Shown: positions 1 to 64,000, numbered from the stretch's first letter. The stretch is 64,000 nt of DNA from an uncultured Nitrospiraceae bacterium (GCA_963727805.1 CAVSHF010000005.1:1088001-1152000), one strand, 5' to 3'. Made by a program: numbers and translations. The notes: generated by a model not told the origin, from the sequence alone.

Positions 1-34
1 TTCTGCAGGACGTATGTCGATAAGTCCTCGCGTC

Positions 35-1951
35 TTATTTTTTCTTGTCTACATCCTCAAACTCAGCCTCGACCACCTCTTCCTCACCCGATTTTGTCTT
101 CGCGTCTCCTCCATCGGTTGTGCCGCCTGCTGCGCCCTGCTGCTGCGCATCTTTATAGACGTGCTCGGCCATTTTATGCGAGACCTTGGTTAACTCGTCG
201 ATAGCAGCCTTGAGCTCTTCTGCTGACGTGCCGGTATCCTTCAATTTTTTGCACTTTTCGAGTGCGACCTCGATTTCTTTTTTCTCGTCTTCGGTAATTT
301 TATCTCCATACTCCTTGAGCGATTTTTCAACAGAATAGATAAAAGTATCGGCATTATTCTTGGCCTCAACCAGTTCCTTTTTCTTTTTGTCCTCTTCGGC
401 ATGTGCCTCGGCATCGCGCATCATCTTCTCTACTTCGTCCTTGCTGAGGCCGCTCGACGCGGTGATCCTTATGGACTGTTCCTTACCGGTTCCCTTGTCT
501 TTTGCCGAGACATGGATGATGCCGTTTGCATCAATGTCGAAGGTGACCTCAATCTGCGGCAAGCCACGCGGGGCCGGTGGTATATCACTCAACTCGAACA
601 CACCCAGAAGTTTGTTATCGGAAGCCATCTCCCTCTCCCCTTGGTGTATCTTGATGGTAACGGCAGGCTGGTTATCGGAGGCGGTGGAGAATACCTGAGA
701 TTTCTTCGTCGGTATCGTAGTGTTCCGCTCGATGATCTTCGTAAAAATGCCGCCCAGGGTCTCAATGCCGAGTGAGAGTGGGGTGACGTCAAGGAGTAAA
801 ACCTCCTTGACCTCTCCTTTGAGAACGGCTGCCTGAATAGCAGCTCCGACTGCAACAACTTCGTCCGGATTGACGCTCCTGTTTGGCTCTTTTCCAAAAT
901 ATCCCTGTACGACCTGCTGGACCTTCGGGGACCGGGTCTGGCCTCCGACGAGTATTGCCTCATCTATCTGCGAAGTTGCAAGACCAGCGTCACCCAATGC
1001 CTTCTTGCAGGGCTCAATGGTATTCTGCACAAGGTCGTCGGTAAGTTGCTCGAACTTCGACTTCGAAAGCTTAATGAGAAGATGTTTCGGCCCCGTTGCA
1101 TCGGCAGTTACAAAGGGAAGGTTGATTTCGGTTTCCGTGGCAGTTGATAACTCTATCTTCGCCCTTTCAGCCGCTTCTTTCAGCCTTTGAAGAGCCATTT
1201 TATCCTGTTTGATGTCGATCCCCTGCTCCTTCTTAAACTCCTCGACTAGCCAGTCGATGATCCTGAGATCGAAGTCGTCTCCACCGAGATAGGTATCGCC
1301 ATTGGTGGATTTAACCTCTATGACGCCTTCACCGATCTCAAGGATCGATATGTCGAAAGTTCCTCCGCCAAGATCATAGATCGCAACCTTTTCTTCCTTC
1401 TTTTTATCAAGCCCGTAAGCGAGGGCTGCAGCCGTGGGCTCGTTGATGATCCTTAATACATTCAGGCCCGCAATCTTGCCGGCATCCTTGGTAGCCTGTC
1501 TCTGGCTGTCGTCGAAATAAGCGGGAACGGTGATGACCGCCTCGGTGACCGTTTCGCCGAGGTAATCCTCAGCAGACTGTTTCAGTTTCTGGAGAATCAT
1601 TGCCGATATTTCAGGCGGTGAGTATTTCTTGCCGCGAATCTCGACATGTGCATCTCCATTGGAGGCCTCGACAATCTTATACGGGAGCCTCTTCTTCGCA
1701 TGGTCTACCTGCGGCGTATTGAATTTCCTCCCCATAAGTCTCTTTATCGAAAAGATAGTATTTTCGGGGTTGGTGATCGACTGCCGTTTAGCGATCTGGC
1801 CCACAAGTCTCTCTCCCTTTTCGGAAAAGGCCACTACTGAAGGTGTTGTACGGTTTCCCTCCTGATTGGGGATAACGACCGGCTCTCCTCCCATCACGAC
1901 CGCGACAACCGAGTTCGTCGTGCCAAGATCTATTCCTATTGCTTTTCCCAT
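35..1951 (-). CDS. dnaK: Molecular chaperone DnaK (Hsp70)
   Basis: [23 protein letters not shown] and NPDEVVA motifs; downstream of grpE and hrcA. Confidence 0.99.
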
Positions 1952-1992
1952 GAAATCCTCCTTCTATCGCTGTGGTAATTGAATTTTCGCTG

Positions 1993-2532
1993 CTATAACT
2001 TCTTCGATACCGTAACAAGGGAGGGTCTTAATACCTTCTCCTTGTACTGATATCCCTTTCTCATCTCTTCGATCACGGTCTTGTCTGCCACTTCTTGTTT
2101 CTCTATTTGCGACATTGCGTGATGATACGCAGGATCAAAAGGCCGCCCCGCCGATTCGATAGCCTTGAGGCCGAATTTTTCGAGAGTCCTGTTTAATTCC
2201 CTGAGGGTATTTTCGACGCCCTGTTTGAGGGACTGTAGAGCATCCTGGCTGCCATCGGAAGTATGCTTCAGGGCCATTTCGAGATTGTCGATGACCGGAA
2301 GCAGCTCGTACAAAAGGTCTTCGTTACAGTAAGCAAAGAACTCCTCCTTTTCCTTCCGAACCCTCTTCTTGTAGTTCTCGAACTCGGCATAGAGCCTCAG
2401 GTATTTGTTGCTGCTCTCTTCCAGTTCGGTCTTCAGTTTGTCGATGTCCTGTATTTGCTCATCTGAACCCGTCCCGGTTCCTTCCTCTGTGGGATCTGCT
2501 GATTCCGGGAACTGGGTTTTTTCATCCGTCAT
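1993..2532 (-). CDS. grpE: Nucleotide exchange factor GrpE
   Basis: AEFENYKKR, FDPAYHHAM and GY..KEKVLRPSLVTV motifs; between hrcA and dnaK. Confidence 0.98.
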   Translation of the reverse strand: MTDEKTQFPESADPTEEGTGTGSDEQIQDIDKLKTELEESSNKYLRLYAEFENYKKRVRKEKEEFFAYCNEDLLYELLPVIDNLEMALKHTSDGSQDALQSLKQGVENTLRELNRTLEKFGLKAIESAGRPFDPAYHHAMSQIEKQEVADKTVIEEMRKGYQYKEKVLRPSLVTVSKKL

Positions 2533-2591
2533 AACACCTCCACGTGATATTCAAAAAAGTCACTGCCTGCTTTTAAGATATAAATAAAATC

Positions 2592-3650
2592 TCAATCCTC
2601 AAAGGTCCTGCTCACACACCGTGCGATGGTATCGACCATAAAGATCGCCTTCGAATAATCCATGCGAGTCGGGCCTATAAGGGCGATAATGCCTATTGGT
2701 CTGTCGCCTTCTTTGTACATCGATGAGACAACGCTTAAGCCCTTAAGTTCATTGACAGGATTCTCATTGCCTATGGCAACCCTCACTCCCGCAGCATCGG
2801 ACAGCTCGGCCAATAGTTTAATGATAACGTGCTTTTCTTTGATCGCCTTCGAAAGCTCCTTGATCTTCGAGATGTCCGAAAAATCAGGTAAGTTCATCAC
2901 ATCGTAAAGTCCAGAAACGAAAATGTCATTTTCAGCAAAAGACATTGCCTGTTCATAGATCGAAATAGCCCTAGAAATAAGCTTGTCCCACTGGGCCTTC
3001 TCACGTCTCACTCTCTGCATAAGCATCCCATTGATCTCGTCCAGAGTGTGGCCCGTAAACTCTGCATTGAGGTACTCGGCGATTCGGTTCAGATCTTCCT
3101 GTCTAAGCATCGGGTCGGCCTGAAGCACCTTATTCTTGATGATCCCTTCGTCCGTAAGTAGAATCGCCACGATCTGGTCGCCTTTGAACTTGATCAGGTC
3201 AATACGATTGAAAGTAGTATTTTCAGCCTTCGGAGGTAAAAGGACGCCGACATAATTGGAAAGGGATGAAAGGGTGTTCGTCACCTCCGAGAACATTGCA
3301 GAGATATCGTTTTTAAACTCCTCCAGTCTTCTCGAAAAATGCTCTGCAAATTCCTTCGGAAGTTCTACAATATTCCCAGCTTTTTCATCTTCACCGAGAG
3401 AATCTACATAAAAGCGGTAGCCTTTATCGGTGGGGACCCTTCCGGACGATGTATGCGGTTGTCTCAAAAAGCCCATCTCCTCGAGGTCGGCCATGGTGTT
3501 GCGGATCGTCGCCGGCGAAAATCCGAAAGAATATTTGCGGGTCACAAAGCGGGAGCCGACGGGGTCAGGCCTGTCGATATAACTGCGTACGACGGCATTT
3601 AAGACCTGCCGGCTTCTCTCATCAAGTATGTCAAAAATATCCCTTATCAC
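2592..3650 (-). CDS. hrcA: Heat-inducible transcriptional repressor HrcA
   Basis: PVGS, SPATIRNTMADLEEMG, QPHTSSGRVPT and IGPTRMDY motifs; GTG start; CIRCE directly upstream. Confidence 0.98.
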   Translation of the reverse strand: MIRDIFDILDERSRQVLNAVVRSYIDRPDPVGSRFVTRKYSFGFSPATIRNTMADLEEMGFLRQPHTSSGRVPTDKGYRFYVDSLGEDEKAGNIVELPKEFAEHFSRRLEEFKNDISAMFSEVTNTLSSLSNYVGVLLPPKAENTTFNRIDLIKFKGDQIVAILLTDEGIIKNKVLQADPMLRQEDLNRIAEYLNAEFTGHTLDEINGMLMQRVRREKAQWDKLISRAISIYEQAMSFAENDIFVSGLYDVMNLPDFSDISKIKELSKAIKEKHVIIKLLAELSDAAGVRVAIGNENPVNELKGLSVVSSMYKEGDRPIGIIALIGPTRMDYSKAIFMVDTIARCVSRTFED

Positions 3651-3654
3651 CGTT

Positions 3655-3681
3655 TTAGCACTCTCCTGCCCCGAGTGCTAA
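3655..3681. promoter_or_regulatory. CIRCE element (HrcA operator)
   Basis: Perfect TTAGCACTC-N9-GAGTGCTAA, 4 nt upstream of the hrcA start. Confidence 0.98.
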
Positions 3682-3682
3682 T

Positions 3683-3712
3683 AATTTAACAGGAAGCGGG
3701 GGGTCGTGTCAA
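3683..3712 (-). promoter_or_regulatory. sigma70-type promoter of hrcA-grpE-dnaK
   Basis: Minus-strand TTGACA (3712-3707), 18 nt spacer, TAAATT (3688-3683), immediately upstream of CIRCE. Confidence 0.65.
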
Positions 3713-3716
3713 CATT

Positions 3717-4553
3717 CTACCACTGAAGCCCTTTGTGCATAAGCTTCTCGTACATCTTGGGGGGCATAAAGGCCTGCGTGTGTATCTCGTCGCTGTAATA
3801 CTTTGTTTCTATTGCGTATTTTCTTCTCATCGTCCTCAAGTTGAGCTTCTTTGACGCAGCTGAAAAGGTCCACCAGTTGCCCGCGTACGTGGACAAAGGC
3901 GCGGTATAAAGATCTACGATAGGGAAGATAAGTTTCAAGGCTTCCTGCACTTCGATGACCATATCCTTATGGAAGTGGAGTGACTCTGAGAGAGAAACAA
4001 ACATGCCATCACTGGTAAGCGAGTCCTTGACAGATTTAAAAAATTCGACAGTGAAGAGGCTCTTTGCAAACCCGATGATATCGGTCGAATCAACAATGAC
4101 TGCGTCGATGTCTCCTTCCCTGCCTTTGACGAATTCGGCGCCGTCCATACATTTTATTTCAACCCTCTTGTCGTCGACCCCGCAAGCCACTTCAGGAAAG
4201 TATTTCTTCGAGACATTGATGACCTCTTCGTCAATCTCGATGAAATAGATTTTTTCGATGCTTTTGTGTTTCAGGACCTCCCTCACAACACCCCCATCGC
4301 CTCCGCCAATGACAATCACCTTTTTGGGGTCGGGATGGGCGTGCAACAGCACATGCACCAGCATTTCATGATAGAAGAATTCATCCCGAGCTGTTATCTG
4401 CACTACTCCATCGAGGATGAGCATCCTGCCGAAGTGAGGGTTCTCGATGACCATGATCTCCTGAAACTGGCTCTTACTTTTGTGAAGAATATGCTCGACA
4501 TCATAGACGTATTGTATTGGCGCGTAGGGGTCTTTCTCGAAAAACTTGATCAT
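3717..4553 (-). CDS. speE: Spermidine synthase (polyamine aminopropyltransferase)
   Basis: LDGVVQ, YHEML, IGGGDGG and VDSTD motifs; adjacent to a decarboxylase. Confidence 0.95.
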   Translation of the reverse strand: MIKFFEKDPYAPIQYVYDVEHILHKSKSQFQEIMVIENPHFGRMLILDGVVQITARDEFFYHEMLVHVLLHAHPDPKKVIVIGGGDGGVVREVLKHKSIEKIYFIEIDEEVINVSKKYFPEVACGVDDKRVEIKCMDGAEFVKGREGDIDAVIVDSTDIIGFAKSLFTVEFFKSVKDSLTSDGMFVSLSESLHFHKDMVIEVQEALKLIFPIVDLYTAPLSTYAGNWWTFSAASKKLNLRTMRRKYAIETKYYSDEIHTQAFMPPKMYEKLMHKGLQW

Positions 4554-4564
4554 ATCTCCTCCAA

Positions 4565-5698
4565 CTAAATTAATATCGTCTTCGGTATCGAAAAACCGTT
4601 AAATTCCGAGGCGTATGAAATTGTGTAGGCGCCGCTCGAAGGAATGAGTATACGGTTACCAACCTCGGGATCGGGAAGCTCGACATCACGGTCGATAACG
4701 TCGAAGCTATCGCAACTCGGTCCGACAACCGTCCACTTCTTGGACTCGTTACGGCTTCCGACGATGTAATGATATTTAATGCCGCCGACACTCTCCATCA
4801 ATCCGTTAAAAACACCCACGTCGATGTAGAGCCAATTTTCATCTCCCCGTGCCGCTTTACCAATTACTGTAGCGACAAAGACGCCGGCATCGCCGACTAC
4901 AGCCCTACCGGGCTCGATGAATATCTCGACATTGGCCGGAAATTTCTGCCTGAGGACCTTGTCAATTTTGCTCTCAATAGTCTCAATATCCACTACTTTT
5001 TTAGTATACCTGATCGGATAGCCACCACCGATATTAAGCACTGTAAGCTTCACGCCGCTGGCTTCAGCAAGATCCCAAAGCTCCCTCGCCTTTTCAATAG
5101 CGCTATTCCAGTTGTAGACGTTGTTGCACTGGGAGCCGACATGAAAGGTTATTCCTACAGGGTTCAAACCTTTTTTTTTCGCGAGTACCAGCAGCCTCAC
5201 AGCATCTTCGAGCTCTACACCGAACTTCTTGCTCAAGGGCCATTCGCTCCCATCATTCGGTACGGTCAGCCGCACATAGACATTGCTGCCCGGGGCGTAT
5301 TTCATGAGCTTTTCAACTTCGGCTTCGGAATCATAGGCGAAATACCTTATTCCGTAATCGACCGCCTCCTCAAGGAACCGGAAAGTCTTCATCGGATTGC
5401 TAGTGATGATCCGTTCGGGTTCAACACCAAGGGAGGCGAGCATCCTGAGTTCCCCTTCGGAGGCAATCTCAAAGCCGATGCCGAATGTGTTCAGAAGCCT
5501 CAGGACTTCAATGTCAGGATTGGCCTTGACTGCGTAGAAAACTCTGGCGTTCCTGATTTTCTTTCCGATAAGGGAAACCTTTTGCTTTATCAGCTCTTTA
5601 TCGATGAGTAGATAAGGCGGCTGCTCATCGCTCATGGCGATATAATTGATCACCTTATCCCAGGTACTTTTATTGATGAGGCCGGGCACTATTTCCAT
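4565..5698 (-). CDS. Fold-type III PLP-dependent ornithine/lysine decarboxylase
   Basis: FYAVKANP, KFG, FHVGSQ, EPGR, GPSCDSFD and GAYT motifs; co-oriented with speE. Confidence 0.9.
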   Translation of the reverse strand: MEIVPGLINKSTWDKVINYIAMSDEQPPYLLIDKELIKQKVSLIGKKIRNARVFYAVKANPDIEVLRLLNTFGIGFEIASEGELRMLASLGVEPERIITSNPMKTFRFLEEAVDYGIRYFAYDSEAEVEKLMKYAPGSNVYVRLTVPNDGSEWPLSKKFGVELEDAVRLLVLAKKKGLNPVGITFHVGSQCNNVYNWNSAIEKARELWDLAEASGVKLTVLNIGGGYPIRYTKKVVDIETIESKIDKVLRQKFPANVEIFIEPGRAVVGDAGVFVATVIGKAARGDENWLYIDVGVFNGLMESVGGIKYHYIVGSRNESKKWTVVGPSCDSFDVIDRDVELPDPEVGNRILIPSSGAYTISYASEFNGFSIPKTILI

Positions 5699-5912
5699 GC
5701 TTCACCCCGCTTGTTTGATAACGCACTCCATGCAAGAGGTAGGTGATATTATATATCAATCAGTGTGAATTATTAAAAGCGGGCCGCACGAAACAGATCC
5801 CAACAGGAGTCGAGACGGGATGAAAGGGCAATCAACGTATTGTTATGCGAATAGAAGCCTCTTCTAGAGAACTCTATAAACGACACAGCGGTAATGAAAA
5901 GGGCTGACCAAC

Positions 5913-6653
5913 CTATGTCTTAATGCAATGTAACAGATATTCGATGTTGCCTTTTTGCCCGGTAATGGGCGACGAGATGATGCCCGTGACTTGAAGGCCA
6001 AAGGCCGCAAATTCCTCTTTGATACGAGCAATAACTTCTATTCTTTTTGACTCTTCTTTCACAATACCACCCTTGCCGACTTCGCCTTTGCCCACCTCAA
6101 ACTGGGGCTTTATGAGGGCTACGATCTCTCCTTTTTCTTTCAGGAATTCAAGCACCTTCGGGACAACCTTGGTCAATGAAATGAATGAGACATCGATTGT
6201 TGCGATATCGATAACCTCGGGGATGCGATTGTTTTCGAGGTGACGAATATTAGTCCTTTCTAAGAGTACCACATTCGGGTCCTGCCTGAGTTTCCAGGCA
6301 AGCTGCCCGTAACCAACGTCGATACAATAGACGCGGCGCACGCCCTGCTGGAGCATCACATCGGTGAAGCCCCCGGTTGATGATCCCACGTCCATGGCTG
6401 TCTTGTCCCGGACTGATATTTGGAAATGTTTGAGCGCCGCTTCGAGCTTGAGACCTCCGCGGCTGACATAGGGATTATCTTCACCCTTGAGTTCAATCGA
6501 TGCGTCGGTGCCAAACAGCTCCCCAGCCTTGGTTGCCGGATGGCCGTTGACCACGACCTTGCCTTCCATTATCAATGCCTTGGCCCTGTCCCGGCTTGCA
6601 GCTAACCCCCTGTCATGAATCAGCTTGTCGAGTCTTTCTTTTATCTCAGCCAA
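5913..6653 (-). CDS. tlyA: TlyA family rRNA 2'-O-methyltransferase
   Basis: N-terminal S4 domain, YVSRGGLKL, GSSTGGFT, DVSFISL and KPQFE motifs; follows dxs. Confidence 0.95.
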   Translation of the reverse strand: MAEIKERLDKLIHDRGLAASRDRAKALIMEGKVVVNGHPATKAGELFGTDASIELKGEDNPYVSRGGLKLEAALKHFQISVRDKTAMDVGSSTGGFTDVMLQQGVRRVYCIDVGYGQLAWKLRQDPNVVLLERTNIRHLENNRIPEVIDIATIDVSFISLTKVVPKVLEFLKEKGEIVALIKPQFEVGKGEVGKGGIVKEESKRIEVIARIKEEFAAFGLQVTGIISSPITGQKGNIEYLLHCIKT

Positions 6654-6658
6654 CTGCG

Positions 6659-8554
6659 TTATCGACCCCGCAAAAATTCAAGCGCTATCCTGTAAATGCC
6701 CTGATCATCGAGATTGTATTTCTCCCTGAGTATTCGCTGCGAACCATGCTCGACAAACTCATCGTCGATGCCTATCCTCTTAACGGCGACGTCGGTAATG
6801 CCCTCATTACTCAGACATTCGAGCACTGATGATCCAAATCCTCCAGCAAGGACATTCTCTTCCACGACAATCAGTTTCTTCGTCCGCTGCGAAAGAGAAG
6901 CTATCAGGTCTTTGTCGATGGGCTTGATAAAGCGTGCATTGACCACACACGCATGTATGCCATCCTTCTTCAGCATCTCTGCTGCCTTAAACGCTGGATA
7001 AACAGCTGCGCCAATCCCGACAATTGTGATGTCCTCCCCGTCCAGAAGGACCTCGGCCCTGCCGGGAACGATCTCCATGTCCCTGGAAAGTATCAGCCCG
7101 ATAGAGGACTTGCCGCGGGGATATCTGATGGCAGAAGGCCCTTCATGCTTAAGCGCGACCATAAGCATTGTGCGCAACTCCGATAGGTCAGCGGGAGCCA
7201 TGATCATGAGATTGGGGATGTTCCTCAAAAAGGATAGGTCGAAGAGACCCTGATGGGTCGGGCCGTCCTCACCGACTATCCCCGCCCGGTCGATCGCGAA
7301 GATAACGGGCAGATTCTGGATACAGACATCATGAATGATTTGGTCATAAGCACGCTGCAAAAAAGTGGAGTAGACAGCAATAACAGGCCTCAGTCCCTGG
7401 CTTGCCAAACCGGCCGCAAAGGTCACTGCATGAGGCTCTGCTATGCCGACGTCGTAAAATCTGTCGGGGAATTTTTCGGCAAAAGCCGTCAGTCCAGTTC
7501 CCTCCTTCATTGCCGCAGTGATCGCTATTATTCGCTCATCAACTGAAGCTGCCTCAACGAGTGCCCTGCCGAATGCCTCACTGTATGAGATGCATTCACA
7601 TCCCTGCGCTTCGGACGCTCCTTTAGTGCCGTTAATCTCCCCTGTCTCGATCTCGAAGGGACCGATCCCGTGGAAAATGCAGGGATCATCTTCTGAAAAT
7701 TTATATCCTTTCCCTTTTTTTGTTACAATATGGAGCAGGACTGGTTCAGTCGCCGTTCTTATACTCTCCAAGGTTGTAATAAGCAGCGACATATCGTGAC
7801 CGTCTATCGGGCCAAGGTAATTGAAGCCGAGATCCTGGAAAAGACCTCCGGGGAGGAAGAATCCCTTAAGGCTCCCTTCAGCCCTTCCGGCTATTTTTGC
7901 CACCGACTCACCGATCTTCGGGATGCCTTCCAGAAGCGCCCTCGTCTCCTGCCTGAATTTTTTGTAAAACGTACCGGTCAGGACCTTGTGCAGATACGTG
8001 GACATGGCGCCGACATTGGGAGATATCGACATCTCATTGTCGTTCAGGATGACGATTAAATCTTTCTTCATATGGCCGGCCTGGTTCAGGCCTTCAAAGG
8101 CGAGCCCTCCAGTGAGGGCGCCGTCTCCGATTACCGCGACGACCTTGAAATCATCTCCCCGTTTGTCCCTTGCTTCGAGTATGCCGAGGGCAGCTGAGAT
8201 CGATGTTGAACTGTGGCCTGTGCCGAAAGCATCGTGAGGGCTTTCGCTTCTTTTCGGAAATCCGGACAATCCTCCAAACTTTCTCAAGGTGGAGAAGAGC
8301 CCGTACCTGCCGGTGAGAAGTTTGTGAGTATAGGTCTGGTGCCCCACATCCCAGATGAATTTATCGCGGGGCGAGTTAAAGACATAATGCATTGCGATAG
8401 TAAGTTCGACAACGCCGAGGTTGGCGGCCAGATGACCGCCATTTTTCGAGACCCGCTCAATAATCAGACCGCGCAGTTCTTCGGCGAGAGTCTTGAGTTC
8501 CTCAATGGTGAGGCCTTTAATATCCTGGGGAGAGTTTATTTTTTCGATCATCAA
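6659..8554 (-). CDS. dxs: 1-deoxy-D-xylulose-5-phosphate synthase
   Basis: GGHL, DVGHQ, GHSSTSIS, GDGA, DRAG and GPTHQG motifs. Confidence 0.98.
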   Translation of the reverse strand: MMIEKINSPQDIKGLTIEELKTLAEELRGLIIERVSKNGGHLAANLGVVELTIAMHYVFNSPRDKFIWDVGHQTYTHKLLTGRYGLFSTLRKFGGLSGFPKRSESPHDAFGTGHSSTSISAALGILEARDKRGDDFKVVAVIGDGALTGGLAFEGLNQAGHMKKDLIVILNDNEMSISPNVGAMSTYLHKVLTGTFYKKFRQETRALLEGIPKIGESVAKIAGRAEGSLKGFFLPGGLFQDLGFNYLGPIDGHDMSLLITTLESIRTATEPVLLHIVTKKGKGYKFSEDDPCIFHGIGPFEIETGEINGTKGASEAQGCECISYSEAFGRALVEAASVDERIIAITAAMKEGTGLTAFAEKFPDRFYDVGIAEPHAVTFAAGLASQGLRPVIAVYSTFLQRAYDQIIHDVCIQNLPVIFAIDRAGIVGEDGPTHQGLFDLSFLRNIPNLMIMAPADLSELRTMLMVALKHEGPSAIRYPRGKSSIGLILSRDMEIVPGRAEVLLDGEDITIVGIGAAVYPAFKAAEMLKKDGIHACVVNARFIKPIDKDLIASLSQRTKKLIVVEENVLAGGFGSSVLECLSNEGITDVAVKRIGIDDEFVEHGSQRILREKYNLDDQGIYRIALEFLRGR

Positions 8555-9465
8555 CTCTTTCTTTCGTAAAGATACCGAGCGACGTCCCGCAGGGGATCCG
8601 CTTTCTCATCGAACACCGACAAGGCTCCGATAGCGCCATCTATCAATTGTTTAGCCTTTTTCCGTGACTCCTCAATACCGAAAAGACGCGGATAGGTCAT
8701 CTTGTCCTTTCTTTCATCAGACCCTTGCGGCTTGCCGATAACCTCGGTATCACCCTCAACATCGAGGATATCGTCGATCACCTGAAAGGCCAGACCTATG
8801 TCTTCGCCGTAACAGTCGAGCCTTTCGAGCAGTTCCTCACTGCATCCCGCAAGGACCCCTCCCATTCTTATAGAGACGGCGATAAGCGCCGCTGTCTTAT
8901 GCTCATGGATATAGGAAAGGGTCATGACATCCGGTTCAGCATTTTCCGACAACAGGTCCTGGGCCTGCCCACCAACCATACCCTTTGCCCCGGAGGCAAA
9001 AGCCACTTCATGGATCACCCTTAAGAGTTGCGTACATGCTTTGGAATCGAATCCCCCGTTGCCCCTCTTTTCGAGAGTGGCAAAAGGCTGTGAAAGAAGA
9101 TAAAACGCCTCTGTCAGGAGGGCATCTCCCGCAAGGATCGCCATTGCATCACCGAAGACCTTGTGATTAGTAGGTTTGCCGCGCCTCAGGTCGTCGTTGT
9201 CCATAGCTGGCAGGTCGTCGTGAATCAGGGAATAGGTATGGATAAGTTCAAGGGCTGCTGCCTGGGGCACGATATCATCCGCCCTGCCGCCGCATGCTTC
9301 ATATGAAGCAAGACATAAAACCGGCCGTATTCGTTTACCACCAGCAGACAGAGAATACACCATTGCATCGTGGAGCATCCGGGGAGGGAACGGCGAACTC
9401 AGATAGGATTCGAGAAACGCATCGATGAGGGCTTTTTTCTGTTTAAGATAACCCTTGATATCCAT
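8551..9465 (-). CDS. ispA: Farnesyl/geranylgeranyl diphosphate synthase
   Basis: GGKRIRP, HDDLPAMDNDDLRRG and FQVIDDILD motifs; overlaps the dxs start. Confidence 0.93.
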   Translation of the reverse strand: MDIKGYLKQKKALIDAFLESYLSSPFPPRMLHDAMVYSLSAGGKRIRPVLCLASYEACGGRADDIVPQAAALELIHTYSLIHDDLPAMDNDDLRRGKPTNHKVFGDAMAILAGDALLTEAFYLLSQPFATLEKRGNGGFDSKACTQLLRVIHEVAFASGAKGMVGGQAQDLLSENAEPDVMTLSYIHEHKTAALIAVSIRMGGVLAGCSEELLERLDCYGEDIGLAFQVIDDILDVEGDTEVIGKPQGSDERKDKMTYPRLFGIEESRKKAKQLIDGAIGALSVFDEKADPLRDVARYLYERKS

Positions 9466-9474
9466 CTAGCCCTT

Positions 9475-11028
9475 TCATTCCCACTCGATAGTTCCGGGAG
9501 GCTTTGAGGTGATGTCGTAGACTACCCTGTTGACACCGCGCACCTCATTGATGATCCTTCCTGATATCTTGCCGAGAACATCATAAGGTACGTGGGCCCA
9601 ATCGGCAGTCATGCCGTCAAGGCTCGTTACGGCCCGCACGGCAACAACTTTGTCATAAGTCCTTTCATCGCCCATAACCCCTACACTCTGAATGGGCAGT
9701 ATCACCGCAAAAGCCTGCCAAATTTTCTTATACAGACCCGCAATCTTGATCTCTTCAATTACAATCGCATCGGACTCTCTCAGAATTTCGAGGGTGGCTT
9801 CAGTTATGCCGCCGATGCATCTAATGGCGAGACCGGGTCCGGGAAAGGGTTGCCTCCAGCATATCTCTTCGGGGAGCCCCAGTTCCTGGCCGAGGACCCT
9901 AACCTCATCCTTGAAAAGTTCCCTTAGTGGCTCGACAAGTTTGAGTTTCATAACCTCGGGCAGCCCGCCAACGTTATGATGGCTCTTGATAACTGCCGAA
10001 GGCCCTTTGAATGATACGCTCTCAATCACATCGGGATAGAGTGTTCCTTGGGCGAGGAATTCGGCATCCTGTATCTTCTTCGCTTCCTCTTCAAAAATAG
10101 CGATAAATTCATTGCCGATGATCTTCCTCTTTTTCTCAGGATCGGACACTCCCGCGAGTCTTTCGAGGAATCTCCTTCTTGCATCCACGAAATCGAGTTT
10201 AATGTGAAAATGGTCTTGGAAGGTCTTCCGGACCTTTTCGGCCTCTCCCTTCCGGAGAAGACCATTGTCGACAAAGATACAGGTAAGATTGTCGCCGATC
10301 GCCCTGTGGATTAGGAGAGCTACCACAGAAGAGTCAACCCCTCCGCTCAGTGCGCATATCACCTTTTTATCGTTGACTTCAGAACGGATATTCGCTATGG
10401 ACCATTCGATGAACGAGGCCATTTCCCAGGTAGGTTTGCACTGGCATATTTCGAATACGAAATTCTGCAATACCCTCATGCCTTCGTCGGTATGGGCCAC
10501 TTCAGGATGGAACTGAAGGGCATAAAATTTCCGCTCTTTGTCCGCCATTGCCGCAACCGGCGAGTTGTCCGTATGCCCTATAATGGCGAACCCTTCGGGC
10601 ATTATCTCGATCCTATCGCCGTGGCTCATCCAGACCTTGGACTTCTGAGAAAGTCCCCACAGAAGGTCAGTTTCGTCGTCGACCAACAGCATCGCTCTTC
10701 CATATTCCCTCTTAGCCGCGCGTGTGACTTCGCCGCCGAGAGAGTGGGCCATCAATTGCATGCCGTAGCAAATACCGAACACAGGGACGCCTAAGTTAAA
10801 TATTGCCAGATCGCAGATAGGTGCATTTTTATCATAGATACTCGAAGGACCCCCTGAGAGGATTATTCCCTTTGGCGCAAATGCCCTGATCTTTTCAATC
10901 GGGGCATTATAGGGGAAAATCTCTGAGTAAACTTTATTCTCTCTTATTCTTCGCGCAATAAGCTGGGTGTACTGGGATCCAAAATCGAGGACCAGTATCT
11001 TTTCCGTTAACGGGACGGCGAGTTCCAT
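9475..11028 (-). CDS. guaA: GMP synthase (glutamine-hydrolysing)
   Basis: [27 protein letters not shown] and KPPGTIEWE motifs. Confidence 0.99.
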
Positions 11029-11045
11029 TATTATTCGGTCCGCCT

Positions 11046-12506
11046 TTATTGCTCTATCCGGTAGTTAGGAGCTTCCTTCGTGATGATGACATCATGCACG
11101 TGGCTTTCCCTAAGGCCGGCGTTAGTGATCTGGATAAAGCGCGCGTTCTTTCGCATCTCTTCGAGCGTCCTGCAGCCGCAGTAGCCCATTCCTGAACGAA
11201 GACCGCCAACAAGCTGGTGAATGCTGCTGGAGATCGGCCCCTTGTAAGGAACACGACCCTCGACGCCTTCCGGTACAAGCTTATCTTTCTCGACGCCTTC
11301 CTGGCCATAGCGATCTTTGGCCCCCTGCTGCATAGCGCCGATCGATCCCATGCCGCGATAAGTTTTATAGCTCCTTCCCTGATAGAGGATGACCTCGCCG
11401 GGAGATTCATCGGTGCCCGCAAAGAGACTGCCGATCATGACACAGTGCGCTCCCGCGGCGATGGCCTTTGATACATCTCCTGAATACTTGATACCTCCGT
11501 CGGCGATGAGGGGAACATTCGACTTGGAGGAGATGCTATGACAATTCCTGATTGCAGTCAACTGGGGAACGCCCGCGCCAGCAACAATTCTCGTAGTGCA
11601 AATAGATCCCGGACCAATACCGATCTTGACCGCGTCAGCACCGGCCTTGATGAGTTCGTCCGTAGCCTCGGCAGTAGCAATGTTCCCGGCTATGACCTCT
11701 ATATCGAACTTCTTTTTTATTTCCTTAAGGGTGTTTATGACACCTTTTGAATGGCCGTGAGCTGTATCGATAGCGATAATATCGACGCCCGCCTTAACCA
11801 GGAGTTCCGCACGATAAAGCGCATTCTCGCCAACTCCCACAGCAGCGCCTACCCTGAGTCTTCCCATCAAATCCTTGCAGGCATGCGGATACTTTCTTCT
11901 CTTCTCGATATCTTTTATAGTGATAAGGCCCTTCAGGTTGAATTCATCGTCGACTATTGGCAGCTTCTCAATCTTATATCGATTCAGAATGTCCTTGGCC
12001 TCTTCGAGCGTCGTGCCTCCAGCTGCGGTAATCAGCTTTTCGTGTGTCATGACCTCAGAAACCTTTTTCTTTTCGTTCGTCTCGAACCTGAGGTCCCTGT
12101 TTGTCAGAATGCCAACGAGCTTTCCCTTCGTGGTAACGGGAACGCCGGAAATCTTGTAGCGTGACATGAGGACCATAGCGTCAGCGATGGGGGCATCGGG
12201 GGCGATCGTGATGGGGTCGACAATCATTCCACTCTCGGATTTCTTGACCTTGTCCACTTCGAGGGCCTGCTTCTGCGGGGACATGGCCCGGTGCATAATG
12301 CCAAGACCGCCCTCGCGGGCGATAGCGATTGCAAGACTCGCGTCGGTGACCGTATCCATCGCGGCACTGATAATTGGGACGTTCAACCTGATATTCTTCG
12401 TCAGGTTAGTGCTTACGTCGACCTCCCCCGGCAAGACATCGGATTTGGCAGGTAATAACAGAACATCATCGAATGTTAACCCAAGCGGTAAATCATCGGT
12501 AAGCAT
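11046..12506 (-). CDS. guaB: IMP dehydrogenase
   Basis: [11 protein letters not shown] pair, [11 protein letters not shown] and YRGMGS motifs. Confidence 0.99.
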
Positions 12507-12580
12507 AGACCCAACCCCTTTAGAATTTTAAACTAAATTATACCATTTCCGGATCGAAAGAATGAATATTTCAGTGATAT

Positions 12581-13015
12581 TCAGACCTTGAGTAGCGCCA
12601 GGCCTGAAAGAGGGTCAAGTTCCCTTACAGCGTTCACCCCTTTGATCTCCATGATGATCGCTTCCAAGACGAGGAATGTCTCCGCATTCTGGCGCATGCA
12701 GCCGGCAAGGACTTTGTCGCGCTTGGCGTAGGCGCCGTGAAAGTGAATCTTCGGCTCTTCTCCCTGCCAGAAGATTGTCCCTATGCCGACGATCTCGTGA
12801 CTCTCATCGAGTTCCCTCCAGACGGGAACCGGTGGCATCGCTTCCGTTTCCGGGCCGACCACGAACCTCCCTTTTTTCATACCTCCAACGAGATAAAGAA
12901 CGCCTGCCCGTATATTTTCTTTTCTGACGACATCATTCAATCCATCGAGGATGTTGTCGCCGTCATCGAAACGCGCAACTAGTACCCTTCCAAGTTCGCC
13001 TGTCTGATATTTCAT
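12581..13015 (-). CDS. DUF296 / PPC domain putative DNA-binding protein
   Basis: GRVLVARFDDG..., HEIVGIG and HFH motif, ending in R..D..SGL.LL. Confidence 0.8.
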   Translation of the reverse strand: MKYQTGELGRVLVARFDDGDNILDGLNDVVRKENIRAGVLYLVGGMKKGRFVVGPETEAMPPVPVWRELDESHEIVGIGTIFWQGEEPKIHFHGAYAKRDKVLAGCMRQNAETFLVLEAIIMEIKGVNAVRELDPLSGLALLKV

Positions 13016-14031
13016 AAGGCCTCCGTTACTGCCTTAAAGACTTGTTCGACTAATATCCCTTTCATGCACTTCAGATCTCTACACTTTCTCTTATAGCATG
13101 GTGCGCATGCGAGATCGGACTTTAGGATTATATTTTTCGTCCCATAAGGTCCAGTCCTTGCCGGATTTGTCGGCCCGAAAATCGCGACAACCGGAATGCC
13201 ACAGGCGGCAGCGATATGCATAGGTCCCGAGTCGTTGGTGACGACACATTTCGCACCTCTGATAAGCCAAATCAAATCCATGATATTGGTTTGTCCTGCC
13301 ATCGATAACGCCTTGCCTTTACTTTGTTCTTGTATCTTTTCCGAGAGCGATCGTTCAGCAGAACCACCCACAATAATACTCTTTGTCTGAAGTAAAGAGG
13401 CTAGGGTTACAAAATTTTCGGCGGGCCACTTCTTCGTCTCCCATCGTGCGCCGGGCACGATAACAATATAGTCTTCCCTATCGCTTCTCAGCAGCCGAAT
13501 CTTTTCGGATTCCTTGATCAATGGCAGAGGAAACTGCACCTTGCCGGTGTCACCTCCAAGTGCCCGGACCACCTTAAGATATCTGTCAACAGCATGAATA
13601 TCTCTGCCACCCTCTATCCTATGAGTGTAAAACAGTGAACTTCCCTCCCGGGCTTCCTTGAACCCGATTCGTATCGGAGCACCCGTTGCTTTGGCTATCA
13701 GGCCGCTTCTCATAAGCCCCTGGAGGTCGATTACGATATCATAATCTTCACCCTTGAGCCCCTTCACAAGCCAGCCCATTTCGGAGAGTGTGCCTTTGAT
13801 CTTTCCTAAGTGCTTCCATCTATCCTTATTTATGATCCAAAGTTTACTGACCATAGGGTTACCTTCAAGAATACCTTCAATGCCTTTTGCGATTACCCAG
13901 TGGATTTTTGCAAAAGGAAAGTGTTCACTCAAAGCGTAAAGAAAAGGAAGGCTATGGACAACATCGCCGAGCGAGCTCGGCTTAATAACGAGGATCTTAC
14001 GAGGGATATTATTTATCTCTACTCTTTCCAT
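13012..14031 (-). CDS. Glycosyltransferase family 9 LPS heptosyltransferase (WaaC/WaaF-like)
   Basis: KPSSLGDVVH, DLQGL, TNDSGPMHIA and FGPT motifs. Confidence 0.9.
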   Translation of the reverse strand: MERVEINNIPRKILVIKPSSLGDVVHSLPFLYALSEHFPFAKIHWVIAKGIEGILEGNPMVSKLWIINKDRWKHLGKIKGTLSEMGWLVKGLKGEDYDIVIDLQGLMRSGLIAKATGAPIRIGFKEAREGSSLFYTHRIEGGRDIHAVDRYLKVVRALGGDTGKVQFPLPLIKESEKIRLLRSDREDYIVIVPGARWETKKWPAENFVTLASLLQTKSIIVGGSAERSLSEKIQEQSKGKALSMAGQTNIMDLIWLIRGAKCVVTNDSGPMHIAAACGIPVVAIFGPTNPARTGPYGTKNIILKSDLACAPCYKRKCRDLKCMKGILVEQVFKAVTEAL

Positions 14032-15551
14032 ATCTGTATATATTTTACCGCAGAATCAAGGTCATCGACAATTGTGTCGGCGTAATCGGATTCATTCTGT
14101 TGCCCTGTCCTTACAAGCACTCCCCGGGCGCCTACCGCCCTGGCAAGAAGCATATCGGCATCCTTATCGCCCACGACAAAAGATCTCTTCAGGTCGATTC
14201 CATATGCGGCCCTCGCCTTATAAAGCATCTCGGGCTGCGGTTTCCGGCAAGGACAATTATCGCTTGGGGCATGGGGGCAATAGTAGAAATCGGTGAAGCC
14301 GTAAGTATCAACGAACAGCTTGTTAACCTCCTTCACAAAACCTTCTTGAATAATTCCCTTGGCGACGCCCGACTGGTTACTAACCCCAATCAGGTCAAAT
14401 CCCCATTCTCTTAGCGACTTCAGCCTCTCAACCCCGGGCAGTATTTTTAAGTCGTCCCACTTGTTCAGATAGTCGGCATCCTTGCAGAGTGTGCCGTCCC
14501 TATCGAAAAAGACAGCCCTCTTTGTTGGCAGCAAGTTCTTAATTTTTTCATAGACATTCTCTGATGTCAGAGCAAACATGCATCGTATATAATCCTTGTC
14601 ACAACTCCTCTGGAAGCAGGGACTGCAGTCCATATCGGCATTGATTACAGCATGGCCCTCTCCGACCGGACCTGTAAGTTTAGCCGATGTGGAGCCGAAG
14701 ATCGCTACGAGGGGAGTTCCAACGGCGTAGGCAATATGCATGGGGCCCGAATCATTGGTGACAAACACGTCACATTCCGAAATCAGTGCGCTAAGCTCTC
14801 GCAAAGAGGTTCTTCCCGCAAGAAGGAGTTTGTTCATCGGAACCTGCTTATAAATCTCTTCCGCTATGGAAGTCTCGTTCGTTCCGCCAAAGATAACGAC
14901 GCTGCCGCTCGTCTCCTTGATGAACCAGCCTGCAACCTCAGCAAATCGCTCCGGAAGCCATCTCTTGGAGGAGCCGTATGTGGCACCCGGGTTGATGCCC
15001 AGTACGGGACGCTTCAATTTAGACAATCGCTCACGGCCTGCAAGCTTCTCTTCAAGCGTCACCCGCAGCCATGGGGGTGAATATTCCGCATTGATTCCGG
15101 CTGCAGTCAAGAGGTTAAGGTAATAGTTAATATGATGGATTTCGCGATCCTGATTTATATAGTGGACAGGCTTTGTCAGAAGGAACTTCCTGCGGTCCCG
15201 ATCATACCCGATCCTCTCCGGGATGCCGGCGAGAAAAGCGATGAGAGCGGCACCGAAGGCATTTTGGAGAAGTATCGCCCGGGCAAACTGCTTCCTTTTT
15301 AACATAGTTGCGAGGCGAAGTTTTCCGATGGTTCCACGATATCGATCCTCGTACAGAATTACTTCATCGATATCCGGACTGTTTTCGAAAAGAGGCGCGA
15401 CTAAGGGTTTGACCAGCAGGCTGATTTGCGCTTTGGGGTTCGACTTCCTGATCGCTTTAAGCGCAGGCAGAGTCATCACTGCGTCGCCGATCCAGTTGAC
15501 TCCCCTGACAAGGATCTTTTCCGTTTTCTTTTCCGTTCCCTTCACCTCCAC
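14019..15551 (-). CDS. waaF: Fusion of heptosyltransferase II (WaaF) and D,D-heptose-1,7-bisphosphate phosphatase (GmhB-like HAD)
   Basis: N-terminal NWIGDAVM, NPGATYGSSKRW and NDSGPMH; C-terminal FFDRDGT, SNQSG, CPH..CPCRKP and GDK..D. Confidence 0.9.
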   Translation of the reverse strand: MEVKGTEKKTEKILVRGVNWIGDAVMTLPALKAIRKSNPKAQISLLVKPLVAPLFENSPDIDEVILYEDRYRGTIGKLRLATMLKRKQFARAILLQNAFGAALIAFLAGIPERIGYDRDRRKFLLTKPVHYINQDREIHHINYYLNLLTAAGINAEYSPPWLRVTLEEKLAGRERLSKLKRPVLGINPGATYGSSKRWLPERFAEVAGWFIKETSGSVVIFGGTNETSIAEEIYKQVPMNKLLLAGRTSLRELSALISECDVFVTNDSGPMHIAYAVGTPLVAIFGSTSAKLTGPVGEGHAVINADMDCSPCFQRSCDKDYIRCMFALTSENVYEKIKNLLPTKRAVFFDRDGTLCKDADYLNKWDDLKILPGVERLKSLREWGFDLIGVSNQSGVAKGIIQEGFVKEVNKLFVDTYGFTDFYYCPHAPSDNCPCRKPQPEMLYKARAAYGIDLKRSFVVGDKDADMLLARAVGARGVLVRTGQQNESDYADTIVDDLDSAVKYIQIWKE

Positions 15552-15591
15552 CCTGATATTTTACCATTTCGACTGTGAGGCTTTCCTTTCA

Positions 15592-15996
15592 CTATGACAT
15601 GCAAGCTGCGTTTAGTATCCCGGCGGCCAGGGAAAGGGTGCCGAGGAATAACCCCTGTGAGACGATCCCTTCCCTTATCTCATCGACTAATTTCTTAAAC
15701 AGTGACTTTACGAGAAGAAAGACAAGTATCTGTACAATGAGGGCTACTATTCCCCAGAGAATCATGTCGAAAAAATTCACACTGTGGATGATTGCGCTCG
15801 CAAGAGGGATGATGAAGCCAAACAGGGCGCCGCTTAAACTGTATACCGCAGCGGCATTCCCATGGTCTATGAGGTCGAATTCCTTATACGGGGTTACCCT
15901 CACATAGATGACCAGGAAAAAGGCGGTCAATACTATGGCAGAAACAAAATAGACAAGAAATTTAACGATACCGGGAATCTGCGCAGTAATTTCCAT
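15592..15996 (-). CDS. DUF350 (YjfL-like) membrane protein
   Basis: TPYKEFDLI..GNAAA motif, 4 hydrophobic segments, ending GILNAACMS. Confidence 0.88.
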   Translation of the reverse strand: MEITAQIPGIVKFLVYFVSAIVLTAFFLVIYVRVTPYKEFDLIDHGNAAAVYSLSGALFGFIIPLASAIIHSVNFFDMILWGIVALIVQILVFLLVKSLFKKLVDEIREGIVSQGLFLGTLSLAAGILNAACMS

Positions 15997-16021
15997 CGTT
16001 CCTCCTTTTACGCTTCCTTAT

Positions 16022-17152
16022 TCAGATGAAATAATGCGGCACAAAATTGCTCGTATTTATTGTCACCGGATTCATGTCCTCCCGTATGCCGATGCCCGAA
16101 GCCAGTCCATTGATAATCCATGAGCCTACAACAGCATAACGTCCTTTAAACTCAGGTAATTCCTGCACTGCCTGATAGACATATCCTTCACTTCCGTAGG
16201 TACCATCGGTAACGACCTGTGCGCCTTCCCTTCTCAGTTCGATATTAGCTCCCTCGCGTGACAAAAGTGGTTTTTTAATGAAGTTATTTCCGAGTGGGGA
16301 CTGATCAAAGTAACAGGGGAGCAAATTTTTATGCCCAGAGTACATCTTCCAGAGAATCGGCAGTATTCCTTTATTCGAAAGGACCATCTTCCATGCCGGT
16401 TCAAATAAGGTAACACAATCCGGCCTAATATATTTCCCAAAATCGTCCTTGAGGAGCCATTCCCACGGGTAGAGCTTGAACATAAAATCGATCGCCGCTT
16501 CTTCCAAATCGACAAACTTCCCCCTATCAGCATTGAAGCCAATGTCCTCGACATAAATATGTTGAGTATCAATCCCTGCCTGGCCTGCCACATCGCGCAT
16601 GTATTCGACGGTAACCAAGTCTTCCTCATGATCTTTCACGTTACTGAAATAGAGCCTCGAACCGATAAACATCTTCCTTTTCACGGAATAGAAGGCATCG
16701 AGAAGCTTCTCATGGATGGAGTTGAACTGGTCATAGTGAGGGAACATCTCTTCGAGCCAGACCCATTGGGCGATGCTCGCTTCATAGAGGGAGGTCGGCG
16801 TATCGGCGTTATATTCTAAGAGTTTTGGCTCTCCCTTACCGTCGTATGAGAAGTCGAACCTCCCATAGATACTAAAGTCCTCACGTCGCCAAGACTCCTT
16901 AACAAGATCTGCCGCCTGTTCATTGATGCCGATGGTTCGAAAAATATTTTTGGAGATAACATATTCGACGGCCTTGAGGCACATAGCGTGGAGTTCCTGT
17001 GTAACCTCTTCGAGATGGTCTATCTGTTCGGCTGAAAACTCGTAACAGACACCTTCACTCCAGTATTCTCCTTCCATAGAGTGAAATGAGAATCCGAGTT
17101 TCTCAAACTTGTTCCGCCAATCGGGGCGCTGCGGCACCTCCAGACGCTTCAT
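16022..17152 (-). CDS. Glutathionylspermidine synthase family ATP-grasp protein (YgiC/YjfC-like)
   Basis: YGRFDF, LLEYNADTPT, FKLYPWE, SNKG and KPLLSREG motifs. Confidence 0.93.
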   Translation of the reverse strand: MKRLEVPQRPDWRNKFEKLGFSFHSMEGEYWSEGVCYEFSAEQIDHLEEVTQELHAMCLKAVEYVISKNIFRTIGINEQAADLVKESWRREDFSIYGRFDFSYDGKGEPKLLEYNADTPTSLYEASIAQWVWLEEMFPHYDQFNSIHEKLLDAFYSVKRKMFIGSRLYFSNVKDHEEDLVTVEYMRDVAGQAGIDTQHIYVEDIGFNADRGKFVDLEEAAIDFMFKLYPWEWLLKDDFGKYIRPDCVTLFEPAWKMVLSNKGILPILWKMYSGHKNLLPCYFDQSPLGNNFIKKPLLSREGANIELRREGAQVVTDGTYGSEGYVYQAVQELPEFKGRYAVVGSWIINGLASGIGIREDMNPVTINTSNFVPHYFI

Positions 17153-17529
17153 TACGAGCCACCGCCGTGTAAGAAGGATGCGGCACCGAATCCCCCCCTG
17201 ACTGTTCTCGACGACGTGATCGAGGAGACCGCGTTAGTAGAATGCAGACCCGGCCTCATGTTATATGCTCCTTGCGTGGGCCTTGTCTCGACCGGCGTCT
17301 CGTAGCCCCTTGGGAAATACCACGGCCTGCCACCGTAATAATAGTAGTGCGGTCCGTAATAACCGGCGCCTGACGTGTCAGGCTCACATTCACTGCTACC
17401 CCAGTCATTTGCGCACGCATCCTTTGAGGCATAAATATCCCTCTGGGTCTTCTGATCTGTTCCGCAGCCCGATGCTGCGATGCAAGCTGATGCAATAAGC
17501 GTGAGGGCAATCCTCCGTGATTTCTTCAT
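17152..17529 (-). CDS. YgiB/DUF1190-like lipoprotein
   Basis: Signal peptide with ASGC lipobox, YASKDAC, and C-terminal RGGFG; coupled to the GSP-like gene. Confidence 0.75.
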   Translation of the reverse strand: MKKSRRIALTLIASACIAASGCGTDQKTQRDIYASKDACANDWGSSECEPDTSGAGYYGPHYYYYGGRPWYFPRGYETPVETRPTQGAYNMRPGLHSTNAVSSITSSRTVRGGFGAASFLHGGGS

Positions 17530-17739
17530 TCTTACCTTCCAACGCTATTTGGCTGCGTGAATCGAGGAGAAATAGTTCTCTTCGCTAATCATACCTTATC
17601 GCTAGATGCTTCTCAAGAGTATTCTCATCACTAAACGTCTAACAAGAAGATCCAAGAAATTATTACTCAGCTTTTGGATTAATAGCTCCTTTTTGATATA
17701 CCTCTATCAGGATTCGGTCAAGCGGATTTGCCAGGCTGC

Positions 17740-17795
17740 TTGACAAAGTGAGTATTAAAATATAATAATTTCTTGTTAATAATTGTTCTAGTTAT
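17740..17795 (+). promoter_or_regulatory. Putative sigma70 promoter with AT-rich Per/Fur-like boxes upstream of perR
   Basis: TTGACA at 17740-17745 and TATAAT at 17761-17766 (short 15 nt spacer), followed by the imperfect AT-rich dyad TTAATAATTGTTCTAG. Confidence 0.45.
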
Positions 17796-17814
17796 AAGAG
17801 GAGGGCCATCTGCT

Positions 17815-18333
17815 ATGCAAAAATACAAAGATTTGGGCTTGAAATTGACACCCCAGCGGCTGTCGATACTTGCTTTTCTTGAAGGAAATAAAGATCACCC
17901 TACAGCTGAAGAAATATATAGACATATTTCGAGAAATTTTTCAACTATGTCTTTTGCAACCGTGTATAAAACCCTTGAAACTCTCAAACAGCACGGACGG
18001 TTAACAGAGATTACGATCGATCCAGAGAAAAGGCATTTCGATCCTAACACTGAGCGGCACCACCATATTATCTGTTCGAAATGCAAAAGGATCGCTGACA
18101 TATTTGTTAAATTCGATCTCACACTCCCTGAAAATGATGTGCAGGGCTTTGAAGTTACAGGCAGTCATGTTGAGTTTTACGGGCTCTGTCCCAAATGTAA
18201 AGAAGAAAGTATGAAGGAGGTCAACGATATTGCGGTCTTTAAATGTTCAATATGCGGGACCTCCAAAGAAGGAAAGGTCAAGCCCCGGAAATGCCCAAAA
18301 TGTAGCGAGAAAGGCGCAATGCAGAAATGCTGA
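17815..18333 (+). CDS. perR: Fur-family peroxide regulator (PerR-like) with a C-terminal rubredoxin-like CxxC..CxxC tail
   Basis: LTPQR, HPTAEE, ATVYKTL, HHHIICSKC and CPKC motifs; start placed at ATG 17815 after GAGGAGG; heads ahpC/fprA/rbr. Confidence 0.85.
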   Translation: MQKYKDLGLKLTPQRLSILAFLEGNKDHPTAEEIYRHISRNFSTMSFATVYKTLETLKQHGRLTEITIDPEKRHFDPNTERHHHIICSKCKRIADIFVKFDLTLPENDVQGFEVTGSHVEFYGLCPKCKEESMKEVNDIAVFKCSICGTSKEGKVKPRKCPKCSEKGAMQKC

Positions 18334-18404
18334 GTCAATAGACGTTACCGGCGAAAGAAATAGTATAGACTGTTTCATTCGAATCAAAAAATAAGGAGGT
18401 TGTT

Positions 18405-19019
18405 ATGGAAGATGTTTGTTGCGGGTGTTTAGGAGTGGGCCAGTCAGTACCCGATTTTGAGATCGAGACTTTTGAGCCCGAGACAGGGAAATTTGGAAAA
18501 TTCAGCCTAGCTAAGACCATGAAAGCGAAGAAATGGACTATTCTTTTCTTTTATCCGGCGGACTTTACATTTATATGCCCGACGGAACTTGCCGACTTGG
18601 CCGACAAACAGCAGACGCTCAAGAAGCTCGGCTGCGAGATCGTTTCGGTAAGCACGGACACAAAGTTTGTTCACTACGGCTGGTTTAATCAGGAGAAACT
18701 GCTTGAAAAAGTGAAATATCATATGGGTGCTGACCAGAAAGGAGATATCGCAACCCTTTTTGGCGTCTATGACGAAGAAAGCGGTCTTGCCCTCAGAGGA
18801 ACATTTATCATCGATCCTGACGGTAAACTCGTTGCTTCTGAGGTAAATTACTTCAATGTCGGAAGGAATTCCGACGAGCTTCTGCGCAAGGTTAAGGCCT
18901 TCCAGTATGTGCGGCAAAACCCGGCAGAGGTATGTCCCGCAAAATGGGAACTGGGCGCCAAAACCCTCAAGCCTTCAGAAAAGATCGTGGGGAAGATTTC
19001 GGAGGCGCTTCAAAAATAA
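18405..19019 (+). CDS. ahpC: 2-Cys peroxiredoxin (AhpC)
   Basis: FYPADFTFICPTE and EVCPAKW motifs; SD AAGGAGG. Confidence 0.95.
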   Translation: MEDVCCGCLGVGQSVPDFEIETFEPETGKFGKFSLAKTMKAKKWTILFFYPADFTFICPTELADLADKQQTLKKLGCEIVSVSTDTKFVHYGWFNQEKLLEKVKYHMGADQKGDIATLFGVYDEESGLALRGTFIIDPDGKLVASEVNYFNVGRNSDELLRKVKAFQYVRQNPAEVCPAKWELGAKTLKPSEKIVGKISEALQK

Positions 19020-19061
19020 TTGAGTGCCGCACTAAGGAAACTGTAGAAAGGAGAATCAGCG

Positions 19062-19196
19062 ATGACAAACATTGGGCAAAAGTACAAATGCAGCGTCTGT
19101 ACTAATGAGGTGGTCGTGACTAAAGACGGTGTCGGGGTACTCTCATGCTGCGGCCGGCCGATGGACAAAATCGGCGAAGGATTTGAGTGTAAGTAG
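19062..19196 (+). CDS. Desulforedoxin-like Fe(Cys)4 small protein (44 aa, not in ORF track)
   Basis: Manual translation MTNIGQKYKCSVCTNEVVVTKDGVGVLSCCGRPMDKIGEGFECK; CxxC..CC motif; SD AAGGAG. Confidence 0.88.
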   Translation: MTNIGQKYKCSVCTNEVVVTKDGVGVLSCCGRPMDKIGEGFECK

Positions 19197-19317
19197 TCTT
19201 TTGTATAAACTACCAGTATGAAGAAAGTATCCGGGCCGGCAGATCATTGCCGGCTCTGATTTTTCTCTGCAACCATAATGCACAGGACAGGATTTATTAC
19301 ATATTGATGGAGGCATA

Positions 19318-20535
19318 ATGAAACCGGTAGAACTTAAAAATGGCATATTTTGGGTAGGGGCCGTCGACTGGGCTGTTCGGGATTTTCACGGTTACGAAAC
19401 CCCGCGAGGCACTACATACAACAATTATCTCATCCTCGATAATGAAATCACTCTCGTTGACACGGTAAAATACGACTTTGCCGATATATCCATCCAGAAT
19501 ATCAGGGCTATCATCGATCCTTCTAAGATCAAAAATATCGTCATCAACCATATCGAAAACGACCATGTGACAAGCCTTGACAAGATCATGGCCCTCTGCC
19601 CTGACGCTACAATCTATATTTCCGAGAAAGGGAAGAAAGGACTTGCAAGGTTCTACGACATCTCCCCATGGAAGATGAGAGTCGTGAAGTCCGGCGACAC
19701 GCTCTCGATCGGTAAAAGGACCCTCCTCTTCCTTGAGACGCCCATGCTCCATTGGCCCGATTCGATGATGACGTATGTGAAAGAGGAAAAGCTCCTCATC
19801 AGCCAGGACGGCTTTGGCCAGCACATCGCATCAGCGGCAAGATTCGACGATGAATACACTACCTGCCAGTCGATGTCGGAACTCGAAGATGCAATTACTG
19901 ACTATTACGCCAACATTCTTATGCCCTTCGGTCATATCATCAAAAGCAAGATCGCCGACATCCAGAAACTCGGGATCGAGATCGACATGATCGCCCCTGA
20001 TCACGGGATAATCTTCAGGGCAGATCCGGGCATGGTAATTCAGAGATATCTCGATATGGCCAATGGCAAGTCCGATCTCAGCGTCTCGATTATCTACGAC
20101 ACCATGTGGCACAGCACGGAACTGATGACCGTGCCGCTAGTGCATGGAATTACGGACGAGGGCGTCGACTGCAAAGTCATCAAGCTGAGGGCAACTCCAC
20201 AGAGTGTCGCTGTGAAAGAGTTCTGGAAGTCACGGGGTGTCCTGCTGGGCACGCCCACTCTGAACAATATCATGTACCCAAGCGTTGCCACTTTCCTTAC
20301 CTATCTGCGGGGTTTGAGACCAAAAAACAGGATTGCCGGAGCATTCGGTAGCTTTGGATGGGGTGGCGGAGCCGTGAAGGAAGCTTATGAAATCTTTAAA
20401 AAAATAGGTCTTGAAACCTGCGAGCCGGGGCTTGAAGTGCTTTATCGGCCTTCAGCAGAAGACGATATGAAGTGTTACGACTATGGAGTAGCCTTTGCTA
20501 AAAAGGTGAAGGAATATCACAAGAAATTTGAATAA
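19318..20535 (+). CDS. fprA: Flavodiiron protein (FprA / O2- or NO-reductase)
   Basis: GTTYNNY, HIENDH, LHWPDSM, QDGFGQH and APDHG motifs; flavodoxin domain with FGSFGWGG. Confidence 0.95.
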   Translation: MKPVELKNGIFWVGAVDWAVRDFHGYETPRGTTYNNYLILDNEITLVDTVKYDFADISIQNIRAIIDPSKIKNIVINHIENDHVTSLDKIMALCPDATIYISEKGKKGLARFYDISPWKMRVVKSGDTLSIGKRTLLFLETPMLHWPDSMMTYVKEEKLLISQDGFGQHIASAARFDDEYTTCQSMSELEDAITDYYANILMPFGHIIKSKIADIQKLGIEIDMIAPDHGIIFRADPGMVIQRYLDMANGKSDLSVSIIYDTMWHSTELMTVPLVHGITDEGVDCKVIKLRATPQSVAVKEFWKSRGVLLGTPTLNNIMYPSVATFLTYLRGLRPKNRIAGAFGSFGWGGGAVKEAYEIFKKIGLETCEPGLEVLYRPSAEDDMKCYDYGVAFAKKVKEYHKKFE

Positions 20536-20550
20536 CAGAGGAGGAATCAA

Positions 20551-21045
20551 ATGTCCAAGACATCAACAAATCTTCAGGACGCCTTTGCCGGAGAATCACA
20601 GGCAAACAGAAAATATCTCGCCTACGCGAAAAAAGCGGAGCAGGAGGGATTCAAACAGGTAGCTAAGCTCTTCAGAGCCGTTGCCGAGGCGGAGACTGTC
20701 CACGCTCATAGTCATTTCAGGCAGATGGGCGGTATCAAGACAACTAAGGAGAATCTCGAAGCAGCTCTCCATGGAGAGGTCTTCGAATTTGAGGACATGT
20801 ATCCCCGGATGATCGCCGAGGCTCAGGCCGAAGGTATCAAGGACGCGGTGAAAACCTTCACTTACGCCAACGAGGTCGAGAAGGTCCATGCCGAATTATA
20901 CAAAAAAGCACTCGCGGACCTCGGCAAGAGCGTAGATGCCGACTACTACGTCTGTTCAGTCTGCGGTCATACTGTCGAAGGCGATCCGCCGGACGAATGC
21001 CCGGTCTGCAAGTCGAAGAAGCAGGCGTATAAGAAAGTCGAATAG
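20551..21045 (+). CDS. rbr: Rubrerythrin
   Basis: AFAGESQANRKY, EAETVHA and EKVH motifs; C-terminal CSVCG..CPVC. Confidence 0.95.
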   Translation: MSKTSTNLQDAFAGESQANRKYLAYAKKAEQEGFKQVAKLFRAVAEAETVHAHSHFRQMGGIKTTKENLEAALHGEVFEFEDMYPRMIAEAQAEGIKDAVKTFTYANEVEKVHAELYKKALADLGKSVDADYYVCSVCGHTVEGDPPDECPVCKSKKQAYKKVE

Positions 21046-21090
21046 GTTAGTAGATATCATAAGAGACTTAGCCTAACAGGAGGGGTTACG

Positions 21091-22650
21091 ATGGCACGTG
21101 AAGAGAGGCCTGCGGCAAATTGTATCGTTGTTGCAGTAGCACTCATTTTATTGGTCTCAGTAACCTTTGCTTTTCCCGCTGTCGTTGTTTCAGCTGAAGG
21201 GAAAGAAGGGCCGGCAGAGCAACCGGAACTAAGCCCGCAGACGCGGGCCTGTCTCGGCTGTCATAACCGTTACACGCCCGGCATTGTGCAGGATTGGCTT
21301 GCGAGCAGGCATTCACGAACAGTGCCGAGTCAAGCAATGACGCGGCCGCTTCTCGAAAAACGGATCTCTGCCGAAAAACTGCCGGAATCGCTCTCGGGAT
21401 TCCCTGTTGGTTGCTATGAATGCCATAGCCTGAATTCTGCCCGCCACAGGGACAATTTTGATCACTTCGGATTCAAGATTAATGTGGTGGTATCGCCGAA
21501 CGACTGCAGCACCTGTCACCCAGCAGAGGCGAATCAATATTCAGACAGCAAAAAGGCCCATGCTATTAAGAACCTTATGTCCAACCCCATATATCATAAC
21601 CTCGTAGATTATGTGACGGGAATGAAAAAATACGAACAGGGAATATTGATTGCCTCACAGCCGTCCGAAAGTACCCTACATGAGAGCTGTCTTGGCTGTC
21701 ATGGCACCAAAGTCGAGGTGAGTGGCTCCCAGACAATTCCTACAAAGATAGGCGAGATAACAGTACCTAAACTTACTAATTGGCCGAATACGGGCGTCGG
21801 CAGAGAAAATCCTGACAACAGTCTCGGTGCTTGCACCGCATGTCATCCCCGGCATGGCTTCTCCATAGAGGTCGCCAGGAAACCTTACACCTGTTCACAG
21901 TGTCATATCGAGCCGGACGTGCCCGCATGGAATGTCTATGAAGAGAGCAAGCACGGAAACATTTATTCGTCTAAGCACCACGAATGGGACTTCAATGCCG
22001 TGCCGTGGAAAATCGGCCAGGACTTCAAGGCCCCGACCTGCTCGACCTGCCATAATAGTCTTGTTGTCTCGCCCCAGGGAGACGTCATCGCCGAGCGAAG
22101 CCATGACTTCGGCTCCCGTCTGTGGGTGAGGATCTTCGGGCTCATCTACGCCCATCCTCAGCCAAAATCAGGCAACACATCGATTATTAGGAATAAAGAT
22201 GGACTGCCTATGCCGGTCACGTTCAGTGGAGAGCTTGCCTCGGAATATCTCATCGACAAGCCCGAACAAGAGCAGCGCTTCGATAAAATGAAGAACATCT
22301 GTCGGGCATGTCATAGCACAGACTGGGTGAATCGCCATTTCGCTAAATTCGACACCACAATAAAAGAGACAAATGAAATGACTCTCACAGCGACCAAACT
22401 CATGTCAGATGCTTGGCAGAAAGGGATCGAGGACAAGACGAACCCCTTTGATGAACCCATCGAACAAATGTGGGTGAAGGAGTGGCTCTTCTATTCGAAT
22501 TCGGTCCGTTATTCCTCTGCGATGACCGGAGCTCCCGACTATGCAGTCTTTAAAAATGGATGGTGGCATTTAACAAACAATCTTCTGAATATGAGCAGCG
22601 CTATTAACCTGAAATCGAATATCCCTGTGAAGAAACTGGAGGCCAAGTGA
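21091..22650 (+). CDS. Octaheme c-type cytochrome, hydroxylamine oxidoreductase (HAO) family
   Basis: Signal peptide; 8 CxxCH (CLGCH, CYECH, CSTCH, CLGCH, CTACH, CSQCH, CSTCH, CRACH); ESKHG, APTC and PDY motifs. Confidence 0.88.
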   Translation: MAREERPAANCIVVAVALILLVSVTFAFPAVVVSAEGKEGPAEQPELSPQTRACLGCHNRYTPGIVQDWLASRHSRTVPSQAMTRPLLEKRISAEKLPESLSGFPVGCYECHSLNSARHRDNFDHFGFKINVVVSPNDCSTCHPAEANQYSDSKKAHAIKNLMSNPIYHNLVDYVTGMKKYEQGILIASQPSESTLHESCLGCHGTKVEVSGSQTIPTKIGEITVPKLTNWPNTGVGRENPDNSLGACTACHPRHGFSIEVARKPYTCSQCHIEPDVPAWNVYEESKHGNIYSSKHHEWDFNAVPWKIGQDFKAPTCSTCHNSLVVSPQGDVIAERSHDFGSRLWVRIFGLIYAHPQPKSGNTSIIRNKDGLPMPVTFSGELASEYLIDKPEQEQRFDKMKNICRACHSTDWVNRHFAKFDTTIKETNEMTLTATKLMSDAWQKGIEDKTNPFDEPIEQMWVKEWLFYSNSVRYSSAMTGAPDYAVFKNGWWHLTNNLLNMSSAINLKSNIPVKKLEAK

Positions 22651-23219
22651 AAATCGTCGCATTCCAAGGGAGTCCCCGACCCAGCGGCAATACAGAAGTA
22701 CTTTTAGAAGAGGTTCTAAAGCCAGCAGAGAAGGCCATGCATGAGATCATACTATTCAAGCTCAATCTTATGCGCATTAAGCCCTGCCAAGACTGCGGCA
22801 GTTGCGAAAAGACCGGCAAGTGCATCATCGATGATGATATGAATGAGATTTATCCAGCCATACGGGAGGCCGACCGAATCATCCTAGCCTCCCCCATATT
22901 CTTTTTTGCATTGAGTGCCCAGACCAAGACGATGATCGACCGCTGCCAGGCATTCTGGTGCGAGAAATATTTAATGAAACAGACGATCCCTGAAGGACCT
23001 CACGGAAGAAAGGGCCTCCTTATGCTTGTAGGTGGCATGAAAAAAGATATCGGAGTGCAGTGCTCCGAAGCCACAACTAAGGCCTTCTTCCGGACCGTGA
23101 GCGTTCCGCACCACGAGACATTGAGCTTCCTGGGGGTTGATGCCAAAGGTGCAATCCTCGAACATCCAACGGCACTGCGCGATGCGCGGGAGGCGGGAAA
23201 GAAACTTGTTGCAGTGTAA
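22647..23219 (+). CDS. Iron-sulfur flavoprotein / flavodoxin-family protein
   Basis: GSPRPSGNT, CQDCGSC.....C and ASPIFF motifs; GTG start overlaps the upstream stop. Confidence 0.9.
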   Translation: MKIVAFQGSPRPSGNTEVLLEEVLKPAEKAMHEIILFKLNLMRIKPCQDCGSCEKTGKCIIDDDMNEIYPAIREADRIILASPIFFFALSAQTKTMIDRCQAFWCEKYLMKQTIPEGPHGRKGLLMLVGGMKKDIGVQCSEATTKAFFRTVSVPHHETLSFLGVDAKGAILEHPTALRDAREAGKKLVAV

Positions 23220-23476
23220 AACACTACGGTAAAGTGTCGCTGATGGGAAGAATTATTTGCAGTATGACAAAATCGATGATTACCGGAAAACATCTATAGT
23301 TGCTGCTTCGTCGAGTGTCTCTTGAACCACGCTCTTATCCGGATTCTTGAGAAATGCGATTTTTTACCCTGTAATCAATGTCCCCGGCGACTCGCTCAAG
23401 TGCGCTCATGTTTGCCTTCGTATCTGGCGCTGAATGATGAAATGAGATTTTGTGTGCAGAAGTTTTATGAGCGATT

Positions 23477-23713
23477 TCTTATGACATGAGATACAGCGCT
23501 CGTCGCCTATCATCTGGGCCTTCTGTTTTTCGGGGGTCTTTTCCACTCCCTGTCCATGACATTTAAAGCAATTTCGGACCTCAGTTCCTCATGCATTTTA
23601 ACCATCTTTGGGTTCCTGCTATGGCAAGCGTTGCAGCAGAATAGTTCTCAGTCGAATGGTGCGATCCACGCCGCGATCAGTAACATTAAAAGTAACAACG
23701 TCCTCATGGACAT
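23477..23713 (-). pseudogene. Disrupted small triheme c-type cytochrome
   Basis: Minus strand reads MSMRTLLLLMLLIAAWIAPFD*ELFCCNACHSRNPKMVKMHEELRSE, then after a frameshift near 23572 CFKCHGQGVEKTPEKQKAQMIGDERCISCHKK; TGA at 23650-23648. Confidence 0.78.
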
Positions 23714-23741
23714 AATATATGAGTCACTGCTCAATTTGAGT

Positions 23742-23755
23742 ATGATCTAGATCAT
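23742..23755. promoter_or_regulatory. CRP/FNR-family-like palindromic site upstream of nrfA
   Basis: Perfect palindrome ATGATCTAGATCAT, about 85 nt before the nrfA ATG; TGAT-N4-ATCA core as in FNR/CRP boxes. Confidence 0.6.
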
Positions 23756-23840
23756 TTTCTATTTATATTGTTCATTGATAGTATTTAAAAAGATAGGCGA
23801 ATTTAAGCATAAAGAAGCGTCTCTAATAAAGGAGGATACA

Positions 23841-25295
23841 ATGCAGAGAAAGTACCTGGGGGCATTTGTGATTTTCGCTCTGGCGATCGTGTTGTTGTCA
23901 TTATATGGGTGTCACATGCCTAAAGATGAGCCCGTCAAGACAGTGCAGATACCCGATACCACAATAGACCCAGAAGTTTGGGGCAAAGCGTACCCGCCGG
24001 AATACGAGCTATGGAAGAAGACAGCTGAACCGGAACCAGCCGGCAAAAGCAAGTATAAGAGAGGCTTTGATGCAGATGGAATTACGTATGATAAACTAGC
24101 GGAATTCCCTTACATGGCACTGCTCTTTAATGGATGGGGGTTCGGGGTCGAGTACAACGAACCAAGAGGCCATGCAAACATGGTGAGGGATCAGCTTGCA
24201 ATTGATCCTTCGAGGGTGAAAGCCGGTGGCGCTTGCCTCACCTGCAAGACCCCTTATGCTCCACAACTAGTAAAGAAATTGGGGGTGGATTATTTTTCGA
24301 AGCCTTATAAGGAGATTCTGGCGCAGATACCCGAGAAGGACAGGACGTTGGGTGTTGCCTGCATAGATTGCCATGACAACAAGGATATGTCGTTAAAGAT
24401 TTCCAGGGATTTTACGTTGAAGCTAGCCTTAAGAGACATGGGAACCGACCCGGAGAAACTCACAAGGCAGGAGATGCGGAGTGCTGTGTGTGCCCAATGT
24501 CACGTCACTTATGTCGTGCAGAAGGACAAGGAGATGCACTCCGTCAACGTCTTCTTTCCGTGGCAGGGTAGCAAGTGGGGCAACATCACAGTTGAGAATA
24601 TTATCAAAAAAATACGGAGTGACGAGTCGTATAAGGAATGGAAGCAGAATGTTACTGGATTCAAGATGGGATTCATCCGTCATCCGGAGTTCGAACTTTT
24701 CTCCAATAACAGTGTTCATTGGAAGGCTGGTGTGTCTTGTGCCGACTGCCATATGCCTAACACACGAGTTGGAGTCAAGGAAGTTTCTGACCATCGTGTA
24801 ATGAGTCCTCTAAAAAATGATATGAAAGCATGCGCACAGTGTCACACTGAAAGTCCTGAGTGGTTGAAAAGTCAGGTTATAGCCATTCAGGACAGGACTG
24901 TCTCGCTGATGATAAGATCGGGCTATGCCACCGCAACAGTAGCCAAACTTTTCGAAATTACCCACAAGACACAGGAAGCAGGGAAACAAATTGACAAAAC
25001 GCTCTATGCTAAGGCCAAGGATAACTACGAAGAGGCATTCTATCGGTGTGTATTCGTGGGAGCAGAGAACTCTGTTGGTTTCCATAACCCGACGGAGACC
25101 TTGAGAATTCTCAGTGATGCCACAGCCTTTGCAGCCAAAGCCGAAGGATACTTGCGGCAGGCTCTTGCCACAGCAGGCGTGGATGTGCCCATTAAAGTGA
25201 ATCTGGAGTTAAAGAAATATCTTGATGAGAGAGGGGAAAAAAAGCTGAAGGGTAACCCTGCTTTCGAATTCAAGGATCCGATGGGGTTACAGTAA
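23841..25295 (+). CDS. nrfA: Ammonia-forming pentaheme cytochrome c nitrite reductase (lipoprotein-type)
   Basis: Catalytic CLTCK (CxxCK) plus 4 CxxCH; YNEPRGH, CAQCHVTY, IRHPEFE and ENSVGFHNP motifs; LYGC lipobox; start at ATG 23841 after AAGGAGG. Confidence 0.95.
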   Translation: MQRKYLGAFVIFALAIVLLSLYGCHMPKDEPVKTVQIPDTTIDPEVWGKAYPPEYELWKKTAEPEPAGKSKYKRGFDADGITYDKLAEFPYMALLFNGWGFGVEYNEPRGHANMVRDQLAIDPSRVKAGGACLTCKTPYAPQLVKKLGVDYFSKPYKEILAQIPEKDRTLGVACIDCHDNKDMSLKISRDFTLKLALRDMGTDPEKLTRQEMRSAVCAQCHVTYVVQKDKEMHSVNVFFPWQGSKWGNITVENIIKKIRSDESYKEWKQNVTGFKMGFIRHPEFELFSNNSVHWKAGVSCADCHMPNTRVGVKEVSDHRVMSPLKNDMKACAQCHTESPEWLKSQVIAIQDRTVSLMIRSGYATATVAKLFEITHKTQEAGKQIDKTLYAKAKDNYEEAFYRCVFVGAENSVGFHNPTETLRILSDATAFAAKAEGYLRQALATAGVDVPIKVNLELKKYLDERGEKKLKGNPAFEFKDPMGLQ

Positions 25296-25328
25296 GAGTT
25301 CTGACATTGATGCTGAGTAACGCAAACA

Positions 25329-25353
25329 GGAGGAGGCAGGCTTTGCCTCCTCC
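25329..25353 (+). terminator. GC-rich hairpin after nrfA (possible terminator or mRNA stabiliser)
   Basis: GGAGGAGGCA-N5-TGCCTCCTCC, perfect 10 bp stem; no clear U tract. Confidence 0.55.
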
Positions 25354-26141
25354 GATCACATTGTTCGTATAGTTGTTAAAGTTACAGATACTTTCCAGTG
25401 GATCTCTCTTCTGTGAGTGCCTGCGGGAAATGCCTCCTATTTATACTATTCACCGAGGTGATCGCGATGTTTTCTCAACATTTCTTTCGCTATCCACACA
25501 AAAACAAGACTGGGTAATTCAGTGTCCGTCAGGGCAGTACGATCCATTCCAGTGAGAAGTGAAGAATTGAGTTTACAATTCCTGTAAACTCATTAGTGAG
25601 TTATGCAAATTATATTTAGTACTCCGCAACATGATTTATTATATGAAGAGATCCAAGTTCTAGGCGGAAGTTTCTGCACGCTCGCTCGGAGAGGAGAGGT
25701 ATATGCTTTCAATCGGGCTCAACATCTTTAGGTATAGATGATAATGCGAATGATTTGTCTGCAAGCACGAACAAAAAAAGCCATCTTATGAAATACGACA
25801 TTCTTGTCATCTTATCCGCTCATTGATCTGAGTATGCATCAAGCGGAGTCACAACTCTTTATTTGATGATATCAAGGAATTGTTGATGGTGAATAAAATA
25901 ACTTTTGACCAATAAGTTATTAACCAGCATTGAACATTAACCCACGTGCGGCGTATAAGGGGTGTAATGATGTAAAGGACAATCACATCAACTGCCTGCC
26001 TCAGAAAAAATGTTTCTGCGACTATCATGCCGGACCAAAAGTTGTTATCATGTGAGTATCAAACTTAAATTCACATAAAGAAGTAATCGGCGCAATCCTC
26101 TTTCCTATTCAAGTAATAACATTACCGAGAGGTCGTAAAAT

Positions 26142-26948
26142 ATGATAAAGATAATCATATCTGTATCATTGCTGGGTTTCCTTTTAGGACTGCCGGTAAC
26201 CGGCATGTCTGGCGAGATGTTTCAGGATATGAAGGAGAATGAGCATATCAACAGGAAATACGAACGCGCCGTGGAATTTTTCACGCATAAGATGCCTGCT
26301 GATTTCGAGTCCCGGCGCAACAATTCTTTCAGGTATATCGATATCATCAAGACGATATTCGGCGAAAAAGGGATTCCCGATGAAATGGCATATCTTCCCT
26401 TTATCGAGAGCGGCTTTTCGCCTGTTGCGGTGAGTCCAGGAGATGCGGCAGGCCTCTGGCAATTCATGAAGGTCACGGCAGGAAAGTACGGCTTGAGGAT
26501 GGATGCTTATGTCGATGAGCGGAAGGACCCCGTTAAATCGACTTATGCGGCGGCTGATTATTTAAGCGACCTCTACTCCATGTTCGGTGAATGGGACATC
26601 GTACTCGCTGCCTATAATGCGGGCGAAGGAAAAATAAGACGCATTATGGCAAAAAATAATTCAGCCAAACCACGTTTCGCTGCCGTCATCAATCGGTACA
26701 TTGCCCGCCTTCTTGCCGTCTTCACGATTGCAGAAGAACCTGAGAGGTACGGCTTTGCTTCTAGCGATACGGCTAAAATAGACATTGTCACCTTTAAAGA
26801 AATAACCACACTGACGCGTACTAGTCTTGGGAAAATAGCCAAGCGATACAGCACTACGGTCAATACTATCAGGGATTTAAATCCAGCACTGATCGGTAAC
26901 GAGACTCCACCTTACCAATATGTAATCCGGGTCCCGATAGATTACTAG
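26142..26948 (+). CDS. Lytic transglycosylase (SLT/MltD-like) with a C-terminal LysM-like segment
   Basis: IESGF, AAGLWQFM, DERKDP and LAAYNAG motifs; C-terminal IAKRY....IRDLNP. Confidence 0.9.
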   Translation: MIKIIISVSLLGFLLGLPVTGMSGEMFQDMKENEHINRKYERAVEFFTHKMPADFESRRNNSFRYIDIIKTIFGEKGIPDEMAYLPFIESGFSPVAVSPGDAAGLWQFMKVTAGKYGLRMDAYVDERKDPVKSTYAAADYLSDLYSMFGEWDIVLAAYNAGEGKIRRIMAKNNSAKPRFAAVINRYIARLLAVFTIAEEPERYGFASSDTAKIDIVTFKEITTLTRTSLGKIAKRYSTTVNTIRDLNPALIGNETPPYQYVIRVPIDY

Positions 26949-27202
26949 GGTTGTTTTTGCGTGCAGCAGCGGATCCGTCACTGTGTGGAAGTGCAAGTGG
27001 AATAACTGATCATTAATCAAACGCATTTCTCAAATAAAGTAGTCTCAATTCATCTGCCGCTGCTTGTTTGGCTTATACCTTTAGCCATACAGGTAGTGAA
27101 CACGAAGATATTGCGGCAGTGACGGTACTACTGAAGGAATAGTTGAAGTAAGTCTTGCAGGAGCATATTTATAGTTAACTTTATTAACAGGACTATCCGC
27201 GA

Positions 27203-27961
27203 ATGAACATCATTTTCCATGACGCTTTCTATAAAGAGTATGATTATGATCCGGCTGCTGCCCCCGGTCGGATGGAACCCATCATTCGGGAGCTGACAAA
27301 ACACCCCCAGTACAAATTTGTTACGCCTATGCCGGCCGGCGAAGAGGACCTTCTGCGAGCGCATTCTGCTGCGCATATCTCATACATTCGGGAGTCACCC
27401 ACTATCTATGAGATGGCGATTCTCGCTGCTGGGGGAGCAATCAAGGCGGCTGAACTTGCCTTCGACGGTGAACCTTCCTTTGGCTGCATCCGCCCTCCGG
27501 GACACCACGCTTCTGCTGACAGCTGCTGGGGATTCTGTTTTTTTAACAACATGGCGGTTTCTCTTCTGAGGCTTAAGGCTGAGGGAAAGATCAACTCTGC
27601 CTTTGTTTTGGACTTCGACCTTCACAGGGGAGATGGAAACATTAATATCCTTGGCCGTGAAAAAGGATTTAAAATTCTGAATCCTACCAGCATGGCAGAG
27701 GACGATTACCTCCGTGAGATTGCGTCTATTTTGGAGAAAACCGGGGACTGTGATATCATCGCTGCCTCGGCAGGCTTTGACGAGTATGTGAAGGACTGGG
27801 GTGAAAAACTTTCTACGCTTGCATATCAAGAGATCGGAAAGATGATAAAGGAATTTTCTGATAAGCACTGCGGTGGCAGACGGTATGCGCTTTTAGAAGG
27901 AGGTTACTATTACGAGGATTTGGGGCTGAACATTCATGCCTTCTGCGACGGCTTCAGATGA
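27203..27961 (+). CDS. Histone deacetylase family amidohydrolase
   Basis: RPPGHHA, GFCFFNN, DFDLHRGDG, AGFD and LEGGY motifs. Confidence 0.92.
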   Translation: MNIIFHDAFYKEYDYDPAAAPGRMEPIIRELTKHPQYKFVTPMPAGEEDLLRAHSAAHISYIRESPTIYEMAILAAGGAIKAAELAFDGEPSFGCIRPPGHHASADSCWGFCFFNNMAVSLLRLKAEGKINSAFVLDFDLHRGDGNINILGREKGFKILNPTSMAEDDYLREIASILEKTGDCDIIAASAGFDEYVKDWGEKLSTLAYQEIGKMIKEFSDKHCGGRRYALLEGGYYYEDLGLNIHAFCDGFR

Positions 27962-28338
27962 TATTGAGATCCAGTATTTCATAATCAATTCACGAGTAAA
28001 TGCAGCAACCTTGCAAGTGCCGCTCATGTAAGAAGTGTCCTACAATCTCCACACTGTCAAGACTCAGGGAAGATGCACGCTTTGGAAAAAGGGTCTTTAT
28101 GCGATATTTTTCCCTCTTCTAAACGCTCATTGACATCAGTCAAAACAGTTTGTTTTTCCAGGGAAGAAAATCTCTGTAGGGTGCGCGGCGTTAGGTGTCC
28201 ACGGCGAGTTGCTCTTGACCAAACCTACAATTTCCCCTAAACTCTGATAAAAAGACTCATGCAATATCAAATATCATGTTGGGCGGAATACTAGAATGAT
28301 TATCTTCATAAAATGCTTTCCCTGATATACTGGGCAAA

Positions 28339-28821
28339 GTGAAGAGTATAGAGCATTCAAAACGTGGTCTTCATGTCGTCGCTATCTTTGAAGCGACCAA
28401 AGGACTGCTTGTTTTAGTTACCGGCTTTGGCTTGCTCTCATTTCTTCATAAAGACCTTCACATGGCGGCCGAGCAGCTTGTTAGACACTTGCATATAAAT
28501 CCCGCCAGACACTATCCCATTATTTTCATCGATGCAGCCAATCATTTGGACGACATGCACCTCTGGGTACTGGCCTTTTCAGCTCTGCTCTACTCAACAG
28601 TTCGCTTCGTCGAAGCTTTTGGTTTGTGGAAACAGCGACAGTGGGCTGAATGGTTCGCTCTTTTGACCGGTGGAATGTACATTCCTGTCGAGCTATTCGC
28701 GATTATTCGCAGAGTGACTTGGCCGAAAGTTGCCATATTTATCGTTAATCTGGGCATTGTGGGATATATGGGTTATGTCTTATACCGATCAAGGCAACAT
28801 CGTAAAGGGGCCCGACACTAA
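28339..28821 (+). CDS. DUF2127 membrane protein
   Basis: VAIFEATKG, RFVEAFGLW..RQWAEW and YIPVE motifs. Confidence 0.8.
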   Translation: MKSIEHSKRGLHVVAIFEATKGLLVLVTGFGLLSFLHKDLHMAAEQLVRHLHINPARHYPIIFIDAANHLDDMHLWVLAFSALLYSTVRFVEAFGLWKQRQWAEWFALLTGGMYIPVELFAIIRRVTWPKVAIFIVNLGIVGYMGYVLYRSRQHRKGARH

Positions 28822-29110
28822 TTGCTCAACATGCAAGAGATTAACTGAACTGCATAATGCTGATTCTTTCTGGGATGTGCAATTATTTTCGGAATTGGTG
28901 ATTCCTGCGGGTTATAACGGTTTACGAATAGGCGCCGTTTGTGCAACAGTTCTTCATGAAGTCAACGTTTTGATTTCTGTCAATATGTTGCGTATCACTA
29001 CCAAACTGCCAAAGACCAGAGTCGCTGTATTCGGTTCTTTTCTACAGTCGCACCGACAGCACTTCCTGATTGAAAGGGTATAATTAAAAAGGCGTTAAGG
29101 ATTACTATTA

Positions 29111-29752
29111 ATGATGACAAAAAATAAATTTACACACAAAAGCACTATTATTGTCTCTTTCCTGATTATTTTAATTTTACTAGTCTTCCTTCATGCGCTC
29201 ATATTAAATTATATGGCAGGAGCACTTGTGTATAAGGATGATATAAAACCAAGTGACGCCATTGTTGTACTAGTGGGTGATCGAACTGGGGAACGCCTTA
29301 TGACTGGCATAGACTTGTTCAAGAGGGGATACGCGGGGAAAATAGTATTTTGGGGTGGTCCTATTTACTGGAAGATACCCTATGCAGAACTCTATTTAAG
29401 GCAAATGAAAGAAAGTGGCATTAAGTCGGAGCTTGCAGTATGGTCCGAAGAAAGCCTTTCCGAATTTAGTACTGAGGGAGAAGCCTTAGTAGACATTAGA
29501 TTACTTAGAGAAATGGGTGCAAAATCGTTTATTTTAGTCACTTCTGATTATCATACGGCACGGGCAAAAACTGTTTTTGCTCCACTTGCCAATAAGAATG
29601 GAATGACGATGTATGTCTATCCTTCACAAGATTCAACTGTCAGTCTACGAAACTGGTGGAAAGATCGAGAAAGTGCAAAAAATATTTTATTGGAAATTCA
29701 AAAAACGATATGGTATAAATTGTTTCAAAATTTCCGCAAAGAGCATGCTTAA
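29111..29752 (+). CDS. YdcF/DUF218 family protein
   Basis: N-terminal TM; DAIVVL.G, ST.GEA and LVTSDYHTAR motifs. Confidence 0.85.
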   Translation: MMTKNKFTHKSTIIVSFLIILILLVFLHALILNYMAGALVYKDDIKPSDAIVVLVGDRTGERLMTGIDLFKRGYAGKIVFWGGPIYWKIPYAELYLRQMKESGIKSELAVWSEESLSEFSTEGEALVDIRLLREMGAKSFILVTSDYHTARAKTVFAPLANKNGMTMYVYPSQDSTVSLRNWWKDRESAKNILLEIQKTIWYKLFQNFRKEHA

Positions 29753-30126
29753 GATATCACTCAAACGATTCATCTATATTGAAGTTTAGTCTTACTATCC
29801 GGTAACAAATTCAGGGAATAGGTAGCTCCCCACGGGGGGAACTCCGAAGCTTCCCCATATAATGTGTCTGATTCCAGTTGAATGCCGTATAAACATCAGT
29901 AGCGTGTCAGTGCGTTTTTTCTTGGATTATTGCATCTCGGATAACCACTGCTAACTGTCAAAAGCGCGTTTTCGCCTGTTGTGTATAACCCCACTGGTGT
30001 CTGAGTCGCGACATTTCCGACCACTTACCCTTGGTAAAGTTGGAGCATGATTAGGAGGGCCTGCACTTCAATCAGGCAGGCCTTTCCCAAGGGCGAAAGA
30101 CCACGTTATTTAATTAAAGCCTCCAT

Positions 30127-30158
30127 AAAAATAAGGAGAGAGCGGCATCGCTCTCTCC
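30127..30158 (-). terminator. Rho-independent terminator of the mtrAB-like operon
   Basis: Minus strand GGAGAGAGCG-ATGC-CGCTCTCTCC followed by TTATTTTT. Confidence 0.8.
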
Positions 30159-30182
30159 CTGCTAGAAGGTTCAAAACTCTTC

Positions 30183-32339
30183 TTAAAACTTATATGCCAT
30201 GCTCACGAAGCCTATGCTCGCATTGTAGCTCGGGTTTGCATAAGCACCTGTAAGAAAAGTGCTGCTGCTGCCGGTGCCCAGGAGATACTGATAATTAGGG
30301 TTAGAATACGCATAATCGTTGTACTTGAACTGTTCAAAAACAGCCCCGATTGCCATCGTGAATGATTTTGATATCGCATAGCTCAATTTGCCGAGAAAAG
30401 TACTTTTATGGTAGGAGTCCACATCGTTAAGATTTGGGTCGCCGACTGGACCGGTAGCCGTGTTGGAATTCACGCCGTTAATCACTCCGGGGAACGCAAA
30501 GGCGAAATCCTCCGTACCATCAGAATTCACATAATCATACTGCACCCTGAACGTCAGCTTTTTCGGCACCAGATAGAAATCGACCCCTGCCCCGAATTCA
30601 TAAGTATCGTCTTTCAGTTTCCGGTTCCACATGAAGTTGGAACTCGTCGGCGTTGTGCCGATTGAGGCAGCACTGCCATTGAAATCGACCAGGAATTGTT
30701 GGGTATTTTCGAGATCAAAGTAAGCGTTCACTTTTATAACGCTTCCGGCCAGGTAATCGCCATAAATTTCGAACTCATTCGTCTTCGCATTTTGAACGCC
30801 CAGACTATCATCAGGGTAGGTAGCTTTCTTATATTTGTATGCGGCACCGATATTAAGGTTAGAGAGAGGAGAAGCATCCACAGCAATCTTATAGGTGTCC
30901 CGTCTCTGCTTTGCGGCATCGAATGCCACAAATTGTGGAAAATTGAGATGGGTTGGGCTGGAATCCAAATCATATGAAGGACCATATTTAGCCAATCTCA
31001 TCAGCCGCTCATAGCCGATCTTCGGCGTCAGGAAATCAAGACCATTCCATCTCAGTTCGGCCGAATATAAATTGTCTTTCGTTGAAGGGATATCCGGTCT
31101 GTTTTCCCTGTTTGTATCGATATATGCATAAGCTACATTCAGATGAAATTGTTCGGGAAGCTTAAATCCGAAATCAGCTCCGTAATGGTTCTTTTTATAA
31201 TCGAAAAGAGGGATCTGAACGATAGGGGGAGTATTGCCCGGGATCGTTTGGGTTATAATGCTCGAATTGTTCTCCGTGCTGTAATATTTGTAGTACAGCT
31301 TGACGTCGAAGAATCGGAGAGGTCTGGATGTCAGAGAAAAGGCGTAATTCTGGACGTGCTTGCGTCCCGTAAAGTCATTGGAGTTCAAAGTTGTTGTGGG
31401 ATTGCCAGCTATTGAATTGTTGAAGTTAAGAAGGGGAGTGAGATCAAAACTCGACCTCTCGTAAGAATCGTCAAGACTAACGTTGAAACGGCTGTTCAGC
31501 GGCAGCTGCACCACACTTTTGAACCCCAGTTTGTAGTAATGGTTGTCGGGCGGAAGTGACATCAGAGACGCTGTCGAACCGCTTATCGGTCCGGTCCCGT
31601 CGATCAACAGGGTCTGGTTTGCATTTGTGAACTCGCCGTATGAGTACGTTGCTGCGGCAAACACCGGGGTAGACCTGTATCCGATTTCACCCATATAATT
31701 GGTGGTCTCGTAATTAACAGGAGCGGGGATTTCAATTGCGCCTGAGCCGCCGATCCCACCGTTGCTCCACGGGGTAACGCCGCTTCTGTCCTCCCTGGAC
31801 ACAGAGAAATTAACGTAAAAAGGGTTAAGCACATCTACTCTTATCTCGCCGCCGTACTGGCTCCTTTTGATAGTGTAGTCAAATGAGTTCCACGTTGATG
31901 GATTCTTGTTCGAAGGGACCCCAGCAGTGAGAGGGCTCGTAAGGTGGTTGGATCCAACGCCGGAGTAAGGGGTCAGCGCACCGGTAGTGGTATTATGTAT
32001 GATCTCGTTAGTGAAGACGTCGAGCTTGAACTTGCCATACATGCCGCCATCAAGCTGATAGTTTTGAGTATGGTAGCCTGGATCGAGGACTCTGATTTTC
32101 ATCCAATAGTCGTCGCTATCATAACCCAGCCTGATATCTCCGAAAAGACCGCCTTGCGACGTCTTCAAGTCTCTATATTCACTGAATTTGGCTTTGCTGC
32201 CGCTCACATCAGTGGCTGCACCCGTTGCACCCACCTCTCCATAAAATGTCCCGTGTGTCTCAGCGTCGTCAACTGCAAAAGCACTGGCAAATGGCAGGAG
32301 CAAAAAAGAGATGATTATAGTTATTTTTCTTAATTTCAT
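30183..32339 (-). CDS. MtrB/PioB family outer-membrane beta-barrel (decaheme-associated porin)
   Basis: Signal peptide, AKFSEYRD and SLPPDN motifs, C-terminal ..YKF; directly downstream of a decaheme cytochrome. Confidence 0.9.
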   Translation of the reverse strand: MKLRKITIIISFLLLPFASAFAVDDAETHGTFYGEVGATGAATDVSGSKAKFSEYRDLKTSQGGLFGDIRLGYDSDDYWMKIRVLDPGYHTQNYQLDGGMYGKFKLDVFTNEIIHNTTTGALTPYSGVGSNHLTSPLTAGVPSNKNPSTWNSFDYTIKRSQYGGEIRVDVLNPFYVNFSVSREDRSGVTPWSNGGIGGSGAIEIPAPVNYETTNYMGEIGYRSTPVFAAATYSYGEFTNANQTLLIDGTGPISGSTASLMSLPPDNHYYKLGFKSVVQLPLNSRFNVSLDDSYERSSFDLTPLLNFNNSIAGNPTTTLNSNDFTGRKHVQNYAFSLTSRPLRFFDVKLYYKYYSTENNSSIITQTIPGNTPPIVQIPLFDYKKNHYGADFGFKLPEQFHLNVAYAYIDTNRENRPDIPSTKDNLYSAELRWNGLDFLTPKIGYERLMRLAKYGPSYDLDSSPTHLNFPQFVAFDAAKQRRDTYKIAVDASPLSNLNIGAAYKYKKATYPDDSLGVQNAKTNEFEIYGDYLAGSVIKVNAYFDLENTQQFLVDFNGSAASIGTTPTSSNFMWNRKLKDDTYEFGAGVDFYLVPKKLTFRVQYDYVNSDGTEDFAFAFPGVINGVNSNTATGPVGDPNLNDVDSYHKSTFLGKLSYAISKSFTMAIGAVFEQFKYNDYAYSNPNYQYLLGTGSSSTFLTGAYANPSYNASIGFVSMAYKF

Positions 32340-32350
32340 TTCATTGCCTC

Positions 32351-33292
32351 CTATTCCCTAAAAGAACAGCCATTCGCAGTTTTTAATCCGTTGCTGCCGT
32401 GAATGGACGGGTGGCAGTTCAGGCAGGCACGGCCGTATACATGGTTTGAGGGGTTGGTAATACCAGGCGCAGACGTCTGGAAGCGGGTGAAAGGCTTCCC
32501 CCCCATACTCCCTCCGTTTCCGTGGCACTGCTCGCACAGAGACGGCACCCTCTGAGTCAGTAATCTGGGATGATTGCTCCCGTGGGGATTATGGCAGTTA
32601 TCGCAATTCTCTTCTACAGGCGGGTGCTCGTTCATGTATGGCCCTCTTTTTTCCGCGTGACATTTATAGCAAAGGTCGTTGATAGAACCAGCCTTTAACA
32701 TTTTGTCGCTAAGCTCACCATGAGGGTTATGACAGTTAACACATGCAACCTTGCCTTCTTTGATTGGATGGTGGGACTGTTTGTTTACCATGGCTTTTAT
32801 GGCACTGTGGCACTGATAACACACCTCGGATTTTTCCGCTTTCAGGAGCTTATCTCCTCCTCTGTGAGGCGAATGGCAGTTGTCACACGAAACATCCTCG
32901 GTACTATGTCTGCCACTCTTCCAAAACGCCTGATCCTTCATCACTTCATGGCAGGAGAGGCATTTTGCCGTCTTAGCGCCCGGATCTGTTTTTTTATCGA
33001 ACGCAAAGATATCCACTCCTCGTCCGCCGCCTTTTTCAACATGCTTTGCTCCGGGACCATGGCAGGTTTCGCAAGCGTCCTGCGATGCCGGCCCTTTCAC
33101 ATGTTTTTTTGAATGGACGGTCTTTTGATAGGTTTCATACTGGGTTTCGTGACAGCCCTTACATGTCGCAGCGCCGATGTATCCTTTCTTTGCATCGTCT
33201 TCTTTAATTCCCTCATCAGCGCCGAACGACACCGAGACGGAGAATAGAAGCAGGATTAGTGGAAATATAAGCAGAATATACCTTCTCTTCAT
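32351..33292 (-). CDS. DmsE/MtrA family decaheme c-type cytochrome
   Basis: Signal peptide; exactly 10 CxxCH; CETCHGPG, SHHP, CHAEKRGP and CHPSIHGSN motifs. Confidence 0.95.
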   Translation of the reverse strand: MKRRYILLIFPLILLLFSVSVSFGADEGIKEDDAKKGYIGAATCKGCHETQYETYQKTVHSKKHVKGPASQDACETCHGPGAKHVEKGGGRGVDIFAFDKKTDPGAKTAKCLSCHEVMKDQAFWKSGRHSTEDVSCDNCHSPHRGGDKLLKAEKSEVCYQCHSAIKAMVNKQSHHPIKEGKVACVNCHNPHGELSDKMLKAGSINDLCYKCHAEKRGPYMNEHPPVEENCDNCHNPHGSNHPRLLTQRVPSLCEQCHGNGGSMGGKPFTRFQTSAPGITNPSNHVYGRACLNCHPSIHGSNGLKTANGCSFRE

Positions 33293-33347
33293 AAAGTGCC
33301 TCCAAGGTTTTCTATGTCGTTATGAATAAATTTGAACACACATACTA

Positions 33348-34178
33348 TTATTTAGCATCCTTCACCAACCGAAAACCCATTGCATGATGCCCAAAGGACG
33401 GTGTAAGACCTACACGATGAGAACTCCTGATCCCCATGGGACCGTTGCTCCAGCCACCGCCACGCATAACACGATATTCTCCAGATCCTTCATAGACCGG
33501 ATTATTCTTCGGAAGCTTGGTATAGGCACGGCTGTCATAAACATCCTCGCACCACTGCCAAACATTGCCAAGTATGTCATAAAGCCCAAATCCGTTAGGT
33601 TTAAAGCTGCCTACCGGTGAAGCAACTGCAAAGCCGTCGTCACAGAAAAAAGCAGTCAATCGCGGCCAACGTTTCTTTGCAGTCATATCTGCCACATTTG
33701 CATACTGGCAGGCATCATCGGGATTATTGCCCCAGAATCGGCTTGTCTTTGTACCAGCTCGGGCAGCATATTCCCACTCGGCTTCGGTCGGCAGTCGATA
33801 TTTTTGCCCCGTTTTATCCGATAGCCATTTCGCGAAGTCCACAGCATCTTCCCATGAAACATTGACGACCGGCTGTTGATCTTCGTCTAGACTCAAGCCT
33901 TCATAATTACCGCTGCTATGCTGGGGCCTGAATTTCTTGAACTGGGCATTTGTTACATCATATCGTCCGATGTAAAAATCCGATACGCACACCTCATGTG
34001 CCGGTCTCTCATTTGGATCTCCATCGCCAGCGGAATCCCCCATTTCATAACAGCCGCCTTTTACGAACACAAGCTCCATCCCTGTTACAGAATCTGAGTA
34101 AAGAGCCTCTGCATGAAGTACCGCGGGATAAGCGAAGAGTAAAAGAACCAATGCTAACCACAGCATTTTGAAAGTCAT
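33348..34178 (-). CDS. Exported FGE/SUMF1-fold protein, paralog A (lacks FGE catalytic cysteines)
   Basis: PVVNVSWEDA, RLPTEAEWEYAAR, GNVWQW, RGGGW and GFRLV motifs; start at ATG 34178 after AGGAGG gives a signal peptide. Confidence 0.88.
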   Translation of the reverse strand: MTFKMLWLALVLLLFAYPAVLHAEALYSDSVTGMELVFVKGGCYEMGDSAGDGDPNERPAHEVCVSDFYIGRYDVTNAQFKKFRPQHSSGNYEGLSLDEDQQPVVNVSWEDAVDFAKWLSDKTGQKYRLPTEAEWEYAARAGTKTSRFWGNNPDDACQYANVADMTAKKRWPRLTAFFCDDGFAVASPVGSFKPNGFGLYDILGNVWQWCEDVYDSRAYTKLPKNNPVYEGSGEYRVMRGGGWSNGPMGIRSSHRVGLTPSFGHHAMGFRLVKDAK

Positions 34179-34411
34179 CCTGTACCTCCTCTTCTTGATA
34201 AATTGGCTTGACGGACCACAGGCGCTGCAAAGCGTAGATCTGATCGAATTGTTCCTGCATATCGCCGTTTCTGCCCCTGAGAGATTGGGACTCTTCATAT
34301 ATGAATTCGGAGATAAAATAACGGCACCGGTGCATCGCTGAGTTTGGGGAAGAATCATAGAAGATAACACCCCTTAAGCTATATTGGGCTACAGTTTATT
34401 TTGAACAAATG

Positions 34412-34597
34412 TTATCTAATATTTGCAGCCTGAGGGTGAGGAAGGGTCAGACTCAGAAGGCTGCTTAAAATCAAGTATAACAACAAAAAGCCGGTCAAGC
34501 ATCGGTTGTCGTGTTGATCGAAAAATAATACGTTAATACCGCCGAGAAAAAAGATCATGCTGAAGGTCAGTAAACCTTTGACAATCTGTTTCTTCAT
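34412..34597 (-). pseudogene. Short membrane-anchored ORF, probable remnant of a sensor histidine kinase
   Basis: ATGA overlap with the upstream binding-protein gene; MKKQIVKGLLTFSMIFFLGGI resembles the first TM of sensor kinases; only 61 aa. Confidence 0.45.
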
Positions 34598-35520
34598 TCC
34601 TTGCCCGCGTAGTCGAACGTTTGAAGCTGAATGCCTACTTCCCGGGCATATTCATAAATCGCTTTATAATCTTCATCCGTAGTCTCGATAAACCTTCTCG
34701 CTCCAAACTTCTCGAGCACGTTCTGTCCATCCGGATCTTTGTACATATCGAGTAGGACCTGCTTAAGTTCTTTCTTAAGTGCGACGTCAAGTCCCTTTCG
34801 AACCGCAAAGCCGCTTTCAGGCTCCTCGGGGAACCTCTCAAGAACCATCAGGTCGTTCTTTATGCGGCTGTTAGTGGCTTCAACTTTCTCGAAAACAGTG
34901 TTCTTTGCTGCGCCGATATCCGCCTTTCCGTCTAGCACATCGTAAATCGCCTCTGTATAGGTTCCCGCGAAATAGACCTCTTTGAAGTACGCCTTGTAAT
35001 TCTCAATACCCATTTTCTTAAAATATGCCAAAGGCAACAGGTAACCGGCGGTTGTAGCTTTGTCCACAAACGCAAAACGTTTCCCTTTCATGTCTTTTAT
35101 CGATTTAATTCCGCTGTCCCTTCTCACAAAAATGACACCGCGAGACATCGATCTACCGTAAAGGTCCTCAGCGCGCACCAGCACCTCAGCGCCCGCTGTT
35201 ATGTGAACAAGCGCATAGCTAAAACTCCCCAAAAAAGCCCCGTCAACTTCCGACGAGTGAAAATAATCAATTATAGTGCCATAGTGGGGCACTACTCGCC
35301 AGCGAATTGGTCTGCCGATCTTGGCCGAAAGATAGTCGGAAAGCTGCTCGTACCGATCCATCTGGGCGAAGATGTTTTGCTCCGGAATAAGTCCAACAAC
35401 AATTTCCGGACCTCGTGATACCGTCTTTGGAGAGATATCTTCCCGCTTTTTACAAGCGGTAAGAGCAGAGAGAAGGCAACAAATGATAACAAGTGATTTA
35501 AACATTGGACAGATCAGCAA
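34594..35520 (-). CDS. PhnD/SsuA-type substrate-binding lipoprotein (no ABC permease nearby)
   Basis: LTAC lipobox, GLIPEQN, FAFVDKATTAGYLLP and FIETTDEDY motifs; start uncertain. Confidence 0.85.
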   Translation of the reverse strand: MLICPMFKSLVIICCLLSALTACKKREDISPKTVSRGPEIVVGLIPEQNIFAQMDRYEQLSDYLSAKIGRPIRWRVVPHYGTIIDYFHSSEVDGAFLGSFSYALVHITAGAEVLVRAEDLYGRSMSRGVIFVRRDSGIKSIKDMKGKRFAFVDKATTAGYLLPLAYFKKMGIENYKAYFKEVYFAGTYTEAIYDVLDGKADIGAAKNTVFEKVEATNSRIKNDLMVLERFPEEPESGFAVRKGLDVALKKELKQVLLDMYKDPDGQNVLEKFGARRFIETTDEDYKAIYEYAREVGIQLQTFDYAGKE

Positions 35521-35698
35521 GCCTTTATGACGCAGGTTGCGGTCATACGTCGCAGACCCACAGGATTGCTTCGATGCCTCCTTTTAATCAAAAATCCAGG
35601 CATTTCAAACCGGCTCGAAATCAGCATGCATAATCATAAAAACGTGGTCCCTGAGTTGGCAATGAGTACAGAACCTTCAAAATAATCTTGTACTCTTC

Positions 35699-36520
35699 TC
35701 ATTTCGTCGTCACCAGCCGAAACCCGAGTGCATGATGGCCGAAATCCGGAGTCAGCGGTACACGATGAGATACCCTTACACCCAGAGGTCCGTTGCTCCA
35801 TCCGCCGCCCCGCATAACGCGATATATGCCGGAACCCTCGAACACCGGGTTGTATCTCGGAAGTTTGGTATAGGCTCCTTTGTTGTATACGTCCTCCACC
35901 CACTGCCAAACATTGCCCAGCATATCGTAAAGTCCATAGCCGTTTGGCAAAAAACTGCCGACAGGAGACGAAACCACAAACTTGTCATCACAGTTAAAGA
36001 CAGTCCACCTCTTCCATCGCTTCCTTGCAGAGAGATCAGCCACGTTTGCATATTTGCAGGCATCGTCAGGGTTATCGCCCCAGAAATATGTAGTCTTTGT
36101 TCCTGCCCGCGCGGCATACTCCCACTCTGCCTCGGTTGGCAGCCTGTAAGTCTTCCCGCTTTTTTGCGACAGCCATCTAGCAAAAGCGACCGCATCCTCC
36201 CAGGACACATTCACAACCGGCTGCATGTCATCATTGACTGACATGCCCTCAAATTCGCCACTATTATGCTGGGGCCGAAATTTTCTGAACTGCTGATTGG
36301 TAACATCGAACTTACCTATGTAAAAATCACTAACGCACACCTCATGGAGAGGCCTGTCATTACTGTCGCCGGCTGGGTCCCCCATTTCATAACACCCCCC
36401 TTTAATAAATACAAACTCCAGTCCTGTGACAGCATCCACAAGTGGGGGTTCTGCATTGGCAGCTGCAACAAATACGGAAAGGACAAGCATCAATGCAGCT
36501 AACGAAATTTTTAAGACCAT
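35699..36520 (-). CDS. Exported FGE/SUMF1-fold protein, paralog B (lacks FGE catalytic cysteines)
   Basis: Same motifs as paralog A, roughly three-quarters identical by eye; signal peptide ending AANA; start at ATG 36520. Confidence 0.88.
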   Translation of the reverse strand: MVLKISLAALMLVLSVFVAAANAEPPLVDAVTGLEFVFIKGGCYEMGDPAGDSNDRPLHEVCVSDFYIGKFDVTNQQFRKFRPQHNSGEFEGMSVNDDMQPVVNVSWEDAVAFARWLSQKSGKTYRLPTEAEWEYAARAGTKTTYFWGDNPDDACKYANVADLSARKRWKRWTVFNCDDKFVVSSPVGSFLPNGYGLYDMLGNVWQWVEDVYNKGAYTKLPRYNPVFEGSGIYRVMRGGGWSNGPLGVRVSHRVPLTPDFGHHALGFRLVTTK

Positions 36521-36835
36521 GTTACGCCTTCTCCCCTGCAATTGCTAGATTCTCAATTGGTGTATCTCCTGACTGAAGCAATATGTGCGACACTAAGCAT
36601 AGGCGAGTTCGCTCTGGTGACTGTGTCAGATTTCTCTTGAACACCCATCTCCTTAAACGGCGATTGATGATATTTATTTTAAAGAACCTTATTATTAGTA
36701 TAGCAAAAAAATATCTGCCTGAGTAGCCGATAATCTGATACTCCTAAAATTTATAGCACCCATAACGAAGATATATCAAGCGGGTCAGTAAAGTCTCCAC
36801 GACAAGACTATTAAAATTCGTTACTATGTAGGAGT

Positions 36836-37243
36836 TATATCACTAAAAGTTGGCAACTGGATTTGACTCTTAATATCCAGTCCGTTGCCGATAAGCACAA
36901 AAAACTTGTTCCACTTGTGAATGACCGTTACAATGCCATGAGGTCTGTGAAAGGACAGCAGATTATGGGCAATATCCTTGATGAACTGATTGATTACACC
37001 AAGGCGCATTTTGCAACGGCAGAGCAACTTATGTTGATCCACACGTCCCCTGGATACTTGGTTCATAAGAAGGAGCATGACAATTTAACTCAGCAGGTGG
37101 TCAGCCTTCGCCAGGATTGCAAGGCGGTACAGCCGGTCATTACCGTCGCGCTTATAAGCTTTCTCAAGGGCTGGCTCTCCACGCATATCAAAAGCACGGA
37201 TCAAAAACACGACCCTTTCATGATTAACAAAGGGGCATCGTAG
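36836..37243 (+). pseudogene. Degenerate bacteriohemerythrin
   Basis: W..DL..I..HKKL, HFATAE (HxxxE Glu replaced by Ala), HKKEH and WLSTHI..D motifs; no in-frame ATG after the GGAG SD at 36831. Confidence 0.7.
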
Positions 37244-37391
37244 TCGGAATCTCCCAAGAAAATGTTCCCGGAATTTTGTCTGATATTTCTTGAGAGCTTT
37301 CGTTACATACTCCCCTGGCGACCCAAATAAAGGGAGGGCAGGCTCACAATCGATAGTGATTATTGAAACTAATCACTATACACGAAGAGGG

Positions 37392-38759
37392 TTAGACTCT
37401 GCTGTCCTCTTGCTGCAACGGGGCACTGTTCATGAGCCGATCGCGGACAAAACCTATATGACCGCGGAGCACATAGAATTGCTCGGCAAAGGACGCTGGT
37501 ACTTTCATATTGTTGACCGCACGTTCTATGTGGTCAAGCCGGGAGAGCAATTCTTGCCTCTTCTCAGGCTCCACATGCGCTAGTAGTTCCTGTTCGAGTG
37601 CAAGCAACGCCCGGTACCATCGGTAGATGCCTAAGCTAATCCGCCATCGATAGAGCGCGGGGATCATACGCAGTCCCGGGATCAACAAAACAACCATCGG
37701 CACAAAAACTACGAGGATGCGATTTACCAGACTCGCCATCCAGAACGGAAGAGAACGATAGAGGAAGCTCTTACCGGATTTGTAATAACGGGCTGCATCG
37801 TCACTAATAGTAAATTCATGTGATAGCGGGGTGGGGAATTCGTCCTTGCGCCTCAGAAGACCAGCGGGACTATGGACTTCATGCGCCGCCTCGATTAATA
37901 AATCTGATAGAGCCGGATGCAGATCGGATCGTGCAATTAGCTCTACTGTGGGGCCGATTAGATGGACATCGTGTGTGGGAATATCTTTCCCAAAATCGAT
38001 GGAGCCCTTCGGTAGCACCAGCTCATTCAAATAGGTGATACGACGAGTATACCCTTCGGCTTGAATAAAATTTAATAGATGAACTCCCCGAGCTGTCATA
38101 AGTGTATGCATATTCTGTACCGAGGCGGAATCTCCCATCAAAAATACGGCGTCAACTTTACCTTCAAGCAACGCCTTTGTTGCGTCTTCTGCTTCCAGAT
38201 CTACAAAAGCTGTCACGCCGTTCGGTTCAATGCCATTAGCTGCGAGCAGTGCCATCGCCAGAGTTCGCGTCCCGCTGCCCGGAGGGCCGATCGCAAGCCG
38301 CTTGCCGTTCAGTTCGGAAAGCAAATCCACCGGCGCAGCACTCCGATAAAAAATCAGTAGTGGTTGATGTGAGATGCTTCCGAGCGAGACAAGCTTATCA
38401 ATCTTCAGTCCAGTGGCTACGCCGCCCTGAACAAACCCGATGTCGACACGAAATGATGGATCATTCAGTCTTTTTAGGTTTTCAAGAGAGCCTTCTGAAG
38501 AAAGGATTTTTAACTTTACGCCATTGCGTGCAAGTATTTTGGCGTATTTCTCGGCGTTGGTTCGGAATACGCTGCCTTCGGGACCGCTTGTGATGATGAT
38601 CGTTTTTGGCGGTGCCGAATGAAAGAACCAGAAAACAGCAAAGATCGTACTTAGGCTGATCAAAAGAATGATAATGACGGCTACTGCACGACCCAGTCCG
38701 AAAAACTCGGTAAATACTGCCTGAACTTGGGCAAGACTTATGTTACGAATTGATCGCAT
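37392..38759 (-). CDS. TAXI family TRAP solute-binding-like membrane protein
   Basis: GSLENL, GFVQGG, IGPPGSGT and LHPAL motifs; N- and C-terminal TM segments. Confidence 0.85.
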   Translation of the reverse strand: MRSIRNISLAQVQAVFTEFFGLGRAVAVIIILLISLSTIFAVFWFFHSAPPKTIIITSGPEGSVFRTNAEKYAKILARNGVKLKILSSEGSLENLKRLNDPSFRVDIGFVQGGVATGLKIDKLVSLGSISHQPLLIFYRSAAPVDLLSELNGKRLAIGPPGSGTRTLAMALLAANGIEPNGVTAFVDLEAEDATKALLEGKVDAVFLMGDSASVQNMHTLMTARGVHLLNFIQAEGYTRRITYLNELVLPKGSIDFGKDIPTHDVHLIGPTVELIARSDLHPALSDLLIEAAHEVHSPAGLLRRKDEFPTPLSHEFTISDDAARYYKSGKSFLYRSLPFWMASLVNRILVVFVPMVVLLIPGLRMIPALYRWRISLGIYRWYRALLALEQELLAHVEPEKRQELLSRLDHIERAVNNMKVPASFAEQFYVLRGHIGFVRDRLMNSAPLQQEDSRV

Positions 38760-39123
38760 GGTTATTAAATTATATCATACTATACTCGGTAAGACGCCTG
38801 TTACTCGCTCTCTCATTTTTAGCATGTCGTAGGTGAAGTCCACTGTCTCGGGTATACTACGGAGATTTATGTTACCGGTTGACGTCAGCACAATCTTAAC
38901 ATTTTTAAAGGTGTTGATACCTGCAGGCAGTGCTCCTCGATGTCATTTGCGAATAGCTATTTCCTGAAGAACTACACACCTGCACTTTCATGGGATAGCC
39001 CGCCTTACACTATAATCATGAGGTTTCATATTCATCTTATCCTGATTGAACAGTTTGTAATACAAAGGCAACTGAATGATTGAAGTGTAGAATTCTGATA
39101 GGGTTCAATACTAAATCCCACCT

Positions 39124-40488
39124 TCATTTATTAGGCTCCTGCCCCTTGTTGAGCATGGCCTTTGATCCATAATACTCATCGCAGTCAGTAGCATCCGTTT
39201 CGATACTCATTGCGAAGTATTCCGCCGCACCTTGTTTGTTCCCGTCAACTAGGCGCTTCACCCCAAGAAAGAAGTATGCCTCGCACAGCATCTCACCACG
39301 TCTTTTCACATCCTTGTCCTTCCTGATCTCTGTCAGGACGTATTGCTCGCTGACCTTGTCGGCGCTTGTGTAATATGCTGCAACTGCTCGCATAACTCCA
39401 GCGGTATCGTTTGTAGAAACATACTTCCGGAGCTGGTTGATAGCCGGTGTATCATTGCGTTTCAGCATCCATGCAACATTCAGCAGACGCAGGTATGGGT
39501 ATCCAAACATCGGGTCCAGTTCTATGGCCTTGGCAAAGTCTGTCTCGGCCGGAGCATACAAACCTTCATCATAATAGGCATTGCCACGGTTCGTGTAGGC
39601 GTTCACAAATTTAGGCCCTAGAGCAATCGCTTTGGAGTAATCGGCAATAGCCTGATCATATAGGCCTTTGTTGCGGTAAGCGATTCCCCGATTATTATAG
39701 GCGATGACACTCTTGGAGTCCAGATCGATGGCTTTACTATAGTCAGCTATGGCATGGTCGTAAAGACCCTTGTGGCGATATGAAATGCCACGGTTGATGT
39801 AAGAGTTCACATTCCTAGGGTCCAGATCGATGGCCCTGGAGTAATCGGCTATGGCCTGATCGTAAAGACCCCTGTCATCATATGCAACAGCTCGGTTGAA
39901 ATAGGCGTAGGCAAACGCCGAGTCTAGGCCTATTGCCCTGTTGTAATCTGCCAGGGCTCGCTCATAGCTACCCTTCCTATAATGAACGATACCACGGTTG
40001 TTATGAGCCATAACATTCTTAGGCGCCAGACTTATAGCCCTGTCGAAATCATCTTTTGCCTGATCATAAAGGCCCATTTTATAATAAGCAATACCCCGGT
40101 TAATATAGGCATTCACGTTCTTGCTGGCCAAGCCGATAGTCTTAGTATAGTCGTCTATTGCTGGGTCGAACAGGCTTTTGTCACTATAAGCATTACCTCG
40201 GTTAAAGTATGCATCAAAAAGATTTGGATTAAGAGCGATGGCCCTATTGTAATCGACTATGGCCTGATCACAAAGACCCTCCTTATAGGCAGCATAGCCC
40301 CGATTATTGTAAATTGCCGCCATGTCATCCTTTGACATGCCACTGTTTCGCATCTTCGCATATTCCTCGATCGCCAAGTGATAATCCTTGCCTCCAGCAG
40401 TATCGTGACACAGGTTATCTGCCCGGCAGACAACCGCGCCTGCAAGCAGCATTGCAACAGAACATGCAATGACCATCCTCATGACCAC
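39124..40488 (-). CDS. Exported tetratricopeptide-repeat protein (NlpI-like C-terminus)
   Basis: Signal peptide; about 8 tandem 34-aa repeats AY.NRG..Y..KG.YD.AIADY.KAI.L; C-terminal LCEAYFFLG. Confidence 0.9.
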   Translation of the reverse strand: MVMRMVIACSVAMLLAGAVVCRADNLCHDTAGGKDYHLAIEEYAKMRNSGMSKDDMAAIYNNRGYAAYKEGLCDQAIVDYNRAIALNPNLFDAYFNRGNAYSDKSLFDPAIDDYTKTIGLASKNVNAYINRGIAYYKMGLYDQAKDDFDRAISLAPKNVMAHNNRGIVHYRKGSYERALADYNRAIGLDSAFAYAYFNRAVAYDDRGLYDQAIADYSRAIDLDPRNVNSYINRGISYRHKGLYDHAIADYSKAIDLDSKSVIAYNNRGIAYRNKGLYDQAIADYSKAIALGPKFVNAYTNRGNAYYDEGLYAPAETDFAKAIELDPMFGYPYLRLLNVAWMLKRNDTPAINQLRKYVSTNDTAGVMRAVAAYYTSADKVSEQYVLTEIRKDKDVKRRGEMLCEAYFFLGVKRLVDGNKQGAAEYFAMSIETDATDCDEYYGSKAMLNKGQEPNK

Positions 40489-41066
40489 GGCCTCCTCATA
40501 TGCAATTCGAAAATTTCCATCTCAGTCGATACGTTTACCGACACCCATCTCGATATGCAGCTCGATATCCAGAAGGCTGCTATTTCAGGCCTGCTTCCAC
40601 CCCTACCTAAAAGGTGCTTAGCATTCCATACAGTGCCACCAAAAATTGCTACGAGGAGCAGGTTCTTCATCCTGTTCATAACTTCGATATAGTTGGTTTC
40701 AACCGCCACACTATAGCCGAAGTGTTCCATGAGGACATGACATTAGTTCGTTCCGTAACTGAAGATTTAAGCTTACTGATGACCCCGCCAGTACCACGGG
40801 CATGCGCAGCGCCCTTGACCCGGTTTTATTAATAATTATATATTTCAACTTTACCATATTGTTGAGGTTAAAAAGATAGTAGTATCCTGCGTTTTTCATG
40901 AAAGTTAGGTTCCCTGACTCATCAGCCTTGATGTAATCCTGTACTATACAAAATACAATTTCCTCCATCTTACTGTGACTGAGCATTTATAAAAATAACA
41001 TCATGATCAGCTAATATGCCATGAAAGGCACAGCGATCTGGTAGTGTAGACCTTGTGCACAGAGCT

Positions 41067-41310
41067 AGGGAGTCTATGGGAGAATGGCTACATCGAGTCA
41101 TTCAATGGGGACCTGAGGAATGATCTTTTGACAGAGAAACTTTTACGACATTACGTGAGGCGCAGTACTGATAGAGGACTGGCGCAACAGTAAAATCATG
41201 TGCGACCTCACAGCTCTCCTGAGCATGGGCCACGGATCAAAGGCTACATGAACCAGTTATCAAACAATCAATACTACACTGAGTGTGGTACAATAATCCG
41301 GGACAAGTCA
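41067..41310 (+). mobile_element. IS3-family transposase 3' remnant with right inverted repeat
   Basis: Frameshifted GSLWENGYIESFNGDLRNDLL..TFTTLREA..LIEDWR..NHVRPHSS; ends GTGGTACAATAATCCGGGACAAGTCA (CA-3' terminus typical of IS3). Confidence 0.8.
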
Positions 41311-41479
41311 ATTATCTCAATTATCGAGAATAAAAATGCAAAAACACAGTCTCTACAATAAGATATCAGAAGCTTAACCAAGCGTTGGTGTTAGCTAACT
41401 TCTATATATTGGAGACTATCGATAACGGTTAAAGTCGAGTTTGATATTCCTATGAACGTATTACAATGAAGAAAAGAAC

Positions 41480-42433
41480 ATGGATGAAGAAATAAAGATT
41501 CTCTGTATTGATAAGGATCCTAAAATCCTGAAAAGTCTGACGCAACTTTTTCGTGAAGATCCATTTGCCATACTCACCGCTTCTACGGCGGCCGAGGGAA
41601 TTGAACTACTAAGCATAAATACAGTTTCTGTCATTCTTTCGGACAACATGCTACCCGGCATGACAGGTATCGAATTAATGGAGTTGGCAAAGTCCCTTTC
41701 CCCTGACAGCATAAGGATACTTATGACTGGTCTCGCGGATCCCGATGTGGCCATAGACGCAATTAATAAGGGGGAGATTTTCAAGTTTATTATGAAACCG
41801 TGGGATAACGATGAACTCAGGAGAATCGTATGTGATTCGATAGCTAAATACAAGATTGTGATAGCTATCAGAAATGCTGACGACACTAGTATCCTCTCCC
41901 TAGCTCAGACAATTGAACTGAAGGATCCATACACGAAAGGACATTGCGAAAGGGTTGCCGTGTTCGCGCTGATGATAGCGGATGCACTGAACTTGAATGG
42001 GGAGAAGAAAAAGCATATTAAATATGGCAGCTGGCTTCATGACTGCGGCAAGATAGGCGTTCCCGAATTAATTTTGAATAAACCGGGACCTCTCGATGAC
42101 GAACAGTTCGAGACAGTTAAACGACATGCACGCTGGGGCGGCGATGTGGTAAAAACCTCACGAATCCCCAATACGGTTGTTAATATTGCGGTCTATCATC
42201 ATGAGAGGTTTGACGGCACGGGGTATCCGTTGGGGCTCAGTGGTGTTCATATACCTGTTGAGGCTAGGATAGTGGCTATAGCGGATGCGTACGATGCCAT
42301 GACATCTGACAGACCATACAGAAAAAGGCTTTCCCATGTAGCTGCAATTGATGCTCTCCGAAAAGGGAAGAACGGAACTTTCGACCCGACCTTGGTCGAT
42401 ATATTTGTCAATATCATCGATACGGCAGGGTAA
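41480..42433 (+). CDS. Response regulator with HD-GYP cyclic-dinucleotide phosphodiesterase domain
   Basis: REC domain (SDNMLPGMTG, KPW); KDPYTKGHCERV, LHDCGKIG, HHERFDGTGYP and DAYDAMTSDRPYR motifs. Confidence 0.93.
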   Translation: MDEEIKILCIDKDPKILKSLTQLFREDPFAILTASTAAEGIELLSINTVSVILSDNMLPGMTGIELMELAKSLSPDSIRILMTGLADPDVAIDAINKGEIFKFIMKPWDNDELRRIVCDSIAKYKIVIAIRNADDTSILSLAQTIELKDPYTKGHCERVAVFALMIADALNLNGEKKKHIKYGSWLHDCGKIGVPELILNKPGPLDDEQFETVKRHARWGGDVVKTSRIPNTVVNIAVYHHERFDGTGYPLGLSGVHIPVEARIVAIADAYDAMTSDRPYRKRLSHVAAIDALRKGKNGTFDPTLVDIFVNIIDTAG

Positions 42434-42936
42434 CATCAAGCCGAACTGCCAATGTCCTTAAATAAACAGGACGACAATAAACGCATGCAAGACGTTACCA
42501 ACAGAAGAATCCCTTATTAGAATGCTAATATATCTCAAACGACGACTGAAGGAATGTCATATGGCTGTCAAACAGAACAGTATCTATGCTTTGTCTGCAG
42601 CAGGCATCCTTATCGGCATCTTTTTTTCAGCCATGGTATTCTGAGCTGGATCATACTGATAACACCAGAAAATATCGTCCAAGTCTGATGCGGTACCACA
42701 AGGCAAGAATGCAGTTAGTTGGATTGACAGGCTCAGACCTGGAAGTGTCCTATTCTGCAGGAATTCACCCCATAAACTGGGTTTCCCACATCCATCTTTT
42801 CTGGATTTCAGCACATTAATTGAGTTGCTTATCTTAATTCCATAGCAAATGTATATCGACACTTTGTTTATTCGTGGCATCCCCCAGTTTTCATGACATG
42901 CTTCGGTGGGAAGGATGTCCTGTTTGATGCTCCACC

Positions 42937-44538
42937 CTACCTGCGGGTCTTGAGGCTGAAGTCGGGATATGCAGTGACTGCGACTTCGTTCTGGTCAAGA
43001 CCTTCGAATTCTACTTCAGGAGATACACGCAACGGGATAATCATATTCAACAGCTTGAAAAAACTATACATTAAAGCAAAGACAAAAACGATATTTACGA
43101 CTACGCCGATCACCTCTGCAGCAAACTGAGATGCCCCCCCGTAGAACAATCCTTTGACCGTACCGGTAACGCTGTTGAGGCCATCGCCGTATGTCCCGTC
43201 CGCAAAAAGTCCGAGACCTAGAAGACCCCATGCCCCGCAAGTGCCGTGAACGGATATGGCCCCCACAGGATCATCGACTTTCAACTTCCTCTCAACGAAG
43301 AAGATACTTGCACAGCAGAGAACTCCTCCAATCAGTCCGATTATTACAGCTCCTACAGTGCTTACGAATGCACACGCCGCTGTTATAGAAACGAGTCCGG
43401 CCAGCAGTCCGTTGGCGCACACGGAAAGGTCAGGCTTGCCGTAAAGTATCCACATATAGCACATCGCAGAGAAGCATGCTGCGCTGGAAGCAAGCATTGT
43501 ATTTACCGCTATTACACCGACCCTCAGGTCCCCACCGGCAAGGGCAGAGCCTGAATTGAACCCGAACCAGCCGAAGAAAAGAATGAGGCAGCCCACGATG
43601 GCCATTGGGATATGATGTCCGGGCATCGCATTGGGTGTTCCATCGGTCCTGTATTTTCCCATACGGGGACCGAGGACTATCGCTCCTGCAAGCGCCGAAA
43701 CTCCACCGACCATATGAACGACGGATGATCCGGCGAAATCAAGGACCCCGTGACCGAGACCGAAGTTCTTACCGAGCATTGACAGCCAACCGCCGCCCCA
43801 TACCCAGTTTGCGTAAATCGGATATGTGAACATTGAAATGAAGAAGGCGTATATGACAAACGATTTGAATGTCCAGCGTTCGGCCATTGCCCCGGTCGGA
43901 ATAGTTGCCGCAATATCCATTAATACCGCTTGAAACAAAAAGAGCGTAATGATCGAGACATCATATGCCTGCCCTGAAAGAAAAAATCCGGTCGTGCCGA
44001 AAAGTCCGAAGTCCCTGCCGAAAAGGTGCAATGCAACTTCACCATTCAGCAATCCCGTGCCACCCGCAAGAGGCCCGGTGCCGACTCCCCCCATCTGGAG
44101 CGCATAGCCGCAAATCCAGTAACCTAGCACTCCAAAGACGAAGACCATCATGTTCATTGCCATGGTGTGTCCCGTATTCTTTGCCCTCGTAAAGCCGGTC
44201 TCAACCATTGCAAAGCCTGCTTGCATAAAAAAAACGAGAAACCCGCAGATCAGGGTCCAGATAAAATTGATAGCTATCCTGTTGTGGCCTATCACATCGG
44301 CCAGCTTCGTGGCAAGCGGCTCGTTCGTGGCCAGTTTCTTCATATCATCTGCGGTGGGTGCCCCTCGCGAGGCTCCTACCACATCCGCTGCTCCGCCGGT
44401 ATTTGCCCCGGACGGATCAGGTTTCAGTACCGGTGCGGAGGCCGTCCGCACCTGTTCATCGGCAAACGTCTGGAATGCAGGCAGCAGGAGTCCTGCAAAT
44501 AACACAGTCAACAACAAAATAATCCATGCCCTGTTCAT
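42937..44538 (-). CDS. amtB: Ammonium transporter (Amt) with long N-terminal extension
   Basis: FMQAGFA, GAMAER, DFAGSSVVH, WFGFNSGS and DDPVGAISVHG motifs. Confidence 0.95.
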   Translation of the reverse strand: MNRAWIILLLTVLFAGLLLPAFQTFADEQVRTASAPVLKPDPSGANTGGAADVVGASRGAPTADDMKKLATNEPLATKLADVIGHNRIAINFIWTLICGFLVFFMQAGFAMVETGFTRAKNTGHTMAMNMMVFVFGVLGYWICGYALQMGGVGTGPLAGGTGLLNGEVALHLFGRDFGLFGTTGFFLSGQAYDVSIITLFLFQAVLMDIAATIPTGAMAERWTFKSFVIYAFFISMFTYPIYANWVWGGGWLSMLGKNFGLGHGVLDFAGSSVVHMVGGVSALAGAIVLGPRMGKYRTDGTPNAMPGHHIPMAIVGCLILFFGWFGFNSGSALAGGDLRVGVIAVNTMLASSAACFSAMCYMWILYGKPDLSVCANGLLAGLVSITAACAFVSTVGAVIIGLIGGVLCCASIFFVERKLKVDDPVGAISVHGTCGAWGLLGLGLFADGTYGDGLNSVTGTVKGLFYGGASQFAAEVIGVVVNIVFVFALMYSFFKLLNMIIPLRVSPEVEFEGLDQNEVAVTAYPDFSLKTRR

Positions 44539-44556
44539 TTCAATCTCCCTTATCTA

Positions 44557-44886
44557 CTATATCTTAATCTTGTCGCCGAATTGGATTATCATCCCGCCGC
44601 AGATAATGACCGACAAGCCAATCCAGGTCGAACCCGGTATATTCTCATCGAACACGAAACGTCCGAACAATATACTGATCAGCGCGAATACCGCCACATA
44701 GACGCCGAGAAGCCTAGAAAAATCCCATTTAACCGTGTTGACTACTACTCCGTATAATCCCAGCATTGCGGCACCCATAAGAATAACCAATACCCCGCTG
44801 CCGCGTAGACCTTTACGGACTACAGCATCCCCGCCTACTTCCAGGATTGCTGCGGCAATGAAAACAAGCCATGCAAAATATGTCAT
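44557..44886 (-). CDS. SMR/YnfA-like small 4-TM membrane protein
   Basis: About 109 aa, 4 hydrophobic helices, membrane-embedded Glu in AAILEVGGD, F.R..GVY motif. Confidence 0.7.
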   Translation of the reverse strand: MTYFAWLVFIAAAILEVGGDAVVRKGLRGSGVLVILMGAAMLGLYGVVVNTVKWDFSRLLGVYVAVFALISILFGRFVFDENIPGSTWIGLSVIICGGMIIQFGDKIKI

Positions 44887-44916
44887 AACATTAATCCTCC
44901 GATACAATAATTTGAG

Positions 44917-46713
44917 TCAATGCGAAGGTCCGCGGTGAATGATAAGCCACAGCACAATAAGAAAGATTGCAAGAGCTATCGACACGCCCAGCACGACCCA
45001 GCGGATCTTCTTCCAGCTCTGCTTCCACGGGGTCGGTGCCTGAAGCCGGTGGCATCGTCCGGTTAGTTGCACGGCACCCGGATTGTCCAGATCCGACTTC
45101 ATCGCTGCGGCTGACTGATACCGGTCCCCCGGATTGCGTTCCATAGCGTGCAGGATGATCTCCTCGACGTGAGTAGAAACTTTCGGATTGCGTTTCCGCG
45201 GGGCTTCAGGGTCGCCAGTCACACGTGCATTCATGATCACAAACGGATTGTCACCCTCGAACGGCGGCACGCCAACGACCATTTCGTAAAGCATGGCGCC
45301 CAAGCTGTAGATATCGGTCCGCACGTCGCCGCGCTTTCCGCTTACTTGTTCCGGTGCCATGTAATCGGGTGTACCAACCGCAGGAGTGAAGCCAGTGAAT
45401 GTGATCCGTCTGCCCTTCTCCGCCTTGGCGATGCCGAAATCCATTATACGAATCGTGCCATCATAGCAGATCATGATATTCTGCGGTTTAAGATCGCGAT
45501 GGATGATGCCGTTCTCATGCATATATGACAACGCTTCGCAGATACTGCTCGACAGCTTGACTGCGTCTCTTTCGGGTATCGGGCGGACGCTGTTCAACAG
45601 GTGCGAAAGAGTATAGCCACGGAGATATTCGGTCACAATGTAGGGCCGGCTGCGGTGTCCTTCCTCCAAGTGAATGAATTTCAGGATGTACGGATGGTTC
45701 AGGCGAAGTCCGATCTCCTCCTCACGCTGGAACCGCGAGTAGAATCCGGGATCGCTCTCGAACTCCATGAACGGCACCTTTACGGCCACTGTCTCTTTGT
45801 TCGTCAGATCAGTGGCCTTGAATATTGTTGCCATTCCGCTACGACTGATGGTTTCGGTGATTAGAAAGCGGTTATCGAGCGTCTGTCCGGGGCGAAGTTC
45901 ATACTTGGCAGTAGGGTCGGCAGTCTCCTGGTACATCGGCACCCCGCGATAATACGCTACCTTCTCAACATCATTGATCTGTAGGACCTGCACAGATAGA
46001 TTGTCTTCGGTTCCTCTCTGCTCGGACAGCGCTATAAGCTGGCGACAAGCTTGTGCCGGAGAGAGGCGCGATACGATATCGGCGATCTCGCTGTCTGCAA
46101 CGTGGGAATACAGGCCGTCCGAACAAAGAACTACGCGGTCGCCGTTAAAAATCGTAACGCTCTCCACATCAACCCGTGCTACCGGCTCCGGCCCGACGCT
46201 GCGCGTCAGTATAGAGCGGTTCTCACTTGTCTTGGCATCCTGTTCCGAAATCAACCCGAACTTTTGCTGCATTCCGGTATAGGTATGGTCTGTTGACAAT
46301 TGCTTGATCTCGGTCTTGCGAATTAGATATACTCGGGAATCTCCGACATTGCCGACCACAAGTTCATTGTTGCGAAGTACGGCAATGGCCAAAGTTGTAG
46401 CCATGCGGGACTTGCCGTGGTCCTCCATGCCTTTGTCGTATACCGCAAGATTTGCCGCGTTGAACATCTGAGTGAGTAACTGCTGCGGGGTCGGCTCGCC
46501 TGGGATCTCGCGAAAGGTCTTGAGCGCCGTTTCCACAGCCAGCCGGCTCGCCACTTCTCCATGATTCATTCCGCCCACACCATCGGCAAGCACGGCCACT
46601 GCACCAAGCCTACGCTTCTCTTCCAGTGATTGCGGTTGCCAGAAGCCCACGTAATCTTCATTGTTTTCGCGCGCAGGTCCGGGTGATGACAGTTCAGAGT
46701 AGGTTAGTTCCAT
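44917..46713 (-). CDS. Bifunctional PP2C-type phosphatase / Hanks-type Ser/Thr kinase with C-terminal TM anchor
   Basis: PP2C motifs RENNED, ADGVGG, GDSR, CSDGL and DN; kinase motifs VAVK, HRDLKPQN, DFG, GTPDYMAPE and DIYSLG; C-terminal TM. Confidence 0.93.
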   Translation of the reverse strand: MELTYSELSSPGPARENNEDYVGFWQPQSLEEKRRLGAVAVLADGVGGMNHGEVASRLAVETALKTFREIPGEPTPQQLLTQMFNAANLAVYDKGMEDHGKSRMATTLAIAVLRNNELVVGNVGDSRVYLIRKTEIKQLSTDHTYTGMQQKFGLISEQDAKTSENRSILTRSVGPEPVARVDVESVTIFNGDRVVLCSDGLYSHVADSEIADIVSRLSPAQACRQLIALSEQRGTEDNLSVQVLQINDVEKVAYYRGVPMYQETADPTAKYELRPGQTLDNRFLITETISRSGMATIFKATDLTNKETVAVKVPFMEFESDPGFYSRFQREEEIGLRLNHPYILKFIHLEEGHRSRPYIVTEYLRGYTLSHLLNSVRPIPERDAVKLSSSICEALSYMHENGIIHRDLKPQNIMICYDGTIRIMDFGIAKAEKGRRITFTGFTPAVGTPDYMAPEQVSGKRGDVRTDIYSLGAMLYEMVVGVPPFEGDNPFVIMNARVTGDPEAPRKRNPKVSTHVEEIILHAMERNPGDRYQSAAAMKSDLDNPGAVQLTGRCHRLQAPTPWKQSWKKIRWVVLGVSIALAIFLIVLWLIIHRGPSH

Positions 46714-46762
46714 AGTTCGAACACTTTAGCATTTATTTTACGAAATTGAAAGAATACGTTGC

Positions 46763-46796
46763 AAAAAGGATGGCCACCCCTTAAGGTGACCATCCT
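46763..46796 (-). terminator. Rho-independent terminator between the APC permease and kinase/phosphatase genes
   Basis: Minus strand AGGATGGTCACC-TTAAGG-GGTGGCCATCCT followed by TTTT. Confidence 0.75.
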
Positions 46797-46826
46797 GATT
46801 CGAAACTGATACACTGCTCAGCCTCT

Positions 46827-48725
46827 TTAGGATTTCGCAGGACTGCTGAGGAGGATTCCCTTGCCCTTGGCCTTACTGCTCTTCATGAAGTAAATAGCAC
46901 CGTAAATGCCCCACAGTGCGACGACGCCGAGCGCTATATACGGTTCCTTCCAGCTCATGCCGGCTACTGCAAATGGCCCTACAAGGTAGAAGATCATGAT
47001 CACAAGGTTGGCCAAAAGACCGAGGATCGGTATAACCAGATGCTTGATCCCATTAAAGGTATGATGCTCTTTGAAAGCCACCATCGCGATCCAGCAAGTG
47101 ATCATGTAGAGAAGGAAGGTACCGAAGTTGCTTACCAGCGTGACTATGAGTAGAGTATTGGGTAGTGCCACGTACATATCGGGCGAGAATATGCCGATGC
47201 TGTACCAGAAGTTATGTTTGTCCAGTGCCGCAGGTGCCGTCGCCTGCCCTCCCATATAAATCGTCACTGTTATGATTCCGATGATCACAGAGATCACGGC
47301 CAGAGCCCAGATTGCACGATAGGGAGACGATGTTTTGCCGTGAAGGAGACCGAAATGCGAGGGTACTTCCTCGTCACGGCCCATCGCATAGGTAACGCGG
47401 GCGCCGGTGCTGAGGCAGGAGAGTGTCGTGCCGATCAGCGCCAGAAAGACTGTGAAAGCCTGTACAAGCATGAACGCCTTGCCTGCCGCGTAACTGCCGA
47501 ACAACCATGTGCCGACGATGACCATCATGTCTCCTATCGGTGCGCCGGAGGCGCCTGCCATAGGTATGGTGTAGCCGTTGTGTAGCAGGTAGTTGGCGCC
47601 GAAATACTCGATCAGGTAGCAAAACGCCCCCTGGATCGCCAGGGAGAGCAGGACCGCCTTCGGAATGTCCCTCTTCGGATGCTTCGCCTCTTCACCCATC
47701 GCGGTGACCGACTCGAACCCGACCAGGATCAGGATCGCTATTGCCGCCTGTATGAAGATGTAATTGAAGCCATGCGGAGATACGACGGACCCCGCGGTCG
47801 AATGATAGTTGAACGTTTCAACCCCCTTGTCATCCTTAGTGACCGCGCCGTCAGTATAGTCTACCGTGAACGGGGCGGCGAGTTTCGGGTCTGTTGCTGG
47901 CTTGCCGTCCTTGTCCGCAGGTATCGGCATACTTGTCTTTTCATCCATCATATCAGCCATCTGATATACCGGCTTCCCGTCCTTGTCCATCGTCGGTTTG
48001 CCGTCGGGATCGAGCGCAGGTGTTGGATTGCCCTTGTCATCCTTCACCACATCTTGTGCAACCTGATAGTTAACTGCAATACCGTTGGAAAGATGGTAAC
48101 CGACAGTCCCCTGAGGGTGCTGAACGCGATAGCCAATGGCGATTACCGTGAAAATCAGAAGCGCCGAAATCTGGATGATATTGATAGCCACATTGACAGC
48201 CGTTGTGCCGGTTACACCACGGTATGCGATGTAAGCAACGCCCAGTGCAAAGACTATGCAGAAAAGCCACATAAAAATCGGGCTGTTATAAGTGCCGCTG
48301 AAGGTATCCGGCCAGAATTGACTGCACAGGAATCCACCGAGGATCGCTGTGACGCCAACCATGACTCCAGGATATACCCAATAATAGAGGTGGCTCGCCC
48401 ATCCTGTGATGAACTTGGCGATGCGTGCGAATTTGTAGGAGTGGGTTTTTGAAAGGTACGCTTGCTCCGCATACAGATACGACGATCCCGGGCCTGGATA
48501 CAATTTTGCCAGTTCCGAATAGCTGATTGCAGTGGCGAAGCACAGCAACAGGGCAAAGAGAATGCCAAACCACATCGACATCCCGGCCATCGGTGCGCCG
48601 TAAAGCGACTGCATTTGAAAAGTTAACCATAGGAACGCTCCTGGGGCGATTAGCGCCATCGCGTTCATCGTAAGACCCGTCAGGCCCAATGTCCCTCTGG
48701 TGACTGGTTGTTGTTCGTTTGCCAT
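46827..48725 (-). CDS. APC superfamily amino acid/amine permease with a large repeat-containing loop
   Basis: About 12 TMs; P.PGSSY.Y, ILVGFES, GEEAKHPKRDIP and ARVTYAMGRD motifs; ~110 aa hydrophilic insertion. Confidence 0.92.
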   Translation of the reverse strand: MANEQQPVTRGTLGLTGLTMNAMALIAPGAFLWLTFQMQSLYGAPMAGMSMWFGILFALLLCFATAISYSELAKLYPGPGSSYLYAEQAYLSKTHSYKFARIAKFITGWASHLYYWVYPGVMVGVTAILGGFLCSQFWPDTFSGTYNSPIFMWLFCIVFALGVAYIAYRGVTGTTAVNVAINIIQISALLIFTVIAIGYRVQHPQGTVGYHLSNGIAVNYQVAQDVVKDDKGNPTPALDPDGKPTMDKDGKPVYQMADMMDEKTSMPIPADKDGKPATDPKLAAPFTVDYTDGAVTKDDKGVETFNYHSTAGSVVSPHGFNYIFIQAAIAILILVGFESVTAMGEEAKHPKRDIPKAVLLSLAIQGAFCYLIEYFGANYLLHNGYTIPMAGASGAPIGDMMVIVGTWLFGSYAAGKAFMLVQAFTVFLALIGTTLSCLSTGARVTYAMGRDEEVPSHFGLLHGKTSSPYRAIWALAVISVIIGIITVTIYMGGQATAPAALDKHNFWYSIGIFSPDMYVALPNTLLIVTLVSNFGTFLLYMITCWIAMVAFKEHHTFNGIKHLVIPILGLLANLVIMIFYLVGPFAVAGMSWKEPYIALGVVALWGIYGAIYFMKSSKAKGKGILLSSPAKS

Positions 48726-48749
48726 AATGTTACTCCTTTTCCTTTTTCT

Positions 48750-49691
48750 TTAAAAGGACATTGTAAGATTCATACCATACACAAATGTCTCGTCAAGCTT
48801 GCCGTTGGGGTTGTATGAAACACCGTTGACGGTCTTTTTAGCATTGCTCGAAAGCGGGAACCAATATTGGGCAATCGGCTGCAGTACAACGTTCTTGCCA
48901 AGAGGTACACTCAGCCCAGCCTTTACATTGCCATCGTGAAGAGCGCTATATTTAGATCCTGTGTATGCGTTGGTCGAACTCTGAAAGGTATCCCAATAGT
49001 TACTGCTCCCGACGAAATAGCCGAACCCCGCGCCAAGGTCAACCGTCATGTCGCCCGTAGGCAGTTTAAAGACAGGTATAGACTGGCTGAAGGACAGATT
49101 GAAGTAAGTGCCGGGATAGCCATCAACGTCGCGGTTAACCGCCAGTAAAGGATGGGATATTATGTCATACGTAGCGCTGACGAAGAGCTCCTGGGTTTGC
49201 TTCGCATACGCCACTCCGTAATATATATATCCTCCGGTAAGAGCCAGCTTATCGATATTATAGGTATAGCTGAGAGTGAGGTCGGTTTCATTCCAGCTCT
49301 TCTGGCCAACACCTACACCCTTGCCGTTAGCATCGGTAGTTTTCCCGGGAATAAACGACTGGGTCTGGTGCTGGTCGGTGTCGAGGTTGCCCCAAACGTT
49401 AACGGAAAAGCCTTTATAATTTAGAGTTATTGTCGGTTCTATGACAACGCTCTTTGTGCTGATCTCATATCCTCTGAATATATATCTATTTAGAACTGCA
49501 ACCCCTGCGCTTCCCGTAACCTTCGCCTCTTCAACCTTCGGCGCTTCGGCCGCAGCTGCCGGTGCCGCAACTGCTGGGGCAGTGGCTTCCGGTGTCGTGG
49601 CGGGTGCTGCCGGAGCCTGCTCCTCACCGTACACATTGACGATAAGACATAATGCAAAAATTGCTATCAATAACACGATAAAGCGCTTCAT
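48750..49691 (-). CDS. TorF/TIGR02001-like outer-membrane porin
   Basis: Signal peptide, Ala/Pro linker, N.YIFRG and ETDLTLSY motifs, terminal Phe; start at ATG 49691. Confidence 0.75.
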   Translation of the reverse strand: MKRFIVLLIAIFALCLIVNVYGEEQAPAAPATTPEATAPAVAAPAAAAEAPKVEEAKVTGSAGVAVLNRYIFRGYEISTKSVVIEPTITLNYKGFSVNVWGNLDTDQHQTQSFIPGKTTDANGKGVGVGQKSWNETDLTLSYTYNIDKLALTGGYIYYGVAYAKQTQELFVSATYDIISHPLLAVNRDVDGYPGTYFNLSFSQSIPVFKLPTGDMTVDLGAGFGYFVGSSNYWDTFQSSTNAYTGSKYSALHDGNVKAGLSVPLGKNVVLQPIAQYWFPLSSNAKKTVNGVSYNPNGKLDETFVYGMNLTMSF

Positions 49692-49762
49692 CTCTATAAT
49701 CCCCCCTTGCAATTATTTGTCGGACCATGTCCGCTTCTATTCTTCTATTCAGTGAAACCCCT

Positions 49763-49954
49763 CTACCATCCTTTGCCTGCACCCTCCTTTTCGAATATTT
49801 TTCTTATCCCCAGTTTCTTTATCTTGTAACCTATCATCCTTTCGGTTATGCCTAGTCTTCTAGCGGCCCTAGCCATAACCCAGTTGCTTTCACTAAGGGC
49901 ATTGACGATCTCCTCACGTTCTATCTCGTTTATCTTGTCTTTCAACGTAATCAT
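49763..49954 (-). CDS. Stand-alone Fis/NifA-type helix-turn-helix protein
   Basis: IEREEIVNALSESNWVMARAARRLGITERMIGYKIKK resembles the C-terminal HTH of NifA-like activators; SD AGGAGG. Confidence 0.8.
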   Translation of the reverse strand: MITLKDKINEIEREEIVNALSESNWVMARAARRLGITERMIGYKIKKLGIRKIFEKEGAGKGW

Positions 49955-49986
49955 TGCTTGCCTCCTGGCCTGGATATTTACGAACT

Positions 49987-50003
49987 AGCGAAAAATATGC
50001 CAG
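49987..50003 (-). promoter_or_regulatory. sigma54 (-24/-12) promoter
   Basis: Minus strand CTGGCATATTTTTCGCT with exact GG-N10-GC spacing, about 30 nt upstream of the HTH gene. Confidence 0.75.
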
Positions 50004-50049
50004 CCTCTATCCCGTTGATATTGAAGCGCTCTTTCAAAACACTAATCGT

Positions 50050-50096
50050 ACAAAGTTGTCGTAAATGCACAATATTGTAATATTTCATAGTATTGT
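50050..50096. promoter_or_regulatory. Putative enhancer (UAS) array for a sigma54 activator
   Basis: ACAAAGTTGT (50050-59), ACAATATTGT (50069-78) and degenerate ATAGTATTGT (50087-96); TGT-N9-ACA between the first two. Confidence 0.55.
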
Positions 50097-50461
50097 CTTT
50101 TTCAATTCCATCCATTTTCAAGCTGCTTAATATTTTTCCCTCGTATGCGATGCAACAGCTGCTGCATACAACCCTCGTGTTCGACACGATGATCAAAACG
50201 GGTCCGCTTTCTGGGAAGCTGAGGGAGGAACCCTAAAAAGAAGCAAAGGCTTTTAATGGTTATTCTCAGCAAACATGCAAGTATTTAGTCGATCTTATCT
50301 CCACGTACTCTTAGGAATGGGCGCTCCCATGCTGGAACAAATAATATTTATTGATTTTGATAGATCGAGCAGTATTCGACCTACGAGGCCTAGATAGGGA
50401 GGCATAATAAAACTATCTGTTGTTGGTGAAGAACTGCATGTTTCTCCGGGCCGTCTTTATT

Positions 50462-50489
50462 TTGACCGCAATGGTTTTCTGTCTATAAT
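50462..50489 (+). promoter_or_regulatory. sigma70-type promoter upstream of ccp
   Basis: TTGACC-N16-TATAAT. Confidence 0.55.
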
Positions 50490-50615
50490 TTACATAAGTC
50501 TAAGAGGAGGTTGTCGGTCACAGAGAATATCGATTGACGCGACGAAGTTTAGTTAAGAGGAGCGACGCATTCGTAGTATTCTATTTTGCCAGAAATAATT
50601 CAAAGAGGTAGAGAA

Positions 50616-51665
50616 ATGATCTTCGGAAAAATAAAAGTTGCGTTAAGGCTTATTCTGATAATAACTGCGCTGTCTTTGGTTACGGGTTTGTCATACGGTG
50701 AAGACATAGATGGTGCATTATTAAAGCAGGCGCAGAAACTTTTTAGTCCATTGCCGAAGGTGATGGAATCAGACCAAAATCCTGTGACGCCCGAAAAAGT
50801 AAAGCTCGGGAAGATGCTCTTTTATGAATCAAGAATTTCGATAGATGGCACTGTGAGTTGTGCTAAGTGTCATCCGATCAGTCTTTACGGCGCCGACGGT
50901 TTGAGAACAGCGGTGGGTAATCACTGTAAAGCCAATCCCCGAAATGCTCCCACTGTATTCAATGCAGCATCTCAGATTTCGCAACACTGGATCGGCAACA
51001 GAATGAGCGTCGAAGACCAAGCCAAACAGTCAGTGATCGGGCCGCCGGCCTTCGGGATGGTGAAGTATGAGGACGTTGAGAAAAGGCTCAAGGAATACGA
51101 GGAGTATGTCGTTTTATTCAAGGAGGCCTTCCCTGCAGATAAAGACCCGGTGACGGTAGATAATTTTGCTAAGGCCATAGGCGCATTCGAACGCACTCTT
51201 TTGACACCTTCACCCTTCGACTCATATCTGAAGGGCAATGAGAAAGCCCTGACGGGCGGTCAGAAGAAAGGGCTCAAGACTTTTATCGAGACCGGCTGTA
51301 CGGGCTGCCATTCGGGCACATATGTCGGCGGACAGATGTACCAGAAGTTCGGCTTAGTTGAGGCTTATTGGAAATATACGAAGAGTGAGAAGGTAGATGA
51401 GGGGCGTTATGCCGTCACAAAGAGTGAGGCTGATAAATATGTGTTTAAGGTCCCGGTTCTCAGAAACGTGGAGAAAACGCTTCCATATTTTCACGACGGC
51501 TCAGTCGACACACTGGAAGCGGCAGTGACGATTATGGCCAAGGTCCAACTCGGAAGGGATATCTCTAGCAAGCAGGCGGCCGAGATGGCCGATTTCCTGA
51601 AATCCTTGACCGGGAAAATATCCGAGGATGCGATTACCGTACCACTATTGCCGTCACTAGAATAA
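50616..51665 (+). CDS. ccp: Di-heme cytochrome c peroxidase
   Basis: CAKCH, RNAPTVFN, CTGCH, FKVPVLRNV and PYFHDG motifs; start at ATG 50616. Confidence 0.93.
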   Translation: MIFGKIKVALRLILIITALSLVTGLSYGEDIDGALLKQAQKLFSPLPKVMESDQNPVTPEKVKLGKMLFYESRISIDGTVSCAKCHPISLYGADGLRTAVGNHCKANPRNAPTVFNAASQISQHWIGNRMSVEDQAKQSVIGPPAFGMVKYEDVEKRLKEYEEYVVLFKEAFPADKDPVTVDNFAKAIGAFERTLLTPSPFDSYLKGNEKALTGGQKKGLKTFIETGCTGCHSGTYVGGQMYQKFGLVEAYWKYTKSEKVDEGRYAVTKSEADKYVFKVPVLRNVEKTLPYFHDGSVDTLEAAVTIMAKVQLGRDISSKQAAEMADFLKSLTGKISEDAITVPLLPSLE

Positions 51666-51708
51666 ATGTTCAGATGTGAATAATAAATATGCAAGGAGGA
51701 AGTAAGAG

Positions 51709-52056
51709 ATGAAAAATATTTTGGTGGTAATTGTTGCGACGATATCCTTTTGCGCGTTGATTGCAGGAGGTTCTATTGCGGCAGAGAAAGCCGAAAAAGA
51801 CGAATCAAATAAGATATCGGGAGAGACGCAATTCAAGGATCATTGCGCTGTCTGCCATCCGGACGGTGGCAATGTCATCAATCCTGCAAAGACATTACAT
51901 AAGAAGGATCTTGACGCCAACGGGATTAAGAGGCCTGCGGATATTATCGCAAAGATGAGAAATCCGGGGCCCGGCATGACGCAGTTCGACAAAAAGACGA
52001 TCCCCGACAAGGAAGCCCAGACGATAGCCGAATATATTCTGAAGACTTATAAGTAG
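51709..52056 (+). CDS. Monoheme class I cytochrome c (c6-like)
   Basis: Signal peptide, CAVCHPDGGN, distal Met in PGPGM. Confidence 0.92.
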   Translation: MKNILVVIVATISFCALIAGGSIAAEKAEKDESNKISGETQFKDHCAVCHPDGGNVINPAKTLHKKDLDANGIKRPADIIAKMRNPGPGMTQFDKKTIPDKEAQTIAEYILKTYK

Positions 52057-52355
52057 AATCTTGCAGGTAAAACCAAGAGGTGCAGTGTTTACAAACGTGC
52101 CCCAGTTAGTTTTAGGGTTGGTATGCCGAGGGAGCGAGGGACTATAGGTGTCATGCTGATGGAACATGAGTCATAGCCGAATTACAGCTGGAGGATGGCC
52201 GAAAGAATGGAGAATTATAAGGCCGACAACGTAAATATTTCCAGACAGAAAGGCAACCCGGACACTGTTCATCGGCAATACAATCTCTTTGCGGGACTTT
52301 TATCCAATTCCTGCTGTGATACAATACAAATATCAACTCACTAAGGGAGGGAGTT

Positions 52356-52670
52356 ATGTTGCCTGATCAGTACACCAGCATCAAGAAGCGATTCAAGAAC
52401 TTTTATAAGGCATCGGAGAATCTCGGCAAGGCTGCCAAAGCGTCCGGCCCTATCGATGATAAGACCTCGCATCTCATCCAGCTTGCCGCTGCCGCTGCCA
52501 TACGTTCTGAAGGGTCGGTCCATTCTCACACCAGAAGAGCGTTGGAACTCGGTGCAAAGCCTGACGAAATTTACCATGCGATCATTCTGCTCACAAGCAC
52601 CATCGGGTTCCCAACGACCTCTGCCGCATTGAGCTGGGCAGACGATATTATACAAGGGGAAAAGAAGTAA
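52356..52670 (+). CDS. Carboxymuconolactone decarboxylase / AhpD-like protein
   Basis: HLIQLAAAAAIRSEGSVHSH..RAL..GA and TIGFP motifs; no CxxC. Confidence 0.88.
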   Translation: MLPDQYTSIKKRFKNFYKASENLGKAAKASGPIDDKTSHLIQLAAAAAIRSEGSVHSHTRRALELGAKPDEIYHAIILLTSTIGFPTTSAALSWADDIIQGEKK

Positions 52671-52673
52671 TAG

Positions 52674-53582
52674 TTGTATATTCAGTTTTTCCCAACTTTC
52701 AGGTGCACGGATTCGTGTAACTTCTGCTTTAACAGGGGATTGTCCACAGGGCTCGATATCGAAGTTGCCGCCTTCAGAAGGCTCGCGGATATCCTCGCCA
52801 GTGAAGGGATCGAAAGGATTGATATCCTTGGCGGCGAGCCAACACTTCATTCTGACCTAATCCCCATCATCGACGCTGCCTGCACGAAAGGACTTGCCGT
52901 TTCAATGAGCAGCAATGGCTCCAATGTTCAGATGCTCAAGACCCTGTCGCAAAATTATGATCAAAGCCGCCTGAAAATCGGAGTATCCCTAAATGGCAAA
53001 CCGATTGATGATTCGCTTTTATTCTATATCAGCGAATCCAGGCCCCTTTTGAAAAGCGTCTGCACTCATCGCCGTTTTTTACCGGATAACACTGCAAGGT
53101 TTCTCGATAAGCCCGATATACGCTACTATGCTATTTTCATGGACACGCTTCGCAACGCAGACCTGGCAAGGAGTCTTTCCTTTGCTCAATTCCATGGGAC
53201 TCTAAATTCCCTTCGCCGCAGACATAAAAACCTTGAAGGAGTATACTGTTCGGGCTTCCTGCCAGATATCAGGAATTATCCGAGACTTGAAAGCGTGCGC
53301 TGTCCTGCCGGCACAACTAAACTCTCCATCATGCCCGACGGGTCGGTCTATCCCTGCTATCTCCTTTTCCAACGCCCGGAATTTAGACTCGGCAATATTT
53401 TAAGTGATCGCTTTAAAGACATCGAAAACAATCGCCTACTGAATTTTTTCAAGACATTTAAGACAAATAGGTGTCCCAATGTCGATTGCGATCTGTTCAG
53501 CCGTTGTCACGGCGGATGCCCTGCAGTGAGTCTGGCAGTCCATGGCGACCTGAATGCACCTGACCCAAGGTGTGTAAGTTAG
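52674..53582 (+). CDS. Radical SAM / SPASM domain protein
   Basis: CTDSCNFC and GGEP motifs; SPASM cysteines CPAG..DGSVYPC..C...C.....C.GGC..DPRC. Confidence 0.9.
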   Translation: MYIQFFPTFRCTDSCNFCFNRGLSTGLDIEVAAFRRLADILASEGIERIDILGGEPTLHSDLIPIIDAACTKGLAVSMSSNGSNVQMLKTLSQNYDQSRLKIGVSLNGKPIDDSLLFYISESRPLLKSVCTHRRFLPDNTARFLDKPDIRYYAIFMDTLRNADLARSLSFAQFHGTLNSLRRRHKNLEGVYCSGFLPDIRNYPRLESVRCPAGTTKLSIMPDGSVYPCYLLFQRPEFRLGNILSDRFKDIENNRLLNFFKTFKTNRCPNVDCDLFSRCHGGCPAVSLAVHGDLNAPDPRCVS

Positions 53583-53930
53583 AGAGTTAAAAGGTTAAGA
53601 GATCACGGAATTATTAGTCACATATTCCTGCATTCCTTCAAAGCAACCAAGACTGTCTTGCTAGAACTCTCATGAATACTCATATCCCATACTGTCACAG
53701 CAATCTCCTGTTTCTTAATACGCGCTTTTATCACGCTGAACTATTGCCACTCATGGTGCAACTATAAATTAGAAAAGACCTTCATCTTCTTGGTTGCCGC
53801 AATGGTGCGCTCCTTGAGAACCTCCGATTAAAGTAGCGATACGGTGCCGCTTGGTAAATATCTTCCGGTAAGAGGCGAATATTTTAAGGTATAATAAATA
53901 TTGCAATTCAATGAAGAACAGGCTGATTAA

Positions 53931-54713
53931 ATGAATATTCTCACAAGCATTGTTGCTAAAAAGACCGAAAAACTGAATGTTGCAAAAGTGAGTTTGCCGC
54001 AAAGTGAGCTTAAAGAACGCATCAAACGCACTTCCAAACCACGCGATTTCAGAGGTGCAATACAAAGGCATGAAGGTCCGATAAGGCTTATTGCTGAGAT
54101 TAAAAAAGCTTCACCTTCGAAGGGTCTTATAAGAAGTAACTTTGACCCCATACAAATTGCATCCGTATACGAGTCGAAACCGGTAAGCGCGCTCTCGGTC
54201 CTGACCGAAGAGGATTATTTTCAGGGGCAGCTCTCATATATTTCGCGGGTAAAGGACATCACAACCAAGCCCATATTGCGCAAGGATTTTATCATTGATG
54301 AATATCAGTTATATGAATCAAGAGCGAGCGGAGCTGATGCCGTTCTACTTATCGCCGCAGTCCTTGAGCAGAGCCAGGCGAGAGAATACCTCCACCTTGC
54401 TGCGGAATTAGGTCTTACAGTGCTTTTCGAAGTCCACAATGAAGAGGAACTCGAAAAGGCCCTTCGCGTTGACGCTAAAATCATAGGCATTAACAACCGC
54501 AACCTGAAGACACTATCCATCGATCTATCTACGACACTGCGACTGAAAAAAGAGGTCCCCGCAGGCAAGATCGTGGTCAGCGAAAGCGGCATCAGGACAA
54601 GGAAGGACGTCCTGATGCTGCAAGATAACGGAATCGATGCAATGCTCATCGGCACTTCCTTCATGGAAACGCCGGATATCGGCAGAAAGATCGATGATTT
54701 GCTGTCAAGTTAG
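53931..54713 (+). CDS. trpC: Indole-3-glycerol phosphate synthase
   Basis: IAEIKKASPSKG, SVLTE, LRKDF, GINNRNL and SESGI motifs. Confidence 0.97.
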   Translation: MNILTSIVAKKTEKLNVAKVSLPQSELKERIKRTSKPRDFRGAIQRHEGPIRLIAEIKKASPSKGLIRSNFDPIQIASVYESKPVSALSVLTEEDYFQGQLSYISRVKDITTKPILRKDFIIDEYQLYESRASGADAVLLIAAVLEQSQAREYLHLAAELGLTVLFEVHNEEELEKALRVDAKIIGINNRNLKTLSIDLSTTLRLKKEVPAGKIVVSESGIRTRKDVLMLQDNGIDAMLIGTSFMETPDIGRKIDDLLSS

Positions 54714-54719
54714 GAGGCT

Positions 54720-55151
54720 TTGATGCTTAAGGTGATGTTTTTATGCACAGCCAATTCTTGTCGAAGCCAGATGGCTGAAGGTTTTGCCAGGGAACTCGGC
54801 AGGGGAATTATCGAACCCCACAGCGCGGGACTTATGGCTGCAGGTGTTCATCCAAGGGCTGCTGCCGTGATGCAAGAGATCGGTATCGATATACTCGGCC
54901 AGGAATCAAAAGAAATCGATCCAGATCTTCTGCTAACAATGGACGTCGTCATCACCCTTTGCGGACATGCTGAACAGACCTGTCCGCAAACTCCCCCGAA
55001 GGTAAAAAGACTGCACTGGCCGATCGAGGACCCTGTGGGAACCTTTGGCACTGAGACTTTCGTAATGAAGGATTTTAGAAGGGCCAGGGATGAGATACGA
55101 GACCGGATTACTGGGTTCATACAGGAAATCGAAAAAACAGGGGGCTGTTGA
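54720..55151 (+). CDS. arsC: Thioredoxin-type arsenate reductase (LMW-PTP family)
   Basis: FLCTANSCRSQMAEG, TLCGHA..TCP and HW..EDP motifs. Confidence 0.88.
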   Translation: MMLKVMFLCTANSCRSQMAEGFARELGRGIIEPHSAGLMAAGVHPRAAAVMQEIGIDILGQESKEIDPDLLLTMDVVITLCGHAEQTCPQTPPKVKRLHWPIEDPVGTFGTETFVMKDFRRARDEIRDRITGFIQEIEKTGGC

Positions 55152-55192
55152 CGGCATTTGCAGCACTGAAAATAACTCTTTTATCACGATAG

Positions 55193-55729
55193 CACAGGTG
55201 GGATCTCCCGCTTCGCCCTGATGATGCCATATTTTTCTGTTCGTCATGCGGCAGGGCCTGGCAGATCTATGGCAGCGAGCTGACGGAGGTTCCTTACCAA
55301 ATAGCTGTGGTGAATAACATCAACGAGCCGATGAAGTATCTTCCGTTCTGGGTGCTCACTGCAATAGCTGGTGGGGCCGAACCACTCACCTTTTATGTCC
55401 CCGCCTTCCGATTCCGCCGCCTTAAAATGCTGGCGGACCTTGCAACGAATATCACCCGCCAAAAGCTGAACTATTCAATTTGTGGGGATGAGAAGCTGGG
55501 AATCAAAGACATGCAGGGATGTTACTATGATGCCGAAGATGCCTTCCTCATTGCACAATTTATTCAGGCAGGCATAACTTCAAAAACGTCCGAAGAAATG
55601 AAATCATTCAATAAAAACAATTTATCACCTCTGAGCGCAACCCTGATATGGTTTCGATTTAAAGTAAATGGAGGCAAGCTGGTTGATCCCTTTACCGAGA
55701 CGATAATTGCTCAGGGCTTACTCCTGTAA
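55193..55729 (+). pseudogene. Hypothetical zinc-ribbon-containing protein, probably 5'-truncated
   Basis: Frame is open upstream of the called GTG (55307), through WDLPLRPDDAIFFCSSCGRAW back to an in-frame TAG at 55190; YLPFW motif. Confidence 0.45.
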
Positions 55730-55830
55730 TAAGACAAATATGCCCGACTCATTTTGACTATAACGGCAACTGATCCGGCATTGTTCAGCAGCCCCCTGAG
55801 TTCGTTCGACATTGTCATGTCGATTGACTC

Positions 55831-56232
55831 TCACATCCCCTTTGTCTGATGACGCGTCTCATGGTCGCGCATCATCTCCGCAAATCTAGCGGAAAATTCG
55901 TCGATGGCAAAGGGCTTATTTAGAAAGTCACTGGCACCAACTGCATCAACATCCTCGGCGGTATATTGGTTAGAAAAACCAGTCATAACGGCTACAGCAA
56001 GTGACGGGTTTCGCTTGAGCAATGCCTTGGTCAGAGTGATGCCGTCCATATTAGGCATGACAACGTCGGTAATGACAGCATCAAAATACTCTCTCTCAGT
56101 CCTCTTGAGTGCTTCTATCCCATCTGACGCTGTATAACAAAGATGCCCATCCGATGATAACAAGGTTGCGATGATGTCTCTCATTGCCGGCTCATCATCG
56201 ACTATAAGGACTTTATATTTTTTTGTCTTCAT
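55831..56232 (-). CDS. Single-domain response regulator
   Basis: LIVDDE, TDVVMPNMDG, MTG and KPF motifs. Confidence 0.9.
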   Translation of the reverse strand: MKTKKYKVLIVDDEPAMRDIIATLLSSDGHLCYTASDGIEALKRTEREYFDAVITDVVMPNMDGITLTKALLKRNPSLAVAVMTGFSNQYTAEDVDAVGASDFLNKPFAIDEFSARFAEMMRDHETRHQTKGM

Positions 56233-56386
56233 TTATACTCCGTACACATTTCAGGTCGTTATTCCAAGGACGTTCAACACCGCTTTACAATAGCCGTTTA
56301 ATTCTATCTATTCTATCGCTCAGAGGAAAAAGAATCAAATTGCTTGACCACCAGCCAGTAGAGCAACCGCGGAGATATACGCCAAC

Positions 56387-57253
56387 CTAATCACGCACCA
56401 CCTCTGAAACGGCAGACCAATCCAAGTCGCCGAGGCCTTTTTGGATTGCCATGCGGAATATCTCTCGCACCTCGGCTGCCACCGGGAGCGGCACGCCCAG
56501 TTCATCACCGATCTGAAGGGCGTAGGTCATGTCTTTGTGCATCCAGCGCAACGCAAAATAGACATCGTCGTGCTTCCGTGCAACGATGTTCGGCACCTTA
56601 ATTTTCACCACTGTGCTGGCGATCACTCCGCTGTTAACGGCCTCCACGACCTTCTCCATATTCAGACCAGCCTTCTCAGCAAGAGCCATCCCTTCTCCCA
56701 AAGCCACCACCTGAGCAGCTGCAATCATGTTGTTGATGAGTTTGTAGGCCGCGCCGGCTGCAGGCGGGCCAAAGTGTATCTGCCCCTGACTGAAGCTTTG
56801 CAATATCGGCTGTATCGTTTGGAAGACGTCCGGCTCGGCACCAACATAAAGCATTATCGTACCGCTCTCAGCTGCCGGCTTGCTGCCTGCCATCGGCGCA
56901 TCGGCAAACCGCAAACCCTTCGCATGAGCGGCAGCGTGCAACTCCCGCACCCATGCTAATGACAGTGTGCTGCATTCTACAACGAAGGTGCCGGGGCGGG
57001 CTCCGGCAAGCGCGCCATCCGGCGCAAACCAAATAGCCCTGGATGCCGTGTCATCACCAACAACAGCTATTACAAGTTCAGCCTGTGCTGCTGCAGCAGA
57101 AGGGGATTCTGCCCACAATGCACCCTGAGCGAGCAGTGGCGCTGCCTTTTCTCTTGTCCGATTGTATACATACAGTTTGTACCCGCTCCTCAACAAGTTA
57201 GAGGCAATACCACTCCCCATGGTCCCGAGGCCGATAAGCGCAATGTGTTTCAT
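56387..57253 (-). CDS. NAD(P)-dependent beta-hydroxyacid dehydrogenase (3-hydroxyisobutyrate dehydrogenase family)
   Basis: IGLGTMG, YNRT, DAPMAGS and KLINN motifs; start at ATG 57253. Confidence 0.9.
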   Translation of the reverse strand: MKHIALIGLGTMGSGIASNLLRSGYKLYVYNRTREKAAPLLAQGALWAESPSAAAAQAELVIAVVGDDTASRAIWFAPDGALAGARPGTFVVECSTLSLAWVRELHAAAHAKGLRFADAPMAGSKPAAESGTIMLYVGAEPDVFQTIQPILQSFSQGQIHFGPPAAGAAYKLINNMIAAAQVVALGEGMALAEKAGLNMEKVVEAVNSGVIASTVVKIKVPNIVARKHDDVYFALRWMHKDMTYALQIGDELGVPLPVAAEVREIFRMAIQKGLGDLDWSAVSEVVRD

Positions 57254-57319
57254 TTTATCATTCTCCTTTGCAAGCGTTATTCCATACACTTCATTCGAGA
57301 ACCTGATGAAGAACCGACG

Positions 57320-57523
57320 TCACTGTCCCCGCTTTCTTCTTACGGTAACGGTCTCTCCGCCTATGCCCCAATTGTCCGTCTCGACCTCATCGATGACAAT
57401 AACTGTCGTCTGTGGATTCTTCCCCAGAATATCCTGTAGTAATCGCGTCACTCCCTGAATAAGCTGCGCCTTTTTCTCGGCCGTTGCACCTTCTTTTGTG
57501 ATTTTGATATTTACGTATGGCAT
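57320..57523 (-). CDS. 4-oxalocrotonate tautomerase family protein
   Basis: M-P start (catalytic Pro1) MPYVNIKIT, NWGIGG motif; SD AAGGAGG. Confidence 0.92.
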   Translation of the reverse strand: MPYVNIKITKEGATAEKKAQLIQGVTRLLQDILGKNPQTTVIVIDEVETDNWGIGGETVTVRRKRGQ

Positions 57524-57895
57524 TGGCACCTCCTTATTAATAAATGCACCTTCTCTTGTATTAAAAAGAATATCACCATTGAAAAGACAGACTTCAGTAA
57601 AAGAGAGCACTCCGGCAGGTCTTGAAAATAAATTGCGTTTATTGGCTCAGTGTCATTTGTTGAAAGTGGTACACGTTAATGATTATCCTACCATTCCGCT
57701 CTGCAGAACTATTGTTGACAAGCATCCGCAACATGGACAAGGATACCCAGCACTTCGGAGCACTGCATCCCGCTATCCTATCAACCCCCCTGCGCCATTA
57801 GACAATCCATCTGTCCTATCAGCAAAATTGAGGGTTACGTCAAAATTGTCAAAAAGGTACATATAGAATTCCCTACTTACTGACACAACCACTCC

Positions 57896-58180
57896 CTATA
57901 AATTAGACAAGTATTCTTCCCACTCGATGGGCAGCAGATATTTCTTCTTGTTATTGCATTCCTTGCAGGCTGTAACGATATTGCCTTTGGCGGACTTACC
58001 CCCTCTGATGATTGGCACGATATGGTCCATTGTGAGTTCTTTCGGCGGTACTTGAGCGTTGCAGTAGTAACATCTTCCACGGGAACATTTTCTCTTCCAC
58101 CATGTGCTTTCGCGAAGTACCCGCGCGGTGCGGCGCTCCCGTTTTATTTCTTCATCCGATACTTCCATGACGAATGACAC
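57896..58180 (-). CDS. Small HNH endonuclease-domain protein
   Basis: CYYC, TMDHIVP..RGG and N...ACKECN motifs. Confidence 0.9.
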   Translation of the reverse strand: MSFVMEVSDEEIKRERRTARVLRESTWWKRKCSRGRCYYCNAQVPPKELTMDHIVPIIRGGKSAKGNIVTACKECNNKKKYLLPIEWEEYLSNL

Positions 58181-58458
58181 TATTTTCTTCCTCTCCTGAC
58201 CTCCTCTTCCTCGTAGAATTTCCTATAGAGGACCTCCCACTCGGGACTGCCCTCCACAAGCTTTCTGGAAAAGGACAAGAGCTTTTTCGTCACTGCGACA
58301 TCAATGTCTTCACCGATCTTGAGCTGGCCGACTATAGTCTTCTTTATCTCGCGTCGCGCCTCACTGTCGTCTGCCTTTAGGGTAATTAGTTTATTGTCAA
58401 GCAATCCTCTAAGCAGGACATGTGATGTATGGCTGATCTTGTCGTCTGAGAGCATCAT
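58180..58458 (-). CDS. DUF507 family protein
   Basis: LSDDKISH and EGSPEWEVLYRKFYEEE motifs. Confidence 0.8.
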   Translation of the reverse strand: MMLSDDKISHTSHVLLRGLLDNKLITLKADDSEARREIKKTIVGQLKIGEDIDVAVTKKLLSFSRKLVEGSPEWEVLYRKFYEEEEVRRGRK

Positions 58459-58736
58459 ATGATGACGTTTCTCTCTTTCACTATTTTTTGTTTGGTCATG
58501 TCGAAGAGCCGTCGGTAATCCAGCCTGCCCTTTTCAATCTCCGGCTCGAATTTCTTCAGAATCTGGCGGACCTCTTCGTTGAGCCGGTCCTCTACCATCA
58601 ACTCTTCGAGGAGGAGCCTTTCCGTCTCCGCGATAAGGGTCTCTACAGGGACCAGTGATTCGACAAGCTCCTTGTTCATGAGATTATCGGTAATCTTTTT
58701 GGCCAGCGCAGGAACCCAACTCTTGGGAATTCGCAT
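58455..58736 (-). CDS. DUF507 family protein
   Basis: EDRLNEEVR.IL and DYRRLF..K.K.VKER motifs. Confidence 0.8.
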   Translation of the reverse strand: MRIPKSWVPALAKKITDNLMNKELVESLVPVETLIAETERLLLEELMVEDRLNEEVRQILKKFEPEIEKGRLDYRRLFDMTKQKIVKERNVII

Positions 58737-58737
58737 C

Positions 58738-58962
58738 TTACCTTTCCATGAATGGGATCAAAGCTATGTTTCTGGCTCTTTTGATTGCAGTGGTCAGTTC
58801 CCTCTGGTGGACGGAACAGTTACCGGTCACTTTTCTCGAGAGTATTTTACCGCGCTCGGTCATATATCCGCGGAGGATTTTGATGTCCTTATACTCGATA
58901 AACGAAACCTTATCGGCGCAAAATCTGCAAAACTTTCTTCTCTGAAATCTTTTCGGCTGCAT
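58738..58962 (-). CDS. rpsR: 30S ribosomal protein S18
   Basis: [14 protein letters not shown] and AIKRAR.IAL motifs. Confidence 0.98.
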
Positions 58963-58998
58963 TATAGTATCTCCTCCCGTATATTCTCAAATAAAAAG

Positions 58999-59394
58999 TT
59001 AAAAGGGTTCGACATCCGAAACTTCATCGGGCATTTGAGTTTCACTCGGCCCGGAAGCGCCTTGCTGATGGCTGTCCTTCTTAGACAAGAACCTGACCGT
59101 GTTGGCCACAACTTCCATTTTGCTCTTCTTCTGGCCCTCGTACTCCCATCTTCTTTCGCGCAGCCTACCCTCGACGAGGCAACTCCTGCCCTTGCTGAGG
59201 TACTGACCACAGGCCTCGGCCTGCTTGCCGAAAACGACAGCATCGATGAAAAGAGTCTCTTCTTTCCAGTCATCGCCGGATTTAAACTTCGAGTTTACAG
59301 CGATGGGGACCGTTGCGACCGGAGTTCCTCCGGGCGTATATCTGACCTCGGGGTCCTTGGTAAGATTGCCTATGAGGATAACTCTGTTGAACAT
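58999..59394 (-). CDS. ssb: Single-stranded DNA-binding protein
   Basis: NRVILIGNL.KDPE and VEGRL motifs; acidic C-terminus DVEPF. Confidence 0.97.
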   Translation of the reverse strand: MFNRVILIGNLTKDPEVRYTPGGTPVATVPIAVNSKFKSGDDWKEETLFIDAVVFGKQAEACGQYLSKGRSCLVEGRLRERRWEYEGQKKSKMEVVANTVRFLSKKDSHQQGASGPSETQMPDEVSDVEPF

Positions 59395-59771
59395 CAGTCG
59401 CCCTCTTTGATCTCGGCCGGCGCGGCGGCTTCTTCAGGAGTAACCGGGATTCCGCTGATCTCTTTGGGAAGGGCTGCGATCTGCTTCTTGCCGAGCTTGA
59501 CAACCATGAACTTAAGGACTACATCAAGGACCTTAAAATACTCTTCGAGCTTTTTGATGGCGGCGGAAGGTGCTTTAAAGAGCAGAAAAACATAGTTGCC
59601 CATCTTCTGCTTGCTCATTTCATAGGCGAGTCTTCTCTTGCCCCAGACTTCGACCTTGAATAATTCCCCTTCTGCATTCTTGAGGAGGTCGGTTATCTTA
59701 TCGATAACCGCCTTGGCTTCCTCTTCTCCGAGAGAAGGGTTGAGGATTACAACAGTTTCGTAGAAATTCAT
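59394..59771 (-). CDS. rpsF: 30S ribosomal protein S6
   Basis: YET..IL.P and WGKRRLAY motifs; upstream of ssb-rpsR. Confidence 0.96.
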   Translation of the reverse strand: MNFYETVVILNPSLGEEEAKAVIDKITDLLKNAEGELFKVEVWGKRRLAYEMSKQKMGNYVFLLFKAPSAAIKKLEEYFKVLDVVLKFMVVKLGKKQIAALPKEISGIPVTPEEAAAPAEIKEGD

Positions 59772-59776
59772 TTAAT

Positions 59777-59826
59777 ACCTCCACCTGGATATATAGCCCT
59801 TTCGCAAAGAAAAGAGCATGGAGGGA
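59777..59826 (-). promoter_or_regulatory. Putative S6:S18-binding leader RNA
   Basis: Minus strand CCTCCA can pair with the SD TGGAGG, enclosing the hairpin GCTCTTTTC/GAAAGGGC and an unpaired CCA. Confidence 0.5.
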
Positions 59827-59985
59827 CACCTCATTCAAACGCTAACTGCGTTGGCTTCGTCGTGAGTTTCACCACGTACGTAAAGTGCGCCTGCGTCACT
59901 TCCTCTTGGCCGACTGATTATCATTTTGAATGCACTTCATTAGTGCCCAACGAACTTTGTTTATACCATATTTTTTGCTTTAAAA

Positions 59986-61374
59986 TCAAATAATCTTGTA
60001 TTCCTTGATCTTTTTGCTGAGCGTATTTCTGTTGATTCCCAATATCTTGGCGGCCCCCACCTGATTGCCGTCGGTCTCATTAAGGACGATACTAAAGAGG
60101 GCTTTTTCAACCTCGGAGATAACCGTGTCATAGAGGTTTGATTTATCGAGTTTCTTCATTTCGGTGAGAAAACCATGCAATTTTTCTTCGAGGAACTCCT
60201 TAACAGAGCACGAATTGTAATCGTTGCAGAAGAGGTCCCTTCTTTCGATGAGACTGTCCCTCGATAGTATAGATGCCCGCTTGATAGTGTTTTCAAGTTC
60301 TCTCACATTGCCCGGCCAGCCATATTCCATAAGGGCTTTTTCAGCATCCCTAGAAAAATCCTTGGGTGGCAATTCGAAGGCCTTCACGGACTCTTTGAGG
60401 AAGTGTCGTGAAAGGGGAGTGATATCGTCCTTCCGGTCCCTCAGCGGCGGAATCCTTATCTCGATTACGTTGAATCGATAATAGAGGTCCTCCCTGAAGA
60501 GCCCATTCTTGACACAACCCTTAAGGTCCTTGTTTGTCGCGCCGATGATTCTAACATCAGCCTTTATGATCTTGCTGCTCCCCAAAGGGCTGTATTCCAT
60601 TTCCTGGAGAAAGCGCAGGAGCTTTGCCTGAAGGTCGATAGCTAACTCTGATATCTCGTCTAGAAACAGTGTTCCTCCATCGGCGGCCTGGATCTTGCCG
60701 GCCGTCTTTTCGGAAGCGCCGGTAAAGGCCCCCTTTTCCCATCCGAATAGCTCAGCTTCGACAAGTTCCCCGGGGATAGAAGCTGAGTTGAGCGCAATGA
60801 AGGATCCGAACTTTCGCCTGCCGTTGTTGTGGATGGCATGCGCCACAAGCTCTTTTCCTGTGCCGCTTTCGCCCGATATTAGCACGGTAACGTCCTTTGG
60901 AGCGACCCGACCTATCTCCTTAAAGATTTTCAGCATTCCTTTGCTCTTGCCGACGATCTCTGAGCTCTTGGTTTCCTCCTTGGTCTGCCTCAGCTTCAGG
61001 AGTTCCTCTCTCATCAAGATGTCCCTGAATGCCTTTTCAACGACAATCTTCAACTCATCAATATCAAAGGGCTTTTCCAGATAATCGTAAGCACCCTCCT
61101 TCATAGCGTCAACGGCGCTCTCCATACGTCCATGTGCGGTAACGATTATAACAAGGGCATTAGGGTTGAACACCCTGATCTCCTGGAGGGCCTCAATCCC
61201 ATTGCCGTCAGGAAGTATGAGATCCAGAAGTATGAGATTGAATTTATCGAGGGCCTTTAGACCCGCCCGGATAGTGGGTTTAACAACAACCTCATAACCA
61301 AGGGGTTCCAGAGTTTTCCTGATGACCCATGCGACGCCTTCATCGTCGTCAATGACAAGAATCCGTTTATCCAT
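59986..61374 (-). CDS. sigma54-dependent response regulator (NtrC-like)
   Basis: REC domain, GESGTGKE, GAFTGA, WPGNVRELEN and HTH LGINRNTL motifs. Confidence 0.93.
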   Translation of the reverse strand: MDKRILVIDDDEGVAWVIRKTLEPLGYEVVVKPTIRAGLKALDKFNLILLDLILPDGNGIEALQEIRVFNPNALVIIVTAHGRMESAVDAMKEGAYDYLEKPFDIDELKIVVEKAFRDILMREELLKLRQTKEETKSSEIVGKSKGMLKIFKEIGRVAPKDVTVLISGESGTGKELVAHAIHNNGRRKFGSFIALNSASIPGELVEAELFGWEKGAFTGASEKTAGKIQAADGGTLFLDEISELAIDLQAKLLRFLQEMEYSPLGSSKIIKADVRIIGATNKDLKGCVKNGLFREDLYYRFNVIEIRIPPLRDRKDDITPLSRHFLKESVKAFELPPKDFSRDAEKALMEYGWPGNVRELENTIKRASILSRDSLIERRDLFCNDYNSCSVKEFLEEKLHGFLTEMKKLDKSNLYDTVISEVEKALFSIVLNETDGNQVGAAKILGINRNTLSKKIKEYKII

Positions 61375-61419
61375 ATATTTTTCAACCAGCTGTTTTAAGT
61401 TGCCCGTCCTTTTCCATTG

Positions 61420-62499
61420 TTAAGTGCTAGTCACCGGAAGTGGCAGGTAAATGCTAAACGTCGAGCCGTCCTTCACTACACTCTTCACCTTGATGATGCC
61501 GCCGTGGTCCTTGATGATCTTCTTCGATAGCGCGAGGCCGAGGCCACTCCCCTTTTCCTTTTTCGTATAGAGCGGCAGGAATATCTTGGCAATTTCGTCC
61601 CGGCCGAGACCAATGCCGGTATCACGGAAATTCACAACTACCCACCGCCGTTTCTTCGTCCTCTTTCCGCTCTTCGCCGGCACAGCACTGTCATATATTA
61701 ACACATATTCATTCGACGGTCGCGTCGAAATCCCGAGTATTTTTTCACCCCTCCGCTCCATAGCCTCGACCGCATTTTTAATAAGGTTGATGAAAACTTG
61801 CAGCAACTTACCTTCATCTCCGGAGATAGAAGGCAGGCTGGGATCATAGGACTTCTCGACCACGACTCTGCCCCCCTTGATTTCGGATTCCATGACCCTG
61901 AGGGCATGCTCTATGACTTCGTGGACGTTGAGCTGATGCAACCTGGGGAGCCTAGTCATGGTCAAATAACTATGCAGCACTGAATTCAGGCGGTCTGCTT
62001 CCTTGAGTATGAGATTAACGCACTCTTCGGCTTCTGGAGCCACAGGACTCGTTTTCAATATCTGCGCCGCACCCTTGATACCACTTAAGGGATTCTTGAT
62101 CTCATGAGCAAGGGAACCTAGAAGATACAGAAGGTGATCGAATTGATAATCTTCGCGTTCGGTAAGCGAGAGGTTTTCGCGTATGCAGAGAACTGCCCCC
62201 TCAAGGCTGTCGGCCGAGTAAAATGGTGCTAGATGCAGGTCCACATTCACCGTCCTGCCAATATCAATCTCCATTTCCTTGCAATTGTAGAGCCTTCCTT
62301 CGCTAAGCGTCTTCTGAAAGAGCATCTCAATATCATCGCTTTCTGAAAATAGGTCGCCGAGAAGCTTGTTTCTAATTTCCTTGAAGTTCCTCCCGAAAAA
62401 TTCCTCGCCCGCCTTATTGATAAAGGCAAGCCTCCCCTTACTGTCGAAAAGGCAGACGACTTCGTCCAAATTATTGATCAGGGATTCCAGGGATATCAT
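61420..62499 (-). CDS. PAS-domain sensor histidine kinase (NtrB-like)
   Basis: LAHEIKNPLSGIKGAAQ, NLIKNA, DTGIG and GSGLGL motifs; cytoplasmic. Confidence 0.9.
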   Translation of the reverse strand: MISLESLINNLDEVVCLFDSKGRLAFINKAGEEFFGRNFKEIRNKLLGDLFSESDDIEMLFQKTLSEGRLYNCKEMEIDIGRTVNVDLHLAPFYSADSLEGAVLCIRENLSLTEREDYQFDHLLYLLGSLAHEIKNPLSGIKGAAQILKTSPVAPEAEECVNLILKEADRLNSVLHSYLTMTRLPRLHQLNVHEVIEHALRVMESEIKGGRVVVEKSYDPSLPSISGDEGKLLQVFINLIKNAVEAMERRGEKILGISTRPSNEYVLIYDSAVPAKSGKRTKKRRWVVVNFRDTGIGLGRDEIAKIFLPLYTKKEKGSGLGLALSKKIIKDHGGIIKVKSVVKDGSTFSIYLPLPVTST

Positions 62500-62501
62500 A
62501 A

Positions 62502-63140
62502 TTAGTCGGAGTATAGCCGGTGTGAATAAATGTAGTGTTCCACAGCCTCGGGTAAAAGGTATTTAATGCTCTTACCCGCCATGGCAAGGCTCCTGATATT
62601 GGTCGAAGAAACATCAAAGACACTCACAGGAGCAACACAAGCCTTCCTACCCCCTCTGAGACGAAGGGAAGTGACACCAGCGTCAACTTTAATGATCTCG
62701 TCTTCAACATATGGAGATGCATTTAATTCCTTTAATTCGAATCCTGGCCTGGTGACAATGATGAAATCGATTGAAGTGATAAGCCTTTCGGGTTCCCGCC
62801 AGTTGGGCAGGTCCAAAAAAGCGTCCAGCCCCATGATGAAAAACAGCTTGTCTTCGGAATACGTCCGGCTGAGCGTCTCGACCGTGGCAACGGTATATGA
62901 CTTCACTTCCTGCCTCATCTCGATATCCGACACAAAAAAGTTCACATTCGACTGCGTTGCAAGACGTGTCATCGCATACCGGTGTGGAGCCTGTATAAGT
63001 TCTGATGACTTCAGGGGTGGATTTCCGGAGGGCATGAAAATAACCTTGTCGAGGTCGATAAGATACCTGACTTCTTCAGCGGCCCGCAGATGTCCGAAAT
63101 GGATGGGATTGAAAGTGCCACCGAATATTCCCAGCTTCAT
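62502..63140 (-). CDS. nadD: Nicotinate-nucleotide adenylyltransferase
   Basis: GGTFNPIHFGH, SYT and SSTNIR motifs. Confidence 0.97.
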   Translation of the reverse strand: MKLGIFGGTFNPIHFGHLRAAEEVRYLIDLDKVIFMPSGNPPLKSSELIQAPHRYAMTRLATQSNVNFFVSDIEMRQEVKSYTVATVETLSRTYSEDKLFFIMGLDAFLDLPNWREPERLITSIDFIIVTRPGFELKELNASPYVEDEIIKVDAGVTSLRLRGGRKACVAPVSVFDVSSTNIRSLAMAGKSIKYLLPEAVEHYIYSHRLYSD

Positions 63141-63276
63141 CGCCGACTCCTGCGGTCAATTCCTGTACTCATGAGACTATCAAGTCGCGCATCTTGCTTT
63201 CAGCATTGCGTTGAAAGATGCCGCCTCGATCGGCTCATTAATATATAAATTTTCCGCCCAACACGAGTCTTTTTTC

Positions 63277-63555
63277 TTAGAGTCCCATTTTCCCCAGGGC
63301 ATCCTCGCCGCGGGTCTTGGCCGCTGGAGCATCTTCCGGGAGGTATAGCATAACGCCACCCTTCACAGGCCTAATGACAATCTTGCCCTCTGAAGCAAGC
63401 TTATTAGTCACTTCTATAGGATTTTCATTGTCAAAATACTTCTTGAAGGCCTCGTTGAAACCCGAATAGACCGTATGGATCCCTTTGTACCCTTCTTTTC
63501 TGAGACTCACTATAGCTTTCCTGATAAATTCCTCATAGCTAAGCTTCTCCGGCAT
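63277..63555 (-). CDS. Conserved hypothetical protein
   Basis: Strong SD AGGAGG; 92 aa ORF co-oriented between proA and nadD. Confidence 0.75.
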   Translation of the reverse strand: MPEKLSYEEFIRKAIVSLRKEGYKGIHTVYSGFNEAFKKYFDNENPIEVTNKLASEGKIVIRPVKGGVMLYLPEDAPAAKTRGEDALGKMGL

Positions 63556-63575
63556 TGTAGTACTCCTCCTTTTTT

Positions 63576-64000
63576 TTATTCCCTCAGCTGCCCATGCCCA
63601 AGAACGACAAATTTTGTGCAGGTGAGCTCTTCTAGTCCCATCGGACCACGGGCATGTATCTTATCCGTTGAGATGCCGATCTCGGCGCCGAGACCGAACT
63701 GATGGCCGTCATTGAGGCGCGTCGAGGCATTTACTAATACTGCGGCGGAATCGACCTCACGCAGGAACCTCAGTGCCTTGTCATAATCCTTGGTAACAAT
63801 TGCATCAGAGTGAGCCGATCCGTAAACGGCGATGTGGTCCATCGCCTCGTCTATATTCTTCACAACCCTCACATTGAGGATCAGATCGAGATATTCCCTC
63901 TGGAAGTCTTCCTCTGTAACCTCCATAATCCCGGAAGTGATGGCACGCGTTTTCGGGCATCCCCTCAATTCAACCTTGGCGTCTTTGAACCGGCTGATCA
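63576..64000 (-). CDS. proA: Gamma-glutamyl phosphate reductase (3' part; runs off the window)
   Basis: [23 protein letters not shown] and HARGPMGL motifs. Confidence 0.96.

Follow-up and report, generated by a model that had tools for sequence, protein, structure and literature searches.

A nitrogen-regulon header joined to an APC permease, PP2C/Ser-Thr kinase and Amt module in a Nitrospirota bacterium: candidate control of transporters by reversible phosphorylation

Ammonium uptake in bacteria is controlled by PII proteins. Control of Amt proteins by phosphorylation is known from fungi and plants, and the yeast Npr1-Mep2/Gap1 and plant CIPK23-AMT1 systems are examples of phospho-control of transporters. 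In these a Ser/Thr kinase and an opposing phosphatase act on Amt-family and APC-family nitrogen transporters, as is proposed here for a bacterial locus whose candidate enzymes, unlike the eukaryotic ones, are gene-linked, membrane-tethered and often fused. The nasA-ppkB pair of proteobacterial nitrate clusters, in which a PP2C-kinase(-TM) protein is likewise encoded directly behind a nitrogen-substrate transporter, has been noted and likened to the phosphorylation of eukaryotic nitrate transporters, and the excerpt of that paper used here gives no experimental function for ppkB (PMC3596284). The partner of ppkB ('bifunctional protein-serine/threonine kinase/phosphatase') is NarK or FNT, whereas at the present locus it is an unnamed APC permease together with a clade of Amt, and identity to ppkB is only 23-33%. 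GlnK-AmtB operons place an Amt under sigma54 nitrogen control, as here, where seven of eight pore positions are kept, and one operon of this kind in the genome studied carries the same header; unlike in that operon, no glnK lies beside the present Amt, and glnK often abuts the permease gene instead. No description of the APC permease-PP2C/kinase-Amt module was found in the literature searched, and the available part of the Geomonas transcriptome text makes no mention of a permease or kinase (PMC10746287).

The locus lies in a 64,000-nucleotide stretch of DNA (the window; GCA_963727805.1, CAVSHF010000005.1:1088001-1152000) from a nitrogen-fixing Nitrospirota bacterium, the genome of which is 100% complete. 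Six co-oriented genes occupy window positions 42937-49954. Gene calling and profile searches placed all six on the minus strand and bore out the sequence-only reading in that they are co-oriented behind a GG-N10-GC sigma54 site with upstream palindromes, and in that neither glnK nor a catabolic enzyme gene was found within the cluster. Rfam at gathering thresholds gave no match in 42000-51000, and hence no guanidine or other known riboswitch. The features are as follows.

50050-50096, minus: ACAA-N2-TTGT boxes, predicted upstream activator sites, at -57 and -76; a further box at -94 has two mismatches
49987-50002, minus: sigma54 -24/-12 promoter, GG-N10-GC (by pattern; rpoN in genome)
49763-49954, minus: lone HTH, 63 aa (PF02954, 47 bits)
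48750-49712, minus: porin of the outer membrane, TorF-like, with ATG 49691 as its likely start (PF09694/TIGR02001 matches below cut-off)
46827-48725, minus: APC-fold permease of a family without a name (PF13520, 79 vs 27 bits)
46762-46797, minus: hairpin resembling an intrinsic terminator, with 13 bp and a U run, 3' of the permease gene
46723-46751, minus: predicted sigma70 promoter of extended -10 type, 9 nt upstream of the kinase ATG, no Shine-Dalgarno sequence
44917-46713, minus: fusion of PP2C, Hanks Ser/Thr kinase and TM helix (Pfam; catalytic motifs located)
44557-44886, minus: UPF0060/YnfA-like SMR-type protein (PF02694, 33 bits vs cut-off 24.9)
42937-44538, minus: Amt of the kinase-linked clade (PF00909, 367 bits; TIGR00836, 378 vs cut-off 343)

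The locus is a lineage-wide nitrogen-regulon header joined to a cross-phylum module of APC permease, PP2C/Ser-Thr kinase and, often, Amt. The header consists of a lone NifA-type HTH, a porin and a sigma54 site with paired ACAA-N2-TTGT boxes; the HTH and porin, earlier taken as parts of the module, are generic to the amt operons of the order. The HTH (Fis/NifA-type DNA-binding) opens amt-type operons throughout the order and falls in Nitrospirota-rich clusters. In NCBIfam it matches the C-terminus of NifA best, and it is 50% identical to the HTH of the genome's NifA-like protein, which is encoded at full length elsewhere; the GAF and AAA+ domains of NifA are absent from it. The porin scored below the profile cut-offs (22.8 vs 24 and 17.8 vs 47 bits; TorF/Gcw_chp), and its role is assigned from these weak matches and from its replacement by BBP2 porins in other loci. 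A paralog (85%) precedes amtB-glnK in the same genome.

Two palindromic boxes occupy 50050-50059 and 50069-50078, and a third, at 50087-50096, is weaker. Across the order a sigma54 site lies upstream of 23/26 lone-HTH loci and at least one box is present in 22/26, spaced mostly at about -57 and -75. At least two boxes accompany 5/967 sigma54-like sites in the genome, a count that is marginal taken alone (5 vs 0-3 in controls); four of those five sites precede amt operons. Membership in a nitrogen regulon was supported insofar as the promoter architecture is common to the locus and the genome's other amt operons, and nif genes adjoin in three related loci (G003, G004 and G013). With a strict sigma54 pattern, sites appeared upstream of 18/90 permease loci, an undercount, as this pattern misses the window's own promoter type. 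The boxes are probably binding sites of the genome's NifA-type activator. A search allowing one mismatch gave no box ahead of nifH in this genome; what supports a NifA-type activator is therefore the likeness of the HTHs and the linkage of the genes. GnfM/NtrC was rejected as activator on box shape, the Geobacter GnfM sites being TGC-N11-GCA (PMC2995071).

The six genes had been read as a single sigma54 operon. The hairpin after the permease gene and the separate promoter of the kinase gene indicate that the locus is probably not one such operon. The 117-nt permease-kinase intergenic region has a folding z of -3.3, and its hairpin was missed by a simple terminator scanner; a strict test was passed by 11/16 Nitrospirota/Desulfobacterota intergenic regions and by 18/51 in total. 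The sigma70-type promoter of the kinase gene is conserved in 14/18 loci (background, 109/144,889 ATGs) and a Shine-Dalgarno sequence is absent in 18/18, so that the kinase mRNA is likely leaderless or near-leaderless.

The fusion protein comprises a PP2C domain (about 1-250), a Hanks kinase domain (about 276-545) and a C-terminal TM helix (573-592), with no extracellular sensor. The PP2C metal-binding residues D20, D44, D199 and D237 are invariant in 36 orthologs; the kinase VAxK, alphaC Glu, HRD, DFG and APE motifs are present, the glycine-rich loop is degenerate, and the catalytic motifs are invariant or nearly so in the same 36. Stk1/PknB-Stp1 systems carry extracellular PASTA domains, unlike this kinase, which ends six residues after the TM helix (NF033483, 303 vs 450 bits). 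The TM helix without ectodomain recurs in 72/74 related kinases. Distant fusions follow immediately after an MFS transporter of nitrate type, an FNT or an APC of amine type, three unrelated folds, and the prior statement that PP2C-kinase fusions occur in nitrate-assimilation clusters agrees with the distant homologs found there. A predicted complex between the permease and the kinase-TM half scored 0.13 (mark 0.32) and was counted neither way.

Neighbourhood comparison across phyla upheld the expectation that the gene set is conserved. Within 5 kb of the permease in 51 well-flanked loci, PP2C was found in 45, the kinase in 43 and amt in 29; PP2C and kinase occur in fused or split forms, and linkage is kept through fusion/fission and inversion in many bacterial phyla. 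Among 301 Nitrospirota genomes, 18 of the 19 with a kinase ortholog also have a permease ortholog. The permease was found in 2 of 301 Verrucomicrobiota genomes, adjoined by the kinase in both. Kinase orthologs away from the permease were seen in G042 and G335 and as extra copies in G319 and G560. Counted against the phosphorylation reading given below were the patchiness of the module (4/40 close relatives) and the partial agreement of the permease and kinase trees (7/33 shared splits, rho 0.41 overall), which indicates that partners were shuffled; co-evolution by trees is not claimed. The YnfA-like protein (four helices, conserved membrane Glu16; 39.7 vs 114 bits for the YnfA equivalog) had been counted as a fixed part and proved optional, being present in 6/51 permease loci.

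The Amt does not belong to the AmtB clade (AmtB equivalog, 182 vs 657 bits); it lies in a clade of 28 members (support 1.0), 25 of which have a kinase or PP2C gene no more than 1.2 kb away. Ser/Thr is found in the clade at position 117 in 28/28 (24% outside), at position 301 in 25/28 (13% outside) and at tail positions in 24/28 (8/37 outside); these residues were passed down within a single clade, which was sampled from permease loci only, and are not independent events. The position that presumably matches Thr460 of plant AMT1 was rejected as a phosphosite, Ser/Thr not being enriched there (11/28 vs 15/37).

From these data we infer phosphorylation control at the locus. In the preferred reading, to which we give a probability of about one half, the sensor-less, membrane-anchored PP2C/Ser-Thr kinase would switch the neighbouring Amt and/or APC permease by reversible phosphorylation, alongside PII. 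That transporters would be the targets is suggested by the permease linkage, the reciprocal retention, the linkage and Ser/Thr residues of the Amt clade, the TM anchor and the distant fusions behind transporters. A broader version is tentative and on the doubtful side: a widespread, eukaryote-like bacterial phospho-switch, in which a dedicated, membrane-tethered kinase/phosphatase, expressed constitutively from a leaderless promoter, would gate the Amt clade and a hitherto unrecognised APC-fold ammonium transporter alternatively controlled by GlnK, with a mini-NifA acting as DNA-binding decoy in transcriptional feedback.

Direction of control could also be the reverse, an unlikely arrangement in which Amt and/or permease would mainly be ammonium receptors controlling the kinase/phosphatase, with outputs to PII, glutamine synthetase and Kdp regulators, as a split Ser/Thr version of Amt-histidine-kinase sensors. 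Sd-Amt1 is a sensor Amt. The nearest solved relatives of the present Amt are 6eu6 and 8qj3/8qpf, which we take to be the sensors Ks-Amt5 and Sd-Amt1, and this favours a receptor. In Ks-Amt5 (an Amt-histidine kinase; PMC5764959) and Sd-Amt1 the Amt is tied to a signalling enzyme; here no signalling domain is fused, the protein stopping about 9 residues after the Pfam domain, and the partner is a separate Hanks kinase/PP2C. A receptor role would also fit the kinase without input domain, the gate residues that vary within the Amt clade, the two canonical amtB genes already in the genome, the recurrence of KdpD/E and glnA nearby, and the placement of ynfA-like and amt here without a sigma54 promoter of their own, amt being downstream of a housekeeping-type promoter. 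Against it, the pore is intact at seven of eight positions of the S1 site, Phe gate and twin-His (equivalents of W148, D160, H168, W212, F215, S219 and H318), Leu206 being at the F107 position. F107L was rejected as proof of a non-transporting Amt, E. coli AmtB being reported to work unimpaired with F107A (PMC10433425). In 8/18 relatives, moreover, ynfA-amt has its own sigma54 site, as for an induced scavenger; the site in G013 has both activator boxes.

A soluble target, PII or another nitrogen regulator, with the transporter neighbourhood reflecting regulon clustering only, is improbable. A precedent is the cyanobacterial PII phosphatase, which acts on PII. In its favour, glnK lies within 5 kb of the permease in 15/51 loci and glnA-like genes in 7/51, and the kinase has its own promoter and a partly incongruent tree. 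Permease linkage (45/51) is far above glnK linkage, the membrane anchor is kept, and distant homologs follow three unrelated transporter folds. The earlier proposal that phosphorylation acts rather than PII was not upheld, and by gene content PII is not replaced at this locus: five PII genes lie on another contig of the genome, glnK is the immediate neighbour of the permease gene in 13 homologous loci, and it is within 400 nt of Amt in 6/12 Nitrospirota-type kinase-linked clade members. The corresponding count is 0/16 in Myxococcota-type members, and four distant Nitrospirota permeases without kinase ortholog have glnK directly behind them; these substitution-like patterns were counted for phospho-control.

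The permease model (pLDDT 78) matches AdiC and GkApcT (E about 1e-11), giving a LeuT/APC fold, and has a large periplasmic beta-hairpin insert. TM1 carries an invariant Pro28, and A27-P28-G29 aligns to G-T-G of 6f34, so that the G-[S/T]-G carboxylate-binding loop of amino-acid APC carriers (CAT/APA/LAT) is lacking; an amino-acid substrate, as first suggested, is disfavoured. The TM1 Pro is common to the E. coli putrescine:H+ symporters PuuP and PlaP, the best-scoring characterised relatives tested (82 and 74 bits, where the best solved amino-acid carrier scored 57.5); the permease differs from them in identity (about 25%), in its insert and in the absence of puu-type catabolic genes from the loci and genome. 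With the queries used, no PuuA/GmaS paralog was found in the genome and no urea carboxylase scored over cut-off; there is one GlnA-family gene, and a ureohydrolase match is marginal. Use of guanidine, putrescine or methylamine by known routes was rejected, these enzymes not being found, with transaminase/dehydrogenase routes outside the queries. Nitrogen-assimilation genes occur at 57/80 and K+-uptake genes at 13/80 permease loci, and no recurring catabolic neighbour was seen. Ammonium or a small amine appears likelier than an amino acid as substrate, given the Pro in the carboxylate-binding loop, the lack of the tested amine-utilisation enzymes and the ammonium/K+ uptake neighbours; the best NCBIfam matches, amino-acid carriers all far below cut-off, were counted against this. 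At E<=1e-20 the scored candidates include 8000 or more members of the family. Most occur in lineages of soil and peat type; there is a glaucophyte homolog, and Anaeromyxobacter oryzae Red232 is a cultured carrier. Among 7998 candidates no longer, fused permease form was found, nor a permease-kinase fusion among the long ones, which is weak evidence.

The first proposal as a whole is quite improbable. It holds that a single sigma54 operon takes up ammonium together with an organic amine or amino acid, and that phosphorylation stands in for PII. The APC fold, the likeness to putrescine importers, a similar APC in a Burkholderia N-methylglutamate-type cluster with PP2C-kinase, and the fact that glutamine or glutamate needs no special catabolic gene speak for it, and the internal terminator, second promoter, PII genes and missing catabolic genes against it.

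Under the preferred phosphorylation reading, nitrogen limitation would lead a NifA-type activator to the boxes and sigma54 to fire, giving an HTH-porin-permease mRNA that would mostly end at the hairpin. The lone HTH would probably compete for the boxes as negative feedback. Low-level expression of the kinase-phosphatase is predicted from its own promoter, so that it would be present before induction, and ynfA-like and amt here would rely either on that promoter or on read-through. The porin would admit solute, and Amt and probably the permease would import ammonium or a small carboxylate-free amine. The TM tail would hold both enzymes at the membrane, acting on cytoplasmic loops or tails, with Thr117, Thr301 and Thr522 as candidate Amt residues and the PII proteins encoded elsewhere acting in parallel.

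With catalytic sites intact and candidate targets named, phospho-control of ammonium uptake in bacteria becomes directly testable. Such a switch could also explain the long-noted ppkB of nitrate clusters. Should the permease carry ammonium, it would be a second kind of ammonium importer, filed as an amino-acid permease by annotation pipelines. If the reading is true, bacteria likely tune nitrogen uptake by reversible phosphorylation, like plants and yeast.

The six co-oriented minus-strand genes claimed by the sequence-only reading were all found at 42937-50096 of the window. They were matched by profile search to HTH_8 (lone HTH), weakly to TorF (porin-like), and to AA_permease_2 (APC permease), PP2C plus Pkinase (fusion), UPF0060 (YnfA-like) and Ammonium_transp (Amt). 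Permeases 84-91% identical to that of the window were from Nitrospirota, Thermodesulfovibrionales, and the host is placed there accordingly. The host genome (five contigs, 100% complete) encodes nifHDK-EN-X, a NifA-like activator, rpoN and five PII genes, together with two more amt genes, one ahead of glnK and the other ahead of glnB-glnA. An amt-glutamine amidotransferase-glnB-glnA operon (G000:C3:1883334-1887853, host genome) has two tandem sigma54 sites with activator boxes at each. Elsewhere in the window an MtrB/PioB porin adjoins a multihaem cytochrome (30183-33292), the two constituting an extracellular electron-transfer conduit, and the opposite strand at 50586-53582 carries di-haem cytochrome c peroxidase, small cytochrome c, CMD-family and radical-SAM/SPASM genes.

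Conservation of the core gene set across phyla was borne out by a census of gene neighbourhoods. At least 588 permease relatives were confirmed by a GTDB profile scan, and neighbourhoods were taken from the best 80 loci (Nitrospirota, Desulfobacteraceae, Verrucomicrobiota, Myxococcota, Acidobacteriota, Planctomycetota, Pseudomonadota, Baltobacteraceae and Binataceae). A distance of up to 5 kb from the permease took in PP2C at 63 of these 80 loci, kinase at 59, amt at 40, glnK at 22, YnfA-like at 11 and glnA-like at 9; for the 51 loci flanked by 3 kb or more on both sides the numbers were 45, 43, 29, 15, 6 and 7. The genomes are partly kin, so the counts are not independent. PP2C and kinase formed a fused ORF in 35 cases, and were separate, often rearranged genes in Myxococcota and many Acidobacteriota. 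One carrier available in culture is Anaeromyxobacter oryzae Red232. A divergent glnA-like gene was seen in Acidobacteriaceae loci L121, L122, L124 and L127-L129, usually directly after the split PP2C and kinase genes; in the four of these scanned, it scored under every NCBIfam cut-off.

Among 40 relatives a close permease was present in three: G003, with a complete cluster behind nifEN-X-nifI; G004, with the cluster in the same position on a contig that stops within the kinase gene; and G013, with glnA between permease and kinase. One further relative (G028) has a distant permease form followed by glnK. Across 301 Nitrospirota genomes the close permease was found in 22, the close kinase fusion in 19 and both in 18, the four permease-only genomes comprising three contig ends and one 75%-complete genome. 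The module is rare under even sampling: 301 evenly sampled Verrucomicrobiota genomes yielded two permeases and three fused kinases, which were neighbours in both shared cases. Permease and kinase trees (36 pairs) had 7 of 33 splits in common, and some kinase genes are located apart from the permease, both of which speak against tight co-evolution. Kinase genes in several Nitrospirota assemblies (L045, L037, L049) are frameshifted or stop-interrupted, which may be decay or assembly error. No description of the module was found in the literature searched; subscription papers or supplements may hold one.

The system described earlier as a single sigma54 operon is real and conserved, but it was over-unified, given a terminator-like hairpin in the permease-kinase gap and a predicted promoter element belonging to the kinase itself. 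That gap (about 113 nt) is predicted to form a hairpin of 13 bp plus a run of U (folding z -3.3), and a strict terminator test was positive for 11 of 16 such gaps in Nitrospirota/Desulfobacterota and 18 of 51 in total. Of 18 loci, 14 have a predicted extended -10 element ending up 5-10 nt ahead of the ATG of the kinase gene (background, 109 of 144,889 ATGs), and in 13 of these 14 a -35 box accompanies it at a spacing of 17-18 nt; a Shine-Dalgarno sequence precedes this ATG in none of the 18. The -10 element travels with the kinase where other DNA parts it from the permease (L040, L041, L172). A sigma54 site was found upstream of the ynfA-like gene in 8 of 18 relatives, the G013 site being accompanied by the two boxes, one at -57 and one at -75, and was not found in the 30-nt gap ahead of this gene in the window. 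Because of the kinase's own predicted -10 element, the predicted hairpin after the permease and the sigma54 site before ynfA-like in relatives, the ancestral layout appears to have been two inducible transporter units either side of a housekeeping-level regulator.

The head of the locus carries the following predicted promoter feature.

49987-50002, minus strand: sigma54 site, with palindromic ACAA-N2-TTGT boxes 57 and 76 nt upstream

Two or more such boxes occur at 5 of 967 sigma54-like sites of the host genome; permuted motifs gave 0-2 and random positions 0-3, so the evidence for the boxes is their location (four of the five sites precede amt operons) and not their number. Geobacter GnfM sites (PMC2995071) have a different shape. 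A search of 41 genomes for the lone HTH gave 30 loci, reduced to 26 by removal of four full-length or truncated NifA-like genes. A sigma54 site was present at 23 of the 26, at least one box at 22 and at least two at 20, clustered at -56 to -58 and -73 to -77, and porin-amt comes next in most. Since these parts recur, HTH-porin is the standard head of nitrogen operons in the host's order. The lone HTH is 50% identical to the C-terminus of the NifA-like protein, lies within about 3 kb of a NifA-like gene in four genomes, and may act as a decoy or feedback element. A third porin and lone HTH were seen in a K+-uptake cluster of the host (G000:C3:2112445-2124957: PII, kimA-like, porin, HTH, kdpABC), a link between components of this header and K+ transport.

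The catalytic centres of both PP2C and kinase look intact in sequence. A hydrophobic C-terminal helix was present in 72 of 74 related kinases, with almost nothing beyond the membrane, which leaves the cytoplasm and the membrane itself as the only places for input and substrate. Distant PP2C-kinase fusions (23-33% identity) lie within or near nitrate-assimilation genes. Three of five plasmid regions read place the fusion directly behind a transporter (nitrate-type MFS, FNT, and APC in an N-methylglutamate-type cluster), as do three of six Nitrospirota nitrate clusters, behind MFS. The nasA-ppkB pair has been noted, with eukaryotic transporter phosphorylation cited and no test given in the available text (PMC3596284). 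On a Burkholderia plasmid (L130:2177-8614), glnA-like, amidotransferase and FMN glutamate-synthase-family genes are followed by an APC permease and PP2C-kinase, a methylamine-type parallel to the module.

The Amt pore residues are intact save for Leu in place of AmtB F107; F107A is tolerated in E. coli AmtB (PMC10433425). A tree was built from 66 Amts taken exclusively from permease neighbourhoods, and the Amt encoded in the window fell in a 28-member clade (support 1.0). Kinase or PP2C lies within 1.2 kb of 25 of the 28, and glnK within 400 nt of six, all among the 12 Nitrospirota-type members. Ser/Thr occurs at position 117 in 28 of 28 (24% outside), at position 301 in 25 of 28 (13% outside) and in the tail in 24 of 28 (8 of 37 outside); no enrichment was seen at the equivalent of plant Thr460 (11 of 28 versus 15 of 37). 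The enriched positions, presumably in cytoplasmic loops by analogy with AmtB topology, are leads and not independent evidence.

The permease model has an APC fold (pLDDT 78). Its TM1 reads A-P-G versus G-T-G in solved amino-acid carriers, the Pro being invariant in the family and shared with E. coli PuuP and PlaP and the Burkholderia permease. Family-profile scoring, in two runs (one without filters), gave these three 74, 82 and 70 bits and the best solved carrier 57.5. Proline lacks the backbone NH that binds carboxylate, an absence that favours an amine or ammonium as substrate. No recurring catabolic enzyme was seen near the permease at the 80 best loci, where the scan covered 46 of the 117 adjacent ORFs without an assignment; nitrogen-assimilation genes were near it in 57 of the 80, and genes for K+ uptake (kdp, kimA) in 13. 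The host has a single GlnA-family gene, a marginal ureohydrolase match and no urea carboxylase over cut-off. By judgement, ammonium is tentatively placed first as substrate, a small amine is rather unlikely and an amino acid somewhat more so. A periplasmic insert (47800-48110, residues about 205-310) with repeated D-K-D-G-K-P-like turns and predicted beta-hairpins is missing from distant homologs. A family homolog (P0216) was seen in the glaucophyte alga Cyanophora paradoxa, and further long, eukaryote-looking homologs exist.

Against phosphorylation in place of PII, as proposed earlier, stand the five PII genes of the host and glnK, which abuts the permease in 13 loci. The main rival, in which Amt and/or the permease are chiefly ammonium receptors controlling the kinase/phosphatase, is considered improbable. 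The best-supported mechanism, given a probability of about one half, is that a tethered, constitutive kinase/phosphatase would reversibly phosphorylate the transporters in parallel with PII.
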